Part shown: in pieces, positions 1-34,162 of the stretch
How positions within the stretch are numbered: the first letter of the stretch is position 1
Layout: the number at the start of each line of letters is the position of its first letter
DNA from: Escherichia coli
GTDB lineage: Bacteria; Pseudomonadota; Gammaproteobacteria; Enterobacterales; Enterobacteriaceae
Reading direction: 5' to 3' (one strand)
DNA: 34,162 bases
Assembly (NCBI RefSeq): GCF_003334315.1
Contig: NZ_QOWR01000050.1
Notes under the pieces: model-generated
The model's database searches: none
Told to the model about the DNA's origin: nothing
The model's input: the letters and a program-made list of their open reading frames with translations, nothing else
Position numbers and translations under genes: made by a program

Positions 1-81
1 AAGTCGCTGTCGTTCTCAAAATCGGTGGAGCTGCATGACAAAGTCATCGGGCATTATCTGAACATAAAACACTATCAATAA
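1..81 (+). CDS. insB: IS1 transposase InsB, C-terminal 26 codons (5'-partial; runs off window start)
   Basis: Frame 1 from base 1 translates KSLSFSKSVELHDKVIGHYLNIKHYQ then TAA at 79-81, the InsB C-terminus. Confidence 0.85.
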   Translation, partial: KSLSFSKSVELHDKVIGHYLNIKHYQ

Positions 82-96
82 GTTGGAGTCATTACC
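1..96 (+). mobile_element. IS1 insertion sequence, 3'-terminal 96 bp (insB 3' end plus right terminal inverted repeat); element continues beyond window start
   Basis: Bases 1-96 read AAGTCGCTGTCGTTCTCAAAATCGGTGGAGCTGCATGACAAAGTCATCGGGCATTATCTGAACATAAAACACTATCAATAAGTTGGAGTCATTACC, which matches the IS1 right end as I recall it, ending in the terminal repeat ...GGAGTCATTACC at 85-96. Confidence 0.9.
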
Positions 97-901
97 CAGG
101 CTGGTAACCCAATTGCTGATCGGTCAACTCCAGAATCTCATTGTCAGGCATATATCTCGCCATACTTTCAATCGTTTGTTCATCATTGCTATTAATAAGT
201 TGTTTGCGTAGGTTAGCTGAAATTCCTTTAAGCCTTGGGAGAGTTCGGATTATGGCAAGATCAAATGTCGCAATATCTCGTCCTTCAAATGCAGCAACGT
301 TGCCTTCATCCAGCATTTGCAATTCCTGCACTAACTCAGGAGAAGGCTTAGGGCGAAACAGCGCTTCTTTTTTCATCTGATTACAGACATTCCCTGCCAT
401 GCGAATATTGCTTCGCTTAAAAATTTCTTTCAGAGCATCTTCATCATTTATTAGACCCCAATAATATGCATCAGGATTTATTATCATCAGCGCTTTTTTG
501 ACATTTTCAGTGTCATGTTTGTCACTCGCACGGACCATGAATTCACTATTTGTCGAAGACGCAACAACAGGTGCAATTATGTCATTGATAAATATCCCAC
601 GCGCATTAATACTCCCCTTAATCGTAGACGGATTATCGTAATATGAGTCGATAAATACCAGTCCACTTGCATTTATCGAACCGGTAATTAACAGTGGTGA
701 ATCCGCAACTATATTCGTTGCCGTCACGTTACCGAGAATAACCCATGGATTAGAAAGAGAGAAAGTGGAAATATTACCTTTGACTGTCAAATTCCCAAGA
801 ACAATCAATTTTTGATTACTCTCTATATTACCTTCTACCACTAAATCGCCACGATGCACTTTCCAGTTCGATGCAGATAAACCGAAGGGGACAAGATTCA
901 C
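92..901 (-). pseudogene. IS1-truncated ORF encoding an unrecognised repeat-rich (possibly beta-solenoid-like) protein, in the position K-12 ydbD occupies downstream of ydbC; 269 codons as drawn from a GTG at 899-901
   Basis: The ORF reads from 901 down to 97, and its TAA stop (92-94) lies inside the IS1 terminal repeat, so the coding sequence is cut by the insertion. There is no in-frame ATG before codon ~122 and no convincing ribosome-binding site at the GTG. An out-of-frame signal-peptide-like mini-ORF with a good site lies upstream (see findings). I do not recognise the protein by sequence; the assignment is by synteny only. Confidence 0.5.
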
Positions 902-1100
902 GCTACTGTTGATAGCTTGTTCAACTTGTTGTTTATCTTCAGCGGTAGCCGCAGAAAAAATTGTTCAATATCAACTGCATTTGCAACACATCGAAGTTCC
1001 GCCTATACTGGAAGACTCAGCATAAACAGGGGAAGTAAACCTATCCAGCCGCAAATCCTGGCCTTAAACATATGCACTCCATGCCATTAAAAAAGAAACA

Positions 1101-1124
1101 AAAGGGAAATGCATCTTTCCCTTT
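1101..1124 (-). terminator. Rho-independent terminator downstream of ydbC
   Basis: Inverted repeat AAAGGGAAA (1101-1109) / TTTCCCTTT (1116-1124) with a 6-nt loop; on the minus strand the hairpin is followed by a U-rich run (from the A-run at about 1088-1100). Confidence 0.6.
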
Positions 1125-1134
1125 TGTATATTCG

Positions 1135-1995
1135 TTATTCTCGCGAAATACCATCCAACGTAGACAACACTTCCTCAGAAAGTTGCAATTTTTCAGCAGC
1201 CATATTCTCCCGTAAATGCGCAACCGAAGACGTCCCTGGGATCAGCAAAATATTCGGTGAACGCTGTAACAGCCACGCCAGCGCCACCTGCATTGGTGTT
1301 GCACCCAGGCTCGCAGCAACATCGGAAAGTGTGGACGATTGCAGCGGTGTAAAGCCCCCGAGCGGGAAGAACGGCACGTAGGCAATGCCATCGTGGGCCA
1401 AAGCATCAATCATTGCATCATCAGCACGGTGCGCGATGTTGTATTCGTTTTGCACACAGACAATTTCGGCAATCTTGCGCGCCTCTGCAACCTGCGTCGG
1501 TGTGACGTTGCTCAGGCCAATATGTTTTACCAGGCCTTGTTGTTGCATCTCTGCCAGCACGGTCAGGCTGGCCTCAATCGATCCTTCCGCTGGGCCATGA
1601 CCATCCCCCATCATAACGCGCAGGTTAACCACATCCAGCACGTCCAGCCCGAGATTACGTAGATTATCGTGCACCGCTTTTTGCAGCTCTGCCGGAGAAA
1701 ATGCGGGCAACCAGGATGCGTCCTCTCCACGCCGCGCACCAATTTTAGTGACAATTGTCAGGTCGTCAGAGTAAGGATAAAGCGCTTCGCGGATAATCTG
1801 ATTGGTGACGTGCGGACCATAAAAGTCGCTGGTATCAATATGATTGACGCCCAATGCCAGCGCCTCACGCAGCACGGTTATAGCGACGTGGCGATCTCGT
1901 GGGGGGCCAAAAACTCCAGGACCTGCCAGTTGCATCGCGCCATAACCAAGACGGTTAACGGATTTTGTACCGAGAGTAAATGTGTTGCTGCTCAT
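1135..1995 (-). CDS. ydbC: Aldo/keto reductase family oxidoreductase YdbC (286 aa)
   Basis: 286-aa ORF starting MSSNTFTLGTKSVNRLGYGAMQLAGPG, typical of the aldo-keto reductase family; same length and position relative to paaY as K-12 ydbC. Confidence 0.8.
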   Translation of the reverse strand: MSSNTFTLGTKSVNRLGYGAMQLAGPGVFGPPRDRHVAITVLREALALGVNHIDTSDFYGPHVTNQIIREALYPYSDDLTIVTKIGARRGEDASWLPAFSPAELQKAVHDNLRNLGLDVLDVVNLRVMMGDGHGPAEGSIEASLTVLAEMQQQGLVKHIGLSNVTPTQVAEARKIAEIVCVQNEYNIAHRADDAMIDALAHDGIAYVPFFPLGGFTPLQSSTLSDVAASLGATPMQVALAWLLQRSPNILLIPGTSSVAHLRENMAAEKLQLSEEVLSTLDGISRE

Positions 1996-2125
1996 CGCAC
2001 CCTGCCCTGTAATAAAACGGATTAAGAAAAATCAGTATAGAAACGAAAAGAGATAAATAATGCGAAGGTGTAAACAAGATTACTGGATGAGTTGCTCTGT
2101 TATCCTGAAAGACACCAAAACAAAA

Positions 2126-2149
2126 CGCGTCAAGCGCCGCATCCGGCAA
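2126..2149. repeat. REP-like (repetitive extragenic palindrome) fragment
   Basis: Minus-strand reading GCCGGATGCGGCGCTTGACGCG shares its first 13 nt with the REP consensus GCCGGATGCGGCG... as I recall it; intergenic location between convergent/tandem genes. Confidence 0.35.
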
Positions 2150-2150
2150 T

Positions 2151-2181
2151 AAAAAAACCGCAACCTGTATCAGCGTTGCGG
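2151..2181 (-). terminator. Rho-independent terminator after paaY (end of the paa transcription unit)
   Basis: Stem CCGCAAC (2158-2164) / GTTGCGG (2175-2181); on the minus strand it is followed by U7 (the A7 run at 2151-2157). Lies 46 bp downstream of the paaY stop. Confidence 0.7.
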
Positions 2182-2226
2182 TTTAGGGATCACATGCTAA
2201 AAATTAGAACGTCCAGCATCAGGACG

Positions 2227-2817
2227 TTACTGTTTCGGTCGCAGATTCTCATCAAATACCAGGCGTTTCCTGCCAGGTTCAATTTCCCGCAATGGCTCGA
2301 CTTGATGTAACGTCTGCTTACAGCGTGTCACCAGCACCTGATACTCATGCGTACCCTGCTTTTTCCATGCCAGCTCCTGCTCACTAAGTTCACGAATCGC
2401 TTTCGCCGGGCTGCCGACAATCAGGTAATTAGCAGGCATTTCTGCTTTGGCTTTCACAAATGCGGATGCGCCAACAATGCTGTTCTCGCCAATCACCGCA
2501 CCGTCCATCACTACCGCGTTCATTCCCACTAATGCATTGCGGCGGATAATGCAGCCGTGAAGGATAGCGCTATGACCAATATGTCCATCTTCTTCAACGA
2601 CAGTATCCTGCTCGGGAAAACCGTGCATAACGCAATTATCCTGAATGTTCGCGCCATCTTTCACCACGATACGACCAAAATCGCCACGCAGACTGGCATT
2701 TGGCCCAACGTAAACGCCCTTGCCGAGAATAACATCGCCGATCAATACCGCTGTCGGATGGACAAAACTCTCTTCTGGCACAACCGGAGTCAGACCGTCT
2801 ATCTGATAAATTGGCAT
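2227..2817 (-). CDS. paaY: Phenylacetate degradation protein PaaY (hexapeptide-repeat, gamma-carbonic-anhydrase-like thioesterase), 196 aa
   Basis: 196-aa ORF with left-handed beta-helix hexapeptide repeats (…[29 protein letters not shown]…); overlaps the paaX 3' end by 19 nt; last gene of the paa cluster. Confidence 0.85.
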
Positions 2818-3749
2818 AACGCCTCCTGTTCAATATTCAAGCCGCCAAAACGTTGAAAATACAGGCTTCCCGGCGCAGGCAGTTCACCGACCGAGGTTTC
2901 ACCTTTTTCACTAACGAACGCTAAAGCAGCAGGCGCTACGCGCTGATAAATGTTGATACACAGCTGACGTGCCGTATGCCCTGCCCAGTGTGCCGGAAGC
3001 AACTCCTCCGGCAACAATGGGTCTTTAAGGACGACACGGCGATAAAAATGGATCAGTAAAAGCTGAATATGAAATGCCCGCTCCGGGGTTAACTCGTCTG
3101 CCGCCTCTTTTAACAGCGGCACCAGCGGGCGGAATGACTGAATAAAGGTTTCGTACATGGCATTTTGTTCAGTTAAATGCCAGCACTCTTCTACTCTGGC
3201 ACGCAGTGCTGCGCGAGAAAGCGCCAGTGGTATTTGCGCTTCAAAACAAATCACGTTATCCGCCACCCCCGCTTCATGCAAAAGTGCCTGTACATCGGCC
3301 AGTTTTTGCGACGGCGATGCCATCAGGCTGGGTGCCAGTGCGCCAAAACCTTGCCAGATCAACTGCTTTTTGACATCAGCCAGCGTCGTTTTATCTAAAC
3401 CTTCCGAGAGCAACAGGAGCCATTTACCATCCCATGCAGGTTGCTCTGCGCGATAAATTTTACTTTCTGCCCGTCGCGTCAGGCGCAAGCCTTTATCACT
3501 GAGGCTATAGAAACTGCGTCGCCCGATGCGGGAAACATCCAGCCAGCCTTCTTTATTAAGACGAAACAAAGCGGTGCGCACGAAACGCTCACCAAATCCC
3601 AGCCCTTCCAGCAAAGCAGCCAGACTACCCAACCAGATTTCACCACCACGATGGGAAAGCGAATCACCATACAGAGAGGAGATCAAAGATGTGCCACTGA
3701 CCGGAACAGCGTTTACAGCATGTTGGATAAAAGTATCAAGTTTACTCAT
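2799..3749 (-). CDS. paaX: Phenylacetyl-CoA-responsive transcriptional repressor PaaX, 316 aa
   Basis: 316-aa ORF ([31 protein letters not shown]…) immediately upstream of paaY and downstream of paaK, the position and length of PaaX. Confidence 0.85.
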
Positions 3750-3810
3750 TCGCTTCAGTCTGTTGTTATTGTTGTGATTTATGAATCATAGCACAGGTCG
3801 TATCGACTTC

Positions 3811-3840
3811 TGGCCCTGGCGCTTTACCCCACCAGGGCCA
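3811..3840 (-). other. Stem-loop in the paaK-paaX intergenic region (9-bp stem, 12-nt loop, no U-tract)
   Basis: TGGCCCTGG (3811-3819) / CCAGGGCCA (3832-3840) are a perfect inverted repeat lying 10 nt after the paaK stop on the minus strand. Confidence 0.4.
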
Positions 3841-3849
3841 GACGATACG

Positions 3850-5163
3850 TCAGGCACCAACAATATTGCGCAGATCAAACACCCGACACGCCTTGCCTTC
3901 TGAACGCGGGATACTGCCACAGTTAACGATCATCACATCGGTAGAGATCCCCACCATCGACTTAATCCGATGGCGCAGCTGGTGGCATACCTGGCAACGC
4001 TGCTCATGCGTCAATGTCAGGCTACTTTCTTTCAACTCCACTTTCACAGAAAGTGAATCAAGATGCCCCCGGCGGTTCACCTCCAGTTGGTAATGCGGCG
4101 ATAAATGTTCGAATTTGACAATCTCTTCTTCCAGTTGTGACGGAAAGACATTTACACCGCGAATAATCAACATGTCATCGCTGCGTCCGCTGATGCGATC
4201 CATGCGGCGCATAGTCCGCGCCGTTCCTGGTAACAGTCGGGTTAAATCACGCGTGCGGTAACGAATGACCGGCAATGCTTCTTTGGTCAGCGTGGTGAAT
4301 AACAGTTCGCCATGTTCACCATCGGCAAGCGGTGTGCCGTCATGAGGATTAACAATTTCAGGATAGAAATGATCTTCCCAAATGGTTGGGCCGTCGGTAG
4401 TTTCCAGACACTCCATCGCCACCCCCGGCCCCATCACTTCTGACAGGCCATAAATATCCAGTGCGGTGATCCCCAGGCGACGCTCAATCTCTTTACGCAT
4501 GGCCTGTGTCCACGGCTCAGCACCAAATACTCCAACCCGCAGCGAGCAACCGCTGGCATCACCGCCCAACTGCCGCTCCAGCTCTTCAATCAGGTTAAGG
4601 CAATAAGATGGCGTAACCATGATCATATCTGGTTGAAAATCACGGATCAGTTGCGCTTGTTTTTCCGTCTGCCCGCCAGACATCGGGATCACCGTAGCGC
4701 CCAGACGTTCGGCACCATAGTGCGCACCCAGCCCACCAGTAAACAGGCCGTAACCATAGGCAACATGAATTTTGTCTTTGGGCGAGCCCCCTGCCGCACG
4801 CAAAGAACGCGCTACAATATTGGCCCAGTTATCAATATCGTTTTGCGTATAGCCGACAACTGTCGGTTTACCTGTGGTTCCCGAAGAAGCATGAATGCGC
4901 ACCACTTGTTCCATTGGCACGGCAAAGGTGTCAAAGGGATAGTTGTCGCGCAGATCCTGTTTGGTGGTACAGGGAAATTTACGCAGGTCTGAAAGTTCCC
5001 TGAAATCATCAGGATGTACGCCTGCTGCGTCGAATTTGCGCCGATACATCGGCACATTTTCATACGCGTGTTTGAGCGTCCATTTCAGACGCTGTGTTTG
5101 CAACGCCTGTAACTCATCAACAGACGCGGTTTCAATCGGGTCAAGCTTTGTATTGGTTATCAT
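3850..5163 (-). CDS. paaK: Phenylacetate-CoA ligase PaaK, 437 aa
   Basis: Adenylate-forming enzyme motif SSGTTGKPT is present. The track ORF (3850..5247) is over-extended; I trimmed it to the internal start MITNTKLDPIETASVDELQ, giving 437 aa. Confidence 0.85.
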   Translation of the reverse strand: MITNTKLDPIETASVDELQALQTQRLKWTLKHAYENVPMYRRKFDAAGVHPDDFRELSDLRKFPCTTKQDLRDNYPFDTFAVPMEQVVRIHASSGTTGKPTVVGYTQNDIDNWANIVARSLRAAGGSPKDKIHVAYGYGLFTGGLGAHYGAERLGATVIPMSGGQTEKQAQLIRDFQPDMIMVTPSYCLNLIEELERQLGGDASGCSLRVGVFGAEPWTQAMRKEIERRLGITALDIYGLSEVMGPGVAMECLETTDGPTIWEDHFYPEIVNPHDGTPLADGEHGELLFTTLTKEALPVIRYRTRDLTRLLPGTARTMRRMDRISGRSDDMLIIRGVNVFPSQLEEEIVKFEHLSPHYQLEVNRRGHLDSLSVKVELKESSLTLTHEQRCQVCHQLRHRIKSMVGISTDVMIVNCGSIPRSEGKACRVFDLRNIVGA

Positions 5164-5189
5164 TGTAGGGTACTCGCAGGTTGATATGC

Positions 5190-6395
5190 TCAAACACGCT
5201 CCAGAATCATGGCGATGCCCTGACCGACACCGATGCACATGGTGCACAATGCGTAACGACCGTTACGCCGATGCAGCTCATGGCTGGCAGCCAGTGCCAG
5301 GCGGGCACCACTCATTCCCAACGGATGGCCTAAGGCGATAGCGCCTCCGTTGGGGTTAACATGTGGGGCATCATCAGGCAGCCCCAATTCGCGTAGTACA
5401 CCCAACGCCTGGGCCGCGAACGCTTCGTTCAGTTCAATCACGTCCATATCGTGAATACTCAGCCCTGCGCGTTCCAGCACCCGGCGAGTTGCAGGCACCG
5501 GACCAAGTCCCATCAGGCGCGGTTCCACCCCGGCGGTTGCCATGGCTACGATACGCGCCCGCGGTGTCAGTCCTTGCGCTGCTGCCATCTGTTCACTGGC
5601 AATAATCAACGCAGCGGCTCCGTCATTCACCCCGGAAGCATTGCCTGCGGTAATCACCCCATTGGCACGAAATGGTGCTTTTAACCCACGTAACTGTTCC
5701 AGCGTCGTTTCCGGGCGCAGATGCTCATCATGTTGTATTTCTGTTACAACACCTTTCTTGTTTTTCAACACAACCGGAACAATCTCCTCAGCCAGAATGC
5801 CTGAGGATTGCGCTTTTGCCGTACGTTGCTGACTGCGTAGCGCAAAACTATCTTGATCTTCTCGTGAGATTTTTAACAGTTCAGCTACATTCTCTGCCGT
5901 TTCCGGCATGCTGTCAGTTCCAAATTGCTGAGCCATGAGCGGGTTCACAAATCGCCAGCCAATAGTGGTATCGAACATCTCAGCCTGACGAGAAAATGCA
6001 CTGGCTGCCTTGCCCATAACAAACGGTGCCCGTGACATTGACTCCACGCCACCGGCGATCAGCAAATCGCCATCGCCCGCTTTAATCGCCCGTGCGGCAA
6101 ACCCCAGTGCGTCCAGCCCGGAACCACACAAGCGGTTAATGGTTGTGCCGGAAACACTCTGCGGCAGCCCCGCCAGTAAAGTCGCCATCCGGGCTACGTT
6201 ACGGTTATCTTCTCCCGCCTGATTAGCACAGCCGAGGATCACATCATCGATACACTCCGCATCGAGACGCGGGTTTCGCACCAGCAGTTCCCGCAAAGGG
6301 ATAGCAGCCAGATCATCAGCCCGAACACTTGATAATGCCCCGCCGTAGCGACCAATTGGCGTACGAATTCCGTCACAAATAAAGGCTTCACGCAT
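5190..6395 (-). CDS. paaJ: 3-oxoadipyl-CoA / 3-oxo-5,6-dehydrosuberyl-CoA thiolase PaaJ, 401 aa
   Basis: Thiolase fold with active-site Cys region [10 protein letters not shown] and C-terminal CIGVGQG; start codon overlaps the paaI stop (ATGA). Confidence 0.9.
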
Positions 6396-6817
6396 CAGGC
6401 TTCTCCTGTAATGGTGCCGCCGATGCGGTGAGATTTACCGCGAAACAGCGCAACCGTTTTTTGTTGTTGGTTAACAATTTCGATGTCGTAAACACCGGTT
6501 TGCTTGCCCTGATGACGTACCTGCGCAGTAGCAGTTAAGGTGTCTCCGGCAAAGCCTGGACGCAAAAAATCAATCGTGCAGGCAGAAGCGACGGCTGCCA
6601 GCCCCTGGCTATTGCAGGCGTAGGCAAAGGCAGTATCAGCCAGTGAAAATAGCTGCCCGCCGTGGCAACTTTGATGACCGTTAAGCATTTGTGCAGTGAC
6701 GGTCATGGTCACTACAGCAAAGCCTTCATCCATTGAGATAATGTCGATGCCAAGCGCTTTGGCGCAGGCATCGTTCTCATACATTGCATGGGCATTTTGC
6801 CAGGCCTTATGACTCAT
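6395..6817 (-). CDS. paaI: Hotdog-fold acyl-CoA thioesterase PaaI, 140 aa
   Basis: Track ORF trimmed to the internal start MSHKAWQNAHAMYENDACAKALGIDI (140 aa); overlaps the paaH 3' end by 11 nt. Confidence 0.8.
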   Translation of the reverse strand: MSHKAWQNAHAMYENDACAKALGIDIISMDEGFAVVTMTVTAQMLNGHQSCHGGQLFSLADTAFAYACNSQGLAAVASACTIDFLRPGFAGDTLTATAQVRHQGKQTGVYDIEIVNQQQKTVALFRGKSHRIGGTITGEA

Positions 6818-8234
6818 AACCGCTCTCCAGAAGCGCCCGTTGGCGCAGCAATGAACATGGGCGATAGCGTTCTTCGCCATAGTGATGCTGTAGATTTTCA
6901 AGGAGCCTTAATATTCGCTGCCAGCCAAGTTGCGCTCCCCAGGCAAGTGGGCCATATGGATAATTCACCCCAAGACGCATGGCGGTATCGATATCCTGTT
7001 CAGAGGCCACGCCTTTTTGAAGCGCATCAAGGGCTTCATTGATGATCATTGCTACCGTTCGCCAAATCAGCATTCCTGGGTAATCTGCAATTTGCAGCAC
7101 TGTTTTGCCCTGCTGTTGCAGGTAATAAATGGCCTTGCGGGTCGCTGAGTCCGGGTTCACCGCTGCAGCAGCAATGGTCACCACCTTGCCCGCCATTTTA
7201 TCGATCACTACCACCGGGCGTGCCAGTCGTATTGCCAGCGCCTGTGCCGTCTCGCCTTGTGTCTCAATCAATAAAACATCGTCAATTTCCGTGACACCGT
7301 CACTTTTCTTTTCTACTTTCATTGGGCTAAAACTGTCGCTTACCGCTTCCAGGCCAACAACTGCCTCACGTTCCGCGCGCCAGTCGTACACGCCCAGCCC
7401 ACTTTTCTTGCCCAACCGTCCACCAATCACCAGTTCCTGTTGCACCAGCGAAGGTAAAAAACGACGCTCCTGCCAGAAAGCGTTAAACACCGAACAGGTG
7501 ACAGCAAAATTGACGTCCTGACCAATCAGATCGGTTAATTCCAGCGGCCCCATCGGGAAACCAGCGCCATCGCGAAGTGCAGCGTCAATCACTTCTGGTG
7601 CAGCAACCTGCTCTTCCAGTGCCCGCCAGGCCTCGGAATAATAAGGACGCGCAACACGGTTAACGATAAATCCAGGAGTCGAATGACAGCGCACAGGCTG
7701 CTTACCCCAACTCAACGTTAGTTCACACAACTGCTCAACAACTTCCGCCGCCGTTGCCAGCCCACTGACCACCTCCACCAACTTCATCACCGGTGCCGGG
7801 TTAAAAAAATGCAGCCCCGCAACACGTTCAGGATTTTTTATCTCCGCAGCAATCGCGGTTATAGAGATTGACGAAGTGTTAGTGGTCAATAGCGTTTGTG
7901 GCGGGCAAACTTCCGCCAGCTGTGCAAAGAGCGCTTTTTTGACTTCCAGACGTTCAGACGCCGCTTCAATGACCAGGTCCGCAGCTGCCAGCGCGTGAAT
8001 ATCGGTCACCGGGATCAGGCGTTTCAATGTGCGTTCACAGGTTTCAGCAGTCAGTTTTCCCCGCGTCACGCGTGAATTTAGCCGCGCGTGTATCCCGTCG
8101 ATTGCGCGGGTCAGCGCTTCAGCAGAAATGTCATACAGTAAAACCTGGTGTCCATGACTGGCAGCAACTTCAGCAATGCCTGCCCCCATGGTGCCGCTCC
8201 CAATCACTGCCACAGTTTGCACATTTATCATCAT
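6807..8234 (-). CDS. paaH: 3-hydroxyadipyl-CoA dehydrogenase PaaH, 475 aa
   Basis: N-terminal Rossmann motif VAVIGSGTMGAGIA; track ORF trimmed to MMINVQT so it no longer overlaps paaG (475 aa). Confidence 0.85.
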   Translation of the reverse strand: MMINVQTVAVIGSGTMGAGIAEVAASHGHQVLLYDISAEALTRAIDGIHARLNSRVTRGKLTAETCERTLKRLIPVTDIHALAAADLVIEAASERLEVKKALFAQLAEVCPPQTLLTTNTSSISITAIAAEIKNPERVAGLHFFNPAPVMKLVEVVSGLATAAEVVEQLCELTLSWGKQPVRCHSTPGFIVNRVARPYYSEAWRALEEQVAAPEVIDAALRDGAGFPMGPLELTDLIGQDVNFAVTCSVFNAFWQERRFLPSLVQQELVIGGRLGKKSGLGVYDWRAEREAVVGLEAVSDSFSPMKVEKKSDGVTEIDDVLLIETQGETAQALAIRLARPVVVIDKMAGKVVTIAAAAVNPDSATRKAIYYLQQQGKTVLQIADYPGMLIWRTVAMIINEALDALQKGVASEQDIDTAMRLGVNYPYGPLAWGAQLGWQRILRLLENLQHHYGEERYRPCSLLRQRALLESGYES

Positions 8235-8235
8235 G

Positions 8236-9024
8236 CTATTTCCCCGTGAACTGCGGTGAGCGTTTAGCCAGGAACGCACTGACACCTTCACGATAATCTG
8301 CGCTCCGTCCGGCAAGTCGCTGATAGTCACGTTCCAGATCCAGTTGCGTATCGAGCGTATTGGTTTCAGCGCTATTTATCGCTTGCTTGATAAGTCCAAG
8401 ACCAAATGTCGGTTGTGTCGCCAGATGCCGTGCCAGCTGTTGCGCGGTATCTGCCAGCGTTTCATCATCAACAACCTGCCAGATCATCCCCCATTCGTGC
8501 GCCTGTTCAGCACTCAGTTGATTCCCCAGCAGTGCCAGCCCCATGGCGCGCGCTCGTCCGGCAACGCGTGGCAGTAACCAGGTTCCACCGCAATCGGGTA
8601 TTAAGCCTAACTTACTAAACGCCATGACGAATTTTGCTGAACGGGCAGCAATAACGATGTCGCCCCCCAGTGCCAGTGTTGCGCCTGCCCCTGCCGCCAC
8701 GCCATTGACTGCACAGATCACCGGTTTTGGCAGTTTTGCCAGGCGACGTACCAGTGGGTTATAGAAACGTTCAACTGACATCCCTAAATCCGGTGCGGGG
8801 CCTGTGGGATCAACGTTACGATCGTTAAGATCCTGACCAGCACAAAATCCGCGCCCGGCACCTGTAAGTAACAGGCAACGGATAGTGTCGTCGCGCTCGA
8901 CCTGTTTCAGGCACTCTGCCAGTTGTGCGTGCATCTCATCATTAAAACTGTTCAGGCGTTCCGGGCGGTTGAGCGTTAGTGTCATCACGCCCTTTTCTAC
9001 ATGACTGAGGATGAATTCCATCAT
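8236..9024 (-). CDS. paaG: 1,2-epoxyphenylacetyl-CoA isomerase PaaG (crotonase fold), 262 aa
   Basis: 262-aa enoyl-CoA hydratase/isomerase-family protein; start overlaps the paaF stop (ATGA). Confidence 0.85.
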   Translation of the reverse strand: MMEFILSHVEKGVMTLTLNRPERLNSFNDEMHAQLAECLKQVERDDTIRCLLLTGAGRGFCAGQDLNDRNVDPTGPAPDLGMSVERFYNPLVRRLAKLPKPVICAVNGVAAGAGATLALGGDIVIAARSAKFVMAFSKLGLIPDCGGTWLLPRVAGRARAMGLALLGNQLSAEQAHEWGMIWQVVDDETLADTAQQLARHLATQPTFGLGLIKQAINSAETNTLDTQLDLERDYQRLAGRSADYREGVSAFLAKRSPQFTGK

Positions 9025-9791
9025 TAGCGTCCTTTAAAGTCGGGCGTGCGTTTTTGTAAGAAAGCGGAGATGCCTTCATGACGATCTTCTGTTGCCGCCA
9101 GCAAGGTGAATAACTGTCGCTCCTGGGCAAGTCCGGCTTGCAAAGCCACTTCCTGCGACTGGCGCAGCGCTTGCTTTGCCGCTTGTAAGGCCAGCGGCGA
9201 GTGACGTGCCATTTTCGATGCCAGCTGTAAGGCGTATTCGAGGGTTAAATCGCTGGGGAAGACGTCGCTAACCAGCCCGGCCTGCTGTGCTTGCTGAGCG
9301 GTGATACTTTCTCCGCTCAGCACCATTTTGCTGGCTAACGATTTACCGACACTACGGATTAAACGTTGCGTTCCGCCTGCGCCAGGCATGATGCCGAGAG
9401 TGATTTCCGGCAACCCAAAACGCGCGTTCTCTCCGGCAACCACCACATCGCACAACAATGCCAGTTCGCAACCCGCCCCAAGCGCGTAACCATTGACGGC
9501 TGCGATAAGTGGTTTATTAAAGGCCTGCAATCGCGCCCATAGCTGCGGACGTGTATCGTTTAAGGTGGCCGCGAGATCTTTTTCTGCCATTTCGTTGAGA
9601 TCGGCCCCAGCGGCAAAAAAGCGTGCATTACCGGTAATCACACAGACCGAAATGCTGGTATCGGTAGCCGCAGCTTCCAGTTCATTTACCAGTTGCATCA
9701 GCAGGGCATTATTTAGCGCATTACGTGCGGCGGGACGGTTAAGGGTCAGCAACAATACTCGTTGCTGACGGCTGACGATCAGTTCGCTCAT
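9024..9791 (-). CDS. paaF: 2,3-dehydroadipyl-CoA hydratase PaaF (crotonase fold), 255 aa
   Basis: 255-aa enoyl-CoA hydratase-family protein; start overlaps the paaE stop by 4 nt. Confidence 0.85.
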   Translation of the reverse strand: MSELIVSRQQRVLLLTLNRPAARNALNNALLMQLVNELEAAATDTSISVCVITGNARFFAAGADLNEMAEKDLAATLNDTRPQLWARLQAFNKPLIAAVNGYALGAGCELALLCDVVVAGENARFGLPEITLGIMPGAGGTQRLIRSVGKSLASKMVLSGESITAQQAQQAGLVSDVFPSDLTLEYALQLASKMARHSPLALQAAKQALRQSQEVALQAGLAQERQLFTLLAATEDRHEGISAFLQKRTPDFKGR

Positions 9792-10858
9792 GCCATCCCC
9801 TTCGCGTCAAAGTCAACCACCACATCGCTGGTCAGCGGCAGTGCCTGGCAACTCAACACATAACCTGCGGCCAGTTCATCCGGTTCCAGACTGTAATTGG
9901 TTTCCATCGCCACTTTGCCACGCAGCACTTTGCATTTGCAGGTCGCACAGACGCCGCCTTTGCAGGCATAGGGCAGATCCGCCCCCTGGCGCAATGCCGC
10001 ATCGAGAATGCTTTCATCGTCGGCATTAAGCACGATTTCCCGATCCCGCCCATCCTGACGTACAGTCACTTTTTGTCCGTCACTTTGCACGTTAACGCTA
10101 CGTTTGACGCGCGTGCCAGGCGTATTAAACCGCTCCAGATGAATGGTTTTATCTGGCATTCCCAGTGCTTTTAAGGCGGTTTCCGCGTCATCCATCATCG
10201 CCGCCGGACCACAAATAAATGCCTCATCATAAAGACGAAAATTAATGAGCGAGGCCCCAAGTGACTGTAATTTTTCACCGTCAATACGCCCGTGAAGCAG
10301 ATCGCTGTCGAGGGTTTCCTGACTGAAAATGCACAACAACTGTAAACGCTGAGGATATTTGTCTTTCAGGTCTGCCAGTGCCTGGCGAAACATCATGCTC
10401 TGGCTGGTACGGTTACCGTAGATCAGGGTGAACTGACTTTCAGGCTCGGTTTGTAAAGTGGTGGCGATAATCGCCAGCATTGGCGTAATACCTGATCCTG
10501 CTGCAATTGCCAGATAGCGCCCCTGGCGTTCGGCCTGCGGCTGATAGCCGAAATGCCCCTGCGGCACCATGACCTCCAGCGTCATACCCTGGCGGATGTG
10601 TTCGCGGGCATAGCGGGAGAAACGTCCGCCTTCAATGGCTTTCACCGCCACACTAATTTCGCCAGGCAGATAGCTGCGGCAAATGGAGTAACAACGGCGT
10701 AATTCTTCACCATCAAAGCTGGCTTTTAAGGTCAAATGTTGACCGGGGCGAAAGCGATACGCCTCCTGCAAAGGCTGGGGCACCGCAAAGGTAATGGTCA
10801 CCGCATCACGGGTTTCCGACTCGACTTTTGCCACTGTTAAGGAATGAAACGTTGTCAT
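9788..10858 (-). CDS. paaE: Ring-1,2-phenylacetyl-CoA epoxidase reductase subunit PaaE, 356 aa
   Basis: Ferredoxin-NADP-reductase-like N-terminal part and C-terminal plant-type 2Fe-2S motif CKGGVCATCKCKV; trimmed to the internal start MTTFHSLTVAKVESE (the track ORF overlapped paaD). Confidence 0.85.
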   Translation of the reverse strand: MTTFHSLTVAKVESETRDAVTITFAVPQPLQEAYRFRPGQHLTLKASFDGEELRRCYSICRSYLPGEISVAVKAIEGGRFSRYAREHIRQGMTLEVMVPQGHFGYQPQAERQGRYLAIAAGSGITPMLAIIATTLQTEPESQFTLIYGNRTSQSMMFRQALADLKDKYPQRLQLLCIFSQETLDSDLLHGRIDGEKLQSLGASLINFRLYDEAFICGPAAMMDDAETALKALGMPDKTIHLERFNTPGTRVKRSVNVQSDGQKVTVRQDGRDREIVLNADDESILDAALRQGADLPYACKGGVCATCKCKVLRGKVAMETNYSLEPDELAAGYVLSCQALPLTSDVVVDFDAKGMA

Positions 10859-10865
10859 GGCATCC

Positions 10866-11363
10866 TCAAATACATTTGAAATAATCGAAAGGTTCGCGGC
10901 AACTATCGCAGCGGTACAATGCTTTGCAGGCCGTGGAACCAAATTCACTGATAAGTGTGGTATGGACGCTGGCGCAGCGCGGGCAACGTACTTCTGGCGG
11001 CAAATGGGCATGGCAACTGTGTCCGGCGGGCGGGCTAATGCCATACTCTCGCAGACGCTCACGGGCATCGGGGGTCATCCAGTCGGTGGTCCATGCCGGG
11101 TCGAGTTGCAGCACAACCTGAACGGGGGTAAACCCGTTGGTTGTCATTGCCTCACGTATCGCGCCAATCAAATGTTCCGTTGCCGGACAACCGGAATATG
11201 TCGGCGTAAAGCCGATCACCCATCCTTCTCCCATCTGTGTCACATTACGCACCATGCCTAAATCAGTAATGGTCAGCACCGGGATCTCCGGGTCCGGGAT
11301 CTGGCTGAGTAGCGCCCATATCTCATGAACCTGTGGCGGTGCAATGGTGGCCAGACGTTGCAT
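10866..11363 (-). CDS. paaD: Phenylacetyl-CoA epoxidase accessory subunit PaaD, about 165 aa
   Basis: Cys-rich C-terminus (CPRCAS…CKALYRCDSC); start taken at MQRLATIAPP. The alternative start at 11384 would overlap paaC by 7 nt. Confidence 0.75.
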   Translation of the reverse strand: MQRLATIAPPQVHEIWALLSQIPDPEIPVLTITDLGMVRNVTQMGEGWVIGFTPTYSGCPATEHLIGAIREAMTTNGFTPVQVVLQLDPAWTTDWMTPDARERLREYGISPPAGHSCHAHLPPEVRCPRCASVHTTLISEFGSTACKALYRCDSCREPFDYFKCI

Positions 11364-11377
11364 ACCCATCTCCTCTG

Positions 11378-12124
11378 TTACCATTGCTGACCGGGCAAGA
11401 CACGCTGGAGATACTGCATTTCTGCCAGCATGGGTCCAAGGTGTTCGGTATGCAGTCCTTTTTTACCGCCAGTGCGATACGCCTGCTCTTGCGGTACGTT
11501 CAATGTGGCTTCGTTGATCCCGGCAAAAACTTCGGCTTCCCACGCTGCGCGTAAAGTGCGTGGATCAACCGCAATACCCTCTTCACTCAGTGCAATATCA
11601 ATCTCGTCGGCATCGAACAGTTCGGCGGTAAAACGCCACAACTTGTTGATGGCCTGCTGCATCTTTTGCCCTGATACGTCAGTACCATTGCCCAGTCGCT
11701 CCAGCCAGCCACGACTAAAACGCAGGTGATAGCGCGCTTCTTTAATTGCTTTGGCAGAAATCGCCGCCAGTTGCGGATCACGGCTTTCCATCAGACGGGT
11801 AAAGAGCGCCACATGCCATGCATCGATGAAATACTGGCGTGCAATGGTGTCGGCAAAATTGCCGTTTGGTTGTTCAACCAACAATAAGTTGCTGAACTGG
11901 CGCTCGTCTCGGGTGAAGGCCAGGGTATCTTCATCGCCTTCTCCCGCTAATTCAGCGGCATACGATAAGAAGTTGCGTGCCTGACCTAATAAATCGAGGC
12001 CAATGTTTGCCAGTGCGAGATCGATTTCCAGTTCCGGTGCGTGACCGCACCATTCACCCAACCGCTGGGAGAGCACCAGGCAGTTATCGCCCAGGCGCAA
12101 GGTGTAAGCCGTTAACTGATTCAT
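11378..12124 (-). CDS. paaC: Phenylacetyl-CoA epoxidase subunit PaaC, 248 aa
   Basis: Ferritin-like protein; trimmed to MNQLTAYTLRLGDN, leaving an 8-nt gap after paaB. Confidence 0.8.
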   Translation of the reverse strand: MNQLTAYTLRLGDNCLVLSQRLGEWCGHAPELEIDLALANIGLDLLGQARNFLSYAAELAGEGDEDTLAFTRDERQFSNLLLVEQPNGNFADTIARQYFIDAWHVALFTRLMESRDPQLAAISAKAIKEARYHLRFSRGWLERLGNGTDVSGQKMQQAINKLWRFTAELFDADEIDIALSEEGIAVDPRTLRAAWEAEVFAGINEATLNVPQEQAYRTGGKKGLHTEHLGPMLAEMQYLQRVLPGQQW

Positions 12125-12132
12125 TTCCGACC

Positions 12133-12420
12133 TCACATGTGCTCAATGCCATCAGGGATGGTGTAAAACGTTGGATGGCGATAGACCTTGCTTTCAGCCG
12201 GATCAAAAAATTCACCGCGTTCTTCCGGTTGCGAGGCAACAATTTCACTCGCCTTCACCACCCAAATTGAACATCCTTCGCTACGACGGGTGTAAGCATC
12301 ACGGGCATTTTCCAGTGCCATCCGCTCATCGGCAGCATGTAAACTGCCAACATGGCGGTGTGATAAGCCCTGTTTGCCACGCACGAAAACTTCGTATAAC
12401 GGCCAGTAAACATTACTCAT
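12133..12420 (-). CDS. paaB: Phenylacetyl-CoA epoxidase subunit PaaB, 95 aa
   Basis: 95-aa ORF MSNVYWPLYEVFVRGKQGLSHRHVGSLHAADERMALENARDAYTRR… between paaA and paaC. Confidence 0.9.
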   Translation of the reverse strand: MSNVYWPLYEVFVRGKQGLSHRHVGSLHAADERMALENARDAYTRRSEGCSIWVVKASEIVASQPEERGEFFDPAESKVYRHPTFYTIPDGIEHM

Positions 12421-12431
12421 TTTGAATCTCC

Positions 12432-13361
12432 TTATGCGACCTTACGGGCATGTTGTTTTTGTGCATGGGCCAGCGCTGCTTCCCGTACCCAGGTACCTTC
12501 TTCCCAGGCTTTACGTTTGGCGTCGAGCCTCTCCTGATTACAAATTCCGCGACCGTTAATTACTTCGTTAAACTCCTGCCAGTCGATCTCACCAAAGCGG
12601 TAGTGACCGCTTTCAGTGTCAAAATGCAGATCCGGGTCAGGAACGGTCATACCGAGCATTTCAACCTGTGGAACGGTGTTATCCACGAAACGCTGGCGGA
12701 GTTCGTCGTTGGTGAAACGTTTGATTTTCCAGGTGAGACTTCTGGCGCTGTTTGGCGAGTTATCATCGTTTGGCCCGAACATCATTAAGGCTGGCCACCA
12801 GAAACGGTTAATGGCGTCTTGCAACATCTGCTTTTGAGCTTCGCTGCCCTGCGCCAGTGCCATGCAGGCTTCAAACCCCTGACGCTGGTGAAAACTCTCT
12901 TCTTTGCAGATTTTCACCATTGCTCTGGCATACGGGCCATAAGAAGTGCGGCATAACGCCACCTGATTGACGATCGCTGCGCCATCCACCAGCCAGCCGA
13001 TAACACCGATATCAGCCCAACTCAATGTCGGATAATTAAAGATGGAGGAATATTTCATCCGTCCGTCGAGCATTTTTTGGTAGATGTCTTCTCTGGCGCA
13101 GCCCAGTGTTTCGGCGGCGCTATAGAGATACAGACCATGACCGGCTTCATCCTGCACTTTGGCCAACAGAATGGCTTTACGCCGCAAGGTTGGTGCGCGA
13201 GTGATCCAGTTACCTTCAGGCAACATACCAACAATCTCGGAGTGCGCATGCTGCCCAATCTGGCGGATCAATGTCTTTCGGTAAGCATCGGGCATCCAGT
13301 CCTGTGGCTCGATAGCCGTTTCCTGGGCTATCCGTTGCTCAAAGCGTTCTTCTTGGGTCAC
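12432..13361 (-). CDS. paaA: Ring-1,2-phenylacetyl-CoA epoxidase catalytic subunit PaaA, 309 aa
   Basis: 309-aa ferritin-like di-iron protein; first gene of the paaA-K operon, divergent from paaZ. Confidence 0.9.
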
Positions 13362-13402
13362 GTCATCACCTTTACGATTCCAGTTTTCGTGAATTAATTA
13401 AA

Positions 13403-13417
13403 AACACGAATCACATT
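13403..13417 (-). promoter_or_regulatory. PaaX operator box in the paaA promoter region
   Basis: Reverse complement AATGTGATTCGTGTT matches the 15-bp PaaX consensus WWTRTGATTCGYGWT (recalled from the literature) at every position; lies 42 bp upstream of the paaA start. Confidence 0.6.
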
Positions 13418-13587
13418 GCTTTATGAAAGTTACACAGTGGTTAACTAAAATCACAAATTTTGTATGTTTGAACTGTGACGGATTTCGCACCCTATTTTTA
13501 TAACTCATTATTTATCAGTGCATTAATGTTTTTAGTAGTTGATATACAGATCGCATAGTTAACATTTCGTTAAAATACGCCTTGCCT

Positions 13588-13602
13588 TTTATGATTCGTG
13601 AT
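13588..13602 (+). promoter_or_regulatory. PaaX operator box in the paaZ promoter region
   Basis: TTTATGATTCGTGAT matches WWTRTGATTCGYGWT at every position; lies 44 bp upstream of the paaZ start, in inverted orientation to the paaA-side box. Confidence 0.6.
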
Positions 13603-13645
13603 TTAACTATTAGCAACAGAAATGTGAAACATCTGGAGAGTAGCG

Positions 13646-15691
13646 ATGCAGCAGTTAGCCAGTTTCTTATCCGGTACCTGGCAGTCTGGCCGGGGCCGTA
13701 GCCGTTTGATTCATCACGCTATTAGCGGCGAGGCGTTATGGGAAGTGACCAGTGAAGGTCTTGATATGGCGGCTGCCCGCCTGTTTGCCATTGAAAAAGG
13801 TGCCCCAGCCCTTCGCGCGATGACCTTTATCGAACGTGCGGCGATGCTTAAAGCGGTCGCTAAACATCTGCTGAGTGAAAAAGAGCGTTTCTATGCTCTT
13901 TCTGCGCAAACAGGCGCAACGCGGGCAGACAGTTGGGTTGATATTGAAGGTGGCATTGGGACGTTATTTACTTACGCCAGCCTCGGTAGCCGGGAGCTGC
14001 CTGACGATACGCTGTGGCCGGAAGATGAATTGATCCCCTTATCGAAAGAAGGTGGATTTGCCGCGCGCCATGTACTGACCTCAAAGTCAGGCGTGGCAGT
14101 GCATATTAACGCCTTTAACTTCCCCTGCTGGGGAATGCTGGAAAAGCTGGCACCAACGTGGCTGGGCGGAATGCCAGCCATCATCAAACCAGCTACCGCG
14201 ACGGCCCAACTGACTCAGGCGATGGTGAAATCAATTGTCGATAGTGGTCTTGTTCCCGAAGGCGCAATTAGTCTGATCTGCGGTAGTGCGGGCGACTTGT
14301 TGGATCATCTGGACAGCCAGGATGTGGTGACTTTCACGGGGTCAGCGGCGACCGGACAGATGCTGCGAGTTCAGCCAAATATCGTCGCCAAATCTATCCC
14401 CTTCACCATGGAAGCTGATTCCCTGAACTGCTGCGTACTGGGCGAAGATGTCACCCCGGATCAACCGGAGTTTGCGCTGTTTATTCGTGAAGTTGTGCGT
14501 GAGATGACCACAAAAGCCGGGCAAAAATGTACGGCAATCCGGCGGATTATTGTGCCGCAAGTATTGGTTAATGCTGTCAGTGACGCTCTGGTTGCGCGAT
14601 TACAGAAAGTCGTGGTCGGTGATCCTGCTCAGGAAGGCGTGAAAATGGGCGCACTGGTAAATGCTGAGCAGCGTGCCGATGTGCAGGAAAAAGTGAACAC
14701 ATTGCTGGCTGCAGGATGCGAGATTCGCCTCGGTGGTCAGGCGGATTTATCAGCTGCGGGTGCCTTCTTCCCGCCAACCTTATTGTACTGTCCGCAGCCG
14801 GATGAAACACCGGCGGTACATGCAACAGAAGCCTTTGGCCCTGTCGCAACACTGATGCCAGCACAAAACCAGCAACATGCTCTGCAACTGGCTTGTGCAG
14901 GCGGCGGTAGCCTTGCGGGAACGCTGGTGACGGCTGATCCGCAAATTGCGCGTCAGTTTATTGCCGACGCGGCACGTACGCATGGGCGAATTCAGATCCT
15001 CAATGAAGAATCGGCAAAAGAATCCACCGGGCATGGCTCCCCACTGCCACAACTGGTACATGGTGGACCTGGTCGCGCAGGAGGCGGTGAAGAATTAGGT
15101 GGTTTACGGGCGGTGAAACATTACATGCAGCGAACCGCTGTTCAGGGTAGTCCGACGATGCTTGCCGCTATCAGTAAACAGTGGGTGCGCGGTGCGAAAG
15201 TCGAAGAAGATCGTATTCATCCGTTCCGCAAATATTTTGAGGAGCTACAACCAGGCGACAGCCTGTTGACTCCCCGCCGCACAATGACAGAGGCCGATAT
15301 TGTTAACTTTGCTTGCCTCAGCGGCGATCATTTCTATGCGCATATGGATAAGATTGCTGCTGCCGAATCTATTTTCGGTGAGCGTGTCGTGCATGGGTAT
15401 TTTGTGCTTTCTGCGGCTGCGGGTCTGTTTGTCGATGCCGGTGTCGGTCCGGTCATAGCTAACTACGGGCTGGAAAACTTGCGTTTTATCGAACCCGTAA
15501 AACCAGGCGATACCATCCAGGTGCGTCTCACCTGTAAGCGCAAGACGCTGAAAAAACAGCGTAGCGCAGAAGAAAAACCAACAGGTGTGGTGGAATGGGC
15601 GGTAGAGGTATTCAATCAGCATCAAACCCCGGTGGCGCTGTATTCAATTCTGACGCTGGTGGCCAGGCAGCACGGTGATTTTGTCGATTAA
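13646..15691 (+). CDS. paaZ: Bifunctional oxepin-CoA hydrolase / 3-oxo-5,6-dehydrosuberyl-CoA semialdehyde dehydrogenase PaaZ, 681 aa
   Basis: 681-aa protein with an N-terminal aldehyde dehydrogenase domain and a C-terminal MaoC-like hotdog hydratase domain; GGAGAG ribosome-binding site before the ATG. Confidence 0.9.
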
Positions 15692-15703
15692 TCGGTGAAT
15701 GAA

Positions 15704-15732
15704 GGGCAACGGCGAATAGTTGCCCTTTTATT
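15704..15732 (+). terminator. Rho-independent terminator of paaZ
   Basis: GGGCAAC (15704-15710) / GTTGCCC (15719-15725) stem with an 8-nt loop, followed by TTTTATTT. Confidence 0.7.
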
Positions 15733-15808
15733 TCACCAAATTTTGTGACGTTGTCACGTTATGCATGATGTGTATCTGTATTTTCAGGGCACCCACTGTA
15801 TGAAAAGC

Positions 15809-15845
15809 TGGCACACCTGCCAAACAACTTGGCAGGTGCAGGCAA
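15809..15845 (+). promoter_or_regulatory. Candidate FeaR activator site in the tynA promoter (two TGNCA-N8-AAA-type direct repeats, 21 bp apart)
   Basis: TGGCA-cacctgcc-AAA at 15809-15824 and TGGCA-ggtgcagg-CAA at 15830-15845; the motif is the FeaR recognition pattern as I recall it from the literature. Confidence 0.5.
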
Positions 15846-15938
15846 TCCCCTTTACATCAGTGCTGATAATGTGAACCTGACTAAACCGCCCACAGAGCGC
15901 GGTTGCTAACAAGAACACAACATCTGACGAGGTTAATA

Positions 15939-18212
15939 ATGGGAAGCCCCTCTCTGTATTCTGCCCGTAAAACAACCCTGGCGTTGGCAGTCGCCTTAAG
16001 TTTCGCCTGGCAAGCGCCGGTATTTGCCCACGGTGGTGAAGCGCATATGGTGCCAATGGATAAAACGCTTAAAGAATTTGGTGCCGATGTGCAGTGGGAC
16101 GACTACGCCCAGCTCTTTACCCTGATTAAAGATGGCGCGTACGTGAAAGTGAAGCCTGGTGCGCAAACAGCAATTGTTAATGGTCAGCCTCTGGCACTGC
16201 AAGTACCGGTAGTGATGAAAGACAATAAAGCCTGGGTTTCTGACACCTTTATTAACGATGTTTTCCAGTCCGGGCTGGATCAAACCTTTCAGGTAGAAAA
16301 GCGCCCTCACCCACTTAATGCGCTAACTGCGGACGAAATTAAACAGGCCGTTGAAATTGTTAAAGCTTCCGCGGACTTCAAACCCAATACCCGTTTTACT
16401 GAGATCTCCCTGCTACCGCCAGATAAAGAAGCTGTCTGGGCGTTTGCGCTGGAAAACAAACCGGTTGACCAGCCGCGCAAAGCCGACGTCATTATGCTCG
16501 ACGGCAAACATATCATCGAAGCGGTGGTGGATCTGCAAAACAACAAACTGCTCTCCTGGCAACCCATTAAAGACGCCCACGGTATGGTGTTGCTGGATGA
16601 TTTCGCCAGTGTGCAGAACATTATTAACAACAGTGAAGAATTTGCCGCTGCCGTGAAGAAACGCGGTATTACTGATGCGAAAAAAGTGATTACCACGCCG
16701 CTGACCGTAGGTTATTTCGATGGTAAAGATGGCCTGAAACAAGATGCCCGGTTGCTCAAAGTCATCAGCTATCTTGATGTCGGTGATGGCAACTACTGGG
16801 CACATCCCATCGAAAACCTGGTGGCGGTCGTTGATTTAGAACAGAAAAAAATCGTTAAGATTGAAGAAGGTCCGGTAGTTCCGGTGCCAATGACCGCACG
16901 CCCATTTGATGGCCGTGACCGCGTTGCTCCGGCAGTTAAGCCTATGCAAATCATTGAGCCTGAAGGTAAAAATTACACCATTACTGGCGATATGATTCAC
17001 TGGCGGAACTGGGATTTTCACCTCAGCATGAACTCTCGCGTAGGGCCGATGATCTCCACCGTGACTTATAACGACAATGGCACCAAACGCAAAGTCATGT
17101 ACGAAGGTTCTCTCGGCGGCATGATTGTGCCTTACGGTGATCCTGATATTGGCTGGTACTTTAAAGCGTATCTGGACTCTGGTGACTACGGTATGGGCAC
17201 GCTAACCTCACCAATTGCTCGTGGTAAAGATGCCCCGTCTAACGCAGTGCTCCTTAATGAAACCATCGCCGACTACACTGGCGTGCCGATGGAGATCCCT
17301 CGCGCTATCGCGGTATTTGAACGTTATGCCGGGCCGGAGTATAAGCATCAGGAAATGGGCCAGCCCAACGTCAGTACCGAACGCCGGGAGTTAGTGGTGC
17401 GCTGGATCAGTACAGTGGGTAACTATGACTACATTTTTGACTGGATCTTCCATGAAAACGGCACTATTGGCATCGATGCCGGTGCTACGGGCATCGAAGC
17501 GGTGAAAGGTGTTAAAGCGAAAACCATGCACGATGAGACGGCGAAAGATGACACGCGCTACGGCACGCTTATCGATCACAATATCGTGGGTACTACACAC
17601 CAACATATTTATAATTTCCGCCTCGATCTGGATGTAGATGGCGAGAATAACAGCCTGGTGGCGATGGACCCAGTGGTAAAACCGAATACTGCCGGTGGCC
17701 CACGCACCAGTACCATGCAAGTTAATCAGTACAACATCGGCAATGAACAGGATGCCGCACAGAAATTTGATCCGGGCACGATTCGTCTGTTGAGTAACCC
17801 GAACAAAGAGAACCGCATGGGCAATCCGGTTTCCTATCAAATTATTCCTTATGCAGGTGGTACTCACCCGGTAGCAAAAGGTGCCCAGTTCGCGCCGGAC
17901 GAGTGGATCTATCATCGTTTAAGCTTTATGGACAAGCAGCTCTGGGTAACGCGTTATCATCCTGGCGAGCGTTTCCCGGAAGGCAAATATCCGAACCGTT
18001 CTACTCATGACACCGGTCTTGGACAATACAGTAAGGATAACGAGTCGCTGGACAACACCGACGCCGTTGTCTGGATGACCACCGGCACCACACATGTGGC
18101 CCGCGCCGAAGAGTGGCCGATTATGCCGACCGAATGGGTACATACTCTGCTGAAACCATGGAACTTCTTTGACGAAACGCCAACGCTAGGGGCGCTGAAG
18201 AAAGATAAGTGA
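15939..18212 (+). CDS. tynA: Periplasmic copper/topaquinone primary amine oxidase TynA, 757 aa
   Basis: Signal peptide MGSPSLYSARKTTLALAVALSFAWQAPVFA and the topaquinone precursor motif NYDY (…TVGNYDYIFDW…). Start trimmed from the track's 15903 to the ATG at 15939, which has a GAGG site. Confidence 0.9.
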   Translation: MGSPSLYSARKTTLALAVALSFAWQAPVFAHGGEAHMVPMDKTLKEFGADVQWDDYAQLFTLIKDGAYVKVKPGAQTAIVNGQPLALQVPVVMKDNKAWVSDTFINDVFQSGLDQTFQVEKRPHPLNALTADEIKQAVEIVKASADFKPNTRFTEISLLPPDKEAVWAFALENKPVDQPRKADVIMLDGKHIIEAVVDLQNNKLLSWQPIKDAHGMVLLDDFASVQNIINNSEEFAAAVKKRGITDAKKVITTPLTVGYFDGKDGLKQDARLLKVISYLDVGDGNYWAHPIENLVAVVDLEQKKIVKIEEGPVVPVPMTARPFDGRDRVAPAVKPMQIIEPEGKNYTITGDMIHWRNWDFHLSMNSRVGPMISTVTYNDNGTKRKVMYEGSLGGMIVPYGDPDIGWYFKAYLDSGDYGMGTLTSPIARGKDAPSNAVLLNETIADYTGVPMEIPRAIAVFERYAGPEYKHQEMGQPNVSTERRELVVRWISTVGNYDYIFDWIFHENGTIGIDAGATGIEAVKGVKAKTMHDETAKDDTRYGTLIDHNIVGTTHQHIYNFRLDLDVDGENNSLVAMDPVVKPNTAGGPRTSTMQVNQYNIGNEQDAAQKFDPGTIRLLSNPNKENRMGNPVSYQIIPYAGGTHPVAKGAQFAPDEWIYHRLSFMDKQLWVTRYHPGERFPEGKYPNRSTHDTGLGQYSKDNESLDNTDAVVWMTTGTTHVARAEEWPIMPTEWVHTLLKPWNFFDETPTLGALKKDK

Positions 18213-18223
18213 TTGTTTCAGAC

Positions 18224-18251
18224 AAAAAAACGGCACCAGGTGCCGTTTTTT
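18224..18251. terminator. Bidirectional rho-independent terminator between convergent tynA and feaB
   Basis: A7 (18224-18230), stem CGGCACC / GGTGCCG, then T6 (18246-18251). Confidence 0.75.
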
Positions 18252-18269
18252 ACTTATGAGCGAACCAGA

Positions 18270-19769
18270 TTAATACCGTACACACACCGACTTAGTTTCA
18301 CACCAACCGTCCAGCCAGTCGGGGCCAAAATCACGGCCCGTTCCTGACTGCTTCATCCCACCAAACGGTAAGTTAGCGTCAATTAAGGTATGGCTGTTTA
18401 CCCACACCGTCCCTGCCTGTAAGCGATCGCTATATTCCAGAGCCTGGGAGAGATTTTGCGTCCAGACACTGGCAGTTAAGCCATATTCCGTGTCGTTTGC
18501 CAGTTGTAACGCCTCTTCTCCATCCGCTACTCGCACCAGGTTTACCACCGGACCAAACACCTCTTCACGAGTTAAGCGCAATTTAGCATCGGGATTTACC
18601 ACCAGCGTTGGCGCAACATAATACCCCTCTCCGGCTGGTCCATTCGACCCGCGAATCAGCTCTGCTTGCTGTGCCTGCGCATCGTCGAGGAATGAACACA
18701 CTTTGTCGCAGTGCGCACGAGAAACCAAAGGGTTAATCTGTGCAACAGGTGACATCCCCGGTCCCACTTGCAACGATTTTACCGCCTGCTCAAATCCACT
18801 AACCAGCGTGTCAAACAACGGCGCTTCAATATAAATTCGCGAACTGGCGGCGCATACTTGCCCTTGATTCAGGAAGCTTCCGGTCATCAAGCCTTCAATA
18901 ACCCATTGCGGATCAGCATCTTTTAATACAATTGCCGGGTTTTTACCGCCCAGTTCCAGCGTTACACGCGTTAAGTGATCAGCAGCAGTTCTGGCAATAC
19001 CTTTTCCCGTCGCGGTTGAACCGGTAAAACTGATTTTCGCAACATGAGGATGTGACGTCAGGGCCGCGCCGCATACAGCACCTGACCCGGTGACGACATT
19101 AAAAACGCCATCAGGGATACCAGCCTCGCTGGCCAGTTCCGCCACGCGCAACATCGTCAGTGGCGTGGTTTCCGAAGGCTTAATCACGATTGAACAGCCT
19201 GCTGCCAGTGCTGGCATCACCTTCCACATACCAATCATCAACGGAAAGTTCCATGGCACAATTCCCGCCACTACGCCAACCGGCTCTTTACGCGTCCAGG
19301 CCTGATAACGCGCCCCCTGGGGTAAGGGAATCGACAAGTCCAGCGTTTTACCCGCGATTTTGGTCGTTAACCCGGCGGTATAACGCATCCAGTTCAGCGT
19401 ACAGCCCACTTCAAAAGCACGGGAAATGGCAATTGACTTGCCTTGCTCCAGGGTTTCCAGTTGCGCCAGCTCCTCACTGTGCTGCTCCACCAGATCAGCA
19501 AAACGTAGCAGAATACGTTCACGCTCTGCGGGTAATCGCCCGGCCCAGCGACGCGAGACAAAGGCCCGCCAGGCAGACATGACTGCGTTATCTACATCCG
19601 CTTCGTTGGCATCAGCAGTAGACGCAATTTCTTGCCCGGTGGCCGGATCAAAGATCGCCAACCGTTTTTCACTTTGTGCGGGGCCAGGACGACCATCAAT
19701 ATAAAGACCGTGTTGACGATCGAGAAACTGTTGGACCTGGCTTAATACTGCTACATGCGGCTCTGTCAT
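18270..19769 (-). CDS. feaB: Phenylacetaldehyde dehydrogenase FeaB, 499 aa
   Basis: Aldehyde dehydrogenase motifs ELGGKNP and catalytic Cys GQVCAASS. Start is at the second of two adjacent Met codons (the track gives 500 aa from 19772). Confidence 0.9.
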
Positions 19770-19829
19770 CACTTTTCCTTATTATTTACCCAGTGTGATT
19801 TCAGTGTACGCAGCGACAAGAAAAGTCAC

Positions 19830-19866
19830 TTTTTTCGCTGTGACATTCGCTTTGTCAGCTGTGACA
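19830..19866 (-). promoter_or_regulatory. Candidate FeaR activator site in the feaB promoter (two TGNCA-N8-AAA direct repeats, 21 bp apart, read on the minus strand)
   Basis: Plus strand shows TTT-N8-TGACA at 19830-19845 and 19851-19866, i.e. TGTCA-N8-AAA twice on the feaB-coding strand. Confidence 0.5.
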
Positions 19867-20004
19867 AGCTCCGCAAATCGTGACAATAACCGCTTATGTC
19901 TCTATGCCTGACAAGACTTATTTCCTATAGTCAGGCTCATTAGCTTCGTTTATTGCAACACAAATGCAACAATAAAAATACATTTCACAGAGCGAAAACG
20001 TGCC

Positions 20005-20910
20005 ATGAACCCCGCAGTGGATAATGAGTTTCAGCAATGGCTTTCCCAAATCAATCAGGTATGCGGAAATTTTACCGGACGCCTGCTGACTGAGCGTTAC
20101 ACGGGTGTACTGGACACGCATTTTGCCAAAGGACTAAAGCTGAGTACCGTGACAACCAGCGGGGTGAATTTATCCCGCACCTGGCAGGAAGTAAAAGGCA
20201 GCGACGATGCCTGGTTTTACACCGTTTTTCAGCTTAGTGGTCAGGCAATAATGGAGCAGGATGAGCGTCAGGTGCAGATTGGCGCTGGCGATATTACGTT
20301 ACTCGATGCCTCACGCCCCTGTTCGCTTTACTGGCAGGAGTCTTCTAAACAGATTTCATTACTTTTGCCACGCACTCTGCTGGAACAATATTTTCCCCAT
20401 CAAAAACCTGTCTGCGCAGAAAGACTGGACGCTGACTTACCCATGGTGCAACTCAGTCATCGCCTGTTACAGGAGAGCATGAATAATCCGGCACTTTCTG
20501 AAACAGAAAGTGAAGCTGCGCTACAGGCGATGGTGTGTCTGCTGCGCCCGGTACTTCATCAGCGGGAATCTGTTCAACCTCGTCGTGAACGTCAGTTTCA
20601 AAAAGTGGTTACGTTGATAGACGATAATATTCGCGAAGAGATATTACGCCCGGAGTGGATAGCCGGAGAGACAGGTATGTCAGTACGTAGTTTGTACCGA
20701 ATGTTTGCCGATAAAGGTTTGGTAGTCGCGCAATATATTCGTAACCGTCGTCTCGATTTTTGTGCAGATGCGATTCGCCATGCCGCAGATGATGAAAAAC
20801 TGGCAGGCATCGGCTTTCATTGGGGATTTTCTGACCAGAGTCATTTTTCAACGGTATTTAAGCAACGCTTTGGGATGACGCCAGGCGAGTATCGACGTAA
20901 ATTCCGCTAA
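20005..20910 (+). CDS. feaR: AraC-family transcriptional activator FeaR, 301 aa
   Basis: 301-aa protein with a C-terminal AraC-type helix-turn-helix (…RSLYRMFADKGLVVAQYIRNRRLDFCADAI…FSDQSHFSTVFKQRFGMTPGEYRRKF); divergent from feaB. Confidence 0.9.
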   Translation: MNPAVDNEFQQWLSQINQVCGNFTGRLLTERYTGVLDTHFAKGLKLSTVTTSGVNLSRTWQEVKGSDDAWFYTVFQLSGQAIMEQDERQVQIGAGDITLLDASRPCSLYWQESSKQISLLLPRTLLEQYFPHQKPVCAERLDADLPMVQLSHRLLQESMNNPALSETESEAALQAMVCLLRPVLHQRESVQPRRERQFQKVVTLIDDNIREEILRPEWIAGETGMSVRSLYRMFADKGLVVAQYIRNRRLDFCADAIRHAADDEKLAGIGFHWGFSDQSHFSTVFKQRFGMTPGEYRRKFR

Positions 20911-20945
20911 CTAATTGGCGTTGCATGTACTGCAACGCCAATTAG
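20911..20945. terminator. Perfect 15-bp inverted repeat (5-nt loop) between convergent feaR and ydbL; probable bidirectional terminator or RNA-stabilising hairpin
   Basis: CTAATTGGCGTTGCA (20911-20925) / TGCAACGCCAATTAG (20931-20945); begins immediately after the feaR stop codon; no strong U-tract on either side. Confidence 0.55.
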
Positions 20946-21081
20946 TTAAAACAGATATTTGACTATGCATTTTTCAGGGCAAAAGGCAATTTGACAGGAG
21001 TTTTTGAATATTCACCTTGTTTCAGGAAAATAGATCAATCGCCTTCTCCTGTAGCGTTATCCCGATATTGCGGTTTTGCTA

Positions 21082-21408
21082 TTAAAATTTTCGCACCCAT
21101 TTACCGTTTATCCCTTGTACATATTCCCCCGGTTTGGCCCGAGCTACGAGCTTTTGCCCGGCGAGTTTCGCGATATCATCTACCGACACATTATTTTGCT
21201 TTGCCAGTTGTTGGTAACTCGCTTTACGTTCGGCATTAATGTCGGCTACTAATTTCTCTGTTTCAGCATCCGTTTTCAGCGCAACCAGATAACCGTAAAA
21301 TGTTTCACCTACCCGCCCCTGAGTTCTGGCTTCATCCAGAGTCAATGCCATTACATTGCTGCTTACCAGCCCAACAAGAAACGCACAAAGAAGTAATGTT
21401 TTCTTCAT
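21082..21408 (-). CDS. ydbL: Periplasmic DUF1318-type protein YdbL, 108 aa
   Basis: Signal peptide MKKTLLLCAFLVGLVSSNVMA; GAGG site 5 nt before this ATG and overlapping the ynbE stop. The track ORF (135 aa) starts upstream inside ynbE. Confidence 0.75.
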   Translation of the reverse strand: MKKTLLLCAFLVGLVSSNVMALTLDEARTQGRVGETFYGYLVALKTDAETEKLVADINAERKASYQQLAKQNNVSVDDIAKLAGQKLVARAKPGEYVQGINGKWVRKF

Positions 21409-21415
21409 CATCACC

Positions 21416-21601
21416 TCAGAAAAGATCGCTACGAGTTTCAAGCAGCTCTTCGACATCTTTGTCTGCCTTGATGATGATCTCATGCTCAATTTTAACGTTC
21501 ATATTGATAGTGATCGGTTCCTTAGGTGCAGCGACTTCAATGCGAGGCGTACAGCCAACCAGCATAAAAGATGACGTCAACGCAGCCAGTAAAATTTTCA
21601 T
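21416..21601 (-). CDS. ynbE: Small lipoprotein YnbE, 61 aa
   Basis: 61-aa ORF with a lipobox-like LVGC (MKILLAALTSSFMLVGCTPR…); start overlaps the ydbH stop by 4 nt. Confidence 0.75.
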   Translation of the reverse strand: MKILLAALTSSFMLVGCTPRIEVAAPKEPITINMNVKIEHEIIIKADKDVEELLETRSDLF

Positions 21602-24237
21602 TGTTTTTCCTCACACTCTTTTCCTTGCGGACAGTCATTTCCCGGCAGACGTGCGTTCTGCTCCAGCCATGCCTGGAGATTATCGCCAAAGCGTAAACTG
21701 CGCCACAGCGTAAAAATATTCTCTTCATGATGGTAATTAAGGTTTACCGTACCGCTTTTACCATCAACGCGACTGGTACCTGTAATGTTGGCCTGCATGG
21801 TTAATAAACCGAGATTATCTAAATTAATTTTTGTCGATGAACGGCTAATTTCCATATAGCGCAACCAGTTAATTGCTGAACCCGCAGTCATATTGTCTTT
21901 TACCACCGCATCCGCAGTGTCTTTATCCAGTCGCAATGTCATCGGCCCGCTATTCGCCAGCCAGCCATCTTTCACAATCCATTTTTCATTGTTCAGCCAT
22001 AACGGCAGTGCACCACTAAATGCCCCGGACATGGCGAATTGTTTCGGATTGACGGCGCTAACCAGTTCGCTGGATGAGAGATTATTCAGCCGCAACAGCG
22101 CCGGGTCATGTTGCGGCATACGTAATTGTTTCATCAGTACGTTACCGCCTAACACATCGACGCTAACATCAGTCAACAGCAAGGGTTCTTCTTCAGTCCA
22201 CGGATAACGCCCTTGCAAATCAGCCGTAATATTTTTCGCTGTCACCAGATTAATCACTTCGGCAATTCGCAACGTAACGGGGCCGCGAGTCCCCAGATGC
22301 CAGGCTCCATCGGCAAAACGGAAAGGCAGGACAAAATCGACACCGTTAACCTGATTATCTGGCATCCAGGCACTACCGCCTTTCAACACGCCGTGTCCTC
22401 CCGCGCGGAATCCTTGTTCAGGCGCAGCAGAAAATGCAACCTGAGCATACAGTTCACCATCGCGTAAGTTCATCTTCCAGTCGGGTGGCACCAGCGGCTG
22501 GAATACGGTCAGTGATTGTTTAGGCCACCAGGCGTTACCGCGCAGACGAATACCGTCCCAGCGACCATTTACCCGAACCGGGCCAATCTCACCAGCATGT
22601 AAATCGCCTTTAAAGAGGAAATAGGTAGGATCGCGCCCATCGACGCTAAATTTTAAGGTTGATGGCGGTAACACACTGCCGCCAGTGAACAGCGTTTGCC
22701 CGGCGTCCAGTGACAGCGCGCCGCTAAAGGAGGGATGCTGTGCGTCACGTACCCAGACGATGGGCTTGTCGAGAATTAATCGCGGCTTTTCTACCGTCAT
22801 CGTACCGTATTGTAACTGGTCGAAACCGGTGGAGAGATCGGTCAGCGTAATCGTGCTGTCATGCCACTCACCTTTTCCTGCGACATCCCAGGTGGCATTC
22901 ATCGGTGTAAAACTCCCTTTTCCCCAGTAGCGCCACTGCCAGCGGCCAGCGTCAGGGAGAAAATCATTCGCCAGCCCATCCATATGCAGCACGAAATCGC
23001 CCAGTTCATTTTCATGCGCCTGCAAGATGGCCTGCAAACGTCCGTCAACACCACGTTGGGTGACTTTTACACCCGCTAAAGGCCAGCGGATTTCATCGAT
23101 GTCCAGCGAATCGATGACTCTTCCCTTTGAACGAAGTAACGCGCCTGGCTCAAAGGTCAGCGTTGGGTCAGACAGACTTCCACTTAGCTGCGCAGGTAAA
23201 CGGGCATATAAAATGAGGTCCGCCTGTTTCGCTTCACCGGTCAGCTGCAGAGGCAGCTGACTGTTATCCATGCTTAATTTTCCTGGGCCAAAATTAAGCA
23301 CCGCGTTGCCCTTACCCGCTTGCCCCTGGGTCAGCACACTCAGTCGTCCGCTGACCAGAGCGTTCTCAAGCCCTGCCTGCCAGTTGTCGACTTTGACACC
23401 CAGTCGGCCACTCAAAGGAAAACCTGCATACGGCCAGCTCCAGCGACCATCGCTTACGGCCAATTGTTGACGAGTAATTTGCCACGGCAAATCGAGCAAC
23501 GGATCGCCGTTATCCCGTGCCAGCACGATCAATTGCCCGCTATTTTCCTGCCAGTCCAGCTCGGCATCCACCAGTGACGGTTCCTGCGGCAAGTTTAACG
23601 TCGCAGTAGCATGCCCACTTACAGGAAGTCCATCCGGCACGAGCGGCATAGCAAATTCCCCCACCAGTTTTACCGGCGGCTGATTTTCAAACGCGACGAC
23701 ATCCAGTTCGCTGACTGTAAGTTGTTGCCCTTTCAGCTGGCCTTGAAATTTAACTTTTTCGCCCTGATAACGCAGTTGCTGGATATCAGAGGTTAATGCG
23801 AGAGAGAGTTTTCCCTGCCATTCCTGCCAGGGAGAAAAAATCAGTTTATCGATATTGATCCAGGTGTTAGGCAGCATGGCCTGCCACTGCGCGAGTGTTT
23901 TTGGAGCGGCTGGCGATTGCTCCGTCTGCGGCAATTTCGCCAGACAAGCAGAATCAAGTTCTACCGTGCCGACGTTCAATAACCAGCGGCTGGGATGTGA
24001 AAGGCTGGCGTTGGTGATATGCGCAAGCTGACAATCTCCCACCAGATAACGGAGATCGGGAATGATTAAACCTTTACGCGTAATGCGTGGGCTTTCATCT
24101 AATGCAATACGTGTCCCGAGCGGTAGCCAGATGCCCGCCAGCGTGGGAACCCACAGCCCGAGCGTCATCAGCAGCGTCAACGGCACAAGAATAATCAGTA
24201 ATAACAGCGCGAGAACGGCTTTATATTTACCCAGCAT
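21598..24237 (-). CDS. ydbH: AsmA-like inner-membrane-anchored protein YdbH, 879 aa
   Basis: 879-aa ORF with an N-terminal transmembrane anchor (MLGKYKAVLALLLLIILVPLTLLMTLGLWVP) and a long beta-rich periplasmic part; first gene of ydbH-ynbE-ydbL. Confidence 0.85.
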   Translation of the reverse strand: MLGKYKAVLALLLLIILVPLTLLMTLGLWVPTLAGIWLPLGTRIALDESPRITRKGLIIPDLRYLVGDCQLAHITNASLSHPSRWLLNVGTVELDSACLAKLPQTEQSPAAPKTLAQWQAMLPNTWINIDKLIFSPWQEWQGKLSLALTSDIQQLRYQGEKVKFQGQLKGQQLTVSELDVVAFENQPPVKLVGEFAMPLVPDGLPVSGHATATLNLPQEPSLVDAELDWQENSGQLIVLARDNGDPLLDLPWQITRQQLAVSDGRWSWPYAGFPLSGRLGVKVDNWQAGLENALVSGRLSVLTQGQAGKGNAVLNFGPGKLSMDNSQLPLQLTGEAKQADLILYARLPAQLSGSLSDPTLTFEPGALLRSKGRVIDSLDIDEIRWPLAGVKVTQRGVDGRLQAILQAHENELGDFVLHMDGLANDFLPDAGRWQWRYWGKGSFTPMNATWDVAGKGEWHDSTITLTDLSTGFDQLQYGTMTVEKPRLILDKPIVWVRDAQHPSFSGALSLDAGQTLFTGGSVLPPSTLKFSVDGRDPTYFLFKGDLHAGEIGPVRVNGRWDGIRLRGNAWWPKQSLTVFQPLVPPDWKMNLRDGELYAQVAFSAAPEQGFRAGGHGVLKGGSAWMPDNQVNGVDFVLPFRFADGAWHLGTRGPVTLRIAEVINLVTAKNITADLQGRYPWTEEEPLLLTDVSVDVLGGNVLMKQLRMPQHDPALLRLNNLSSSELVSAVNPKQFAMSGAFSGALPLWLNNEKWIVKDGWLANSGPMTLRLDKDTADAVVKDNMTAGSAINWLRYMEISRSSTKINLDNLGLLTMQANITGTSRVDGKSGTVNLNYHHEENIFTLWRSLRFGDNLQAWLEQNARLPGNDCPQGKECEEKQ

Positions 24238-24444
24238 GGGTAGTTAATATCCTGATTTAGCGAAAAATTAAGCATTCAATACGGGTATTGTGGCATGTTT
24301 AACCGTTCAGTTGAAGGTTGCGCCTACACTAAGCATAGTTGTTGATGAATTTTTCAATATCGCCATAGCTTTCAATTAAATTTGAAATTTTGTAAAATAT
24401 TTTTAGTAGCTTAAATGTGATTCAACATCACTGGAGAAAGTCTT

Positions 24445-25434
24445 ATGAAACTCGCCGTTTATAGCACAAAACAGTACGACAAGAAGTACCTGCAACAGGT
24501 GAACGAGTCCTTTGGCTTTGAGCTGGAATTTTTTGACTTTCTGCTGACGGAAAAAACCGCTAAAACTGCCAATGGCTGCGAAGCGGTATGTATTTTCGTA
24601 AACGATGACGGCAGCCGCCCGGTGCTGGAAGAGCTGAAAAAGCACGGCGTTAAATATATCGCCCTGCGCTGTGCCGGTTTCAATAACGTCGACCTTGACG
24701 CGGCAAAAGAACTGGGGCTGAAAGTAGTCCGTGTTCCAGCCTATGATCCAGAGGCCGTTGCTGAACACGCCATCGGTATGATGATGACGCTGAACCGCCG
24801 TATTCACCGCGCGTATCAGCGTACCCGTGATGCTAACTTCTCTCTGGAAGGTCTGACCGGCTTTACTATGTATGGCAAAACGGCAGGCGTTATCGGTACC
24901 GGTAAAATCGGTGTGGCGATGCTGCGCATTCTGAAAGGTTTTGGTATGCGTCTGCTGGCGTTCGATCCGTATCCAAGTGCAGCGGCGCTGGAACTCGGTG
25001 TGGAGTATGTCGATCTGCCAACCCTGTTCTCTGAATCAGACGTTATCTCTCTGCACTGCCCGCTGACACCGGAAAACTATCATCTGTTGAACGAAGCCGC
25101 CTTCGAACAGATGAAAAATGGCGTGATGATCGTCAATACCAGTCGCGGTGCATTGATTGATTCTCAGGCAGCAATTGAAGCGCTGAAAAATCAGAAAATT
25201 GGTTCGTTGGGTATGGACGTGTATGAGAACGAACGCGATCTATTCTTTGAAGATAAATCCAACGACGTGATCCAGGATGACGTATTCCGTCGCCTGTCTG
25301 CCTGCCACAACGTGCTGTTTACCGGGCACCAGGCATTCCTGACAGCAGAAGCTCTGACCAGTATTTCTCAGACTACGCTGCAAAACTTAAGCAATCTGGA
25401 AAAAGGCGAAACCTGCCCGAACGAACTGGTTTAA
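24445..25434 (+). CDS. ldhA: Fermentative NAD-dependent D-lactate dehydrogenase LdhA, 329 aa
   Basis: 329 aa starting MKLAVYSTKQYDKKYLQQVNESFGFELEFFDF…, with the NAD-binding motif GVIGTGKIG of the D-isomer-specific 2-hydroxyacid dehydrogenase family. Confidence 0.95.
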   Translation: MKLAVYSTKQYDKKYLQQVNESFGFELEFFDFLLTEKTAKTANGCEAVCIFVNDDGSRPVLEELKKHGVKYIALRCAGFNNVDLDAAKELGLKVVRVPAYDPEAVAEHAIGMMMTLNRRIHRAYQRTRDANFSLEGLTGFTMYGKTAGVIGTGKIGVAMLRILKGFGMRLLAFDPYPSAAALELGVEYVDLPTLFSESDVISLHCPLTPENYHLLNEAAFEQMKNGVMIVNTSRGALIDSQAAIEALKNQKIGSLGMDVYENERDLFFEDKSNDVIQDDVFRRLSACHNVLFTGHQAFLTAEALTSISQTTLQNLSNLEKGETCPNELV

Positions 25435-25441
25435 TCTTGCC

Positions 25442-25464
25442 GCTCCCCTGCATTCCAGGGGAGC
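25442..25464 (+). terminator. Hairpin immediately downstream of ldhA (9-bp perfect stem, weak U-tract)
   Basis: GCTCCCCTG (25442-25450) / CAGGGGAGC (25456-25464), 5-nt loop, followed by TGATTC. Confidence 0.45.
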
Positions 25465-25544
25465 TGATTCAGATAATCCCCAATGACCTTTCATCCTCTA
25501 TTCTTAAAATAGTCCTGAGTCAGAAACTGTAATTGAGAACCACA

Positions 25545-25967
25545 ATGAAGAAAGTAGCCGCGTTTGTTGCGCTAAGCCTGCTGATGGCGGGATGTGTAAG
25601 TAATGACAAAATTGCTGTTACGCCAGAACAGCTACAGCATCATCGCTTTGTGCTGGAAAGCGTAAACGGTAAGCCCGTGACCAGCGATAAAAATCCGCCA
25701 GAAATCAGCTTTGGTGAAAAAATGATGATTTCCGGCAGCATGTGTAACCGCTTTAGCGGTGAAGGCAAACTGTCTAATGGTGAACTGACAGCCAAAGGGC
25801 TGGCAATGACCCGTATGATGTGCGCTAACCCGCAGCTTAATGAACTCGATAACACCATTAGCGAAATGCTGAAAGAAGGTGCACAAGTGGATCTGACCGC
25901 GAACCAGTTAACGCTGGCGACCGCAAAACAGACATTAACTTATAAGCTGGCGGATTTAATGAATTAA
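25545..25967 (+). CDS. hslJ: Heat-shock lipoprotein HslJ, 140 aa
   Basis: MKKVAAFVALSLLMAGCVSN lipoprotein signal; the track ORF starts at a TTG 12 nt upstream. Confidence 0.85.
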   Translation: MKKVAAFVALSLLMAGCVSNDKIAVTPEQLQHHRFVLESVNGKPVTSDKNPPEISFGEKMMISGSMCNRFSGEGKLSNGELTAKGLAMTRMMCANPQLNELDNTISEMLKEGAQVDLTANQLTLATAKQTLTYKLADLMN

Positions 25968-26230
25968 TAGCTGCCACAGCTCCCGGCGGCAAGTGACTGT
26001 TCGCTACAGCGTTTGCCGTTGGGTAATGCACACATCCCAATCGCCGTACCATCCAGTTGACGGGCAACAGAAAGCGAACCGCCGATCATTGCACAATTTG
26101 CTTCTCCACTACTGGACATCGACGCTTTTAAACCTGGCGCTACGTGCGCGGCAGTCGCCTGCTGAACAGGTTCACTACTACACGCCGACAACAATAAAGC
26201 GGCACACCCTACCCAAAACGCTGCTCGCAT
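25964..26230 (-). CDS. ydbJ: Small DUF333-type lipoprotein YdbJ, 88 aa
   Basis: 88-aa ORF with lipobox LLSACSS (MRAAFWVGCAALLLSACSSEP…); convergent with hslJ and sharing its stop (TTAA). Confidence 0.7.
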   Translation of the reverse strand: MRAAFWVGCAALLLSACSSEPVQQATAAHVAPGLKASMSSSGEANCAMIGGSLSVARQLDGTAIGMCALPNGKRCSEQSLAAGSCGSY

Positions 26231-26503
26231 CTTTTCTTCCTCTGATCTTCAAGCCAAACGACACCGCCATAAATAATAGGCAGCACAGAGGGCGGCGTCG
26301 AGAGCTGTCCTGCGCGTTGCCCCGCATTTTTACTTTTTTATGGCTATTTTTTTGCCCTCTGTTTGATCAAAACATTCATTACGCTGATGTGGGGGACACA
26401 AAAGCGAAAATGCAGAAGAAAGCCATTTGCTAAAATTGAAAGATTACTACTGGGCGCGCAGCAATTTCGTGCGCCCCTCATTTGCGCAATGTAAGGGTGT
26501 CAT

Positions 26504-29500
26504 ATGATTACTATTGACGGTAATGGCGCGGTTGCTTCGGTCGCATTTCGCACCAGTGAAGTTATCGCCATCTACCCTATTACCCCCAGTTCCACGATGG
26601 CAGAACAGGCTGATGCCTGGGCCGGAAACGGCTTAAAGAACGTTTGGGGAGACACACCACGCGTGGTTGAAATGCAGTCGGAAGCGGGTGCTATCGCTAC
26701 CGTGCATGGCGCTTTGCAGACGGGTGCCCTTTCAACATCGTTTACGTCATCGCAGGGTTTGCTGCTGATGATCCCGACGCTGTACAAACTGGCAGGCGAA
26801 CTAACACCGTTTGTCCTGCATGTAGCGGCACGTACCGTTGCCACACATGCACTCTCTATTTTTGGCGATCATTCCGACGTTATGGCGGTGCGCCAGACGG
26901 GTTGCGCGATGTTGTGTGCAGCAAACGTCCAGGAAGCGCAAGACTTTGCTCTCATTTCGCAAATCGCGACGCTGAAAAGCCGCGTGCCATTTATTCATTT
27001 CTTTGATGGTTTCCGCACGTCCCACGAAATCAATAAAATTGTCCCGCTGGCCGATGACACGATTCTTGATCTCATGCCGCAGGTCGAAATTGATGCTCAT
27101 CGCGCCCGGGCACTCAACCCGGAACATCCGGTGATCCGCGGTACGTCCGCCAATCCTGACACTTATTTCCAGTCTCGCGAAGCCACCAACCCATGGTACA
27201 ACGCGGTCTATGACCATGTTGAACAGGCGATGAATGATTTCTCTGCCGCGACAGGTCGTCAGTATCAGCCGTTTGAATATTACGGGCATCCGCAAGCGGA
27301 ACGGGTGATTATCCTGATGGGCTCTGCCATTGGCACCTGTGAAGAAGTGGTTGATGAATTGCTAACCCGTGGCGAAAAAGTTGGCGTGCTGAAAGTTCGC
27401 CTGTACCGCCCCTTCTCCGCTAAACATTTACTGCAAGCTCTGCCGGGATCCGTACGCAGCGTGGCGGTACTGGACAGAACCAAAGAACCCGGTGCCCAGG
27501 CAGAACCGCTCTATCTGGATGTAATGACCGCACTGGCAGAAGCCTTTAATAATGGCGAGCGCGAAACTCTGCCCCGTGTCATTGGTGGGCGCTATGGTCT
27601 TTCATCCAAAGAATTTGGCCCAGACTGTGTACTGGCGGTATTTGCCGAGCTCAACGCGGCTAAACCGAAAGCGCGCTTTACGGTTGGTATTTACGATGAT
27701 GTGACCAATCTGTCACTGCCGTTGCCGGAAAACACCCTGCCAAACTCGGCGAAACTGGAAGCCTTGTTTTATGGCCTTGGTAGTGATGGCAGCGTTTCCG
27801 CGACCAAAAACAATATCAAGATTATCGGTAATTCCACGCCGTGGTACGCACAGGGCTATTTTGTTTACGACTCCAAAAAGGCGGGCGGCCTGACGGTTTC
27901 TCACCTTCGAGTGAGCGAACAGCCGATTCGTTCCGCTTATCTCATTTCCCAGGCTGATTTTGTTGGCTGCCACCAGTTGCAGTTTATCGATAAATATCAG
28001 ATGGCTGAGCGTTTAAAACCTGGCGGCATTTTCCTGCTCAACACGCCGTACAGCGCAGATGAAGTGTGGTCGCGCTTGCCGCAAGAAGTTCAGGCCGTGT
28101 TAAACCAGAAAAAAGCGCGCTTCTATGTGATTAACGCGGCGAAAATCGCCCGCGAATGTGGCCTGGCGGCCCGTATTAATACCGTCATGCAGATGGCTTT
28201 TTTCCATCTGACGCAAATTCTGCCTGGCGATAGCGCCCTCGCAGAATTGCAGGGTGCGATTGCCAAAAGTTACAGTAGCAAAGGCCAGGATCTGGTGGAA
28301 CGCAACTGGCAGGCTCTGGCGCTGGCGCGTGAATCCGTAGAAGAAGTTCCGTTGCAACCGGTAAATCCGCACAGCGCCAATCGACCGCCAGTGGTTTCCG
28401 ATGCCGCCCCTGATTTCGTGAAAACCGTAACCGCTGCGATGCTCGCCGGGCTTGGTGACGCCCTCCCCGTTTCGGCGCTGCCGCCAGACGGCACCTGGCC
28501 GATGGGCACTACGCGCTGGGAAAAACGCAATATCGCCGAAGAGATCCCCATCTGGAAAGAGGAACTCTGTACCCAATGTAACCACTGCGTTGCCGCTTGC
28601 CCACACTCAGCTATTCGCGCAAAAGTGGTGCCGCCTGAAGCGATGGAAAACGCCCCTGCCAGCCTGCATTCGCTGGATGTGAAATCGCGTGATATGCGCG
28701 GGCAGAAATATGTCTTGCAGGTGGCACCGGAAGATTGCACCGGTTGTAACCTGTGCGTCGAAGTTTGCCCGGCGAAAGACCGTCAGAATCCAGAGATTAA
28801 AGCCATCAATATGATGTCTCGCCTGGAACATGTCGAAGAAGAGAAAATCAATTACGATTTCTTCCTCAACCTGCCAGAAATCGACCGTAGCAAACTGGAA
28901 CGTATTGATATTCGTACATCGCAGCTGATTACACCGCTGTTTGAATATTCAGGTGCTTGCTCCGGTTGTGGCGAGACGCCGTATATTAAATTACTGACTC
29001 AGCTCTATGGCGACCGGATGTTGATCGCTAACGCCACTGGCTGTTCTTCAATTTATGGCGGTAACCTGCCCTCTACACCGTATACCACCGATGCCAACGG
29101 TCGTGGGCCGGCATGGGCGAACTCTCTATTTGAAGATAATGCCGAATTTGGCCTTGGTTTCCGCCTGACGGTCGATCAACACCGTGTCCGCGTGCTGCGT
29201 CTGCTGGATCAATTTGCCGATAAAATCCCGGCGGAATTACTGACGGCGTTGAAATCAGACGCCACGCCAGAGGTTCGTCGTGAACAGGTTGCAGCTTTAC
29301 GCCAGCAACTCAACGATGTTGCCGAAGCACATGAACTGCTACGTGATGCAGATGCACTGGTGGAAAAATCAATCTGGCTGATTGGTGGTGATGGCTGGGC
29401 TTACGATATCGGCTTTGGCGGTCTGGATCATGTATTGAGTTTGACGGAAAACGTCAACATTCTGGTGCTGGATACGCAATGCTATTCCAACACCGGTGGT

Positions 29501-34162: not shown

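Follow-up and report, generated by a model that had tools for sequence, protein, structure and literature searches.

The 34,162-nucleotide stretch of Escherichia coli DNA analysed here, referred to as the window, begins inside an IS1 element and continues into a gene fragment on the minus strand (Table 1). A megablast search of 5,426 complete E. coli genomes with positions 1–1200 of the window identified ydbD, located downstream of pdxI (ydbC), as the matching gene, and the annotation at the matching locus reads "ydbD: DUF2773 domain-containing bactofilin". Alignment by blastn of nucleotides 1–976 of K-12 ydbD to positions 1071–97 of the window showed 98.5% identity with a single gap. The K-12 gene (b1407; NP_415925.2) has 768 codons, and its product is called "DUF2773 domain-containing protein YdbD", or "DUF2773 domain-containing bactofilin" by PGAP. 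The fragment covers codons 1–325 and the first base of codon 326, which is the front 42% of ydbD. No ydbD sequence past nucleotide 976, including that encoding the C-terminal DUF2773 domain (PF10971), was found anywhere in the window.

A sequence-only reading of the window, which had placed the fragment in the ydbD position, proposed alignment to intact orthologues. When its two point lesions are repaired, the fragment encodes 325 residues, 322 of which match YdbD of strain 2018-06-4CC and 318 of which match YdbD of K-12. Chance is of no concern, because intact orthologues of nearly the same sequence serve as the reference for each lesion. The copy shares with K-12 ydbD the locus directly 3' of pdxI/ydbC, the start codon and the Shine-Dalgarno motif, which is separated from the ATG by the five nucleotides TGCAT. 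It differs from the K-12 gene in having an amber codon at position 23 and six instead of seven T in codons 38–40, and in ending at nucleotide 976 at IS1. The α-solenoid past residue 325 and the DUF2773 domain (residues 688–768) of K-12 YdbD are thus absent from the window. The gene order with pdxI, paaY and paaX matches that of relatives. Judged from the alignments, the fragment is ydbD itself and not merely a gene in its position.

The terminator-like hairpin of pdxI ends 17 nucleotides before the ydbD Shine-Dalgarno motif. It was the only feature detected in the pdxI–ydbD intergenic region, where no σ70-like promoter was found on the ydbD strand. The GC content is 0.40 across positions 1–1200 of the window and 0.50–0.56 beyond. 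The IS1 part is oriented opposite to ydbD. On the minus strand, its right terminal inverted repeat starts at base 96 with the sequence GGTAATGACTCC. Copies of IS1 that match its 96 nucleotides occur in thousands of E. coli records under the annotation "IS1-like element IS1A/IS1B family transposase".

Table 1 Features at the ydbD end of the window.
Feature	Position	Strand	Basis or detail
IS1 right end	1..96	+	Last 26 codons of InsB (stop 79-81) and right terminal inverted repeat
Mechanical ORF, GTG to TAA inside IS1, 269 aa	92..901	-	ORF list
Lesion 3, IS1/ydbD junction	96..97		Minus strand ...TACCAGCCTG joined to GGTAATGAC..., after K-12 ydbD nt 976
ydbD 5' fragment	97..1071	-	K-12 b1407 nt 1-976, one T missing
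Predicted β-helix (bactofilin-like) domain, coding part	530..865	-	Residues 70-181 of intact YdbD
Lesion 2, T6 where intact alleles have T7, -1 frameshift	955..960	-	Codons 38-40, TTT TTT TCT
Lesion 1, TAG replacing CAG (Gln23)	1003..1005	-	Alignment to K-12, CP53, ST12468
ydbD start codon ATG	1069..1071	-	Aligns with annotated starts in K-12 (L003:3145), CP53, HS30-1, 2018-06-4CC
Shine-Dalgarno motif GGAG	1077..1080	-	Kept in K-12, CP53, ST12468
Terminator-like hairpin of pdxI	1098..1127	-	12-bp stem, tail TTCTTTTTT, ΔG -16.2 kcal/mol, z -4.9
pdxI (ydbC), intact, upstream neighbour of ydbD	1135..1995	-	ORF and annotation in relatives

The protein encoded by intact ydbD

Intact YdbD is predicted to be an exported protein composed of a signal peptide, an N-terminal right-handed β-helix, an α-helical solenoid and a C-terminal DUF2773 domain. 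The AlphaFold2 model (pLDDT 87.6, pTM 0.74) contains a disordered signal peptide, a β-helix formed by residues 70–181 and an α-solenoid formed by residues 188–768. The signal peptide has the n/h/c organisation, with K3 and R5, a 15-residue hydrophobic core and the predicted cleavage site VQA↓E. Signal peptides are present at the start of about 30 of 41 aligned family members, including distant ones. The expression "secreted repeat protein", used in the sequence-only reading, is therefore a fair description, given this signal peptide and the modelled β-helix. The helix is modelled with about six turns and appears to be superposable on the solved structures of bactofilins.

The Pfam profile of DUF2773 matches residues 688–768 of YdbD with an E-value of 2e-45, whereas the match of Bactofilin (PF04519) to residues 78–141 is sub-threshold (independent E-value 0.05, 14.3 bits). 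No member of the YdbD family matched the Bactofilin profile with an E-value of 0.001 or better. A profile of the YdbD N-terminal domain found no bactofilin among PDB sequences, and a search of PDB sequences with the whole protein also provided nothing useful. The comparison of the full-length model to the PDB by Foldseek identified only generic HEAT/ARM solenoids with TM-scores of 0.1–0.28, which are uninformative beyond the designation "α-solenoid". A HMMER scan of 1.84 billion representative sequences identified 166 relatives of YdbD, about 40 of them full-length at 17–31% identity, and several of the full-length relatives match LRV/HEAT repeat families. Searches of NCBIfam and PADLOC found no family for YdbD.

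The sequence match of YdbD to bactofilins, a family that includes BacA (2N3D) and the Thermus bactofilin (6RIA), is thus below threshold, and scores as good or better are reached by secreted β-helix proteins, namely tapirin, autotransporter passengers, TpsA domains and putative adhesins. Unlike cytoplasmic bactofilins, YdbD has a signal peptide and an α-solenoid of roughly 580 residues. The name "bactofilin" describes the fold of YdbD, but the protein is predicted to be exported and is therefore no classical cytoplasmic bactofilin. The gene neighbourhoods of two distant YdbD homologues have no gene in common with that of E. coli ydbD, and therefore the gene context provides no functional inference. 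A search of the literature on DUF2773 found nothing relevant. The ydbD gene is listed with a 3.9-fold induction by σE and with the label "induced by methylglyoxal" (PMC2731931).

Three lesions and the reading frames they create

The lesion closest to the start codon replaces the codon of Gln23, which occupies position −2 of the predicted signal peptidase I site, by an amber codon. Translation from the ATG at 1071 would produce the 22-codon mini-ORF MFKARICGWIGLLPLFMLSLPV, closed by the TAG at 1005–1003. The same frame continues past the TAG as AELRCVANAVDIEQFF into a run of six T (960–955), which corresponds to A6 on the plus strand and is flanked by G954 and T961. Strain 2018-06-4CC has the sequence GAA CAA TTTTTTT CT at this site, which is the same local haplotype as that of the window, and encodes an intact 768-residue YdbD with the N-terminus ...VDIEQFFSAATAEDKQQVEQAINSSVNLVPF....

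These alignments bear out the sequence-only reading in every point that could be tested, with one small correction. The GGAG motif, the 5-nucleotide spacer, the ATG and the mini-ORF ending with TAG were all found on the minus strand as it described them. Its proposal that the mini-ORF and the long downstream ORF are parts of one gene is confirmed by K-12 and by relatives annotated by PGAP, where the ydbD start is exactly the ATG at 1071. It also predicted that one additional T would restore the frame, and the T7 allele of 2018-06-4CC encodes the conceptual fusion ...IEQFFSAATAEDKQQ... within the intact protein. The same reading let the gene end at position 92, where the long ORF stops. The junction with IS1 is real, but the boundary lies between 96 and 97, so that ydbD ends at 97.

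The long ORF of 269 residues begins with a GTG that encodes Val58 within intact YdbD. Two bases of its last codon, GGG, belong to IS1, and its stop codon, TAA at 94–92, lies wholly inside IS1, in agreement with the proposal that the insertion sequence supplies the stop. No motif resembling GGAG or AGGA is present within 15 nucleotides upstream of the GTG, as had also been noted before. The frame is long and open, and it keeps the whole β-helix region, so it could be regarded as the gene of a functional, N-terminally truncated cytoplasmic β-helix protein. We consider this scarcely credible. Besides starting at an internal valine codon without a ribosome-binding site and ending at a stop provided by IS1, such a product would miss the signal peptide found throughout the family and 443 C-terminal residues, including DUF2773. 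Furthermore, the equivalent frames in relatives are treated by PGAP as pieces of a pseudogene. The 269-residue ORF is no separate gene but what is left of ydbD out of register. It presumably arose as a by-product of the lesions and is not expressed in its own right, and it should not be annotated as a protein.

Order and origin of the lesions

Positions 97–25000 of the window have essentially the same sequence as several E. coli genomes, among them HS30-1, H7, CP53, BHD6 and ST12468. Six substitutions separate the window from HS30-1 in 28.9 kb (28,904 bp), and the TAG is one of the six. In the fragment itself, base 1005 is the only difference from CP53, HS30-1 and BHD6. The ydbD copies of these three strains (HS30-1 DKQ63_RS11870, CP53 EAH50_RS13985, BHD6 VB057_RS11920) are 2306 nucleotides long, carry T6 as their sole lesion and are annotated as "frameshifted" by PGAP. 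The frameshift was thus already known from the RefSeq annotations of sister genomes. In contrast to these full-length copies with a single lesion, the copy in the window has in addition the amber codon and the IS1 junction. The addition of one T to ydbD of HS30-1 provides a 768-codon ORF without stops, and therefore the frameshift came first, and the amber codon and IS1 followed.

The exact 62-mer with T6 is present in 65 of about 3,500 complete genomes that contain the site. The 61-mer with TAG was found in one of 3886 complete genomes with the locus, that of EC931, and is absent from the remaining 3885. EC931 carries T7 and six other differences, and represents another haplotype; on the haplotype of the window, the TAG occurs in none of the complete genomes. 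Similarly, the IS1 junction at ydbD nucleotide 976 is present in one piece in none of the complete E. coli genomes. Judged against these genomes, the TAG and the junction at nucleotide 976 are private to this strain and can be used as strain markers. A deletion of ynbA–ynbC downstream of ydbD occurs in the clade of the window and also in 2018-06-4CC, the ydbD of which is intact; therefore, the deletion is older than the frameshift.

It could be argued that one or both of the point lesions arose from errors in sequencing or assembly, which would leave the IS1 junction as the only real event, a concern that the sequence-only reading had itself raised. Homopolymer length is a well-known source of error, the TAG has no counterpart on its haplotype, and the window contains a private 2-nucleotide insertion in another pseudogene as well. 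However, 65 complete genomes that were sequenced independently share T6 and show no other difference here, which excludes an error at this site and, by its distribution, makes T6 an inherited lineage allele. For the TAG an error is improbable, since substitution errors in consensus sequences are rare, and six substitutions in 28.9 kb relative to HS30-1 fit a close relative rather than a noisy assembly. Overall, we regard the explanation by errors as very unlikely.

Based on these comparisons, positions 97–1071 on the minus strand are very probably a dead copy of ydbD that received three successive unrelated hits. An ancestor shared with HS30-1, CP53, BHD6, ST12468 and others lost one T of the T7 run in codons 38–40, so that translation from the true ATG ends after 58 codons. 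In the strain's own line, CAG23 changed to TAG, which reduces the product to a 22-residue signal-peptide stub. In the same line, before or after the change to TAG, IS1 became joined after ydbD nucleotide 976, closing the out-of-frame ORF by its TAA. The frameshift may have removed selection from the gene, so that the later hits would have been neutral. IS1 favours AT-rich targets, and the AT-rich body of ydbD (40% GC compared to 50–56% in its neighbours) may have been a good one. The result is ordinary decay of an E. coli gene that is known but has not been characterised, and by itself it is of little consequence.

Two additional indications were considered and rejected. The private substitution in ydbD does not signal relaxed selection, since one of six substitutions in 975 of 28,904 bp is no significant excess. 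A deamination hotspot at a Dcm site (CCWGG) does not account for the recurrent change of CAG to TAG, because the context is GTACAGGC and not CCWGG.

Simple insertion and an IS1-linked deletion are both compatible with the junction, because the window begins inside the element. The "IS1 truncation" of the sequence-only reading is therefore only one possibility, and the 3' 58% of ydbD may be located beyond IS1. Alternatively, the junction may be the scar of an IS1-mediated deletion or rearrangement next to the element, in which the 3' part of ydbD, and perhaps ynb genes, were lost from this position. We consider this possible, and hold it only tentatively. In EC931 and TA8571, IS1 within ydbD is followed directly by a remnant of ynbB, the deletion extending from the 3' part of ydbD through ynbA into ynbB. 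In the fox isolate 2016-17-292, the IS1 copy within ydbD borders a floR/IS26 resistance island. Moreover, the 3' sequence of ydbD is found nowhere else in the window, and the two IS1 copies that flank the window have the same orientation and could serve as substrates for recombination. Nevertheless, the cases examined include at least as many simple insertions, in which both gene halves and a target duplication are present: those of ST12468 and strain 042 and the two IS1 copies in PSS-08-2. A simple insertion in the strain studied here would predict a 9-bp duplication, ACCAGCCTG, with ydbD resuming at about nucleotide 968 past the left end of IS1.

Recurrent decay of ydbD in E. coli

In other genomes, IS1 interrupts ydbD at nucleotides ~620, 766, 920, 1076, 1477, 1554 and ~2035 (K-12 numbering), compared to 976 in the window; the count of positions is a lower bound, since the search favoured the 5' half of ydbD and a single orientation. 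These other alleles are independent events, because their insertion points differ from nucleotide 976. In the interrupted genes of strain 042, ST12468, PSS-08-2, TA8571, EC931 and 2016-17-292, the transposase gene is convergent to ydbD, as it is in the window, and PGAP annotates the 5' piece of such alleles as an incomplete "polymer-forming cytoskeletal protein". Thirteen genomes with the K-12-like TCA haplotype have lost a T as well; in one of them, LD27-1, ydbD is annotated as frameshifted and ynbA is intact. The amber codon of the window occurs once elsewhere, on the other haplotype, that of EC931.

Truncated forms are numerous among catalogued YdbD sequences. A 628-residue form ending with the IS1-encoded VMLPTY comprises 1,855 sequences, a form starting at Met179 comprises 2,489, and a 434-residue form 905, while the clusters of intact YdbD contain 8,466, 2,541 and 4,820 sequences. 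Truncated forms amount to approximately a quarter of the catalogued sequences, although some of the fragments may be contig-edge artefacts. Clusters of 711-residue YdbD were considered as possible gene calls of the GTG-901 type; they proved to be a variant with a C-terminal frameshift and a variant with an in-frame deletion.

The T run could be a phase-variation switch, in which T6 and T7 turn the exported protein off and on, and the window would represent the OFF state. The run is located early in the coding region, and T6 is carried by 65 genomes with the local haplotype CAA and by 13 with TCA, so the contraction recurred. However, seven bases are few for a contingency tract, T6 is present in only about 2% of genomes, and T8 was not found on the common K-12-like TCA haplotype. 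The genomes with T6 that are close to the window seem to belong to a single clone, and restoration of T7 could not restore the copy in the window, which also carries the amber codon and IS1. Since other lineages have unrelated lesions in ydbD, the pattern fits plain decay, and phase variation at the T tract is unlikely, to the point that we give it hardly any weight. We speculate, with considerable doubt, that the loss of ydbD may be advantageous in some niches and has been repeatedly selected, with the T7 tract and the AT-rich body as built-in weak points. The change of T7 to T6 and that of CAG23 to TAG, each on two haplotypes, IS1 at no fewer than eight distinct positions, the share of truncated forms among catalogued sequences, and the deletion of ynbA–ynbC in the clade of the window are compatible with such selection, as are the predicted export of the protein and its reported induction by σE. 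The recurrent loss fits a dispensable, weakly expressed gene.

Returning to decay as the preferred reading, ydbD joins the E. coli genes that decay recurrently, in this case by homopolymer slippage and IS1 hits. The pattern provides a small clue to the function of the exported "bactofilin-like" protein and of the adjacent ynbABCD genes. A fitness screen found ydbD to be important in K-12 despite its expression below 1 ppm, which its authors could not explain (bioRxiv 10.1101/038851), and this importance sits awkwardly with the ease with which the gene is lost. Sweeps or substitutions in ydbD are also mentioned in papers on evolution experiments.

Recurrent lesions of ydbD

The ydbD gene looks like a recurrent target of IS1, as judged from a raw count of positions that is not normalised to neighbouring genes. 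In other E. coli, IS1 is present in ydbD at at least seven further positions (nt ~620, 766, 920, 1076, 1477, 1554, and ~2035 in K-12 numbering; ydbD-region loci L009, L010, L011, L012, L002, and L004). The ydbD of PSS-08-2 carries two copies of IS1, and in a fox isolate a floR/IS26 resistance island is located at the IS1 of ydbD.

The point lesions found in the window occur elsewhere as well. The amber mutation of codon 23, CAG to TAG, is shared with one unrelated complete genome, that of EC931 (L004, NZ_CP049118.1, 6030–6032), the ydbD of which also contains the IS1 at nt 766, with a deletion reaching ynbB. The haplotype carrying the amber codon in EC931 differs from that of the window by an intact T7 run and six other SNPs. 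The shared codon is due either to recurrent mutation or to recombination with a breakpoint within a 44-nt interval. A Dcm site at the mutated position was ruled out, since the sequence is not CCWGG. The frameshift from T7 to T6 is present on the K-12-like TCA haplotype in 13 complete genomes (LD27-1, locus L013, 2532–4837, and 12 others), where it arose independently of the lineage of the window. The search for a T8 allele on this haplotype gave no match.

Damage in the clade of the window extends to the genes downstream of ydbD (L001, 5606–7104; L006, 30406–32070; L008, 5395–6063). A 201-nt remnant of ynbA is joined to an N-terminally truncated ynbC, and ynbB is missing. The ynb region is located beyond the IS1 and thus falls outside the window. 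The same ynb deletion is present in 2018-06-4CC, which has an intact ydbD, and therefore the deletion is older than the ydbD frameshift.

Transcription of ydbD and naming of its family

The strong terminator-like hairpin of pdxI ends 17 nt upstream of the Shine-Dalgarno motif of ydbD, and within the 64-nt gap between the two genes no sigma-70-like promoter was found on the strand of ydbD. Judging from this arrangement, transcription of ydbD would have to occur through read-through or start inside pdxI; the very low expression reported for ydbD agrees with this.

The PGAP annotation names the YdbD family "bactofilin" or "polymer-forming cytoskeletal protein". About 30 of the 41 family members, including relatives with 17–30% identity, begin with a signal peptide, after which a conserved tryptophan follows (alignment A2). 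The β-helix of YdbD resembles those of secreted adhesins and autotransporters at least as much as those of bactofilins. The family name may be misleading with regard to localisation.

Window boundaries and other features

Features of the window
Feature	Position	Strand	Basis or remark
Terminator-like hairpin of pdxI	1085–1135	minus	dG -16.2 kcal/mol, z -4.9
Gap between paaY and pdxI	1996–2226		~230 bp
MicC sRNA	30050–30170	minus	Rfam RF00121, 125 bits
Second IS1, left end and start of insA	33613–34162 region, IS1 from 33960		left terminal repeat GGTGATGCTGCC...
2-nt "AT" insertion	33949–33950		private to the window

At the right end of the window, the second IS1 interrupts an ORF of a Rac-prophage-type (pinR-like) recombinase. 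The same junction is present in 21 complete genomes, HS30-1 and BHD6 among them. The IS1 ends at the two edges of the window have identical orientation, and the whole window is thus a single segment between two IS1 copies. It looks like a contig that ends in IS1 repeats on both sides, and IS1–IS1 recombination could potentially act on it. The private insertion gives ATGATATGATGCA in the window, versus ATGATGATGCA in HS30-1 and in 20 further genomes. It is located 9 nt ahead of the IS1 end, in what is already a truncated recombinase gene.

The gap between paaY and pdxI is short. The autotransporter gene ydbA is absent at this place in the window, as it is in CP53 and HS30-1, whereas it is present in K-12, where it is a pseudogene interrupted by IS elements, and in LD27-1 and PSS-08-2. 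MicC is flanked by the pyruvate:ferredoxin oxidoreductase gene (ydbK/nifJ) and ompN, in the same arrangement as in K-12.

Follow-up and report, generated by a model that had tools for sequence, protein, structure and literature searches.

The closest described counterpart of the locus considered here is the paaY-ynbG-ydbA::IS2::IS30-pdxI region of Escherichia coli K-12 MG1655 (b1400 to b1406), in which paaY and pdxI (formerly ydbC) are separated by 9,159 bp (1465062 to 1474220, with paaY ending at 1465061 and pdxI starting at 1474221). This interval holds ynbG and the pseudogene ydbA, the latter as three fragments with IS2D and IS30C between them. The family of ydbA is that of the BigA-type autotransporter adhesins (NF033178, Salmonella BigA), within which E. 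coli YdbA is BigA-like and not an equivalog: the intact ST131 protein (2,838 aa) scores 1,646 bits against the NCBIfam model auto_BigA (NF033178), for which the curated equivalog cutoff is 3,400. The K-12 paaY/ydbA intergenic region is listed as an H-NS-bound 'promoter island' (PMC3661553). Variable carriage of ydbA beside paa has already been published: among 533 phylogroup A genomes about 80% carried paaY and about 42% a full-length ydbA, ydbA carriage being uncoupled from paa carriage and the block between ydbL and ynbC being a mosaic 'region of genomic heterogeneity' (Goldstone et al., 2016, Sci Rep 6:30115, PMC4951805). That survey stays at the level of gene presence and absence, and the junction sequence, the polarity of the change and the remnant are not given there.

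We analysed a stretch of 34,162 nucleotides from E. coli (contig NZ_QOWR01000050.1 of assembly GCF_003334315.1; 'the window' below), in which the same two genes lie exactly 231 bp apart. The earlier note on this DNA, written from its letters alone, had given this distance and had described a K-12 map with ydbA, split by IS2 and IS30, between the two genes, and it was right on both counts. Where it erred was in treating the short gap as a peculiarity of this lineage, since paaY and pdxI are found together in one contiguous place, in the same compact arrangement, in 2,035 of 5,426 complete E. coli genomes (37.5%). The compact gap is an ordinary, common gene-content polymorphism.

The paaY-pdxI spacer compared with K-12

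The flanking genes, their order and their strand are the same as in K-12, with the window running in reverse relative to the K-12 map and both genes on one strand. At the DNA level pdxI is 99.8% identical to its K-12 counterpart (b1406) and paaY 98.5% (b1400); in the genome of CP53, a sequence identical to that of the window pdxI carries the RefSeq annotation pdxI. Collinearity with K-12 extends over 97..2212, from ydbD via pdxI up to the final 9 nt of ydbA, and again over 2226..5788, from the first base past paaY back to paaJ. The features of the interval and its borders are:

1135..1995, minus strand: pdxI, pyridoxine 4-dehydrogenase / aldo-keto reductase, an intact 286-aa ORF in the ORF listing
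1996..2203, minus strand: homologous to the 207 bp that separate ydbA and pdxI in K-12 (L001:12515-12721), with 96.6% identity over 208 nt
about 2126..2148, minus strand: REP-like half-site TGCCGGATGCGGCGCTTGACGCG, its usual second half missing, read directly from the sequence and the K-12 alignment
2151..2184, minus strand: intrinsic-terminator-like hairpin, AAACCGCAAC...GTTGCGGTTT followed by U7, with a 10+3-bp stem (-16.6 kcal/mol, z -3.9)
2204..2212, minus strand: ACGTTCTAA, the final two codons of ydbA with the stop, a clear remnant of that gene
2208..2228, minus strand: hairpin AACGTCC-N7-GGACGTT with a perfect stem of 7 bp, which crosses the junction and overlaps the stop of paaY; a terminator-like scanner match
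2213..2225, minus strand: deletion junction of 13 nt, GTCCTGATGCTGG, matched by neither K-12 flank in local alignment
2226, minus strand: one base (C on this strand) following the paaY stop codon; beyond it the K-12 sequence downstream of paaY is no longer matched, which puts the left breakpoint here
2227..2817, minus strand: paaY, an intact 196-aa ORF in the ORF listing

The whole spacer (1996..2226) is explained by K-12 homology except for the 13 junction bases. Compared with K-12, the window lacks about 8.9 kb, made up of ynbG, the promoter-island intergenic region with the native paaY terminator, ydbA and both IS elements, while the pdxI-proximal intergenic region, with the ydbA terminator and the REP-like half-site in it, is conserved at the 96.6% given above. 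Of K-12 ydbA only the final 9 nt are unambiguously retained, inside 22 nt that probably derive from the ydbA tail throughout; set against BigA-type genes, this non-coding tail is all that the window keeps. The nine bases are the 3' end of the ydbA ORF, identical in K-12, O157:H7, ST131, O141:H4, IAI39 and Pseudocitrobacter, and encode the conserved C-terminus ...KTF-stop (five E. coli alleles and Pseudocitrobacter). Elsewhere in the window no ydbA coding homology was detected by blastn at E<=1e-3, for which the queries were the ydbA fragments of K-12 and the intact allele of ST131.

On the pdxI side, the homologous region presumably contains the pdxI promoter, and in ydbA-bearing genomes the same stretch adjoins ydbA (matches to positions 1-217 lie under 'autotransporter' annotations). 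The REP-like fragment seen by the earlier note is real: the minus strand at about 2126..2148 carries the first half of the REP consensus (GCCGGATGCGGCG...). The second half (...CTTATCCGGCCTAC), which completes the imperfect palindrome, is missing at this half-site, where the window and K-12 read TTTTGTTTTGGTG and the divergent Escherichia representative L011 reads TTTTATCCGGCCTAC. Full REP units with ...TTATCCGGCCTAC occupy the equivalent place in L011 and in Pseudocitrobacter (L012), and most of the mismatches between the window and K-12 spacers fall around this point. An Rfam scan of 1800..2450 gave no RNA family match at E<=1, a sigma-70 consensus scan of 1850..2400 gave no promoter-like site, and RefSeq annotates nothing within the spacer of compact genomes. 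The two mechanical ORFs that cross the spacer, 2092..2310 (plus strand) and 1955..2149 (minus strand), both overlap the terminator/REP region.

Junction sequence and inherited putative terminator

We read the junction in ten compact genomes: the window, CP53, APEC E956, E2348/69, O111:H8, S1-CAM-02-A, CFSAN004176, 97-3250, EC01307 and RM13752. They fall into four haplotypes, 1-4 substitutions apart, and all ten share the left breakpoint (TAA, then C), the GTCC that follows it, the length and an 11-nt gap. The shared pattern is the paaY TAA, C and GTCC(A/T)GAT(G/A)CTG(A/G)AC(G/A)TTCTAA, which the window matches with TAACGTCCTGATGCTGGACGTTCTAA, and this junction architecture is identical between the window and the other compact haplotypes (for example CP53, O111:H8 1074-2, O103:H2 and E2348/69). 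When a K-12 query covering the paaY end is used, the match in compact genomes is confined to query positions 1-64.

Where do the 13 bases come from then? Aligned with the ydbA tail, GATAAAGGCGTGATGCTGAAC-TTCAAGAAAAC-GTTCTAA, the junction consensus reads TAAC-GTCCAGATGCTGAAC-GTTCTAA. GATGCTGAAC, the form in the other compact alleles, or TGATGCTG, the form in the window, thus reappears in ydbA at a collinear place 11 nt further upstream, and the 11 nt missing between the two AAC repeats are TTCAAGAAAAC. The 13-nt junction is therefore probably what is left of the ydbA tail (GGCGTGATGCTGAAC) after decay and the loss of these 11 nt, as judged from the alignment. A 10-mer shared with the last 36 nt of ydbA arose by chance in 24 of 200,000 shuffles of the 15-mer, while one anywhere in the 8.9-kb deleted interval, on either strand, arose in 7% of shuffles; the remnant reading is therefore likely but depends on the collinear position. 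The junction can be derived exactly from no sampled ydbA-bearing allele, as it has GTCC where ydbA has GGCG, and none of the five E. coli alleles, L011 or Pseudocitrobacter has a ydbA that ends exactly as the junction does. A model of clean joining at a GATG microhomology was also considered and found unsupported, with GTCC after TAAC being absent in K-12, O141:H4, RIVM_C039205, AR_0058 and ST131. Neither at the junction nor in the rest of the spacer is there an IS terminal inverted repeat, a target-site duplication or other foreign sequence.

In the compact strain E2348/69 (L007 3998..4612), the paaY stop codon TAA is mutated to TCA and the ORF runs on into the deletion junction, which gives a paaY of 615 bp in RefSeq rather than 591 bp; this strain has also lost most of the paa operon upstream.

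The strong hairpin at 2151..2184 on the minus strand has the form of a Rho-independent terminator, that is, a GC-rich stem-loop followed by a run of U on the transcribed strand. A simple terminator scanner missed it, presumably through its 8-nt loop limit, and gave the weaker junction hairpin instead. The same strong hairpin lies about 25 nt past the ydbA stop in K-12, O157, ST131, O141 and IAI39, every ydbA-bearing genome inspected, and by this comparison it is ancestrally the putative terminator of ydbA and now the first strong terminator-like structure after paaY. In K-12, paaY has a native terminator of its own about 32-68 nt beyond its stop codon, where a stem of 13 bp leads into a U-rich tail; it sits inside the segment that is missing from the window. 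With that terminator deleted and the one of ydbA retained, paaY transcripts of the compact allele should end at the inherited ydbA terminator. The 'paaY terminator' of the earlier note is thus present as a strong hairpin with U7, but its ancestry lies with ydbA, the terminator that belonged to paaY having been deleted. For annotators this means that the terminator after paaY in compact genomes would be an inheritance from ydbA, and that these genomes have neither ynbG nor the H-NS-bound promoter island.

The second hairpin, across the junction, is followed by CUAAUUUUU and folds at -10.5 kcal/mol in the window against -4.2 in the O111 compact allele. Among the ten compact genomes read, the perfect stem is found only in the window, CP53 and APEC E956, a sub-haplotype set apart from the other compact alleles by two substitutions, one of which completes the stem (possibly by quasi-palindrome correction) while the other falls in the loop. 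The commonest sampled compact haplotype, unlike these three, is without the perfect hairpin. Since it is not conserved among compact alleles, the junction hairpin is not required.

Distribution and polarity of the compact allele

At least 80% of the spacer is present in 5,114 genomes, which by subtraction leaves about 3,080 where the pdxI-proximal region adjoins something other than paaY. In every sampled non-compact case the ydbA remnant is where the match ends, and a large protein is annotated over that end. The K-12 ydbA 3' end was found by megablast in at least 2,530 genomes, a lower bound with divergent alleles near 80% identity. Going by the strain phylogroups that we assume, ydbA-bearing alleles occur in phylogroups A, B2, E and F, and compact alleles in B1 (O111:H8, O103:H2) and B2 (E2348/69). 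The K-12-like background of the window suggests phylogroup A. CP53 is 100% identical to the window over 1.8 kb and 99.95% identical over 22.8 kb. The flanks of the window show 7 differences in 560 and 5 in 300 from the ydbA-bearing flanks of K-12, against 13-18 from the other compact alleles; being nearer to K-12 than to compact alleles, they indicate that the presence or absence of ydbA has been uncoupled from its flanks by recombination.

The combinations seen are paa with ydbA (K-12), paa without ydbA (the window) and ydbA without paa (O157:H7, IAI39, RIVM_C036204), and the absence of both was seen only in E. albertii. In genomes that lack the fea-tynA-paa block and carry ydbA, such as RIVM_C036204, the region downstream of ydbL is joined to a K-12-type ydbA upstream region. 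This upstream region starts about 14 nt past the would-be paaY stop, which puts the join no more than about 13 nt from the breakpoint of the ydbA deletion (L093 2437..2570; K-12 L001 3563..3580), and a ...GAAACA motif is present on both sides of the join.

Among strains ydbA differs widely in size: the annotated lengths are 5,022, 5,769, 5,880 and 8,517 bp, the K-12 gene without its IS elements measures about 6,063 bp, and in O157:H7 the gene is split into two ORFs. Tandem repeats of about 294 nt inside ydbA show up as multiple offset self-hits. In RefSeq the YdbA protein of about 2,800 aa is labelled 'EntS/YbdA MFS transporter' in several genomes (L004 13017..21533, H36, H67, H73, H74, H78, H79, H91, H103, H104), which looks like a mix-up of the names YdbA and YbdA.

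The earlier note had left open whether ydbA was never acquired here or was lost cleanly. We scanned species-representative genomes with the PdxI protein; among the matches listed there were four close loci, two of them informative on polarity, and the other matches were mostly distant aldo-keto reductases. In Pseudocitrobacter faecalis the order is paaX-paaY-ydbA-ydbC in the same orientation, with an intact ydbA homologue of 1,982 aa and 75-81% nucleotide identity to E. coli throughout the block. In L011, whose ydbC is 87% identical, ydbA lies immediately upstream of ydbC. In E. albertii the region upstream of ydbC directly adjoins ydbL; the entire fea-tynA-paa-ydbA block is absent, which makes this locus uninformative on polarity. 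Kluyvera gave no paaY or ydbA matches upstream of ydbC. Because of this outgroup synteny and because the ydbA stop region is kept in the spacer, we take the compact state to be a derived deletion scar and not a never-occupied site. Of the two options of the earlier note, loss thus stands and failure to acquire falls. The note had also counted ydbA remnants in the spacer as a reason to drop its reading; they are there, but they speak against 'never acquired' only and favour loss. The K-12 map of paaY, ydbA and pdxI represents one common state among several in a mosaic region, and the ydbA-less state is derived, old and widespread.

Origin of the compact allele and the edges of the window

We consider it highly probable (about 0.88) that one old deletion in the chromosome left the 231-bp spacer as its scar, the resulting allele having later spread among E. 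coli by recombination. Such a deletion would have removed ynbG, the AT-rich paaY-ydbA intergenic region (with the paaY terminator and the ydbA promoter region) and nearly all of ydbA, leaving its final 9 nt and probably some further, decayed tail. The sequence comparison shows the breakpoints to within 13 nt. The left one lies 1 nt past the paaY stop codon and the right one most likely about 33 nt before the ydbA end, and the ends would have been joined at an imperfect TAA microhomology of 3 nt at most, which suggests illegitimate, recA-independent recombination rather than an IS or homologous recombination. Afterwards, a slippage loss of 11 nt between the AAC repeats and a few substitutions may have blurred the tail. 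The rest of the spacer is the unchanged ydbA-pdxI intergenic region, and pdxI keeps its own upstream region. One junction architecture is shared by ten genomes, including strains taken to be B1 and B2, an indication of a single old event whose product was then spread by recombination. A single origin does require recombination very close to the junction, as the flanks of the window are closest to those of ydbA-bearing K-12. The deletion allele would have moved in this way across E. coli backgrounds, and it is now found side by side with alleles that carry ydbA, a common polymorphism of gene presence and absence.

The same flanks, which on either side differ little from K-12 as far as the junction, could instead mean that lineages lost ydbA separately and that the one represented by the window did so on its own. 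The boundary of the fea-paa block loss, only about 13 nt away, also hints at a fragile spot. However, the breakpoint, the non-templated GTCC and the 11-nt gap are common to all ten compact alleles inspected, a simple deletion in a K-12-type parent cannot regenerate the shared GTCC and gap, and the sampled compact matches all align across the full spacer of 229-231 nt, all of which makes recurrent independent deletion improbable. We give slightly less credit still to the idea that the compact paaY-pdxI order is the original one and that ydbA and the AT-rich region upstream of it were inserted in other lineages. The patchy carriage of ydbA in a region called heterogeneous (PMC4951805) would agree with this, as would the AT-rich, H-NS-bound 'promoter island' between paaY and ydbA in K-12, a feature often tied to acquired DNA (PMC3661553). 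Nevertheless, the spacer holds the terminal codons and stop of ydbA, and an insertion would need to have borrowed its C-terminus and terminator from pre-existing DNA. In addition, ydbA occupies the same site in Pseudocitrobacter and in the divergent Escherichia, with a divergence similar to that of the flanking genes. It also adjoins pdxI in sampled strains of what we presume to be four phylogroups (A, B2, E and F).

IS elements are an obvious suspect for an adjacent deletion, whether IS1, IS2 or IS30: IS2 and IS30 sit within K-12 ydbA, an IS1 is found in the ydbA of another strain (H81), and the window itself is bounded by two IS1 copies. An IS normally stays in place after an IS-adjacent deletion, though, and in or near the spacer there is no IS end, inverted repeat or target duplication, the sole unassigned 13 nt resembling the ydbA tail instead, so that we hold this origin to be very improbable. 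The 'IS1 scars' of the earlier note do exist as two IS1 ends at the edges of the window, but with no IS end or remnant at the junction nothing ties IS1 to the deletion. Collapse of the repeat-rich ydbA during assembly comes to mind on account of its tandem repeats, which are prone to mis-assembly; it would, however, have spared the unique 5' and 3' parts of ydbA and the 330-bp upstream region, and the identical arrangement recurs in 2,035 complete-level genomes from many laboratories, which leaves an artefact with hardly any probability at all.

A more speculative extension of the single deletion, which we regard as rather unlikely although less so than any of these alternatives, is that the polymorphism is long-lived across phylogroups under selection on a surface adhesin (by phage, immunity or niche) and is not a neutral loss, with the junction hairpin acting as a second terminator that tightens the insulation between paa and pdxI. 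It would draw on the shared old junction in unrelated flanks and on the haplotype-specific hairpin, both read from sequence. Under the preferred reading of one old deletion, the shared junction is a clean single-event marker that may be used for tracing recombination around paa; beyond such bookkeeping, the compact gap matters little.

The remaining observations concern the rest of the window. IS1 is represented by element ends only, at 1..96 and 33959..34162, with terminal ends at 74-96 and 33959-33981. The exact IS1-ydbD junction, as one contiguous piece, was found in no complete E. coli genome of the collection. The ydbD gene (92..1071) is inactivated twice: one nucleotide near 964 is missing in comparison with K-12, which shifts the reading frame around codon 37, and IS1 cuts the gene off after about codon 325. 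The ydbD of CP53 is likewise annotated as frameshifted. At the other edge, 33613..33958 holds the N-terminal fragment (113 aa) of a serine-recombinase-family gene cut by the right-hand IS1; its best NCBIfam matches, Mpi-type invertase and XisF, are all far below their cutoffs. The two IS1 ends are in the same orientation (the right end of an IS1 at 1..96 and the left end of another starting at 33959), and the 33.9-kb segment between them carries ydbD, pdxI, paa, tynA, fea, ydbH, ldhA and nifJ, up to uspF. Flanked by direct IS1 copies, this segment could be deleted or amplified via IS1-IS1 recombination.

Follow-up and report, generated by a model that had tools for sequence, protein, structure and literature searches.

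Results

The paaK–paaX junction

A spacer of 100 nt (3849..3750) separates paaK from paaX, the two genes being encoded on the – strand of the window, the 34,162-nt stretch of Escherichia coli DNA that was analysed. The paaK reading frame (3850..5247, – strand) closes with a TGA stop codon at 3850..3852, and that of paaX (2799..3749, – strand) opens with an ATG at 3747..3749, which corresponds to the RefSeq start of paaX at 1463539 in the coordinates of MG1655; paaK ends there at 1463438. Over 301 nt, the spacer region matches E. coli K-12 strains at 100% identity, and the RefSeq annotation under this match reads paaK followed by paaX. The junction is the known boundary of the phenylacetate-degradation operon and the repressor gene paaX in E. 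coli K-12. By the reading frames, paaY overlaps the end of paaX on the same strand, and a sequence scan found that paaY itself closes with a hairpin followed by a T-run, the canonical form of a terminator (2208..2228, – strand). Judged by its sequence, this element appears to be the real end of the paaXY unit, unlike the stable hairpin without a U-tract that follows paaK. The anatomy, the conservation and the statistics given below come from the present analysis, and the literature supplied the start site, the transcripts that read through, the antisense 3' ends and the steric-hindrance mechanism of autorepression. The window positions of the paaXY start and of the antisense 3' ends were converted by way of the MG1655 coordinates of paaK and paaX.

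The Px promoter

For the operon b1399|b1400, Supplementary Data 2 of the SMRT-Cappable-seq study gives 1463509 on the forward strand as the start, marked as the 'same' as in RegulonDB (PMC6131387). On conversion, this places the start site of paaXY (the promoter Px) at 3779 on the – strand, 30 nt 5' of the paaX ATG. The start lies 6 nt downstream of TATGAT (3790..3785), which together with the TG at 3793..3792 makes up an extended –10 element, TGcTATGAT (3785..3793, – strand), the arrangement of an extended –10 sigma-70 promoter. The hexamer at the –35 position, CCAGAA (3813..3808), has no match to the consensus and is located within the 3' arm of the hairpin. Scanning 3500-4200 for simple –35/–10 promoters returned nothing, Px having been missed for the lack of a –35 element.

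For comparison, we collected 80 loci with PaaX relatives from the Enterobacteriaceae and analysed 78 regions (77 loci and the window), each comprising the 70-90 nt upstream of paaX. The sequence TG-C/T-TATGAT is present in 62 of these 78 regions. In a review, Px is described as driving paaXY, with PaaX repressing it via steric hindrance of RNA polymerase (PMC9493321, citing Fernández et al. 2014), and both the binding of PaaX at Px and its release by phenylacetyl-CoA are reported (PMC9493321). The suggestion of the first-pass annotation that PaaX regulates its own gene at a paaX-proximal promoter is therefore correct in substance and, according to that review, was already published. The present locus is that of the Px system of Fernández, Díaz and García (2014), with the same gene order and 100% identity to K-12, and nothing in it appears to be fundamentally different. 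The extended –10, the 26-nt operator spacer, the ATG-proximal right half-site and the G/T dimorphism described below were derived here from sequence and comparison.

A predicted bipartite PaaX operator at Px

The consensus for E. coli PaaX sites is given in the review as TGATTC(N27)GAATCA (PMC9493321, citing Fernández 2014 and Kim 2004). Pattern, conservation and consensus together point to a bipartite operator at 3751..3788 (– strand), in which TGATTC (3788..3783) is followed, after an A/C-rich spacer of 26 nt, by GAAGCG (3756..3751). The left half-site agrees with the consensus at 6/6 positions. The right half-site in K-12 is weak, with 4/6, and was counted as a half-site at this N26 spacing. 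A search of the window for the strict pattern TGATTC-N24-31-GAATCA gave no exact hit, and thus the right half-sites in E. coli are all imperfect. Pattern searches located two comparators, the operator at Pa (TGATTC-N27-GAATCG, 13376..13413, – strand) and the operator at Pz (TGATTC-N28-GAAACA, 13592..13630, + strand). With the relaxed pattern TGATTC-N26-28-GAANC, which was composed after the sites at Px, Pa and Pz had been seen, these three were the only matches in 34 kb, against 0.26 expected, and three were reached in 0/100 shuffles.

The likeness of Px to the operators of Pa, Pz and pac, described by Kim et al. 2004 and Ferrández et al. 2000 under TGATTC(N27)GAATCA, extends beyond the shared left half-site (6/6). 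Like them, Px has a GAA-C right half at a similar distance and overlaps the promoter. Unlike them, it has a spacer of 26 nt, instead of 27-28, and its K-12 right half, GAAGCG, is the weakest of the three found in the window. Across the 78 regions, TGATTC followed by a spacer of 26-27 nt and GAAnCn was found in 58, and in 56 of those 58 the right half was a perfect GAATCA exactly 1 nt ahead of the paaX ATG. Most other Enterobacteriaceae, unlike K-12, have this perfect right half at Px. The bipartite TGATTC-N26-GAAGC layout and its conservation across genera are above chance. Relative to the published start at 3779, the operator extends from –9 to +29 and overlaps the core promoter, its left half-site lying over the extended –10 TGcTATGAT; a site placed over both the –10 and the start fits a mechanism in which RNA polymerase is excluded. 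The 32 bp between the centres of the half-sites amount to about three helical turns, which would place them on the same face of the DNA. The exact operator boundaries given here are predicted ones.

Loci of Cedecea and Buttiauxella (L052, L053, L055-L058, L060, L063, L064, L069, L071 and L079) keep the –10, as TGCTATGTT, and lack the TGATTC-N26-GAATCA operator. Motifs resembling AATCA/TGATT occur further upstream in them, and in several paaK is non-adjacent. The operator layout in these two genera appears, by sequence, to differ.

The first-pass annotation had drawn attention to a local palindrome, TGATT-tatg-AATCA, at 3774-3787. The palindrome is present, one base away from that position, at 3775..3788, where the coding strand reads TGATTC-AT-AAATCA. 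The window has 39 inverted repeats of its class (5+5 nt with a 4-nt spacer), where shuffles give about 32, and TGATTC alone is found 20 times against 20.7 expected; taken singly, the palindrome class and the hexamer are each at the chance level. The proximal arm AAATCA is confined, among the 78 regions, to E. coli and two Pseudocitrobacter loci, with a degenerate form in one Citrobacter locus (L066); other genera read TGATTCATCCAGGA at this position. As a proposal for a PaaX site, the palindrome had the left half-site, TGATTC, right and the partner wrong. AATCA is not the partner of TGATTC: most genera lack the proximal arm, and the distal GAATCA-like hexamer is the one conserved.

Variation of the operator within E. 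coli

In an alignment of eight E. coli sequences, six differ from K-12 in the promoter-operator core, and all six have a T at 3753 (– strand). The right half-site is therefore dimorphic, GAAGCG in K-12 (4/6) and GAATCG in other E. coli (5/6), with K-12 carrying the weaker allele of a common dimorphism. For a 56-nt query spanning the core, identity to K-12 was 95% or higher in 3145 of 3147 E. coli genomes. These divide into 1657 genomes at 99% identity or above (100% among the matches listed) and 1488 in the band of 95-99% (98.2%, that is one mismatch, among the matches listed).

A stable hairpin without a U-tract after paaK

RNAfold, applied to 3856..3790, predicts a GC-rich stem-loop of 51 nt and 20 bp (13 + 7) at 3799..3849 on the – strand. 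Its inner stem of 13 bp pairs 3842..3830 with 3821..3809 around a loop of 8 nt (3829..3822), and, beyond a 3-nt bulge, an outer stem of 7 bp (CGUAUCG/CGAUACG) pairs 3849..3843 with 3805..3799; the perfect core of the stem is 10 bp (3810-3819 / 3832-3841, – strand). The predicted energy is –38.1 kcal/mol (z = –6.0), a stability reached by 0/200 shuffles, and the + strand copy folds as well, at –33.1 kcal/mol (z –7.2). The hairpin starts at the first base 3' of the paaK TGA, and the tail after its stem reads ACCUGUGC. It has the GC-rich stem-loop of an intrinsic terminator and lacks the U-tract: none follows it on either strand, and a scan of 3500-4200 found no terminator-like site. The hairpin of 9 bp at 3811-3840 in the first-pass annotation is thus real and devoid of a U-tract, as stated there, its size having been understated; the remark that it begins ten nt past the paaK stop does not hold, given the outer stem that RNAfold extends to the first base after TGA.

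A 56-nt hairpin query was found in 3166 E. coli genomes, and in 3166/3166 it occurs at a single place, always at paaK. Since it is confined to one place per genome and always to paaK, it is not a dispersed repeat. The E. coli variants that were sampled all keep the fold, at –30 to –38 kcal/mol, their changes being mostly G-U wobbles or loop substitutions; no fully compensatory double change was seen among them. In the alignment of eight sequences, the 5' arm is variable and the 3' arm invariant. The 3' arm overlaps the region upstream of the Px promoter, and its invariance could reflect constraint on the promoter instead of selection on pairing.

In other genera we folded 61 orthologous spacers, from the paaK stop to the –10. 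The median z of the fold was –3.6, and 51 of the 61 were below –2. The structures start at a median of 4 nt past the stop and end at a median of 7 nt ahead of the TG. Folding is retained in them although the sequences are not homologous, and they include simple hairpins besides elements resembling REP or BoxC. U-rich tails, defined as 5 or more T among the 8 nt that follow the structure, are present in 6/61 (e.g. L011, L014 and L051). Spacers of Enterobacter, Lelliottia and Pseudocitrobacter contain one or two copies of an element of the form CCCTCTCCC...GGGAGAGGG...GGGTGAGGG, which we take to be BoxC-like; those of Kluyvera, Citrobacter and others contain GCCGGATAAGGCG sequences, presumably REP-like. 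Loci with such spacer elements are L004, L010, L013, L015, L016, L029, L065, L067, L078 and others. For the window itself, the MG1655 annotation has no repeat feature at the hairpin, and an Rfam scan of 3600-4000 gave sub-threshold chance matches to eukaryotic families only.

Transcripts that cross or end at the hairpin

The SMRT-Cappable-seq study reports two 'novel' operons, b1398|b1399 and b1398|b1399|b1400, that share a start at 1461405 (PMC6131387). This start lies inside paaJ, and the corresponding full-length reads, paaK+paaX and paaK+paaX+paaY, cross the hairpin. With published full-length reads passing through it, this structure is not a tight terminator. The start at 1461405 corresponds to 5883 on the – strand of the window, and upstream of it are CTGACA (5917..5912) and, after 17 nt, GAGAAT (5894..5889), a plausible internal promoter in paaJ.

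'Partial termination' after paaK, as the first-pass annotation had it, is plausible for a hairpin without a U-tract that published full-length reads cross from paaK into paaX and paaY. The companion proposal of attenuation has no support: the fold of the whole spacer is one dominant hairpin without a competing helix, and neither mutually exclusive structures nor a leader peptide, the marks of an attenuator, were found in it. Rho-terminated RNAs are known to carry stable stem-loops without a U-tract immediately 5' of their steady-state 3' ends, which these structures shield from PNPase and RNase II (PMC6061677). The paaK hairpin is like these protective stem-loops in being stable and free of a U-rich stretch, and in having a precise 3' end at its foot, on the antisense strand. 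Rho dependence and protection from exonucleases are features of the known class that the paaK hairpin may share. Its likeness to a canonical intrinsic terminator is limited to the GC-rich stem and the position just past the stop; unlike such a terminator, it lacks a U-tract and is crossed by transcripts. The Term-seq data of Adams 2021 list no sense-strand 3' end at the hairpin, as expected of an operon that is repressed in the media used, nor any Rho-dependent region in the coordinate ranges around the hairpin that were searched. A literature search for a paaK terminator found nothing relevant.

On the opposite strand, the Term-seq data (Adams et al. 2021, Supplementary file 1) list 3' ends at 1463441 and 1463435, minus strand, in the class 'antisense paaK'. 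Each row of this table prints a 61-nt context whose position 51 is the 3' end, as we verified on the row of the uspF terminator. On conversion, the ends fall at the foot of the hairpin on the + strand of the window, at 3847 (1463441, average count about 27,700) and at 3853 (1463435, about 26,300), the steady-state 3' end that the protective class would have at this place being found here on the antisense strand. The counts are comparable to that of the uspF mRNA end, and they come from two separate blocks of the table, which, judged by where they stand in the file, probably represent the LB OD 0.4 and M63 sheets. No antisense start was found in the start-site tables searched, SMRT-Cappable-seq Data 1 included; the latter has no start or end coordinate in 14634xx-14635xx around the spacer. 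A scan of 1900-3860 for antisense promoters gave chance-level matches only. Within the spacer of the PaaX operator there is a weak extended –10 on the + strand, TGtTATTGT (3764-3772), that is directed towards Px. An antisense RNA would begin near 3779 if this element were active. The key positions of the element are not constant among genera.

Discussion

We read the spacer as a compact operon junction in which two modules adjoin, a hairpin without a U-tract and the Px promoter with its bipartite PaaX operator, and we put the probability of this reading at about 80%. The 20-bp hairpin would most likely define the 3' end of the paaABCDEFGHIJK mRNA and block exonucleases from it. As a terminator it would be leaky at most, so that some transcription would continue into paaXY. 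In its opposite-strand form, the same hairpin would mark the 3' end of antisense RNA. At Px, bound PaaX would cover the –10, the start site and the entire leader, excluding RNA polymerase, until phenylacetyl-CoA released PaaX from the operator. The observations of the first-pass annotation are in part confirmed by these results and its interpretation in part supported: the hairpin, the left half-site and autoregulation stand, the partner of the half-site does not, and attenuation is unsupported.

Other explanations have to be weighed for each of the two modules. At the promoter, the short palindrome TGATT-N4-AATCA could itself be the PaaX site, a short inverted repeat occupied by one winged-helix dimer. 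Its geometry would be right for a single dimer. The proximal hexamer AAATCA matches GAATCA at 5/6, lies inside the invariant E. coli core and could strengthen binding where the distal half-site is a weak one. Yet most genera have TGATTCATCCAGGA in place of this arm while the distal GAATCA is perfect in 56/78 regions, Pa and Pz have the N27/N28 layout without such a palindrome, and repeats of this class occur at chance frequency, all of which makes the short palindrome an unlikely operator. For the hairpin, a very stable GC-rich stem-loop immediately 3' of a stop codon invites the view that it is an efficient Rho-independent terminator, insulating paaXY from the catabolic operon, and the U-rich tails of some orthologous spacers (L011, L014 and L051) would fit this. 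Such a role is improbable when there is no T-run on either strand, only 6/61 orthologues have a U-rich tail, and published full-length reads span paaK plus paaX(Y). Nor do the presumed REP-like or BoxC-like sequences that occupy the same spacer position in other genera persuade us that the E. coli hairpin is a dispersed repetitive element (of the REP/BIME or BoxC type) that landed by chance between two operons: with a single place in each of 3166 genomes, no repeat annotation in MG1655 and no real Rfam match, this origin is hardly credible.

The hairpin might instead serve mainly as the 3' end, whether terminator or stabiliser, of a regulatory antisense RNA transcribed across Px. The dominant antisense 3' ends at 3847 and 3853 favour this, as does the weak extended –10 opposite Px (3764-3772). 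The start-site sources searched yielded no antisense start, however, the + strand –10 match is weak and variable at key positions among genera, and stable hairpins are known to trap the 3' ends of pervasive antisense RNAs without implying function (PMC6061677). Moreover, equivalent hairpins follow paaK in most genera whatever their sequence, which fits a role on the sense strand. We therefore regard a chiefly antisense function as doubtful and rather unlikely, the most economical reading being that pervasive antisense transcripts have their 3' ends trapped at the hairpin. A particular form of the antisense proposal seems to us quite improbable, namely an abundant RNA of about 70-75 nt that would be initiated by a promoter face to face with Px inside the PaaX operator, the candidate being TGtTATTGT (3764-3772), would end at 3847/3853 and would compete with Px for RNA polymerase. 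If it existed, this RNA might have a part in the bimodality of paaX: in standard growth, paaX is reported among seven E. coli genes whose expression in single cells is bimodal, a behaviour that the authors of that study explain by autorepression (PMC11825099).

With the compact junction as the preferred reading, the finding matters little beyond annotation. The regulatory content of the spacer, namely Px, autorepression by PaaX and the start site, is already published, and the hairpin belongs to a known and common class. What is added is a map of Px at single-base resolution, with an extended –10, no –35 and, as predicted, an operator that begins at the –10 and stops one base short of the ATG; the antisense 3' end at the hairpin, which is published and stands without comment in the sources searched; and the retention of some hairpin between paaK and Px, rarely with a U-tract, by most Enterobacteriaceae. 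The dimorphism at 3753, which splits E. coli genomes about 53/47, might alter the strength of repression by PaaX.

Follow-up and report, generated by a model that had tools for sequence, protein, structure and literature searches.

The paa genes for phenylacetate breakdown lie so close together in Escherichia coli that several stop codons meet or pass the next start codon, and this raises the question of how each pair of genes is joined and whether the junctions couple the translation of neighbors. We addressed this in a window of 34,162 nt (the whole stretch analyzed; contig NZ_QOWR01000050.1), taking the RefSeq gene boundaries as junction boundaries and verifying them by translation; all coordinates refer to the minus strand.

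Junctions of the paa cluster

On its minus strand, the window contains the paaABCDEFGHIJK-paaXY cluster of E. coli. Over positions 5190-11384 it is ~100% identical to K-12 MG1655 (megablast), with a single SNP at position 5508, and the order of paaA-K, paaX, paaY, and paaZ is that annotated in MG1655. Gene content, order, and identity to the characterized K-12 cluster thus assign it to the E. coli type. It matches the RefSeq K-12 cluster in genes, order, boundaries, and sequence with no relevant difference, and the strain departs from K-12 in the flanks only. The operon and its closest junctions are as follows:

3850..13361, minus strand: paaABCDEFGHIJK catabolic operon (RefSeq CDS coordinates, clean translation of every CDS)
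9788..9791, minus strand: paaE stop and paaF start, a true 4-nt ATGA overlap (GGC-ATGA-GCG; translation)
9019..9026, minus strand: paaF stop TAA (9026-9024) and paaG ATG (9024-9022), 1-nt overlap TAATG
8232..8238, minus strand: paaG stop TAG, one-base spacer, paaH ATG (TAG-C-ATG)
6807..6817, minus strand: paaH/paaI 11-nt overlap, ATGAGTCATAA (RefSeq and translation)
6393..6397, minus strand: paaI stop TGA (6397-6395) and paaJ ATG (6395-6393), 1-nt overlap TGATG
2799..2817, minus strand: paaX/paaY 19-nt overlap (RefSeq and translation)

The first-pass annotation had described ATGA overlaps at three of these junctions, and we found only that of paaE and paaF, at 9791-9788, to be real. At paaF/paaG, likewise listed as ATGA, the genes share a single base. 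The string ATGA is present there (9024-9021) with its TGA in the paaF frame, but because this TGA (9023-9021) follows the real TAA stop it is a tandem second stop; a second paaG ATG lies at 9021-9019, and a second ATG also directly follows the paaH start. The third proposed ATGA, at paaI/paaJ, does not occur at the site, which has the 1-nt TGATG instead. Nine of the 13 paa genes start with ATG-A, the likely source of the mistaken calls. Both longer overlaps were given with the right length: that of paaH/paaI lies at 6817-6807, and that of paaX/paaY at 2817-2799, outside the range of 5190-11384 to which it had been assigned. The +1 spacing of paaG and paaH had been missed. The corrected picture is one ATGA, two 1-nt overlaps, one +1 junction, one -11, and one -19.

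Measured from stop to start (negative values are overlaps), the distances on the oxygenase side are A>B +11, B>C +8, C>D +14, and D>E +7 nt, and those from paaE to paaK are E>F -4, F>G -1, G>H +1, H>I -11, I>J -1, and J>K +26 nt; paaX follows at +100 and X>Y is -19. PaaX represses the operon in cells that are not growing on phenylacetate. From paaA to paaK all genes are on the minus strand with gaps of at most +26 nt. A scan of positions 2000-13800 for terminator-like and promoter sites returned counts at the level of chance and no site at any junction, bearing in mind that a scan of this kind for consensus sites does not establish function.

Is this arrangement unusual? In E. coli, -4 and -1 are the commonest intergene distances, and 24% of co-directional pairs (707/2987) lie at -8 to +6 nt (Huber 2023, PMC10666635). 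Four of the 10 paaA-K junctions fall in that range (P=0.19 against this baseline); a window of -8 to +10 nt gives P=0.03, and the windows tried gave P=0.19, 0.03, and 0.05, a significance that is overstated since the baseline includes non-operon pairs. ATGA strings show no excess in the window either (317 observed versus 301 ± 18 in shuffles). The junction pattern thus exists but is nothing out of the ordinary in an operon, with no clear enrichment over the genome baseline. This agrees with neutral compaction, according to which the overlaps result incidentally from deletion bias and from the turnover of stop and start codons in a gene-dense operon, downstream genes initiate independently from their own Shine-Dalgarno (SD) sequences, and the overlaps have no regulatory role.

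Ribosome-binding sites and start codons

Each start at a tight or overlapping junction is preceded by an SD-like motif:

9802-9796, minus strand: SD-like AAGGGGA of paaF, inside paaE (anti-SD pairing -7.9 kcal/mol)
9035-9030, minus strand: SD-like AAAGGA of paaG
8245-8241, minus strand: SD-like GGGGA of paaH
6828-6825, minus strand: SD-like GGAG of paaI
6407-6403, minus strand: SD AGGAG of paaJ
2827-2822, minus strand: strong SD AGGAGG of paaY (pairing -10.3 kcal/mol)

At paaF, paaG, paaH, paaI, and paaJ the computed duplex with the 16S 3' end has -5.3 to -7.9 kcal/mol, compared with a background mean of -2.9, and the motif ends 3-6 nt before the ATG (pairing computation). For these five genes and paaY, the motif falls near the 3' terminus of the preceding gene and at a working distance from the start; at every tight junction it lies within the upstream gene, in a position that is conserved across genera. 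An SD of its own could allow each downstream gene to initiate independently, as neutral compaction holds and as bioB/bioF does, an E. coli ATGA pair with de novo initiation and no coupling (PMC6728339). We also compared the predicted unpaired probability of the start region (-14 to +3) at the 13 paa starts. The starts of paaA, paaD, paaK, and paaX rank near the 90th percentile and the overlapped starts between the 14th and 74th, a weak, non-significant trend; with only 13 starts, accessibility cannot separate reinitiation from the unmasking of structure.

The overlaps had further been taken to support internal start codons over those of longer open reading frames. The internal starts hold up, on other grounds (SD strength, closed frames, and RefSeq). 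For paaF, paaG, paaJ, and paaY there is no in-frame alternative upstream of the annotated start, so their overlaps discriminate nothing, and the internal starts of paaH, paaE, paaD, paaC, and paaK give spacers rather than overlaps. RefSeq annotates the internal starts, and SD pairing is stronger there than at the alternatives, the starts of the long reading frames (paaE 11068, paaH 8330, paaI 6901, and paaK 5247) having weak SDs. In most other species an in-frame stop interrupts the long extension, in 56/62 loci for paaE, 42/55 for paaH, and 56/64 for paaK. The paaI start gains only moderate support from this test, its extended frame being open in 36/55 loci, of which a start codon so far upstream occurs in only 17/55 of all loci; for the short upstream alternatives of paaC (+4 aa) and paaD (+2 or +7 aa; its three ATGs lie at 11384, 11369, and 11363), the frame-closure test did not distinguish them from the annotated starts. 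The crystallized PaaH and PaaI constructs start at the internal codons, and 3MOG, 1PSU, and 4FZW begin at the annotated residues, which shows that the short forms fold and not what the native N-termini are. Together, this evidence, which is independent of the overlaps, supports the internal start codons.

If some start calls were wrong, the true starts, and hence the junctions, would differ. The paaG gene begins ATG-ATG, and in most other Enterobacteriaceae the F>G junction reads TAA-NN-ATG/GTG (+2), aligning to the second E. coli ATG, so that the 1-nt overlap of paaF and paaG depends on the first; in divergent E. coli lineages the annotated geometry is unchanged. The doubled ATG of paaH and the nearby alternatives of paaC and paaD point in the same direction. 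PaaG would begin MMEF or MEF, and PaaH MMIN or MIN, depending on which of the two ATGs is used. However, the second paaG ATG would only shift the junction from -1 to +2, which is still tight; paaF, paaG, paaJ, and paaY lack an upstream in-frame start, have an SD upstream, and align with the N-termini of their orthologs; and the long reading frames have weak SDs and are closed in other species. An artifact of annotation is therefore very improbable as the origin of the overlaps. We separately considered the -11 and -19 overlaps as misannotations and rejected this, as the downstream SDs are conserved or strong and paaY has no upstream alternative start.

Conservation of the junction classes

We compared 80 paa loci of other species in ~30 genus-level groups that are not phylogenetically independent; Pseudomonas and Burkholderia are absent from the set. 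The I>J junction is overlapped in 43/43 loci (-1 in 20, -4 in 20, and -8 in three) and in 28/28 groups, including alphaproteobacteria, and H>I in 36/37 loci (-11 in 19, -8 in nine, -4 in four, and -1 in four) and 23/24 groups. G>H is +1 to +3 in 45/56 loci and tight in 25/29 groups, and F>G is tight (-11 to +6) in 21/25; distances at these two junctions are usually between -1 and +3 nt. Tightness is thus maintained at these four junctions and only partly at E>F, which is -4 in 12/21 groups and -1 in 2/21 (14/21 tight) and has distances of at least +8 in Serratia, Providencia, and Acinetobacter. It is not maintained at X>Y. By contrast, J>K (0/27 groups), A>B (0/31), and D>E (0/31) are never tight, and J>K and the junctions of the oxygenase genes are spaced in all loci compared. 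Junction class is therefore position-specific and conserved across genera, and this cross-species conservation is in part phylogenetic inertia.

These patterns bear on neutral compaction in both directions. At E>F and X>Y the spacing differs greatly from genus to genus (-28 to +275, the full range of X>Y in other species), a point in its favor. Yet H>I and I>J switch among -1, -4, -8, and -11 between lineages and never open, which argues for a constraint on tightness and not on sequence, and no tight junction occurs at J>K, A>B, or D>E in the same genomes, a position-specific pattern that is not expected from uniform compaction. We suggest that the persistence of tight spacing across genera at all four junctions from F>G to I>J is consistent with constraint.

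Probable translational coupling

The first-pass annotation had read the overlaps as a signature of translational coupling. In reporter assays of native E. coli ATGA pairs, strict coupling was found in 4/5, including ydbH/ynbE (PMC6728339), and Huber 2023 takes a distance of -8 to +10 nt to predict reinitiation, with pairs in this range 4.5-fold enriched for heteromeric partners (PMC10666635). Compared with the coupled pairs of these two studies (Huber 2019/2023; PMC6728339, PMC10666635), the ATGA of E>F, the TAATG of F>G, and the TGATG of I>J match the canonical overlaps with an SD in the upstream gene, and G>H (+1) lies within the predictive range, which also takes in B>C at +8 nt and D>E at +7 nt. 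The overlaps at H>I (-11) and X>Y (-19) are too long for it, and the gaps of +11 nt at A>B, +14 nt at C>D, and +26 nt at J>K too wide. PaaF and PaaG fit the reported enrichment of heteromeric partners, being the only lower-pathway enzymes found as a stable complex (PMC4498308; structure, PDB 4FZW), whereas the heteromeric oxygenase genes differ, with spacers of +7 to +14 in place of overlaps. The ydbH/ynbE pair shares organism and ATGA geometry with paaE/paaF, but the coupling demonstrated by reporter is its own, and its genes, of an envelope/lipoprotein system, are unrelated to paa; it is a precedent and not evidence on paa. A search of the literature on the paa operon turned up no report of coupling, of overlaps, or of mapped N-termini.

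Coupling is the standard and, on these comparisons, a plausible reading of the -4, -1, and +1 junctions with an upstream SD. That most E. coli ATGA pairs were coupled in published tests also speaks against neutral compaction, to which the overlaps of paaH/paaI and paaI/paaJ, genes without any known product complex, lend some credit; on balance we consider neutral compaction unlikely. We instead propose that these are ordinary close-packed polycistronic junctions at which the translation of neighbors is probably coupled through termination and reinitiation. From paaE to paaJ, each putative ribosome-binding site lies within the final codons of the gene before it, with the stop on or at most one base from the next start (ATGA, TAATG, TAG-C-ATG, or TGATG) or, at paaH/paaI, 8 nt past it. 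A terminating ribosome would then already be placed at the next SD and AUG, and it or its 30S subunit could reinitiate locally, while upstream translation might keep the embedded binding site unfolded for fresh initiation. The output of neighboring enzymes would thereby be tied together, and one consequence would be a near-equal supply of PaaF and PaaG for their 6:6 hetero-dodecamer. The genes from paaA to paaE are instead set apart by +7 to +14 nt, with an SD in the spacer, and paaK (+26) and paaX (+100) would have independent starts. Several observations run against coupling: the heteromeric oxygenase PaaABC(D)E is encoded with spacers; paaH/paaI and paaI/paaJ overlap though no complex of their products is known; the -11 and -19 overlaps exceed the predictive range; bioB/bioF is an uncoupled ATGA pair; the operon is not significantly tighter than the genome baseline; the accessibility trend is weak; and the conservation among related species partly reflects phylogenetic inertia.

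A stronger version is that purifying selection maintains the tightness of paaF-G-H-I-J and so fixes the synthesis ratios of the lower pathway, including 1:1 PaaF:PaaG for the hetero-dodecamer, with the proofreading thioesterase PaaI tied strictly to PaaH and PaaJ. We offer this tentatively, as something that could be so but that we would not presume. If true, the paaF-G-H-I-J block would be a clean natural test of why coupling persists between enzymes that form no complex.

Tight junctions such as these are already known as a common bacterial operon layout, short stop/start overlaps being the commonest type of operon junction in E. coli, and RefSeq already carries these gene boundaries, so the pattern has little importance beyond correct annotation. 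Our analysis adds modestly to this a corrected description of the junctions, their position-specific conserved classes, and independent support for the internal starts. Coupling, if true, would matter mainly for engineering or modeling the expression ratios of the phenylacetate pathway. As a separate observation, the ydbH/ynbE ATGA pair lies in the same window, at 21598-21601 on the minus strand.

Junctions of the paa gene cluster

The stretch at 5190-11384 is ~100% identical to the paa (phenylacetate-degradation) locus of E. coli K-12 MG1655, with a single-base difference at 5508 and other divergence confined to the flanks, and 3165 of the 5426 complete E. coli genomes carry it. For gene boundaries, we mapped the K-12 RefSeq annotation onto the window, in which paaA-K and paaXY run on the minus strand and paaZ on the plus; all 13 annotated coding sequences translate without internal stops. 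This is the already known paa cluster of E. coli, and its gene boundaries are those that RefSeq gives. The cluster is missing from ~42% of complete E. coli genomes and is decaying in some others (IS4 insertion within the cluster; paaE truncated or with an internal stop). Every junction was read on the coding strand, and Shine-Dalgarno (SD) strength was taken as duplex energy with the 16S 3' end.

Junctions of the paa cluster, all on the minus strand. Distances run from stop to start (negative, overlap); SD energies (kcal/mol) are for the downstream gene (background mean, -2.9).
paaA/paaB: +11 nt
paaB/paaC: +8 nt
paaC/paaD: +14 nt
paaD/paaE: +7 nt
paaE/paaF: -4 nt, ATGA; SD -7.9
paaF/paaG, 9019-9026: -1 nt, TAATG; SD -5.3
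paaG/paaH: +1 nt, TAG-C-ATG; SD -5.7
paaH/paaI: -11 nt, ATGAGTCATAA; SD -6.4
paaI/paaJ: -1 nt, TGATG; SD -7.4
paaJ/paaK: +26 nt
paaK/paaX: +100 nt
paaX/paaY, 2799-2817: -19 nt; SD -10.3

These distances partly confirm the first-pass annotation, which had listed three ATGA overlaps. The one at paaE/paaF stands. At paaF/paaG the string occurs, but its TGA, in the paaF frame, lies downstream of the true TAA stop (tandem TAA-TGA), leaving an actual overlap of a single base; no ATGA occurs at paaI/paaJ. This confusion probably arose from the frequent ATG-A starts (A at position +4), which we found in 9 of the 13 paa genes. The 11-nt paaH/paaI overlap had been read correctly, as had the length of the 19-nt paaX/paaY overlap, although the latter lies outside 5190-11384, where it had been placed. 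The +1 junction at paaG/paaH had gone unlisted.

The ATGA string itself is not enriched (317 observed against 301 +/- 18 expected), and the proper null is how far apart co-directional genes lie across the whole genome. The commonest such distance in E. coli is -4, followed by -1 and -8; 707 of 2,987 co-directional pairs (24%) fall at -8 to +6 nt and a further 203 at +9 to +12 nt (PMC10666635). Against this baseline, 4 of 10 paa junctions lie at -8 to +6 (P=0.19) and 6 of 10 at -8 to +10 (P=0.03), and even the smaller P is generous since the baseline takes in non-operon pairs. The pattern of tight junctions is real but typical. Elsewhere in the window, at ~25964-25967, the convergent genes hslJ (plus strand) and ydbJ (minus strand) overlap by 4 nt at their 3' ends (RefSeq, near-identical strain).

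Start codons

The overlaps had also been said to support internal start codons over those of the longest ORFs. This argument is empty for paaF, paaG, paaJ and paaY because none of them has an upstream in-frame start; the internal starts themselves are supported by independent evidence. Longer alternatives exist in six genes, and in these the annotated starts are favoured. SD energies at annotated versus alternative starts are -6.3 versus -1.9 for paaC (+4 aa), -9.1 versus -2.4 for paaD (+2/+7), -6.0 versus about -3 for paaE (up to +70), -5.7 versus -3.5 to -3.9 for paaH (up to +32), and -6.4 versus -3.7 and +0.4 for paaI (+21/+28), while the paaK SD (up to +28) is weak at both candidate starts. 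In most other species, in-frame stops close the long extensions of paaE (56/62), paaH (42/55) and paaK (56/64), a test that has no power over the short paaC and paaD alternatives. The annotated paaI start is only moderately supported. PDB constructs of PaaH (3MOG) and PaaI (1PSU) start at the annotated residues, evidence only for folding of the short forms.

The paaG gene opens with ATG-ATG, and most Enterobacteriaceae align to the second ATG (TAA-NN-ATG, +2), so E. coli has the 1-nt overlap only if translation starts at the first; the junction is tight with either. In most other Enterobacteriaceae the second position holds the sole start codon (ATG or GTG) of the two. Two consecutive ATGs likewise open paaH (8234-8229, minus strand).

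Conservation of junctions across species

We mapped Paa orthologs by tblastn in 80 paaG-containing loci from other species, merged for junction counts into genus-level groups, and measured stop-to-start geometry. The E. coli gene order is kept in ~50 of the 80. Each position has its own conserved junction class: paaI/paaJ overlaps in 43/43 loci and 28/28 groups (-1, -4 or -8), Thiothrix, Haliea and alphaproteobacteria included, and paaH/paaI in 36/37 loci and 23/24 groups (-11, -8, -4, -1); paaF/paaG lies at -1 to +4 in 50/54 loci and paaG/paaH at +1 to +3 in 45/56. The paaE/paaF junction is at -4 or -1 only within Enterobacteriaceae, and is spaced in Serratia, Providencia, Xenorhabdus and Acinetobacter. 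The tight state was never seen at paaJ/paaK (0/27 groups), paaA/paaB (0/31) or paaD/paaE (0/31), and paaX/paaY varies from -28 to +275. Divergent E. coli lineages (98.3-98.6% identity) share the same geometry. In Acinetobacter/Moraxellaceae loci, paaF/paaG is TAATG/TGATG (-1) throughout, and paaH and paaJ lie ~+12 nt apart with no paaI detected between them.

The overlap state switches repeatedly among lineages while tightness is retained. For example, paaI/paaJ reads TGATG in Enterobacter, ATGA in Cedecea, Serratia and Thiothrix, and ATGNNTGA in Providencia vermicola and Terasakiella. Such switching fits a constraint on tightness better than sequence inertia, with the caution that the taxa are not independent.

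Probable translational coupling

The tight junctions are best read, in textbook fashion, as probable sites of termination-reinitiation, and the earlier interpretation as translational coupling is supported in part. A ribosome ending the upstream gene would already be placed on the SD and AUG of the next gene and could reinitiate locally, and upstream translation would hold the embedded ribosome-binding site unfolded. At every tight junction the upstream gene carries an SD-like motif in its final codons, in a conserved position, and a sequence scan found no terminator-like site at any paa junction. Predicted ribosome-binding-site accessibility shows a weak trend only, first or spaced genes being more open and overlapped starts average or less open. 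SDs are weak at paaA (GTG start annotated; -4.3 kcal/mol), paaK (-2.5) and paaX (-1.0).

Reporter assays found strict coupling in 4 of 5 native E. coli ATGA pairs (PMC6728339), and spacers of +14 to +38 nt already cut reinitiation sharply (PMC6728339, PMC10666635). By geometry the paa junctions are members of the well-described short-overlap class, which is defined functionally by dependence on upstream translation; its geometric, SD and conservation features are found at paaE/paaF, paaF/paaG, paaG/paaH and paaI/paaJ. Our literature search returned no report of upstream-translation dependence for paa genes. The main rival is neutral compaction, with overlaps but no coupling and each SD initiating independently; such initiation has a precedent in bioB/bioF (PMC6728339), and we consider this account rather unlikely for paa. 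Among the experimentally coupled ATGA pairs is ydbH/ynbE (PMC6728339), whose ATGA lies in the same window (21598-21601, minus strand); ydbL starts 14 nt beyond the ynbE stop (RefSeq).

Heteromeric partners are 4.5-fold enriched at tight E. coli junctions (PMC10666635), and the lower-pathway enzymes have yielded a single stable complex, the 6:6 hetero-dodecamer of PaaF and PaaG (PMC4498308; PDB 4FZW). Against a simple complex-stoichiometry account, the genes for the oxygenase subunits PaaABC(D)E have spacers of +7 to +14 nt, and paaH/paaI and paaI/paaJ overlap without any known complex.

Probable transcript ends, and flanks

Two hairpins follow paa stop codons:
3790-3849, minus strand: 20-bp GC-rich hairpin directly after the paaK stop, without a T-run
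2208-2228, minus strand: terminator-like hairpin with a T-rich tail, beginning at the last base of the paaY stop codon

The 103-nt paaK-paaX spacer is strongly structured (MFE -40.2 kcal/mol, z = -5.1; 0/200 shuffles equally stable), and the first hairpin is probably the 3' end of the paaA-K transcript or a stabilising stem-loop, upstream of the paaX promoter region. The second is plausibly the end of the paaXY transcript. The left flank (1-2226) is unlike K-12: paaY is followed by pdxI and a frameshifted, truncated bactofilin-like pseudogene, where K-12 has the ydbA pseudogene, and a ~99-nt indel separates the window from its best-matching strains. Both window ends (1-81 and ~34012-34162) fall within IS1A transposase sequence, so IS1 copies bracket the 34-kb stretch, which also accounts for the large number of BLAST places per genome (median 10-11) for the two end segments.

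Follow-up and report, generated by a model that had tools for sequence, protein, structure and literature searches.

The two 15-base boxes that lie between the divergent paaA and paaZ genes in a 34,162-base stretch of Escherichia coli DNA (the window) are very probably the high-affinity halves of bipartite PaaX operators, which would control the Pa promoter of the paaABCDEFGHIJK operon and the Pz promoter of paaZ. On the arrangement of motifs, each 15-mer appears to be the stronger of the two parts of an operator, its TGATTC core being paired over a distance of 27-28 nt with an inverted GAATCA-like hexamer. The presence of PaaX sites between paaA and paaZ is already known and is ordinary biology, and a preliminary description of this DNA was correct to label it so, as the PaaX system is described in a review (PMC9493321). 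What we add here is that the match of the boxes to their consensus is circular, that a second hexamer lies outside the 15 bases first assigned to each site, and that the window also carries an intact paaX gene with a probable PaaX site in front of it.

The control region that contains both boxes is 284 bp long. It separates paaA (12432-13361, minus strand, with a GTG start at 13361), the first gene of the paaABCDEFGHIJK operon, from the divergent paaZ (13646-15691, plus strand, with an ATG at 13646), and both genes were placed by the open reading frame list and by the annotation of the nearest genome. According to that annotation the gene order is pdxI, paaY, paaX, paaK to paaA, paaZ, tynA, feaB, feaR and onwards. 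The repressor gene paaX (2799-3749, minus strand) was identified by profile, structure match and annotation: its 316-aa product scores 408 bits against TIGR02277, the NCBIfam equivalog model for PaaX (cutoff 264.6), and matches PDB 8A39, the solved E. coli PaaX chain, with 685 bits over all 316 residues. Because the paaX reading frame is intact and its match to 8A39 is full-length, the regulator that is expected to read the boxes is present. The neighboring paaY is likewise intact and above its profile cutoff. The paa cluster is variably present within E. coli: the 401 bases around the boxes were matched in 3132 of 5426 complete genomes (58%), at 99.5% identity in the best case and at 95-99% in the majority, and three copies of the paaA-paaZ control region are plasmid-borne.

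The Pa box, AATGTGATTCGTGTT, occupies 13403-13417 on the minus strand (the plus strand reads AACACGAATCACATT), with its TGATTC core at 13408-13413 (GAATCA on the plus strand), and the Pz box, TTTATGATTCGTGAT, occupies 13588-13602 on the plus strand, with its core at 13592-13597. The preliminary description had reported that both boxes match, at all 15 positions, the 15-bp sequence WWTRTGATTCGYGWT, which we take to be the wording of the PaaX recognition consensus. Our pattern search of both strands of the window agrees, and returns these two boxes as the only exact matches, although this agreement is not independent evidence for the assignment. The distances and the inverted orientation that had been claimed hold as well: counted to the first base of the start codon, the Pa box ends 42 positions from paaA and the Pz box 44 positions from paaZ, and each box, read 5' to 3', points to its own gene. 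When up to three mismatches to WWTRTGATTCGYGWT are allowed, the window holds 17 matches against 17.6 expected, and because this is the chance rate, only the exact matches stand out.

The circularity of the match becomes apparent from the boxes of K-12 MG1655, where Pa reads AATGTGATTCGTGTT and Pz reads TTTATGATTCGCGAT. Merging these two sequences by IUPAC codes yields W W T R T G A T T C G Y G W T, exactly the consensus given above, and evidently the consensus was derived from the Pa and Pz sites of K-12-type strains. Because it is a merge of orthologous K-12 boxes, a match at 15 of 15 positions in another E. coli is a statement of orthology and no independent test. The Pa box is the same in the window and in K-12, and the Pz box is one base apart, with a T at position 12 (13599) in the window where K-12 and the majority of the E. 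coli strains sampled have a C. This T still fits the consensus only because Pa happens to have a T at position 12.

Evidence that does not run in this circle comes from the DNA beyond the boxes. The E. coli PaaX binding sequence has been given as TGATTC(N27)GAATCA (Kim et al. 2004, per PMC9493321), and both boxes extend into a pattern of this kind. The Pa operator spans 13375-13413 on the minus strand and reads CGATTC-N27-GAATCA on the plus strand, with one mismatch. Its partner half-site (13375-13380, minus strand) is GAATCG on the paaA strand (CGATTC on the plus strand); 27 nt separate it from the Pa core, and the paaA GTG follows 14 nt further on. The Pz operator spans 13592-13631 on the plus strand and reads TGATTC-N28-GAAACA, again with one mismatch; the probable partner half-site, GAAACA (13626-13631, plus strand), matches GAATCA at 5/6 positions and begins 28 nt after the Pz core. 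Of the four half-sites in the two operators this is the weakest-supported, and we infer from the sequence that it is the hexamer that partners the Pz box. Across the whole window, a search for TGATTC-N26-28-GAATCA with at most one mismatch returned the Pa and Pz operators only, where 0.3 matches were expected from 200 Markov simulations. The centers of the half-sites are 33-34 bp apart, or ~3.1-3.2 helical turns, a distance that would place both half-sites on the same face of the DNA. The 15-mer can therefore be kept as the stronger half of each operator but not as the operator itself, since the operators reach beyond the boxes, to 13375 at Pa and to 13631 at Pz.

Several other matches were set aside. 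A bipartite match with an N24 spacer at 25158-25193 lies within ldhA, in coding sequence and at the chance rate, and we treat it as chance. We treat in the same way the two-mismatch bipartite matches inside pdxI, tynA, feaB, ydbH, ldhA and uspF, which are also in coding sequence (10 observed versus 4.8 expected). Within the control region, TTTGTGATTTTAGTT (13443-13457) has three mismatches to the 15-mer; we rejected it as a PaaX half-site because other genera, which have TTGGGGTT there, show no TGATTC, and because it overlaps the putative Pa -35 element.

The alternative that survives best, though we consider it improbable, is that the contiguous 15-bp box by itself makes up the whole PaaX operator and that the distal hexamers are irrelevant. 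Both boxes do match every position of the consensus, and Ferrandez and co-workers reportedly described a 15-bp imperfect palindromic motif in 2000. The first of these points loses its force through the circularity of the consensus, and the pattern of conservation argues against the alternative as a whole. A scan with PaaA, taking one genome per species, gave 80 loci, and we aligned the intergenic region of the window with those of 26 other Enterobacteriaceae loci (27 sequences). In this alignment the TGATTC cores of the Pa and Pz boxes (13408-13413 and 13592-13597) are both invariant, at 2.0 bits per column. The inverted hexamer before paaA (13375-13380) follows at 1.92 bits, being GAATCA in most genera and GAATCG in E. 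coli, and the hexamer 3' of the Pz box (13626-13631) has 1.43 bits. The non-core positions of the two 15-mers (positions 1-4 and 11-15) average 1.16 bits per column, with 0.8-1.1 in the flanks of the Pa box, and are thus barely above the remaining intergenic DNA at 1.01 bits; the spacers between half-sites have 0.72 bits. Most genera have A, not G, at position 11 of the 15-mer, and positions 12-13 are free to vary.

The distribution of matches among loci points the same way. TGATTC-N26-28-GAATCA/G, perfect or one-off, stands directly 5' of paaA in every Enterobacterales locus examined. Nearly all of these loci have a perfect TGATTC-N26-28-GAATCA there, and the distal hexamers which this alternative would dismiss are invariant or nearly so and held at a fixed spacing of 26-28 nt. 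At the place orthologous to Pz, most Enterobacteriaceae loci have TGTTWC/TGGTTC-N28-GAATCA. The 15-mer, by comparison, has a single exact match among the sites of the 26 other Enterobacteriaceae loci, and even at up to two mismatches it fails on many orthologous sites. Variation within E. coli is of the same kind: in eight strains the variable positions are confined to the flanks, with none inside any of the four hexamers, and natural strains break the 15-mer itself, at position 3 of Pa (AACGTG..., giving AACGTGATTCGTGTT in N2512, EC261 and 6629) and at position 13 of Pz (...GCAAT, giving TTTATGATTCGCAAT in HS-02). The review, finally, gives the bipartite sequence as the binding site (PMC9493321). 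The preliminary identification of the boxes as PaaX sites is well founded, given their location in the E. coli paaA/paaZ region, the intact paaX, the review and the invariant TGATTC core, and it is the bipartite reading of these sites that we carry forward. As to how common the window's versions are, its 53-nt Pz operator occurs exactly in 434 of the 2864 complete E. coli genomes with a match (about 15%), and its 53-nt Pa operator in 1713 of 2836. Two SNPs are private to the window: 13586, within the -35-like TTGCCT, is C in the window and T in seven other strains and K-12, and 13419, near the putative Pa start, is C in the window and T in other strains.

By tblastn, a divergent paaZ/paaA pair with a downstream paaX is found in Enterobacteriaceae, in Providencia, Xenorhabdus and Serratia, and in Acinetobacter and Psychrobacter, and 21 Bacteroidota loci lack paaX. 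In 20 of these 21 loci we found no full hexamer pair at up to two mismatches, and the remaining one had a weak match. In Acinetobacter and Psychrobacter (L042, L045-L060), whose PaaX is ~39% identical, the inverted hexamers are TGATAC and GTATCG; the pair flanks a TTGAC(T)/TTGAT -35-like element 5' of paaA, and TATGATACGT adjoins paaZ. The two-part layout is thus much as in Enterobacteriaceae, with an altered half-site. The spacing of this pair is N28 by hand count in L042 only, and automated scans indicate a shorter spacing in L050-L059. In Serratia, Providencia and Xenorhabdus, GTATCA is invariant on the Pz side. In some genera (L016, L018, L022, L026, L027) a third GAATCA lies inside the Pa spacer, in the arrangement TGATTCACA..TGTGAATCA..GAATCA, a hint of an additional half-site or of an alternative pairing. 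One locus, L005, comes from a metagenome-assembled genome labelled Bacillota; its paaA and paaK are 94-95% identical to those of E. coli and it has an Enterobacteriaceae-type Pa operator, so that mis-binning or contamination with an enterobacterial contig is the probable explanation.

A third probable operator lies in front of paaX, at 3751-3788 on the minus strand. It consists of TGATTC (3788->3783), a spacer of 26 nt and GAAGCG (3756->3751), ends 1 nt before the paaX ATG, and has two mismatches, both of them in the proximal half-site (GAAGCG, 4/6 match); the distal TGATTC, 34 nt before the ATG, is intact. The 15-mer scan at up to three mismatches did not detect this site, which by hand count has five mismatches to the 15-mer. 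At the orthologous place other Enterobacteriaceae have a perfect TGATTC-N26-GAATCA, ending immediately 5' of the paaX ATG, in contrast to the degenerate proximal GAAGCG of E. coli. PaaX is known to repress its own promoter, Px (PMC9493321), and in having a TGATTC and, across 26 nt, an inverted partner, this site resembles the one at the Px of paaXY (Fernandez et al. 2014, per PMC9493321). The position of 3751-3788 fits this published autorepression, and we regard the site as a candidate for a weaker third operator. Within the 5' coding sequence of paaX there is also a two-mismatch match to the 15-mer, ATGGTGATTCGCTTT (3656-3670, minus strand), which has the same orientation as the TGATTC of Px, 123 nt upstream.

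Conserved blocks in the control region allow the promoters to be placed provisionally. The putative Pa core promoter (13427-13456, minus strand) has a -35 element TTGTGA (13456->13451), an 18-nt spacer and a -10 element TAACTT (13432->13427). The putative Pz core promoter (13582-13610, plus strand) has a -35 element TTGCCT (13582-13587) and a -10 element AACTAT (13605-13610), of which TTG and AACTAT are conserved. A generic sigma-70 scan returned a single promoter-like site, which does not exceed the chance level; both putative promoters fell below its threshold. If Pa starts near 13420, as this layout would predict, the whole Pa operator would lie in the 5' leader, at about +4 to +46. At Pz, where the putative start is near 13617, the 15-mer box (13588-13602) fills 15 of the 17 nt of the putative promoter spacer.

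Other elements may share the region. The consensus for CRP is TGTGA-N6-TCACA, and a class I activator sits ~61.5 bp upstream of the start. The CRP-like site TGTGACGGATTTCGCA (13474-13489), with a TGCGA-N6-TCACA that is conserved in Enterobacteriaceae in a 28-sequence alignment, lies ~61.5 bp upstream of the putative Pa start, and we take it to be a putative CRP site on its likeness to that consensus and on what Ferrandez et al. (2000) reportedly described. Midway between paaA and paaZ, in a stretch that is poorly conserved across genera, TATCAGTGCATTA (13513-13525) matches the IHF-type consensus WATCARNNNNTTR. A conserved block, GATCGCATAGTTAACATTTCGTTAAAA (13545-13580), lies 5' of the putative Pz -35 element and appears as TTAAT..TTAAC..TGTGATC in other genera; it may be a site for an activator or a nucleoid protein.

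Such neighbors raise the possibility that the hexamers are kept not by repressor binding but by promoter elements, by a ribosome-binding region or by an RNA hairpin in the paaA leader. The Pa partner hexamer directly precedes and abuts the paaA Shine-Dalgarno, which could also constrain it, the Pz box lies within the putative promoter spacer, and the Pz partner GAAACA is near the paaZ ribosome-binding region, so that something other than PaaX may keep it conserved. The inverted repeats might, in principle, also pair in mRNA. As a full account, however, we find this very unlikely: the same pair of hexamers recurs with the same spacing at three promoters (Pa, Pz and Px), and, apart from the one weak match in Bacteroidota, the full pair is limited to lineages that carry paaX. 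Folding argues against it too, since for 43 Pa operators the mean z relative to spacer shuffles was -0.09 for the sense and -0.42 for the antisense strand. A spacer hairpin, whether in the leader RNA or as a DNA cruciform, had been a candidate on account of inner inverted repeats in several genera, and it was rejected because these 43 operators show no excess folding stability. That the boxes are chance matches in an AT-rich intergenic region, where matches with three mismatches do occur at the chance rate, is barely credible, given two exact matches to WWTRTGATTCGYGWT within 284 bp against zero across 100 dinucleotide-preserving shuffles and given the conservation of the orthologous sites across genera.

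The bipartite PaaX operators of the window closely follow those already described. The Pa and Pz operators of strains K-12 and W (Ferrandez, Garcia and Diaz 2000; Kim et al. 2004; Fernandez et al. 2014, per PMC9493321) belong to the orthologous locus and have the same TGATTC-N27/28-GAATCA-like architecture, and in E. coli K-12 the repressor gene is downstream of paaK, as it is here. The differences from K-12, namely T versus C at Pz position 12 and the SNPs at 13419 and 13586, amount to nothing different in kind. The PaaR operators of paa genes in Burkholderia, Thermus and Corynebacterium serve the same function, phenylacetyl-CoA-responsive repression, but PaaR is of the TetR type, a regulator family unrelated to PaaX, and its operator is a compact 14-15-bp palindrome (ACCGACCGGTCGGTT; CNAACGNNCGTTNG) rather than a pair of hexamers ~27 nt apart; palindromes of that kind have no bearing on this locus.

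PaaX represses Pa, Pz and Px, and its inducer is phenylacetyl-CoA, not phenylacetate (PMC9493321). Px and Pz are repressed by competition between PaaX and RNA polymerase, and Pa in a different manner (Fernandez et al. 2014, per PMC9493321). The layouts proposed here agree with that account, both in polymerase competition at Pz and in another mechanism at Pa. When phenylacetyl-CoA is absent, PaaX, encoded 10 kb away at 2799-3749, would bind the Pa and Pz operators. At Pz, where the box lies between the putative -35 and -10 elements, bound PaaX would exclude RNA polymerase. At Pa, where the operator would lie 3' of the start and in the leader, PaaX might instead act after polymerase has bound, or as a roadblock. 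Phenylacetyl-CoA, the product of PaaK, would then free PaaX from the DNA so that both operons are induced, and the weaker third operator before paaX could provide autoregulation.

For this strain, the features gathered here suggest that the phenylacetate cluster has normal regulatory wiring, in which the repressor is intact and the two divergent operators are accompanied by an autoregulatory site and a CRP-like site. The preliminary description had taken the boxes as a check that the cluster's regulation is intact, and the intact paaX and paaY, the two operators, the Px-type site and the CRP-like site are consistent with this. For annotation, a consensus scan with the 15-mer is useful for close relatives of K-12 only, and it misses the site at the paaX promoter even in E. 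coli, whereas the bipartite hexamer pattern recovers sites throughout Enterobacterales. A broader reading, toward which we lean only tentatively and hold at somewhat less than even chances, is that across Gammaproteobacteria the informative unit is the inverted hexamer pair, ~33 bp from center to center, and not the 15-bp box, that the specificity of the half-sites has co-evolved with PaaX, and that the proximal half-site of Px has decayed in E. coli. If this is true, the decayed proximal half-site would weaken autorepression of paaX in E. coli, and the change from C to T that the window shows in its Pz box (position 12) would be neutral.

Follow-up and report, generated by a model that had tools for sequence, protein, structure and literature searches.

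The 37 bp at positions 15809–15845, upstream of the amine oxidase gene tynA, very probably serve as the FeaR operator of its promoter in E. coli, as judged from sequence comparison. The window, which is the whole stretch of 34,162 nt that we analyzed, is E. coli chromosome and carries the paaZ-tynA-feaB-feaR locus. We found two direct copies of the FeaR-type motif in a 21-bp register, located upstream of a FeaR-regulated gene and pointing toward it, with feaR itself present and the motif recurring in the other promoter of the regulon, that of feaB. The original prediction had read the two repeats as a FeaR site from the TGNCA-N8-AAA consensus, and this reading was supported by the feaR locus, the feaB pair, the conservation in 55 species, and a distance to the -10 element that both promoters share.

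The two TGGCA repeats are real and can be read directly from the sequence as TGGCA-cacctgcc-AAA and TGGCA-ggtgcagg-CAA, with a start-to-start distance of 21 bp (15809 to 15830). Counted from the tynA ATG (15939–15941), the pair extends from -130 to -94, in agreement with the earlier placing, and the proximal copy ends in CAA and not AAA, as had also been stated, so that it matches six of the seven specified bases (Table 1). A lone copy of the motif is unremarkable: the window has 13 single TGNCA-N8-AAA matches, and 7.7 ± 2.9 would be expected from shuffled sequences. For pairs, we required at least 13 of the 14 specified bases of two TGNCA-N8-AAA copies at 21-bp spacing, and found exactly two on both strands of the window, one upstream of tynA and one upstream of feaB, each oriented toward its own gene. 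At spacings of 16–20 and 22–34 bp, no pair was detected on either strand of the whole window. The chance expectation was 0.033 pairs per window (mean of 300 first-order Markov simulations), and two pairs occurred in none of the 300 simulations. Since the tynA and feaB pairs are the only ones in the window, both known FeaR targets, and nothing else there, carry the element.

Table 1. Positions in the window of the FeaR repeats, predicted promoter elements and genes of the tynA-feaB-feaR locus
Feature	Position	Strand	Remarks
Distal FeaR repeat, tynA promoter, TGGCAcacctgccAAA	15809–15824	+	TGGCA (15809–15813), cacctgcc (15814–15821), AAA (15822–15824); 7/7 specified bases
Spacer CAACT between the tynA repeats, 5 bp	15825–15829	+	CAACC/TAACC in most genera
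Proximal FeaR repeat, tynA promoter, TGGCAggtgcaggCAA	15830–15845	+	TGGCA (15830–15834), ggtgcagg (15835–15842), CAA (15843–15845); 6/7 specified bases
FeaR pair of feaB: TGTCAcagctgacAAA (19866–19851), spacer gcgaa, TGTCAcagcgaaaAAA (19845–19830)	19830–19866	-	Both copies 7/7
Predicted extended -10, tynA: TG (15864–15865), TAATGT (15867–15872)	15864–15872	+	Conserved cTGnTAnnnT block in orthologues
Predicted -10, feaB: TACACT here, TAGACT in other genera	19803–19808	-	Columns almost invariant among 22 distinct sequences
paaZ intrinsic terminator, stem AAGGGCAAC/GTTGCCCTT and T-run	15702–15735	+	Upstream boundary of the tynA control region
tynA, periplasmic copper/topaquinone primary-amine oxidase, regulated gene	15939–18212	+	Annotation; NCBIfam NF011285, 1634 bits against a cut-off of 1278
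feaB, phenylacetaldehyde dehydrogenase, second FeaR target	18270–19769	-	Annotation
feaR, AraC-family activator presumed to bind the repeats	20005–20910	+	NF007243; Pfam AraC_binding_2 and HTH_18

The genes of the locus are ordered paaABCDE (-), paaZ (+), tynA (+), feaB (-), and feaR (+), and the paaZ-tynA intergenic region is present in 3167 of the 5426 complete genomes. The FeaR protein encoded in the window is intact and shows 100% identity to the annotated FeaR WP_001067519.1; it scored 504.9 bits against the NCBIfam FeaR equivalog model NF007243, for which the cut-off is 199. It contains an AraC_binding_2 domain (residues 12–185, E 5e-29) and an HTH_18 domain (residues 219–299, E 2.4e-19) and also matches HTH_AraC (E 9.4e-12), so that it has the AraC-type double helix-turn-helix. 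Activation of tynA and feaB by FeaR has been reported (PMC4640556; PMC4951805), and biosensors have been built in which the tynA promoter is driven by FeaR together with an aldehyde ligand (PMC11542736).

The feaB pair has the same 21-bp register as the tynA pair and is situated about 60 bp before the start of feaB. We scanned the window with a weight matrix made from the feaB sites of other genera, and found that the feaB site of the window ranked first and the tynA site second among about 68,000 positions; a matrix made from tynA sites gave the reverse result and recovered the feaB site, although this cross-test is only partly independent, namely at the unspecified positions, because the training sites had been picked by consensus. 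The two promoters also agree downstream of the repeats. When the tynA orthologue sequences were anchored on the repeats, the cTGnTAnnnT block was found at a fixed 21–22 nt from the proximal repeat, and in both E. coli promoters exactly 21 nt lie between the end of the proximal repeat and the -10 hexamer, the tynA hexamer being ambiguous by 1–2 nt in E. coli (TAATGT, or GATAAT at 15865–15870). No recognizable -35 element was found in either the tynA or the feaB promoter. If transcription begins about 7 nt past the -10 hexamers, the predicted starts would be near 15879 for tynA and near 19796 for feaB, and the repeats would then be centred near -41.5 and -62.5, which would correspond to the usual class II layout of AraC/XylS activators. 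A simple sigma-70 scan of the tynA upstream region gave no plus-strand promoter; this blank result is to be expected of an activator-dependent promoter, and for such promoters the scan is uninformative. The one match of the scan (minus strand, TTGGCA...TACAGT, 15823–15795) was regarded as chance, because it lies inside the repeats and faces the 3' end of paaZ.

To evaluate conservation, we scanned one genome per species with TynA and obtained 80 loci, of which the 58 from Enterobacteriaceae (566 kb in all, 57 with upstream DNA) were used for the counts. The results showed that the strict pair occurs upstream of tynA in 55 of the 57 loci, always with 21-bp spacing and always on the tynA strand, at distances from the start codon of about -103 to -401. 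The other two loci fell below the threshold and still retain TGGCA-21-TGGCA. The feaB-type pair was found in 21 loci, each time upstream of feaB, on the feaB strand and with 21-bp spacing, and a single stray pair (locus L029) was present outside the tynA and feaB promoters in the 566 kb. In the sequences anchored on the repeats, the most conserved columns were those of TGGCA, the AAA/CAA tails, part of the N8 and the spacer, and the downstream -10 block, and conservation fell away sharply upstream of the distal copy. Among the loci scanned, one labelled 'Chryseobacterium sp. 18061' (L014) has an enterobacterial tynA-feaB locus whose 37-bp FeaR pair is identical to that of 'Citrobacter sp. 18056' (L021), with only slight differences in the flanks; the assembly appears to be contaminated or mislabelled.

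The Pseudomonas loci (L057–L081) present a different picture. Their TynA homologues (about 71–74% identity) adjoin a FeaR-like gene (about 46% identity), and the strict pair is absent upstream of tynA in most of them, so that the conservation counts do not include these loci. In three of these loci (L062, L064, and L069), TGGCA-21-TGGCA pairs were observed upstream of the divergent feaB. In Pseudomonas, the site may have diverged, or regulation may be different.

Within E. coli, the 30-bp core with C at 15829 was found exactly in 3158 of the 3162 complete genomes that have the region, and in three other aligned strains all polymorphisms of the paaZ-tynA spacer are outside the 37 bp. Variation was seen on both sides of the pair. 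In the interval that separates the proximal repeat from the -10 element (15846–15866), A/G and G/A substitutions occur among E. coli strains, and in strain EH10-18-47 (L084) a 1-nt deletion in a CCCC run is present, with which the distance from the repeat to the -10 would become 20 and not 21. Upstream of the pair, the stretch at 15741–15772 contains a GTGAC-gtt-GTCAC palindrome, which can also be read as the tandem GTGACGTT/GTCACGTT and is followed by an ATGCAT-centred palindrome, and a lone minus-strand TGNCA-N8-AAA match is located at 15741–15756; E. coli strains differ from one another in this stretch, and it is not conserved in other genera.

The orthologue sequences showed that the two promoters differ consistently at certain positions of the motif. 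The N of TGNCA is G at tynA (51/55 distal and 55/55 proximal copies) and T at feaB (21/21 distal and 19/21 proximal copies). The distal tail at tynA is AAA in 55/55 and the proximal tail CAA in 43/55, whereas the proximal copy at feaB keeps AAA. The presence of the proximal CAA in 43 of 55 species indicates that it is a conserved feature and not decay or a defect, a point that the original prediction had missed. The fuller tynA consensus is cTGGCAnnnCTGaCAAA-yAAcc-TGGCAnnnGCAnnCAA. The 5-bp spacers are likewise promoter-specific and conserved, yAACC at tynA and GCGAA at feaB.

Position 15829, which lies within the spacer and adjoins the proximal TGGCA on its 5' side, is T in the window and C in 3158 complete E. 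coli genomes, and the 30-mer with T at this position had no match in the complete E. coli genomes. It is one of eight single-base differences from the closest genome, that of strain CFSAN061761, over about 31 kb. Directly before the proximal TG, 6 of the 55 tynA sites also have T, and every feaB site has T or A; the C-to-T change is therefore probably tolerated. According to the abstract of Zeng and Spiro, tynA alone is reportedly induced under nitrogen limitation. It is a possible but doubtful suggestion that the promoter-specific bases set different affinities for FeaR and underlie differential induction, and that the T at 15829 alters the inducibility of tynA in this strain.

An inverted repeat that the original prediction had missed, CACCTGCCAA (15814–15823) and TTGGCAGGTG (15829–15838), is located inside the FeaR pair. 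In an alternative reading, this 10-bp inverted repeat would be the functional unit, either binding a symmetric dimer as a palindromic operator or forming a hairpin or cruciform, and the direct repeat would be the by-product. Its arms are complementary at 10 of 10 positions across a 5-nt loop, the folding energy as single-stranded DNA is -13.5 kcal/mol (z-score -3.3), and within the distal copy the minus strand has a weak resemblance to a terminator. However, the palindrome is perfect in this window only, because the T at 15829 is private to it; with the usual C, as in the E. coli strain L001, 9 of 10 positions pair, and in other genera 2–7 of 10 do, with the retained pairs lying only within the conserved TG.CA/AA blocks. 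The feaB site shares the direct-repeat layout without having this palindrome, and no match was found in Rfam. The inverted repeat lies upstream of the predicted start and would thus be absent from tynA mRNA, which counts against a hairpin. We rejected the hairpin or palindrome reading, which we consider very improbable, because the arm complementarity is not kept in relatives; since complementarity is kept only in the conserved blocks, the inverted repeat is itself best explained as a by-product of the near-palindromic TGGCA/TGCCA words.

The same repeats could in principle belong to another kind of promoter or to another regulator. The sigma-54 consensus is TGGCACG-N4-TTGCW, and the TGGCA blocks resemble the TGGCAC of its -24 box, a reading made tempting by the response of tynA to nitrogen limitation. 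No match to this consensus with up to three mismatches was found in 15800–15860, the GC in the proximal copy is one base too near the GG, and the feaB copies, having TGTCA, are without the GG. No enhancer-binding protein is among the annotated genes of the window, and two copies in a 21-bp register are not a sigma-54 feature. The spacing, together with the feaB TGTCA, excludes a sigma-54 promoter, and we regard it as extremely improbable that the TGGCA blocks are -24 elements. A different or additional regulator, such as the NO-sensing repressor NsrR, might also bind the repeats; Rankin et al. 2008 reportedly found that NsrR binds the tynA and feaB regions. The title of that paper, as cited in PMC4640556, ties NsrR to this pathway, and repressor sites often overlap those of activators. 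Yet the repeats are unlike the NsrR consensus, and a search of the paaZ-tynA spacer for the NsrR-like half-site AANATGCATTT with up to two mismatches found none, the nearest one in the regulon being at 19975–19985, adjoining feaR; window-wide, such half-sites are fewer than expected by chance. We therefore consider a role of these repeats in binding NsrR or another regulator to be very unlikely. Chance similarity without function would fit the commonness of single TGNCA-N8-AAA matches, but it is opposed by the pair statistics, by the conservation in 55 species at an invariant spacing, and by the near-invariance in 3158 E. coli genomes, and its probability is negligible.

Two further features of the window were observed away from the tynA-feaR locus. 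A perfect match to the NsrR-type half-site AAGATGCATTT is located at 1106–1117 on the minus strand between pdxI and ydbD, with a plus-strand NsrR-type match of two mismatches 1 bp away from it. At the other end, in 32329–34162, the window diverges about 50 bp into ttcA from the genome closest to it and runs on into Rac-type prophage sequence (pinR, tfaR, ydfK) with an IS1-like element.

The FeaR operator proposed here suggests a mechanism in which FeaR binding, the transcription start and the polymerase contact are inferred, and the identity of the co-activator is taken from the literature. FeaR would consist of an N-terminal ligand and dimerization domain and a C-terminal double helix-turn-helix, and would become active when loaded with an aromatic aldehyde co-activator, the product of the TynA reaction. 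A FeaR dimer may bind both direct repeats, each about 16 bp long, on the same side of the helix, the repeats being two helical turns apart, and in each subunit the two helix-turn-helix units would read TGNCA and AAA/CAA, which are about one turn apart. The proximal repeat would abut or overlap the place of the missing -35 element, with the extended -10 lying 21 nt downstream, and from this arrangement bound FeaR would be expected to act as a class II activator that recruits sigma-70 RNA polymerase. The same arrangement may drive feaB.

To our knowledge, the tynA element is already known and does not differ in kind from the site in E. coli K-12. In their 2013 abstract (J Bacteriol 195:5141), Zeng and Spiro reportedly gave the FeaR site as TGNCA-N8-AAA, occurring twice in each of the promoters of tynA and feaB, and the co-activator is reported there to be the aldehyde that TynA produces. 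We take 15809–15845 to be the site that they defined experimentally. The locus, the regulator, the consensus and the two copies per promoter are the same as reported for the K-12 tynA and feaB FeaR sites, and the window differs from the 30-bp core shared in E. coli by one base, the T for C at 15829. In the papers other than that of Zeng and Spiro that our literature search covered, the site sequence (TGNCA) was quoted nowhere.

The AraC/XylS activators, such as AraC at I1-I2, XylS and RhaS, are dimers that bind direct repeats and contact RNA polymerase at -35. FeaR and its site share with AraC at araI1-I2, XylS, RhaS and MelR the C-terminal double helix-turn-helix and two direct repeats in a 21-bp register, as well as two conserved blocks per repeat about a helical turn apart, and from the predicted start the proximal repeat would likewise reach the -35 position of a promoter that has no good -35 element. 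In contrast, the recognition sequence of FeaR is different, and its effector is an aromatic aldehyde, the periplasmic product of the regulated enzyme itself; a looping or repression site is not evident at tynA. Residues 199–299 of FeaR are homologous to RamA, SoxS, Rob and MarA (E 1e-9 to 5e-6), whose structures have been solved, and the complexes of these proteins with the marbox (1BL0, 1D5Y, 7W5W, and 7BEF) offer a structural precedent for the reading of two neighbouring major grooves by a single subunit. These proteins act as monomers on a single asymmetric site, whereas FeaR has a dimerization and ligand domain and two tandem sites.

Apart from correct annotation, the result is of little importance. 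FeaR/tynA-promoter biosensors make use of this element for neuroactive amines (PMC11542736), and the fuller tynA consensus could help in the design of orthogonal or tuned sensor promoters. With the comparative data, the range of the site grows beyond E. coli to about 55 species of Enterobacteriaceae. In E. coli, the element is very probably the cis-switch for the catabolism of aromatic amines, namely phenylethylamine, tyramine, and dopamine.

Follow-up and report, generated by a model that had tools for sequence, protein, structure and literature searches.

Paired direct repeats in the feaB-feaR spacer of Escherichia coli very probably form the FeaR operator of the feaB promoter

We analysed a 34,162-nucleotide stretch of Escherichia coli DNA (hereafter the window), which corresponds to the paaZ-tynA-feaB-feaR-ydbLH-ldhA region of the chromosome and which, over the 2.8 kb around the site described below, shows 100% identity to many complete E. 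coli genomes. RefSeq places paaZ and tynA on the plus strand, feaB on the minus strand, feaR on the plus strand, ydbL, ynbE and ydbH on the minus strand, and ldhA on the plus strand. The presumed target gene, feaB, encodes phenylacetaldehyde dehydrogenase and occupies 18270-19769 on the minus strand according to the RefSeq annotation of genomes with 100% identity; its annotated start is the ATG at 19769, and the open reading frame list extends it to a GTG at 19772. Divergent from it across a 235-bp spacer lies feaR (20005-20910, plus strand), the gene of an AraC-family activator; the gene assignments of an earlier note on this DNA proved correct. The FeaR protein is identified by an NCBIfam equivalog (NF007243, 504.9 bits against a cut-off of 199) and by the Pfam domains AraC_binding_2 (PF14525) and HTH_18/HTH_AraC (PF12833, PF00165), and the double AraC-type helix-turn-helix (PF12833 plus PF00165) is found in FeaR and in all orthologues listed. 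TynA is likewise confirmed by NCBIfam (1634 bits against a cut-off of 1278), and its gene starts at 15939. Just past the stop codon of paaZ, a hairpin at 15702-15727 combines a perfect 9-bp stem, AAGGGCAAC / GTTGCCCTT, with a following TTTTATTT; it is probably the intrinsic terminator of paaZ, which would insulate the tynA promoter from read-through.

Within the feaB-feaR spacer, 61 bp upstream of the feaB ATG, lie the two repeats to which the earlier note had drawn attention. The plus strand reads TTT-N8-TGACA at 19830-19845 and again at 19851-19866, exactly as had been described, and the proposed 21-bp spacing of the corresponding TGTCA-N8-AAA units on the feaB strand was recovered independently by a repeat search, which returned a 20-nt direct repeat (19826-19845 and 19847-19866) of 80% identity with a start-to-start distance of 21 bp. 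On the minus strand, the distal unit TGTCACAGCTGACAAA (19866-19851) and the proximal unit TGTCACAGCGAAAAAA (19845-19830) each match TGNCA-N8-AAA with 0 mismatches, and between them a conserved 5-bp linker, GCGAA (19846-19850, minus strand), sets the 21-bp register. The single unit is not enriched in the window, where 13 matches to TGNCA-N8-AAA stand against an expectation of 7.74 +/- 2.87 and 5 of 100 shuffles reach 13. The composite of two units joined by a 5-bp linker, allowing at most one mismatch, occurs twice against 0.02 expected, a count reached by none of 100 shuffles, and its only matches in the window lie upstream of feaB (0 mismatches) and of tynA (15809-15845, 1 mismatch). Since the single unit is unenriched and the composite is enriched, the signal resides in the paired and phased arrangement and its conservation, not in the short motif. 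What all four units of the two promoters have in common is short, namely TG.CA plus AA.

The match upstream of tynA bears out the proposal that the two promoters share one architecture. On the plus strand, TGGCACACCTGCCAAA-CAACT-TGGCAGGTGCAGGCAA (15809-15845) forms a pair of TGNCA-N8-(A/C)AA units in the same 21-bp register and the same orientation, its one mismatch being a proximal CAA in place of AAA, and at both promoters the units are oriented toward the downstream gene. This pair is conserved in E. coli, two species of Pseudocitrobacter, Trabulsiella and Enterobacter cloacae, and in other taxa the proximal unit shows a conserved CAAA one base further out than the motif position. The promoter-like spacing recurs as well, with TAATGT (15867-15872) again located 21 nt beyond the proximal unit and GATAAT (15865-15870) as an alternative hexamer. 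No divergent regulator gene lies beside the tynA pair, and in Klebsiella, Raoultella and Kluyvera tynA is unlinked. A perfect 10-nt inverted repeat, CACCTGCCAA / TTGGCAGGTG (15814-15823 and 15829-15838), spans both E. coli tynA units; it probably arises merely from the recurrence of the TGGCA and CAAA boxes, because its arms diverge in other taxa without compensation.

To follow the site across Enterobacteriaceae, we assembled feaB-feaR loci from taxa whose FeaR is 64-82% identical to the E. coli protein: a divergent E. coli, two species of Pseudocitrobacter, Pluralibacter, Kluyvera, Enterobacter cloacae, Raoultella, Klebsiella oxytoca, Scandinavium, Trabulsiella, an Enterobacteriaceae isolate, and a relative with a 71% identical FeaR. 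A scan of contigs with a single protein gave 4 usable loci, and the remainder came from protein searches with contig look-ups. The divergent arrangement of feaB and feaR is kept in all loci collected, and the spacer aligns without gaps from 19876 to 19827. The earlier note had suggested checking the conservation of both sites in this family: at feaB, 19830-19866 ranks first among all 37-bp windows of the spacer in the 11 non-redundant taxa compared, and at tynA the pair is kept in 5. Invariant columns make up 25 of the 37 positions inside 19830-19866 and 41 of 198 elsewhere in the spacer (Fisher p = 4.6e-8). In the distal unit, the invariant columns are 19866-19859 (TGTCACAG), 19856 (G) and 19852-19851 (AA); the linker is gapless in every taxon, with columns 19849-19846 invariant and 19850 kept in 8 of 11; and the proximal unit has invariant TG.CA, GA at 19836-19835 and AAAA at 19833-19830. 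The extended consensus on the feaB strand reads TTTGCGG..cTGTCACAG c-n-G-n-c-a-AA gCGAA TGtCAcAGaGA-n-AAAA gcg.

A relaxed composite, TG.CA-N8-[AC]AA-N5-TG.CA-N8-[AC]AA, was then searched on both strands of 201,452 bases, comprising the window and 14 loci. It was found in the feaB upstream regions of the window and of 13 of the 14 loci, the fourteenth (L006) being an unrelated Chryseobacterium match, and in the tynA upstream regions of the window and 6 loci, which are all the sequences that include such a region; outside the feaB and tynA upstream regions, these 201,452 bases contained no match. The 21-bp register is identical in the window and in all 13 feaB loci. Of the 3289 complete E. coli genomes carrying the site region, 3288 show at least 99% identity over the 111 bp that surround the site. 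The locus itself is variable within the species, as indicated by genome counts and by insertions: the 2.8-kb feaB-feaR query found any match in 4202 of 5426 complete E. coli genomes and at least 80% coverage in only 3258, and an IS3-family transposase interrupts feaR in some complete genomes (e.g., NZ_CP147009.1 and NZ_CM184335.1; see also PMC4951805).

The geometry downstream of the repeats is equally constant. In 14 of 14 feaB sequences, exactly 21 variable nucleotides separate the proximal unit from TA(C/G)ACT, after which come 6 nucleotides and an invariant A. We read the hexamer, TACACT in the window (19803-19808, minus strand) and TAGACT in most other taxa, as the candidate feaB -10 element, 5 of its 6 columns being invariant, and the A at 19796 (minus strand), 7 nt past the hexamer, as the predicted transcription start. 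Assuming a 17-bp spacer, the -35 position would be occupied by AAGTGA (19826-19831, minus strand; consensus AAGCGC in other taxa), which bears no resemblance to TTGACA, and a consensus scan of 19700-20080 returned no sigma-70 consensus promoter, as fits an activator-dependent promoter. With TA(C/G)ACT taken as the -10 element and 19796 as +1, the proximal unit would extend from about -49 to -34, centred at -41.5 with a 2-bp overlap of the -35 position, and the distal unit from about -70 to -55, centred at -62.5, which is how class II activator sites of the AraC/XylS type are laid out.

Other conserved sequence blocks share the spacer. On the minus strand at 19952-19983, roughly 20-50 bp upstream of the feaR ATG, the conserved block ATGTATTTTTATTGTTGCATTTGTGTTGCAAT contains TGTTGC repeats at 11-bp intervals and has exactly the sequence of the three-repeat ArcA site given for feaR at U00096.2 1445329-1445360 (PMC3798270); feaR has been reported to be directly repressed by ArcA (Park et al. 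2013, PMC3798270). A second block, GA.TATA.GAAAGAA (19918-19932, minus strand), reads TTCTTTC.TATA.TC on the plus strand, where TATAGT (19926-19931) is a possible feaR -10 hexamer, without a recognisable -35 element; Park et al. 2013 list feaR as 'no TSS' (PMC3798270). We also considered and rejected a third FeaR unit at 19885-19870, whose TGTCAC lies 19 bp upstream, which has no AAA box and which is conserved in some lineages only. A third copy of GTGACAA..CCGC, which reads TATTGTCAC on the minus strand, is present at 19880-19893 at a distance of 19 bp from the distal unit; it has no A-rich box, and its conservation is limited to E. coli, Pseudocitrobacter, Pluralibacter, Scandinavium and one further lineage. 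Matches to a NAC site, ATA-N9-TAT, carry one mismatch at best, and none falls inside 19830-19866. Elsewhere in the window, the divergent paaZ-paaA spacer holds the only perfect matches to the PaaX operator (13403-13417 and 13588-13602) together with a CRP-like site, TGTGACGGATTTCGCA (13474-13489, 1 mismatch), an arrangement which we take to match the published control of the paa promoters.

Several other explanations of the repeats were weighed. That they arose by chance, serve as a PaaX operator or form a structured RNA element is an idea that might be entertained given the unenriched single unit and the adjoining paa cluster, and we regard it as negligible: the composite is expected only 0.02 times, the conservation has a p value of 5e-8, the PaaX operator WWTRTGATTCGYGWT finds no match at up to 3 mismatches in 19770-20004, and the region gives no Rfam match at E values up to 1, with folding z-scores of -0.21 and -1.30. 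It is also very improbable that the element is a palindromic operator bound by a symmetric dimer, as might be read from the 6-bp inverted repeat inside the E. coli distal unit (TTGTCA-N4-TGACAA, 19867-19852) and from the perfect 10-nt inverted repeat at tynA (CACCTGCCAA-N5-TTGGCAGGTG). The direct-repeat columns are invariant, whereas the inverted half at 19857-19853 is unconserved, columns 19857 and 19855 being essentially random (majority 3 of 11 and 4 of 11), and the tynA arms change without compensation, for example with CTGACA opposite TGGCAG. Autoregulation, in which the repeats would act mainly on feaR and not on feaB, has somewhat more in its favour, since the site lies inside the shared 235-bp divergent spacer and a plus-strand TGACA-N8-AAA (19862-19877), with a conserved CAAA, points toward feaR. 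Yet both full units point toward feaB, keep a constant distance of 21 nt to a conserved -10-like hexamer on the strand of that gene, stand more than 135 bp away from the start codon of feaR, and recur in the same orientation and spacing at tynA, where there is no divergent regulator gene. We therefore consider a primary action on feaR improbable, with a side effect of the element on feaR being possible.

The likeliest of the alternatives concerns CRP. Directly upstream of the distal unit lies a conserved TTTGCGG block (19871-19877, minus strand; columns 19876-19873 invariant), which could represent either an inverted CAAA box or the right-hand part of a CRP-like site. Together with the distal unit it forms, on the plus strand, TGTGACAAGCTCCGCA (19860-19875), which has 2 mismatches to TGTGA-N6-TCACA and overlaps the distal unit, and it also completes a dyad, TTTG-N7-TGTCA-N7-CAAA (19877-19851), that embeds the distal unit and is absent from the tynA promoter. 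Read as a CRP site, this sequence would place feaB and/or feaR under catabolite control, alongside or in competition with FeaR. Its left half TGTGA is perfect, nearly all 11 taxa have (C/T)CGCA as its right half, and the same TCGCA right half is seen at 13474-13489, the strongest CRP-like match of the paaZ-paaA spacer. Its centre at 19867.5 would fall at -71.5 relative to the predicted start of feaB, where class I sites lie, and Zeng & Spiro reportedly proposed CRP control of feaR. Against this, matches with 2 mismatches are common (17 distinct ones in the 34-kb window), the left half is inseparable from the FeaR TGTCACAG box, a bound CRP dimer would cover part of the distal FeaR unit, the literature searched yielded no CRP binding data for the feaB-feaR spacer, and the proximal unit, the 21-bp direct repeat and the tynA pair would be left unexplained. 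A CRP site at this position thus seems rather unlikely, and we retain it, doubtfully, as an additional function and not as a replacement for FeaR. With the same reserve, the TTTGCGG arm could make the distal unit dual-use, either as a class I CRP site (-71.5) or as an inverted FeaR unit for feaR autoregulation. If the CRP version held, CRP and FeaR would compete or cooperate at feaB, and either version would offer a reason, at the level of the sequence, for differing induction of feaB and tynA under carbon or nitrogen limitation; in the work of Zeng & Spiro 2013, feaB was reportedly induced under carbon and not nitrogen limitation, and tynA under both.

Taking these observations together, we estimate a probability of about 0.9 that 19830-19866 is the FeaR operator of the feaB promoter. 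Weighing against it are the shortness of the sequence common to the feaB and tynA units, the CAA of the proximal tynA unit, the overlap of the distal unit with a CRP-like sequence beside the TTTGCGG block, for which the simple model does not account, and the location in a control region shared by two divergent genes, where an effect on feaR is possible. The proposal that FeaR controls both promoters likewise appears well supported by the paired site, its conservation, the fixed geometry, the identity of FeaR and the literature. FeaR binding data locating the feaB site elsewhere would have contradicted the earlier note; Zeng & Spiro 2013 (J Bacteriol 195:5141) reportedly describes the opposite, a TGNCA-N8-AAA FeaR motif with two copies in each of the tynA and feaB promoters, the FeaR site being said to have been defined by genetic, biochemical and computational means. 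Physical binding by FeaR and loss of activation upon mutation of the site are reportedly described there too. Organism, genes and motif being the same, we take the feaB pair analysed here to be that site. Because the repeats match the FeaR site reportedly published in 2013, the site is one already described, correctly re-identified, and our result is a confirmation rather than a discovery; the wording of the earlier note mirrors the published motif, and its basis was probably recall plus a reading of the sequence. In U00096.2 coordinates, by a mapping derived from the ArcA site, the operator lies at about 1445446-1445482. What is added here is the extended consensus cTGTCACAG-N5-AAA-gCGAA-TGtCAcAGaGA-N-AAAAgcg, the invariant 21 nt to TA(C/G)ACT, and the conservation in 11 taxa.

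In the AraC family, as for AraC at I1-I2 and XylS at Pm, each monomer recognises a pair of boxes separated by roughly one helical turn, and two monomers sit on head-to-tail units 21 bp apart on a single face of the DNA, with the promoter-proximal monomer contacting RNA polymerase at -35. The conserved columns of the FeaR pair fit this reading, since they comprise the TGTCACAG box, an A-rich box 8 bp further on, and an invariant linker that fixes the register. We infer that each 16-bp unit (TGTCACAG-N5-AAA, then GCG) would be bound by one FeaR monomer, whose two AraC-type helix-turn-helix motifs would contact the TGNCA box and the A-rich box, respectively, in neighbouring major grooves. As the units are arranged head to tail and 21 bp correspond to two helical turns, a FeaR dimer would lie on one face of the DNA, and the proximal FeaR would recruit RNA polymerase as a class II activator, through a predicted contact at -35. 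FeaR activates tynA and feaB (PMC4640556), and phenylacetaldehyde is listed as a FeaR effector (PMC5540944). Activation would require the aromatic aldehyde that TynA makes from phenylethylamine, tyramine or dopamine. In published data, deletion of tynA lowers feaB 39.8-fold during growth with phenylethylamine, as would be expected if the product of TynA were the co-activator. Through the same architecture at tynA, one regulator would induce both the amine oxidase and the aldehyde dehydrogenase.

With FeaR, TynA and FeaB, E. coli and related gut bacteria can draw nitrogen or carbon from phenylethylamine, tyramine and dopamine. Biosensors that combine FeaR with the tynA promoter now detect neuroactive amines and tryptophan metabolites (PMC11542736). 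Promoter engineering should benefit from the exact operator, the wider consensus and the fixed distance to the -10 element, all of which also make it easier to extend the regulon annotation to Klebsiella, Enterobacter, Kluyvera, Raoultella and related genera.

The feaB operator can be compared with three known systems. With the AraC I1-I2 site at araBAD, the FeaR pair shares direct-repeat half-sites and a divergent regulator gene, and would also share binding by a dimer of monomers with two helix-turn-helix motifs each and overlap with the -35 position; it differs in that no O2-type distal looping operator was found at feaB, and in that the CRP site at ara adjoins I1 without overlap, whereas the CRP-like sequence at feaB overlaps the distal unit. 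The ArcA box at feaR resembles the FeaR pair in being a conserved direct-repeat site in the same intergenic region, but it belongs to another protein, consists of TGTTA-like repeats 11 bp apart, serves the repression of feaR and does not overlap the FeaR pair. The XylS sites at the TOL Pm promoter are two TGCA-N6-GGNTA direct repeats 21 bp apart, the proximal one overlapping the -35 position. The FeaR boxes differ in sequence (TGNCA-N8-AAA versus TGCA-N6-GGNTA), the FeaR effector would be an aromatic aldehyde and not a benzoate, and FeaR carries an AraC_binding_2 N-terminal domain. What the two systems have in common is an AraC/XylS-family activator acting on an effector-dependent promoter through bipartite, head-to-tail units in a 21-bp register, with an overlap of about 2 bp with the -35 position that is predicted in the case of feaB.

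Follow-up and report, generated by a model that had tools for sequence, protein, structure and literature searches.

A long perfect palindrome between the convergent feaR and ydbL genes of Escherichia coli as a candidate protective 3' stem-loop

We identified a 41-bp perfect palindrome between the convergent genes feaR and ydbL of Escherichia coli, which is most likely an ordinary 3' hairpin without a U-tract, remarkable mainly for its length and perfection. The reading that we put forward, tentatively, is that this stem-loop may guard the 3' ends of Rho-terminated transcripts and may be usable from either side. In K-12 it probably marks where the feaR and ydbH-ynbE-ydbL transcription units end on their 3' sides, which is of little import beyond annotation. 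It was found in a stretch of 34,162 nucleotides (the window, whose positions are used throughout) that is 100% identical to E. coli K-12 MG1655, and it corresponds to positions 1446340-1446380 of NC_000913.3.

The palindrome occupies positions 20908-20948. The arms described in the earlier note, CTAATTGGCGTTGCA and TGCAACGCCAATTAG around tgtac at 20911-20945, were present in the window sequence as reported, but their length of 15 bp was an underestimate, as pairing runs 3 bp further on either side and yields two 18-nt arms that are 100% complementary and separated by a 5-nt loop (Table 1). Nor does the palindrome begin right after the feaR stop, because the TAA codon at 20908-20910 itself belongs to the stem. 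The element is far beyond chance expectation: no other perfect hairpin-type inverted repeat in the window is as long, and the longest arms found in Markov shuffles were 8-12 bp (n=60), compared with 18 bp in the palindrome. Its 101-nt context folded with -35.9 kcal/mol on the + strand and -36.5 kcal/mol on the - strand (z about -4.8), and none of 200 shuffles folded as well. The outer stem carries the symmetric motif AATTGG...CCAATT. The convergence of feaR and ydbL around the palindrome, also proposed earlier, was borne out by the gene coordinates, and ynbE and ydbH lie on the - strand as well. The sole small ORF overlapping the palindrome, a 27-aa TTG ORF on the - strand (20858-20941), was rejected as having no support.

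Table 1 Coordinates of the palindrome, its parts and the surrounding features (window positions unless a locus is named).
Feature	Position	Strand	Remarks
tynA	15903-18212	+	Converges with feaB
tynA/feaB terminator	18225-18251		13-bp perfect arms
feaB	18270-19772	-	
feaR CDS	20005-20910	+	Stop codon forms the first 3 bp of the stem
Published Rho termination region	20787 (approximate)	-	MG1655 1446501, + strand; antisense to feaR
Left arm TAACTAATTGGCGTTGCA	20908-20925	.	First 3 bases are the feaR TAA stop; from inverted-repeat match and shuffles
GC-rich 9-bp core stem and loop (GGCGTTGCA / TGCAACGCC)	20917-20939	.	dG about -14 to -15 kcal/mol
Loop TGTAC, 5 nt	20926-20930	.	GUACA in - strand RNA
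Right arm TGCAACGCCAATTAGTTA	20931-20948	.	Holds TTAG, twice an IS5 target
Remainder of the 171-bp feaR-ydbL spacer	20949-21081	.	133-nt 3' UTR from the ydbL stop to the hairpin
ydbL	21082-21408	-	Last gene of ydbH-ynbE-ydbL; converges on feaR
Abutting feaR/ydbL stops outside E. coli	~2403-2410 of loci L016, L017 and L018		

The layout of the palindrome, with a GC-rich core and symmetric A/T-rich flanks, resembles that of a bidirectional intrinsic terminator. The core stem (GGCGUUGCA/UGCAACGCC) comprises 9 bp with 6 G-C pairs, with a dG of -14.4 kcal/mol on the + strand and -15.3 kcal/mol on the - strand, and the outer 9 bp form a symmetric A/U-rich flank. A canonical bidirectional intrinsic terminator, AAAAAACGGCACC-A-GGTGCCGTTTTTT, was observed in the same window between the convergent tynA and feaB genes, and was used as a control. 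To count U-tracts, every sub-stem on both strands was enumerated and T residues were counted in 8-nt windows of the tail. The tail past the core of the palindrome, AAUUAGUU, begins with AA, and its best 8-nt window, AATTAGTT, contains 4 T; the maximum on either strand was 4 U in 8, against 6-7 U in 8 for the tynA/feaB control, in line with the earlier statement that no U-tract is present. A consensus terminator scan returned nothing at the palindrome. The same scan missed the tynA/feaB terminator, probably because the A and T tracts pair there and lengthen the stem, so that its negative result is uninformative for palindromic terminators, a class that such a scan has now been shown to miss.

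We then considered published data on Rho. A Rho termination region antisense to feaR was reported at 1446501 (+) by Adams et al. 2021 (PMC7815308, supplementary file 2), which after conversion from MG1655 coordinates would be reached by transcription from ydbL about 120 nt past the hairpin (an approximate position, given the 800-nt scoring windows). Reads upstream and downstream of this position, low in number, were 54/14 in untreated cells and 87/91 with bicyclomycin (Rho score 4.0, p = 1.3e-5; PMC7815308). Polymerase arriving from ydbL is thus stopped by Rho, and the 87/91 reads with bicyclomycin mean that there is no visible drop across the hairpin once Rho is inhibited. The 3' coding end of feaR doubles as a Rho terminator for read-through from ydbH-ynbE-ydbL, as the Rho region of PMC7815308 lies antisense within feaR. 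The palindrome therefore shares the GC-rich stem-loop of canonical intrinsic terminators, but neither their U-rich tract after the stem nor, in the ydbL direction, their independence of Rho. The degenerate U-tract and the Rho-dependent termination beyond the hairpin both agree with the earlier view that this is not a classical intrinsic terminator.

These results bear on the possibility, which we regard as unlikely, that the palindrome is a co-transcriptional bidirectional terminator or pause element, acting either as a weak intrinsic terminator with a degenerate U-tract or by collision. In the collision variant, the hairpin would pause polymerase, and converging and trailing polymerases would dislodge each other at a fixed position. 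The 9-bp GC-rich core with its symmetric A/T-rich 9-mers, similar to the element between tynA and feaB, is consistent with a terminator, although the tail has no more than 4 U in 8 and opens with AA. A coupled ribosome at the feaR stop would moreover hinder hairpin formation behind the polymerase, and head-on collisions should be rare given the weak expression of feaR. The location between convergent genes also fits the prevalent Rho-independent hairpin elements, unlike intrinsic terminators, that Wang, Ju and Liu (bioRxiv 10.1101/2022.10.23.513370) described between convergent E. coli genes as pause/collision sites. The palindrome is likewise a hairpin between convergent genes that is unlike an intrinsic terminator, but the signal in the ydbL direction was bicyclomycin-sensitive and hence Rho-dependent, and the 87/91 reads show no drop.

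A protective 3' stem-loop accounts for these observations better. The palindrome would be transcribed from both sides, so as to form an 18-bp RNA hairpin in the feaR mRNA and in the ydbH-ynbE-ydbL mRNA. By itself the hairpin would release RNA polymerase inefficiently, and polymerase would continue antisense into the opposing gene, where Rho would terminate it. The RNA would then be trimmed back from its 3' end and stabilised by the hairpin; we infer both of these last steps, as well as the whole of the feaR direction. One symmetric element could in this way cap the 3' ends of two converging units. On the feaR side, the stop codon already belongs to the stem, most of which a terminating ribosome must therefore melt; the hairpin could form only after the ribosome leaves, and a co-transcriptional role in this direction is unlikely.

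This model follows Dar and Sorek 2018 (PMC6061677), who found that the steady-state 3' ends of Rho-dependent E. coli transcripts are precise and lie directly downstream of stable stem-loops. Those stem-loops have neither U-rich tails nor upstream A-tracts, shield the RNA from PNPase and RNase II, and precede a mild C-over-G enrichment (PMC6061677). The palindrome likewise forms a stable stem-loop with no U-rich tail or A-tract, C mildly exceeds G downstream of it on both strands, and Rho-dependent termination downstream was reported for the ydbL direction only. Judged by this indirect match, a 3' stabilising hairpin appears to fit best among the three roles that had been suggested for the palindrome, the others being a processing site and a protein-binding palindrome. 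Capping is also favoured by the stability of the hairpin on both strands and in all six natural alleles, by the three Watson-Crick states of one stem pair and by the wobble pairs that transitions give in the feaR-sense RNA. It is disfavoured by the absence of the hairpin beyond E. coli, by a polymorphism no lower than that of the spacer, by a covariation among the alleles that is only suggestive, and by the overlap of the stem with the feaR stop.

Published 3'-end maps were of little help at this locus, which is poorly expressed in LB and M63. The Term-seq lists of Adams 2021 contained no 3' end for feaR or ydbL, nor for tynA or feaB; since the canonical tynA/feaB terminator is likewise unlisted, the missing 3' end at the palindrome is uninformative and reflects low expression. 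No 3' end at the palindrome was found in the TRS and SMRT-Cappable supplements, and literature searches combining feaR with ydbL, terminator or tynA returned nothing relevant.

The palindrome is a locus-specific, single-copy element. A genome-wide search for further copies of the arm had been suggested earlier as a means of recognising a generic repeat, and the outcome was negative for such a repeat. By megablast, the 41-mer was found at exactly one place per genome in 1,815 E. coli genomes, and by blastn of a 57-mer about 4,196 of 5,426 complete E. coli genomes had the full element at this locus, with an identity never below 90%; the two places reported by blastn for some alleles were read as the palindrome matching its own opposite strand. 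The arm sequence had no second copy within the window. Among 72,556 plasmids and 50,697 phages there was no genuine copy, the matches being mislabelled chromosomal records or chance matches (E 3-9). The former included a record filed as a phage, CP025887.1 ('Escherichia phage 503046', 23 kb), and the plasmid-collection records NZ_OL790696.1 and NZ_CP134663.1 (4.8-4.9 Mb) and CP054253.1 (253 kb), all of which carry the feaR palindrome and are apparently mislabelled chromosome, as judged from their size or missing annotation. An Rfam search of the palindrome yielded just microRNA-like chance matches far under the gathering scores. An interspersed repeat family (REP/BIME, ERIC, MITEs or IS termini) was rejected on the same grounds of one place per genome and nothing real in plasmids or phages.

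The feaR-ydbL spacer is a frequent landing zone for insertion sequences and a frequent site of deletions. An IS5-like element, ISKpn26, was found in the TTAG of the right arm (20942-20945) in two unrelated strains (loci L021 and L022, both at ~1238), with different palindrome alleles, opposite orientations and a duplicated TTAG. The target preference of IS5 is YTAR, which TTAG fits. In strain ETEC1739 (L020, ~2500), an IS1 end lies directly against the right arm at its first base (20930/20931), and all DNA left of this point, feaR among it, has been lost. A second IS1-bounded deletion stops near 20967 (L012), and in one strain (H31) IS1 lies inside a 901-bp region. In E. coli lineages, feaR or its 5' part has been lost through at least three distinct rearrangements. 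The paaY|feaR and paaX|feaR junctions (L010 at ~20659 and L011 at ~20700) leave a promoterless feaR remnant of 208-250 bp, which is annotated as 'helix-turn-helix domain-containing protein'. In B2 strains (L013, ~21010), the whole region is replaced by an AT-rich segment beside a gene for a giant beta-strand-repeat protein.

Such a setting raises the idea that the palindrome is a mobile-element scar or a recombinase site, for example abutted inverted repeats, a MITE remnant or an att-like sequence, tied to the variable paa-tynA-fea region. We consider this very improbable. The region is indeed prone to rearrangement, with independent deletions, IS1 and IS5 events and the B2 replacement, and the spacer is an E. 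coli-specific insertion between formerly abutting stops. Against it, the palindrome is present as a single copy with no similarity to multi-copy sequence in the 5,426 genomes, 72,556 plasmids and 50,697 phages, flanking direct repeats are absent, and the IS5 hits are accounted for by the YTAR preference. The B2 junction lies near 21010, about 60-100 bp from the palindrome, and an att site or island junction at the palindrome itself was rejected for this reason.

The lack of a second copy also weighs against a DNA operator for a dimeric protein, such as a transcription factor or a nucleoid protein, that would act as a roadblock or insulator between the two units. The perfect dyad symmetry around an odd 5-bp centre and the symmetric AATTGG...CCAATT would suit such a protein, but the pair 20917/20939 takes three base identities, arm positions adjacent to the centre vary, and half-sites of 18 bp are far longer than those of known operators. 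No other copy was found in E. coli genomes, plasmids or phages, which leaves no regulon. Both genes have the palindrome at their 3' ends, and related genera carrying these genes lack it. We found neither conserved half-site bases, nor a promoter-proximal site, nor a regulon, and we know of no matching operator motif. The protein-binding palindrome put forward in the earlier note is accordingly disfavoured, and an operator is highly unlikely.

We compared the natural alleles of the palindrome, six of which cover essentially all carriers. The K-12 allele (V1; 1,403 genomes) has the perfect 18-bp stem. V2 (about 400 genomes) has a C.C mismatch at 20917/20939, and V3 combines this mismatch with a C-to-T change that gives U.G; V2 and V3 together account for 412 genomes, and all seven sampled matches at 97.6% identity were V2. 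V4 (1,327 genomes) carries CA to TG at 20924-20925, which forms G.U and U.G wobbles in the + strand RNA but leaves mismatches in the - strand RNA. In V5 (880 genomes), the pair 20917/20939 is C-G, with an additional T to A change at 20931, and V6 (129 genomes) combines this A at 20931 with an A-T pair at 20917/20939. All six alleles fold with a dG of -18 to -27.6 kcal/mol on both strands.

The outermost pair of the core, 20917/20939, thus occurs in three Watson-Crick states (G-C, C-G and A-T) in addition to the C.C mismatch, and it is the sole pair changed on both sides. In the covariation test on the alleles, 96.3% of cells were paired, and the covariation score was 0.085, compared with a shuffle mean of 0.054; 25 of 500 shuffles reached the observed score. 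This result is only suggestive. All three transition polymorphisms are G.U wobbles in the feaR-sense RNA. The density of polymorphic sites in the palindrome (6/41) equals that in the rest of the spacer (19/133) and is above that of the coding flanks, which means that the primary sequence is not conserved and the pairing alone is. Flanking SNPs suggest that V2 is a recombinant whose left arm is V5-like and whose right arm is V1-like. Over the feaR-ydbL locus such SNPs form mosaic patterns, implying frequent recombination, and window position 20724, a synonymous-looking site in the feaR 3' coding region, is tri-allelic (A/C/G) among 11 strains.

Quasipalindrome template-switch correction is a known mutational mechanism in E. 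coli, and it offers another explanation of the allele series, namely that the palindrome is functionless, appeared together with the spacer specific to E. coli and is kept perfect or nearly so by template switching. Copying of one arm from the other at replication would give 'compensatory' changes without selection. This explanation, to which we assign a minor likelihood, agrees with the absence of the palindrome from sister genera and divergent Escherichia and with a polymorphism density equal to that of the neutral spacer. Both double changes fall at one pair, no single-step intermediate was sampled, and the C.C allele is more simply a recombinant. The palindrome is also unchanged in lineages in which feaR is a promoterless remnant, and insertions of IS elements within or next to it have no evident cost. 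On the other hand, the V4 wobble allele (1,327 genomes) and the V2 C.C allele (about 400) stay 'uncorrected', and the three transitions, all wobble-compatible on the same RNA strand, hint at tolerance at the RNA level, although as two or three events they are not significant. In addition, a transcribed hairpin of about -27 kcal/mol blocks 3' exonucleases whether selected or not. The allele pattern fits compensatory selection on the hairpin and template-switch correction equally, and the data cannot separate them. With its G-C/C-G/A-T pair and its mismatch allele over about 4,200 genomes, the palindrome makes a natural test case for compensatory RNA selection versus DNA template-switch self-correction.

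To trace the origin of the palindrome, we scanned one genome per species for FeaR, which returned four relevant loci, and the palindrome was in none of these four loci outside E. coli. The convergent feaR-ydbL pair was found in two species of Pseudocitrobacter, P. faecalis and P. vendiensis, and in a Pluralibacter MAG. There the feaR and ydbL stops abut (TGA followed by TTA or TCA), with no spacer and no inverted repeat, so the transcripts must overlap the opposing gene. In a divergent Escherichia lineage (L015), FeaR is 97% identical and ends with a TGA stop, which is followed by an unrelated spacer of about 80 nt; this spacer showed no significant structure (z = +0.7) and was not matched in any of the 5,426 complete E. 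coli genomes. Homology between K-12 and L015 ends exactly at the feaR stop. Because the stops abut in related genera and the L015 spacer is unrelated, comparison of these loci indicates that the palindrome and the rest of the 171-bp K-12 spacer were inserted, in E. coli only, between formerly abutting stops. B2 strains without feaR share just the end of the spacer next to ydbL (about 21010 to 21081), and the palindrome belongs to the feaR side of the spacer rather than to the B2 junction. As the hairpin is not kept beyond E. coli, neither operon needs it.

A more far-reaching proposal is that the palindrome is a selected, E. coli-specific insulator placed exactly between the formerly abutting stops. 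Pausing of polymerase and capping of both RNAs would uncouple feaR, which acts in aromatic-amine catabolism, from the ydbH-ynbE-ydbL lipid-transport operon, melting of the stem by the ribosome at the stop codon would couple feaR translation to 3' decay or Rho access, and the G-C/C-G/A-T series would represent genuine compensatory evolution within the species. We think this proposal quite improbable.

The palindrome can be compared with several known systems. Quasipalindrome template-switch hotspots in E. coli (Ripley model; Lovett laboratory) are defined by laboratory mutation assays. The palindrome resembles them in being short and almost perfect and in having arms with mirrored changes, but it is known from a population allele series alone, in which selection is inseparable from mutation bias. 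With bidirectional intrinsic terminators, as between tynA and feaB, it shares a perfect palindrome, a GC-rich core, symmetric A/T-rich flanks and a position between convergent genes; it differs in that its flank, AAUUAGUUA, has 4 U in 8 rather than a U run with 6-7 in 8, and in that termination of transcripts arriving from ydbL depends on Rho in vivo. Terminators of the collision type (Ju et al. 2019; Wang et al. bioRxiv 10.1101/2022.10.23.513370) are also hairpins between convergent genes that are unlike intrinsic terminators, but this class is reportedly Rho-independent and works best for highly expressed pairs, whereas feaR and ydbL are weakly expressed and the signal is bicyclomycin-sensitive. 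The closest likeness is to the stem-loops of Dar and Sorek 2018, which are stable, lack a U-rich tail or upstream A-tract, and are followed by Rho termination (here in one direction) and by a mild excess of C over G. Compared with these, the palindrome is unusually long and perfect (18 bp), overlaps a stop codon, and is symmetric, which could let it serve two converging units.

What the first reader, a model, noticed from the sequence alone, without database searches (positions are those of the whole stretch)
25964..25967. Convergent hslJ and ydbJ share their stop codons in a 4-bp TTAA palindrome
The hslJ TAA (25965-25967) and the ydbJ TAA on the opposite strand (25964-25966) overlap, so the two transcripts must overlap at their 3' ends, allowing antisense interference or transcriptional collision between a heat-shock lipoprotein gene and its neighbour.
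Basis: seen in the sequence. Interest (0 to 1): 0.2.

Follow-up and report, generated by a model that had tools for sequence, protein, structure and literature searches.

The report
Ordinary stop-codon overlap of hslJ and ydbJ
Two real, convergent E. coli lipoprotein genes share their stop codons in a TTAA, which is the commonest and already catalogued kind of tail-to-tail gene overlap; the only mildly new point is a conserved RNA hairpin inside ydbJ, just past the hslJ stop codon.

Summary
hslJ (25545-25967, +) ends ATG AAT TAA, and ydbJ (25964-26230, -) ends with TAA read from 25966 to 25964. RefSeq annotates the same 4-nt overlap. ydbJ is a real gene: DUF333 domain, dN/dS 0.01-0.05, invariant C-terminal Tyr, invariant promoter hexamers.

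The arrangement is ordinary. Four-nucleotide CTAA/TTAA/CTAG/TTAG overlaps are the modal convergent overlap, and E. coli has 58 convergent overlaps. In 79 Enterobacteriaceae genomes the junction drifts from -7 to +86 nt. TTAA occurs only in Escherichia, and two Raoultella species show a parallel CTAG.

The inferred transcript overlap is already published: ydbJ-hslJ is one of 165 convergent "excludons" in MG1655. An RNA antisense to the ydbJ 5' end and a Rho-termination region on the ydbJ strand are also reported. No regulatory effect has been shown.

With no spacer, 3'-end signals must lie inside the partner gene. I found an 18-bp hairpin (25982-26023) inside ydbJ codons 70-83, starting 14 nt after the hslJ stop. 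It is more stable than all 3000 synonymous recodings, is kept in 67 of 79 genomes, and is stronger on the hslJ strand. It has no U-tract. It is probably a 3'-end barrier or pause site, but this is untested.

Low interest; already known.

The parts
25964..25967 (.). TTAA tetramer holding both stop codons (hslJ TAA 25965-25967 on +; ydbJ TAA 25966..25964 on -)
   Evidence: Read directly. ORF ends. Same overlap in RefSeq annotation.
25545..25967 (+). hslJ CDS, 140-aa lipoprotein with a META domain
   Evidence: ORF (annotated ATG at 25545). Pfam META E 2e-25. NCBIfam equivalog NF007766, 260 bits against a cut-off of 168. PDB 2KTS E 1e-73.
25964..26230 (-). ydbJ CDS, 88-aa DUF333 lipoprotein (signal peptide ending LLSAC)
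   Evidence: ORF. Pfam DUF333 E 1.4e-13. 78-99% identity across genera, with Y88 invariant. dN/dS 0.01-0.05 with dS 0.44 (against E. albertii) to 2.4.
25982..26023 (+). 18-bp hairpin (4 G.U pairs, -25 kcal/mol) on the hslJ-sense strand. It is embedded in ydbJ codons 70-83 and starts 14 nt after the hslJ stop. No U-tract follows.
   Evidence: Folds. 0 of 3000 synonymous recodings are as stable. It is the strongest window in both genes. 67 of 79 genomes have z<-2. 87.9% of cells are paired against 27-48% in slid controls. It is more stable on the hslJ-sense strand in 69 of 79 genomes. Stem codons are synonymously conserved and loop codons are free.
25961..25992 (-). Weak terminator-like site on the ydbJ-sense strand: a 7-bp stem (25992..25971) followed by CUAUUAAUUC, which contains the TTAA
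   Evidence: Consensus scan only. The number of such sites in the region equals the shuffle expectation. The fold of this strand is not better than shuffles (z +0.22).
26273..26301 (-). ydbJ promoter: -35 TCGACG, 17-nt spacer, -10 TATTAT
   Evidence: Scan. Both hexamer blocks (CGTCGAGAG and ATAATAGGCA on +) are invariant in 16 genera. Published sigma-S ChIP-seq and SELEX peaks and a cited ydbJ TSS lie in this intergenic region.
26168..26288 (+). C-rich, G-poor stretch on the hslJ-sense strand (C/G up to 3.0), antisense to the ydbJ 5' end. Candidate Rho-loading region. It coincides with the published Hfq aptamer / 'ydbJ antisense RNA'.
   Evidence: Composition. Lorenz 2010 aptamer at 1439032-1439135 (U00096.2), which maps to window ~26177-26280 using my inferred offset of 1976.

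Best explanation
The TTAA is a real but unselected by-product of a very tightly packed tail-to-tail junction between two genuine lipoprotein genes. The hslJ/ydbJ junction has been squeezed to between -7 and +13 nt in nearly all Enterobacteriaceae. Small indels and stop-codon shifts move it about, and Escherichia happens to sit at -4, where TAA on both strands fits into TTAA. There is therefore no intergenic room for a terminator, so each mRNA must end inside the other gene and the two transcripts overlap whenever both promoters fire. For hslJ, the likely 3'-end element is an 18-bp hairpin written into the synonymous sites of ydbJ codons 70-83, 14 nt past the hslJ stop. It lacks a U-tract. I therefore infer that it acts as an exonuclease barrier and/or polymerase pause site rather than a classical intrinsic terminator. 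Residual read-through would run antisense across ydbJ into a C-rich stretch where Rho can load. ydbJ transcripts have at best a weak hairpin plus an AU-rich tail around the TTAA, and read-through on that strand is ended by Rho near the 3' end of ldhA. Shown: the overlap, the reality of both genes, the lability of the spacing, and the conservation and strand bias of the hairpin. Taken from the literature: overlapping transcription, the antisense RNA, and the Rho region. Inferred: what the hairpin does and where the mRNAs actually end.
For: Overlap and annotation. Gene reality. hslJ lies convergent to ydbJ in 79 of 79 usable loci, with spacings -7 (7 loci), -4 (7), 0 (24), 1-13 (37), 43 (2), 74 and 86 (one each). 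TTAA occurs only in Escherichia spp. and CTAG arose independently in Raoultella ornithinolytica/planticola. The 4-nt convergent overlap is modal, and terminators of such genes must sit in the partner's CDS (PMC2174442). No canonical terminator is present: searches find only shuffle-level hits, and Rfam finds nothing. Hairpin: -25.0 kcal/mol against a recoding null of -9.4 +/- 3.7, 0 of 3000 as stable. Apart from the two windows that overlap the hairpin itself, no window in either gene scores below z -2.1. Median z is -3.6 and 67 of 79 genomes have z<-2, although dS between genera is >1. The result holds with a uniform codon null and is stronger on the hslJ-sense strand in 69 of 79 genomes. Rare GGA/GGG at Gly83 (59 of 74) and CTT at Leu80 (56 of 74) pair only or best on the hslJ-sense strand, while loop codons 75-77 vary freely. 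Transcript data: excludon listing, antisense-ydbJ RNA/Hfq aptamer, and a Rho region at 1441889(+) with downstream reads 17 rising to 69 under bicyclomycin.
Against: No mapped RNA 3' end supports the hairpin. Adams et al. curated no Term-seq 3' end anywhere in 1440900-1441499, though low expression could explain that. Covariation is weak: column shuffles give 87.2% paired against 87.9% observed, and only 3 pairs change on both sides. The support is therefore conserved codon choice, not compensatory change. The hairpin is lost in Kluyvera, Pseudocitrobacter, two Raoultella species and two other genomes, with no obvious replacement, so it is dispensable there. The published antisense RNA over the ydbJ 5' end shows that the hairpin does not stop all transcription. 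The only Rho region on the hslJ strand (1441748) lies upstream of hslJ and more likely reflects ldhA read-through. My codon-usage table and the U00096.2-to-.3 offset (1976) are from memory.
Confidence: 0.6

Rival explanations
1. The pair is a functional convergent excludon. Overlapping transcription gives reciprocal repression, either by head-on RNA polymerase collision or by RNase III cleavage of the sense/antisense duplex. Induction of hslJ would lower ydbJ and vice versa, and the tight junction is maintained for that purpose.
For: ydbJ-hslJ is listed in the MG1655 'excludome'. That paper reports higher synteny for excludon pairs in general. Convergent adjacency is conserved in 79 of 79 loci. 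A hairpin that can form on both strands (z -3.5 and -2.2) resembles the pause element needed for positioned head-on collisions (bioRxiv 2022.10.23.513370). hslJ-strand RNA reaches the ydbJ 5' end.
Against: There is no locus-specific measurement of reciprocal expression, dsRNA or RNase III products. The listing rests on a coverage threshold only, and a pair whose CDS overlap meets it almost automatically once both genes pass the coverage threshold. The spacing is not conserved (-7 to +86). Some genomes carry a long GC-rich spacer (L065, L075), which argues against a need for overlap. Both genes appear weakly expressed (for Salmonella hslJ; no curated 3' ends).
Confidence: 0.2
2. This is pure neutral compaction with no dedicated 3'-end element. 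The hairpin signal reflects constraints on the ydbJ mRNA or its translation (for example a rare-codon cluster or a sense-strand 3' stem-loop), not on the hslJ transcript. Both mRNAs simply end by Rho or by decay.
For: The sense-strand fold is also better than recodings (2.8% of the null; median z -2.2). True covariation is weak. The hairpin is lost in 12 of 79 genomes. No 3' end is mapped there. Rho regions are reported on both strands nearby.
Against: The hslJ-sense fold is stronger in 69 of 79 genomes (Wilcoxon p 5e-12, not corrected for phylogeny). Codon choices such as GGA at Gly83 and GCC at Ala82 give G.U pairs only on the hslJ-sense strand and A.C mismatches on the ydbJ-sense strand. 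The hairpin sits 14 nt after the hslJ stop, just outside the footprint of a terminating ribosome, whereas on the ydbJ mRNA it lies inside the translated region.
Confidence: 0.17
3. The overlap is an annotation artefact: ydbJ (or its last codons) is not a real coding sequence.
For: ydbJ is short (88 aa), has no NCBIfam model and no solved structure, and is variously named 'putative hemolysin'.
Against: Pfam DUF333 E 1.4e-13. 242 homologues, most of the best 120 listed being 88 aa long. The C-terminal Tyr is invariant and is followed by a stop in every genome. dN/dS is 0.01-0.05 at saturated dS. The promoter hexamers are invariant. A TSS and sigma-S binding are published.
Confidence: 0.01

Closest known systems
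4-nt convergent (tail-to-tail) gene overlaps sharing stop codons (CTAA/TTAA/CTAG/TTAG class; Lillo & Krakauer 2007, PMC2174442)
   Same: Two convergent genes whose stop codons sit in one tetramer. This is the modal length for convergent overlaps. E. coli has 58 convergent overlaps, and any terminator must lie inside the partner's CDS.
   Different: Nothing essential. This is a plain member of the class. The cross-species series (-7 to +86 nt) shows the drift that the class is thought to come from.
Convergent excludons (ExcludonFinder, Sanmartin et al. 2025, PMC12288877)
   Same: Neighbouring opposite-strand genes with overlapping transcription. This very pair is in their Table 1.
   Different: The defining functional outcome (mutually exclusive expression, RNase III processing) has not been shown for this pair. 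Here the overlap includes coding sequence, not only UTRs.
Bidirectional terminators of convergent gene pairs (Ju et al. 2019; Wang et al. bioRxiv 2022.10.23.513370)
   Same: A stem-loop between convergent genes that does not look like an intrinsic terminator and is proposed to pause converging polymerases. The 25982-26023 hairpin can form on both strands.
   Different: Here the hairpin is inside a coding sequence (ydbJ codons 70-83) rather than in an intergenic gap, and it is clearly stronger on one strand. No 3' ends are mapped. Rho-sensitive read-through is reported nearby, whereas that class is described as Rho-independent.
3' stem-loops that protect Rho-terminated transcripts from 3'-5' exonucleases (Dar & Sorek 2018, PMC6061677; REP-type stabilisers). 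Cited partly from my own knowledge and from the summary in PMC7815308.
   Same: A stable hairpin without a U-tract shortly after a stop codon, followed by a C-rich, G-poor stretch downstream.
   Different: Function is not demonstrated here. The hairpin is encoded in the partner's synonymous sites.

Membership tests
4-nt convergent stop-stop overlap | Two ORFs on opposite strands, tail to tail, whose stop codons fall within one of CTAA/TTAA/CTAG/TTAG | tested here: met
   TTAA at 25964-25967. ORF ends. Annotation.
4-nt convergent stop-stop overlap | Both ORFs are genuine protein-coding genes in the stated frames | tested here: met
   Pfam hits. HslJ equivalog and PDB 2KTS. ydbJ dN/dS 0.01-0.05 and invariant C-terminus.
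Convergent excludon | Transcripts of the two genes overlap in vivo | not testable with these tools
   Taken from the literature only: listed in >=50% of 58 RNA-seq samples, and antisense-ydbJ RNA detected by RT-PCR.
Convergent excludon | Mutually exclusive / reciprocal expression, RNase III-dependent processing of the duplex | not testable with these tools
   No locus-specific data found. The supplements of PMC12288877 are not held.
Intrinsic (Rho-independent) terminator | GC-rich stem-loop | tested here: met
   18-bp stem at 25982-26023, -25 kcal/mol.
Intrinsic (Rho-independent) terminator | U-rich tract immediately 3' of the stem | tested here: not met
   On the hslJ-sense strand the tail is UAAUGCACACAUCC, and there is no U-tract in any of 79 genomes. 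The scan does not call it. On the ydbJ-sense strand only a weak 7-bp stem plus CUAUUAAUUC is found, at shuffle-level frequency.
Bidirectional terminator of convergent pairs (Ju et al. 2019) | Stem-loop located between the two genes and able to form in both transcripts | tested here: inconclusive
   The hairpin forms on both strands (z -3.5 and -2.2), but it lies within the ydbJ CDS, not between the genes.
Bidirectional terminator of convergent pairs (Ju et al. 2019) | Mapped 3' ends of both transcripts flanking the stem-loop; Rho independence | not testable with these tools
   The SEnd-seq paper and its data are not held. The Adams Term-seq lists have no 3' end here.
Rho-dependent termination | C-rich, G-poor untranslated RNA downstream of the stop codon | tested here: met
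   hslJ-sense offsets 200-320 have C/G 2.6-3.0. ydbJ-sense offsets 141-260 and 341-440 have C/G 1.4-1.85.
Rho-dependent termination | Read-through increases when Rho is inhibited | not testable with these tools
   Literature: 1441889(+) has Rho score 4.2, p 1.5e-6, which supports it for the ydbJ strand. On the hslJ strand the only region (1441748) lies upstream of hslJ.

The most novel reading that the evidence does not exclude
The hairpin written into the synonymous sites of ydbJ codons 70-83 is a coding-sequence-embedded bidirectional pause/termination element. It would set the 3' ends of both convergent mRNAs and couple hslJ and ydbJ expression reciprocally. The C-terminal codons of a conserved lipoprotein gene would then be under dual protein and RNA selection across Enterobacteriaceae.
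Probability: 0.25. Interest if true: 0.4.

Novelty: already known. Interest (0 to 1): 0.15.

Why it matters
As stated, the finding matters little. The overlap is in the public annotation, belongs to the commonest class of convergent overlap, and the transcript overlap of this exact pair is already catalogued. It is a clean textbook example of how a tail-to-tail junction drifts (-7 to +86 nt) while both protein ends stay fixed. It is also an example of a gene whose synonymous sites appear to carry a 3'-end signal for its neighbour. If the embedded hairpin were shown to define the hslJ 3' end, it would add a well-conserved case to the small set of terminator or stabiliser elements that lie inside a convergent partner's coding sequence. 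It would also warn against treating synonymous changes in ydbJ as neutral.

Tried and rejected
Rfam scan of 24000-27500 at E<=1 found no family.

Consensus terminator scans found only shuffle-level hits and nothing canonical at the junction.

I looked for mapped 3' ends. The Adams 2021 supplements have no entry for hslJ, ydbJ or coordinates 14409xx-14414xx. The Dar & Sorek and ExcludonFinder supplements are not held. Ju et al. 2019 is not held.

A hairpin plus U-runs at 26279-26353 on the hslJ strand looked like a terminator in front of ydbK. The 16-genus alignment shows that the conserved parts are the ydbJ -35/-10 hexamers and an A/T tract upstream of them, while the stem is not conserved. 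I therefore dropped it as a terminator.

I tested whether the embedded hairpin follows automatically from the amino-acid sequence. It does not.

I tested for true covariation. It is weak.

I searched for replacement hairpins in genomes that lost it and found none convincing; the method is crude.

I checked whether the IS1 insertion in strain EH10-18-47 hit the junction. It lies between ldhA and hslJ instead.

I considered that ydbJ might be a mis-annotation and rejected this.

Full report
**Observation.** The window around the finding reads ...GCG GAT TTA ATG AAT TAA TAG CTG CC.... hslJ (annotated ATG at 25545) ends AAT TAA with its stop at 25965-25967. On the minus strand the 88-codon ydbJ ORF (26230 down to 25964) ends TAT TAA with its stop at 25966..25964. 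RefSeq annotates the same overlap in a 100%-identical K-12-type strain and in MG1655 (ydbJ 1441058-1441324 +, hslJ 1441321-1441743 -). The window is the reverse complement of MG1655, with g = 1467288 - w. The locus is in 5413 of 5426 complete E. coli genomes. The 81 nt around the junction are >=99% identical in 4644 of these and 95-99% identical in the other 769.

**Are both genes real?**
- HslJ matches Pfam META (E 2e-25), the NCBIfam HslJ equivalog (260 bits against a cut-off of 168) and the solved structure 2KTS.
- YdbJ matches Pfam DUF333 (E 1.4e-13) and has a lipoprotein-type N-terminus (LLSAC). It has no NCBIfam model or solved relative.
- YdbJ has 242 homologues; most of the best 120 listed are 88 aa long and 78-99% identical across many enterobacterial genera. 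The last residue, Tyr88, is invariant.
- Against seven other species, dN/dS is 0.01-0.05, with dS 0.44 against E. albertii and 1.2-2.4 against the other genera; dS could not be computed for an eighth genome, Kluyvera.
- The ydbJ promoter hexamers found by the scan (-35 TCGACG, 17 nt, -10 TATTAT; 26301..26273) sit in two blocks that are invariant in 16 genera.
- The literature reports sigma-S binding in this intergenic region and a ydbJ TSS (PMC4447067; PMC5493296).

**Is the overlap special?** No.
- Lillo & Krakauer (PMC2174442) show that 4 nt is the modal convergent overlap, because CTAA, TTAA, CTAG and TTAG hold a stop on each strand. They count 58 convergent overlaps in E. coli.
- I fetched 80 species-level loci with a YdbJ profile and located both stops. 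hslJ lies convergent and directly downstream of ydbJ in all 79 usable loci.
- The distance between the CDS ends varies: -7 (7 loci; Phytobacter/Kosakonia, TTACTGA), -4 (7 loci), 0 (24 loci; Enterobacter, Lelliottia, Leclercia, TGATTA), 1-13 (37 loci; Citrobacter mostly 13), 43 (two Salmonella subspecies), and 74 and 86 (one locus each).
- The -4 state occurs as TTAA in the Escherichia-type loci: E. albertii, E. whittamii, two unnamed Escherichia species, and one 413-bp contig deposited under a Bacillaceae name that looks like E. coli contamination. It occurs independently as CTAG in Raoultella ornithinolytica and R. planticola.
- The YdbJ C-terminus never moves.
- The simplest reading (inference) is that an anciently compact junction wanders by small indels and stop shifts. 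For example, deleting 4 nt from a gap-0 junction such as TAC TAA TTA GTT CAT gives the Escherichia form with both proteins unchanged.

**Consequence: where do the transcripts end?** With no spacer, any 3'-end signal must lie inside the partner gene. Consensus scans find nothing canonical. There is only a weak 7-bp stem plus CUAUUAAUUC on the ydbJ strand across the TTAA, at a frequency expected from shuffles. Rfam finds nothing.

Folding the hslJ-sense RNA shows an 18-bp hairpin at 25982-26023 (4 G.U pairs, -25 kcal/mol), starting 14 nt after the hslJ stop. It is made of ydbJ codons 70-83 (PNGKRCSEQSLAAG). The evidence on this hairpin is as follows.
- **Not a by-product of the protein sequence.** 3000 synonymous recodings weighted by E. 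coli codon usage give -9.4 +/- 3.7 kcal/mol, and none reaches -25. A uniform-codon null gives the same answer.
- **Strongest signal in both genes.** In a sliding 14-codon scan of both genes on both strands, apart from the two windows that overlap the hairpin (z about -2.5), no window falls below z = -2.1.
- **Kept across genera.** Across 79 genomes the median z is -3.6 and 67 have z < -2, even though synonymous sites are saturated between genera.
- **Pairing.** On the alignment, 87.9% of cells pair, against 27-48% when partners are slid.
- **Stem versus loop.** Stem codons are synonymously conserved, often as rare codons: GGC at Gly72 in 65 of 74, CTT at Leu80 in 56 of 74, GCC at Ala81 in 62 of 72, GGA/GGG at Gly83 in 59 of 74. 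Loop codons 75-77 vary freely.
- **Strand bias.** The fold is more stable on the hslJ-sense strand in 69 of 79 genomes, because several pairs are G.U there and A.C on the ydbJ strand.
- **Weaknesses.** Real covariation is slight: shuffled columns give 87.2% paired, and only three pairs change on both sides. The genomes are not independent. The hairpin is lost in Kluyvera, Pseudocitrobacter, two Raoultella species and two other genomes, without an evident substitute. No genome has a U-tract after it, so it is not a classical intrinsic terminator.

**Published transcript evidence.**
- ExcludonFinder (PMC12288877) lists ydbJ-hslJ among 165 convergent pairs with overlapping RNA-seq coverage in at least half of 58 MG1655 samples.
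- Lorenz et al. (PMC2887942) selected an Hfq-binding RNA 'antisense to ydbJ' at 1439032-1439135 (U00096.2) and detected it by strand-specific RT-PCR. With an offset of 1976 (my inference) this is window ~26177-26280. That places it on the hslJ strand, 210-313 nt past the hslJ stop and upstream of the ydbK promoter. At least some hslJ-strand transcription therefore crosses all of ydbJ.
- That stretch is C-rich and G-poor (C/G up to 3.0), which makes it a plausible Rho-loading site.
- Adams et al. (PMC7815308, supp. 2; method) report a Rho-termination region on the ydbJ strand at 1441889, antisense to the ldhA 3' end. Downstream reads rise from 17 to 69 with bicyclomycin (score 4.2). This fits ydbJ-strand RNA running antisense through hslJ until Rho stops it.
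- Adams et al. also report a region at 1441748 on the hslJ strand, just upstream of hslJ (score 2.6). This more likely marks Rho-limited read-through from ldhA.
- Their curated Term-seq lists contain no 3' end between 1440900 and 1441499. The actual mRNA ends remain unmapped.

**Most likely mechanism.** The TTAA itself does nothing. It marks a junction so compact that the two transcription units must interpenetrate. I propose, at moderate confidence, that the embedded hairpin serves the hslJ transcript as a barrier to 3'-5' exonucleases and/or as a polymerase pause site. Read-through would be removed by Rho further on. ydbJ would rely on a weak hairpin with an AU-rich tail and on Rho.

There are three rivals.
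- A true excludon with reciprocal repression. This is plausible, and the hairpin could be the pause element that positions head-on collisions. It is untested, and the non-conserved spacing, including 74-86 nt GC-rich spacers in two genomes, argues against it.
- Neutral compaction, with the hairpin reflecting constraints on the ydbJ mRNA. The strand bias argues against this.
- An annotation artefact. This is excluded.

**Comparison with known systems and verdict.** The feature is a plain member of the 4-nt convergent-overlap class, and the pair is already catalogued as an excludon. The inference of interference is unproven here. The heat-shock angle is weak: hslJ is described as CysB-repressed, and in Salmonella it lacks an RpoH site. 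The embedded hairpin is, as far as the papers I could search show, not described. It is at most a new member of known kinds: terminators or stabilisers inside a convergent partner's CDS, and bidirectional terminator elements. Interest is low.

Noticed in passing
L004 (NZ_VLXZ01000060.1, 413 bp): A 413-bp contig deposited as Alkalicoccobacillus porphyridii carries the E. coli ydbJ/hslJ junction at 98-100% protein identity, including the TTAA. This is almost certainly E. coli contamination in that assembly.
   Followed up: no
L083:340-1037 (E. coli EH10-18-47); corresponds to window ~25440-25540: An IS1A element is inserted between ldhA and hslJ, that is, in the hslJ upstream region, in one human isolate. 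hslJ and ydbJ are intact. This is a natural test of hslJ promoter disruption.
   Followed up: partly
L064 and L066, junction at ~2764-2767: Raoultella ornithinolytica and R. planticola have an independent 4-nt stop-stop overlap of the same two genes, built on CTAG (TAG on both strands) instead of TTAA.
   Followed up: yes
window 26396-26420 (+), ydbJ-ydbK intergenic region: The block GGGACACAAAAGCGAAAATG is conserved across most genera, upstream of ydbK and about 85-110 nt before its ATG. It is probably part of the ydbK promoter or a regulator-binding site (ydbK is reported as SoxS- and sigma-S-dependent).
   Followed up: no
window 26186-26224 (-), ydbJ codons 3-15: Synonymous variation is unusually low in the ydbJ signal-peptide codons (TTT in 68 of 68, GGG in 58 of 74, TGT in 66 of 71, TTA in 56 of 73). 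This region overlaps the published Hfq aptamer / antisense RNA. The cause could be translation-initiation constraints or an antisense-strand element.
   Followed up: no
window 25437-25465 (+) and ~25540: The stem-loop after ldhA (GCTCCCCTGCATTCCAGGGGAGC) has no U-tract. Adams et al. place a Rho-termination region at 1441748(-), which is window ~25540, just before the hslJ ATG. This suggests that ldhA read-through into hslJ is limited by Rho.
   Followed up: partly
L065:2768-2841 and L075:2768-2853: The two genomes with long ydbJ-hslJ spacers (74 and 86 nt) carry GC-rich palindromes there (for example CTGCGGGCATCGTGCCCGCAG). These may be REP-like or bidirectional-terminator inserts.
   Followed up: no
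E. coli genome collection: Five copies of this chromosomal locus are recorded on replicons labelled as plasmids. In strain 11A20CPO008 (H20) the match starts at query base 7 and only ydbJ is annotated, so hslJ may be truncated there.
   Followed up: no
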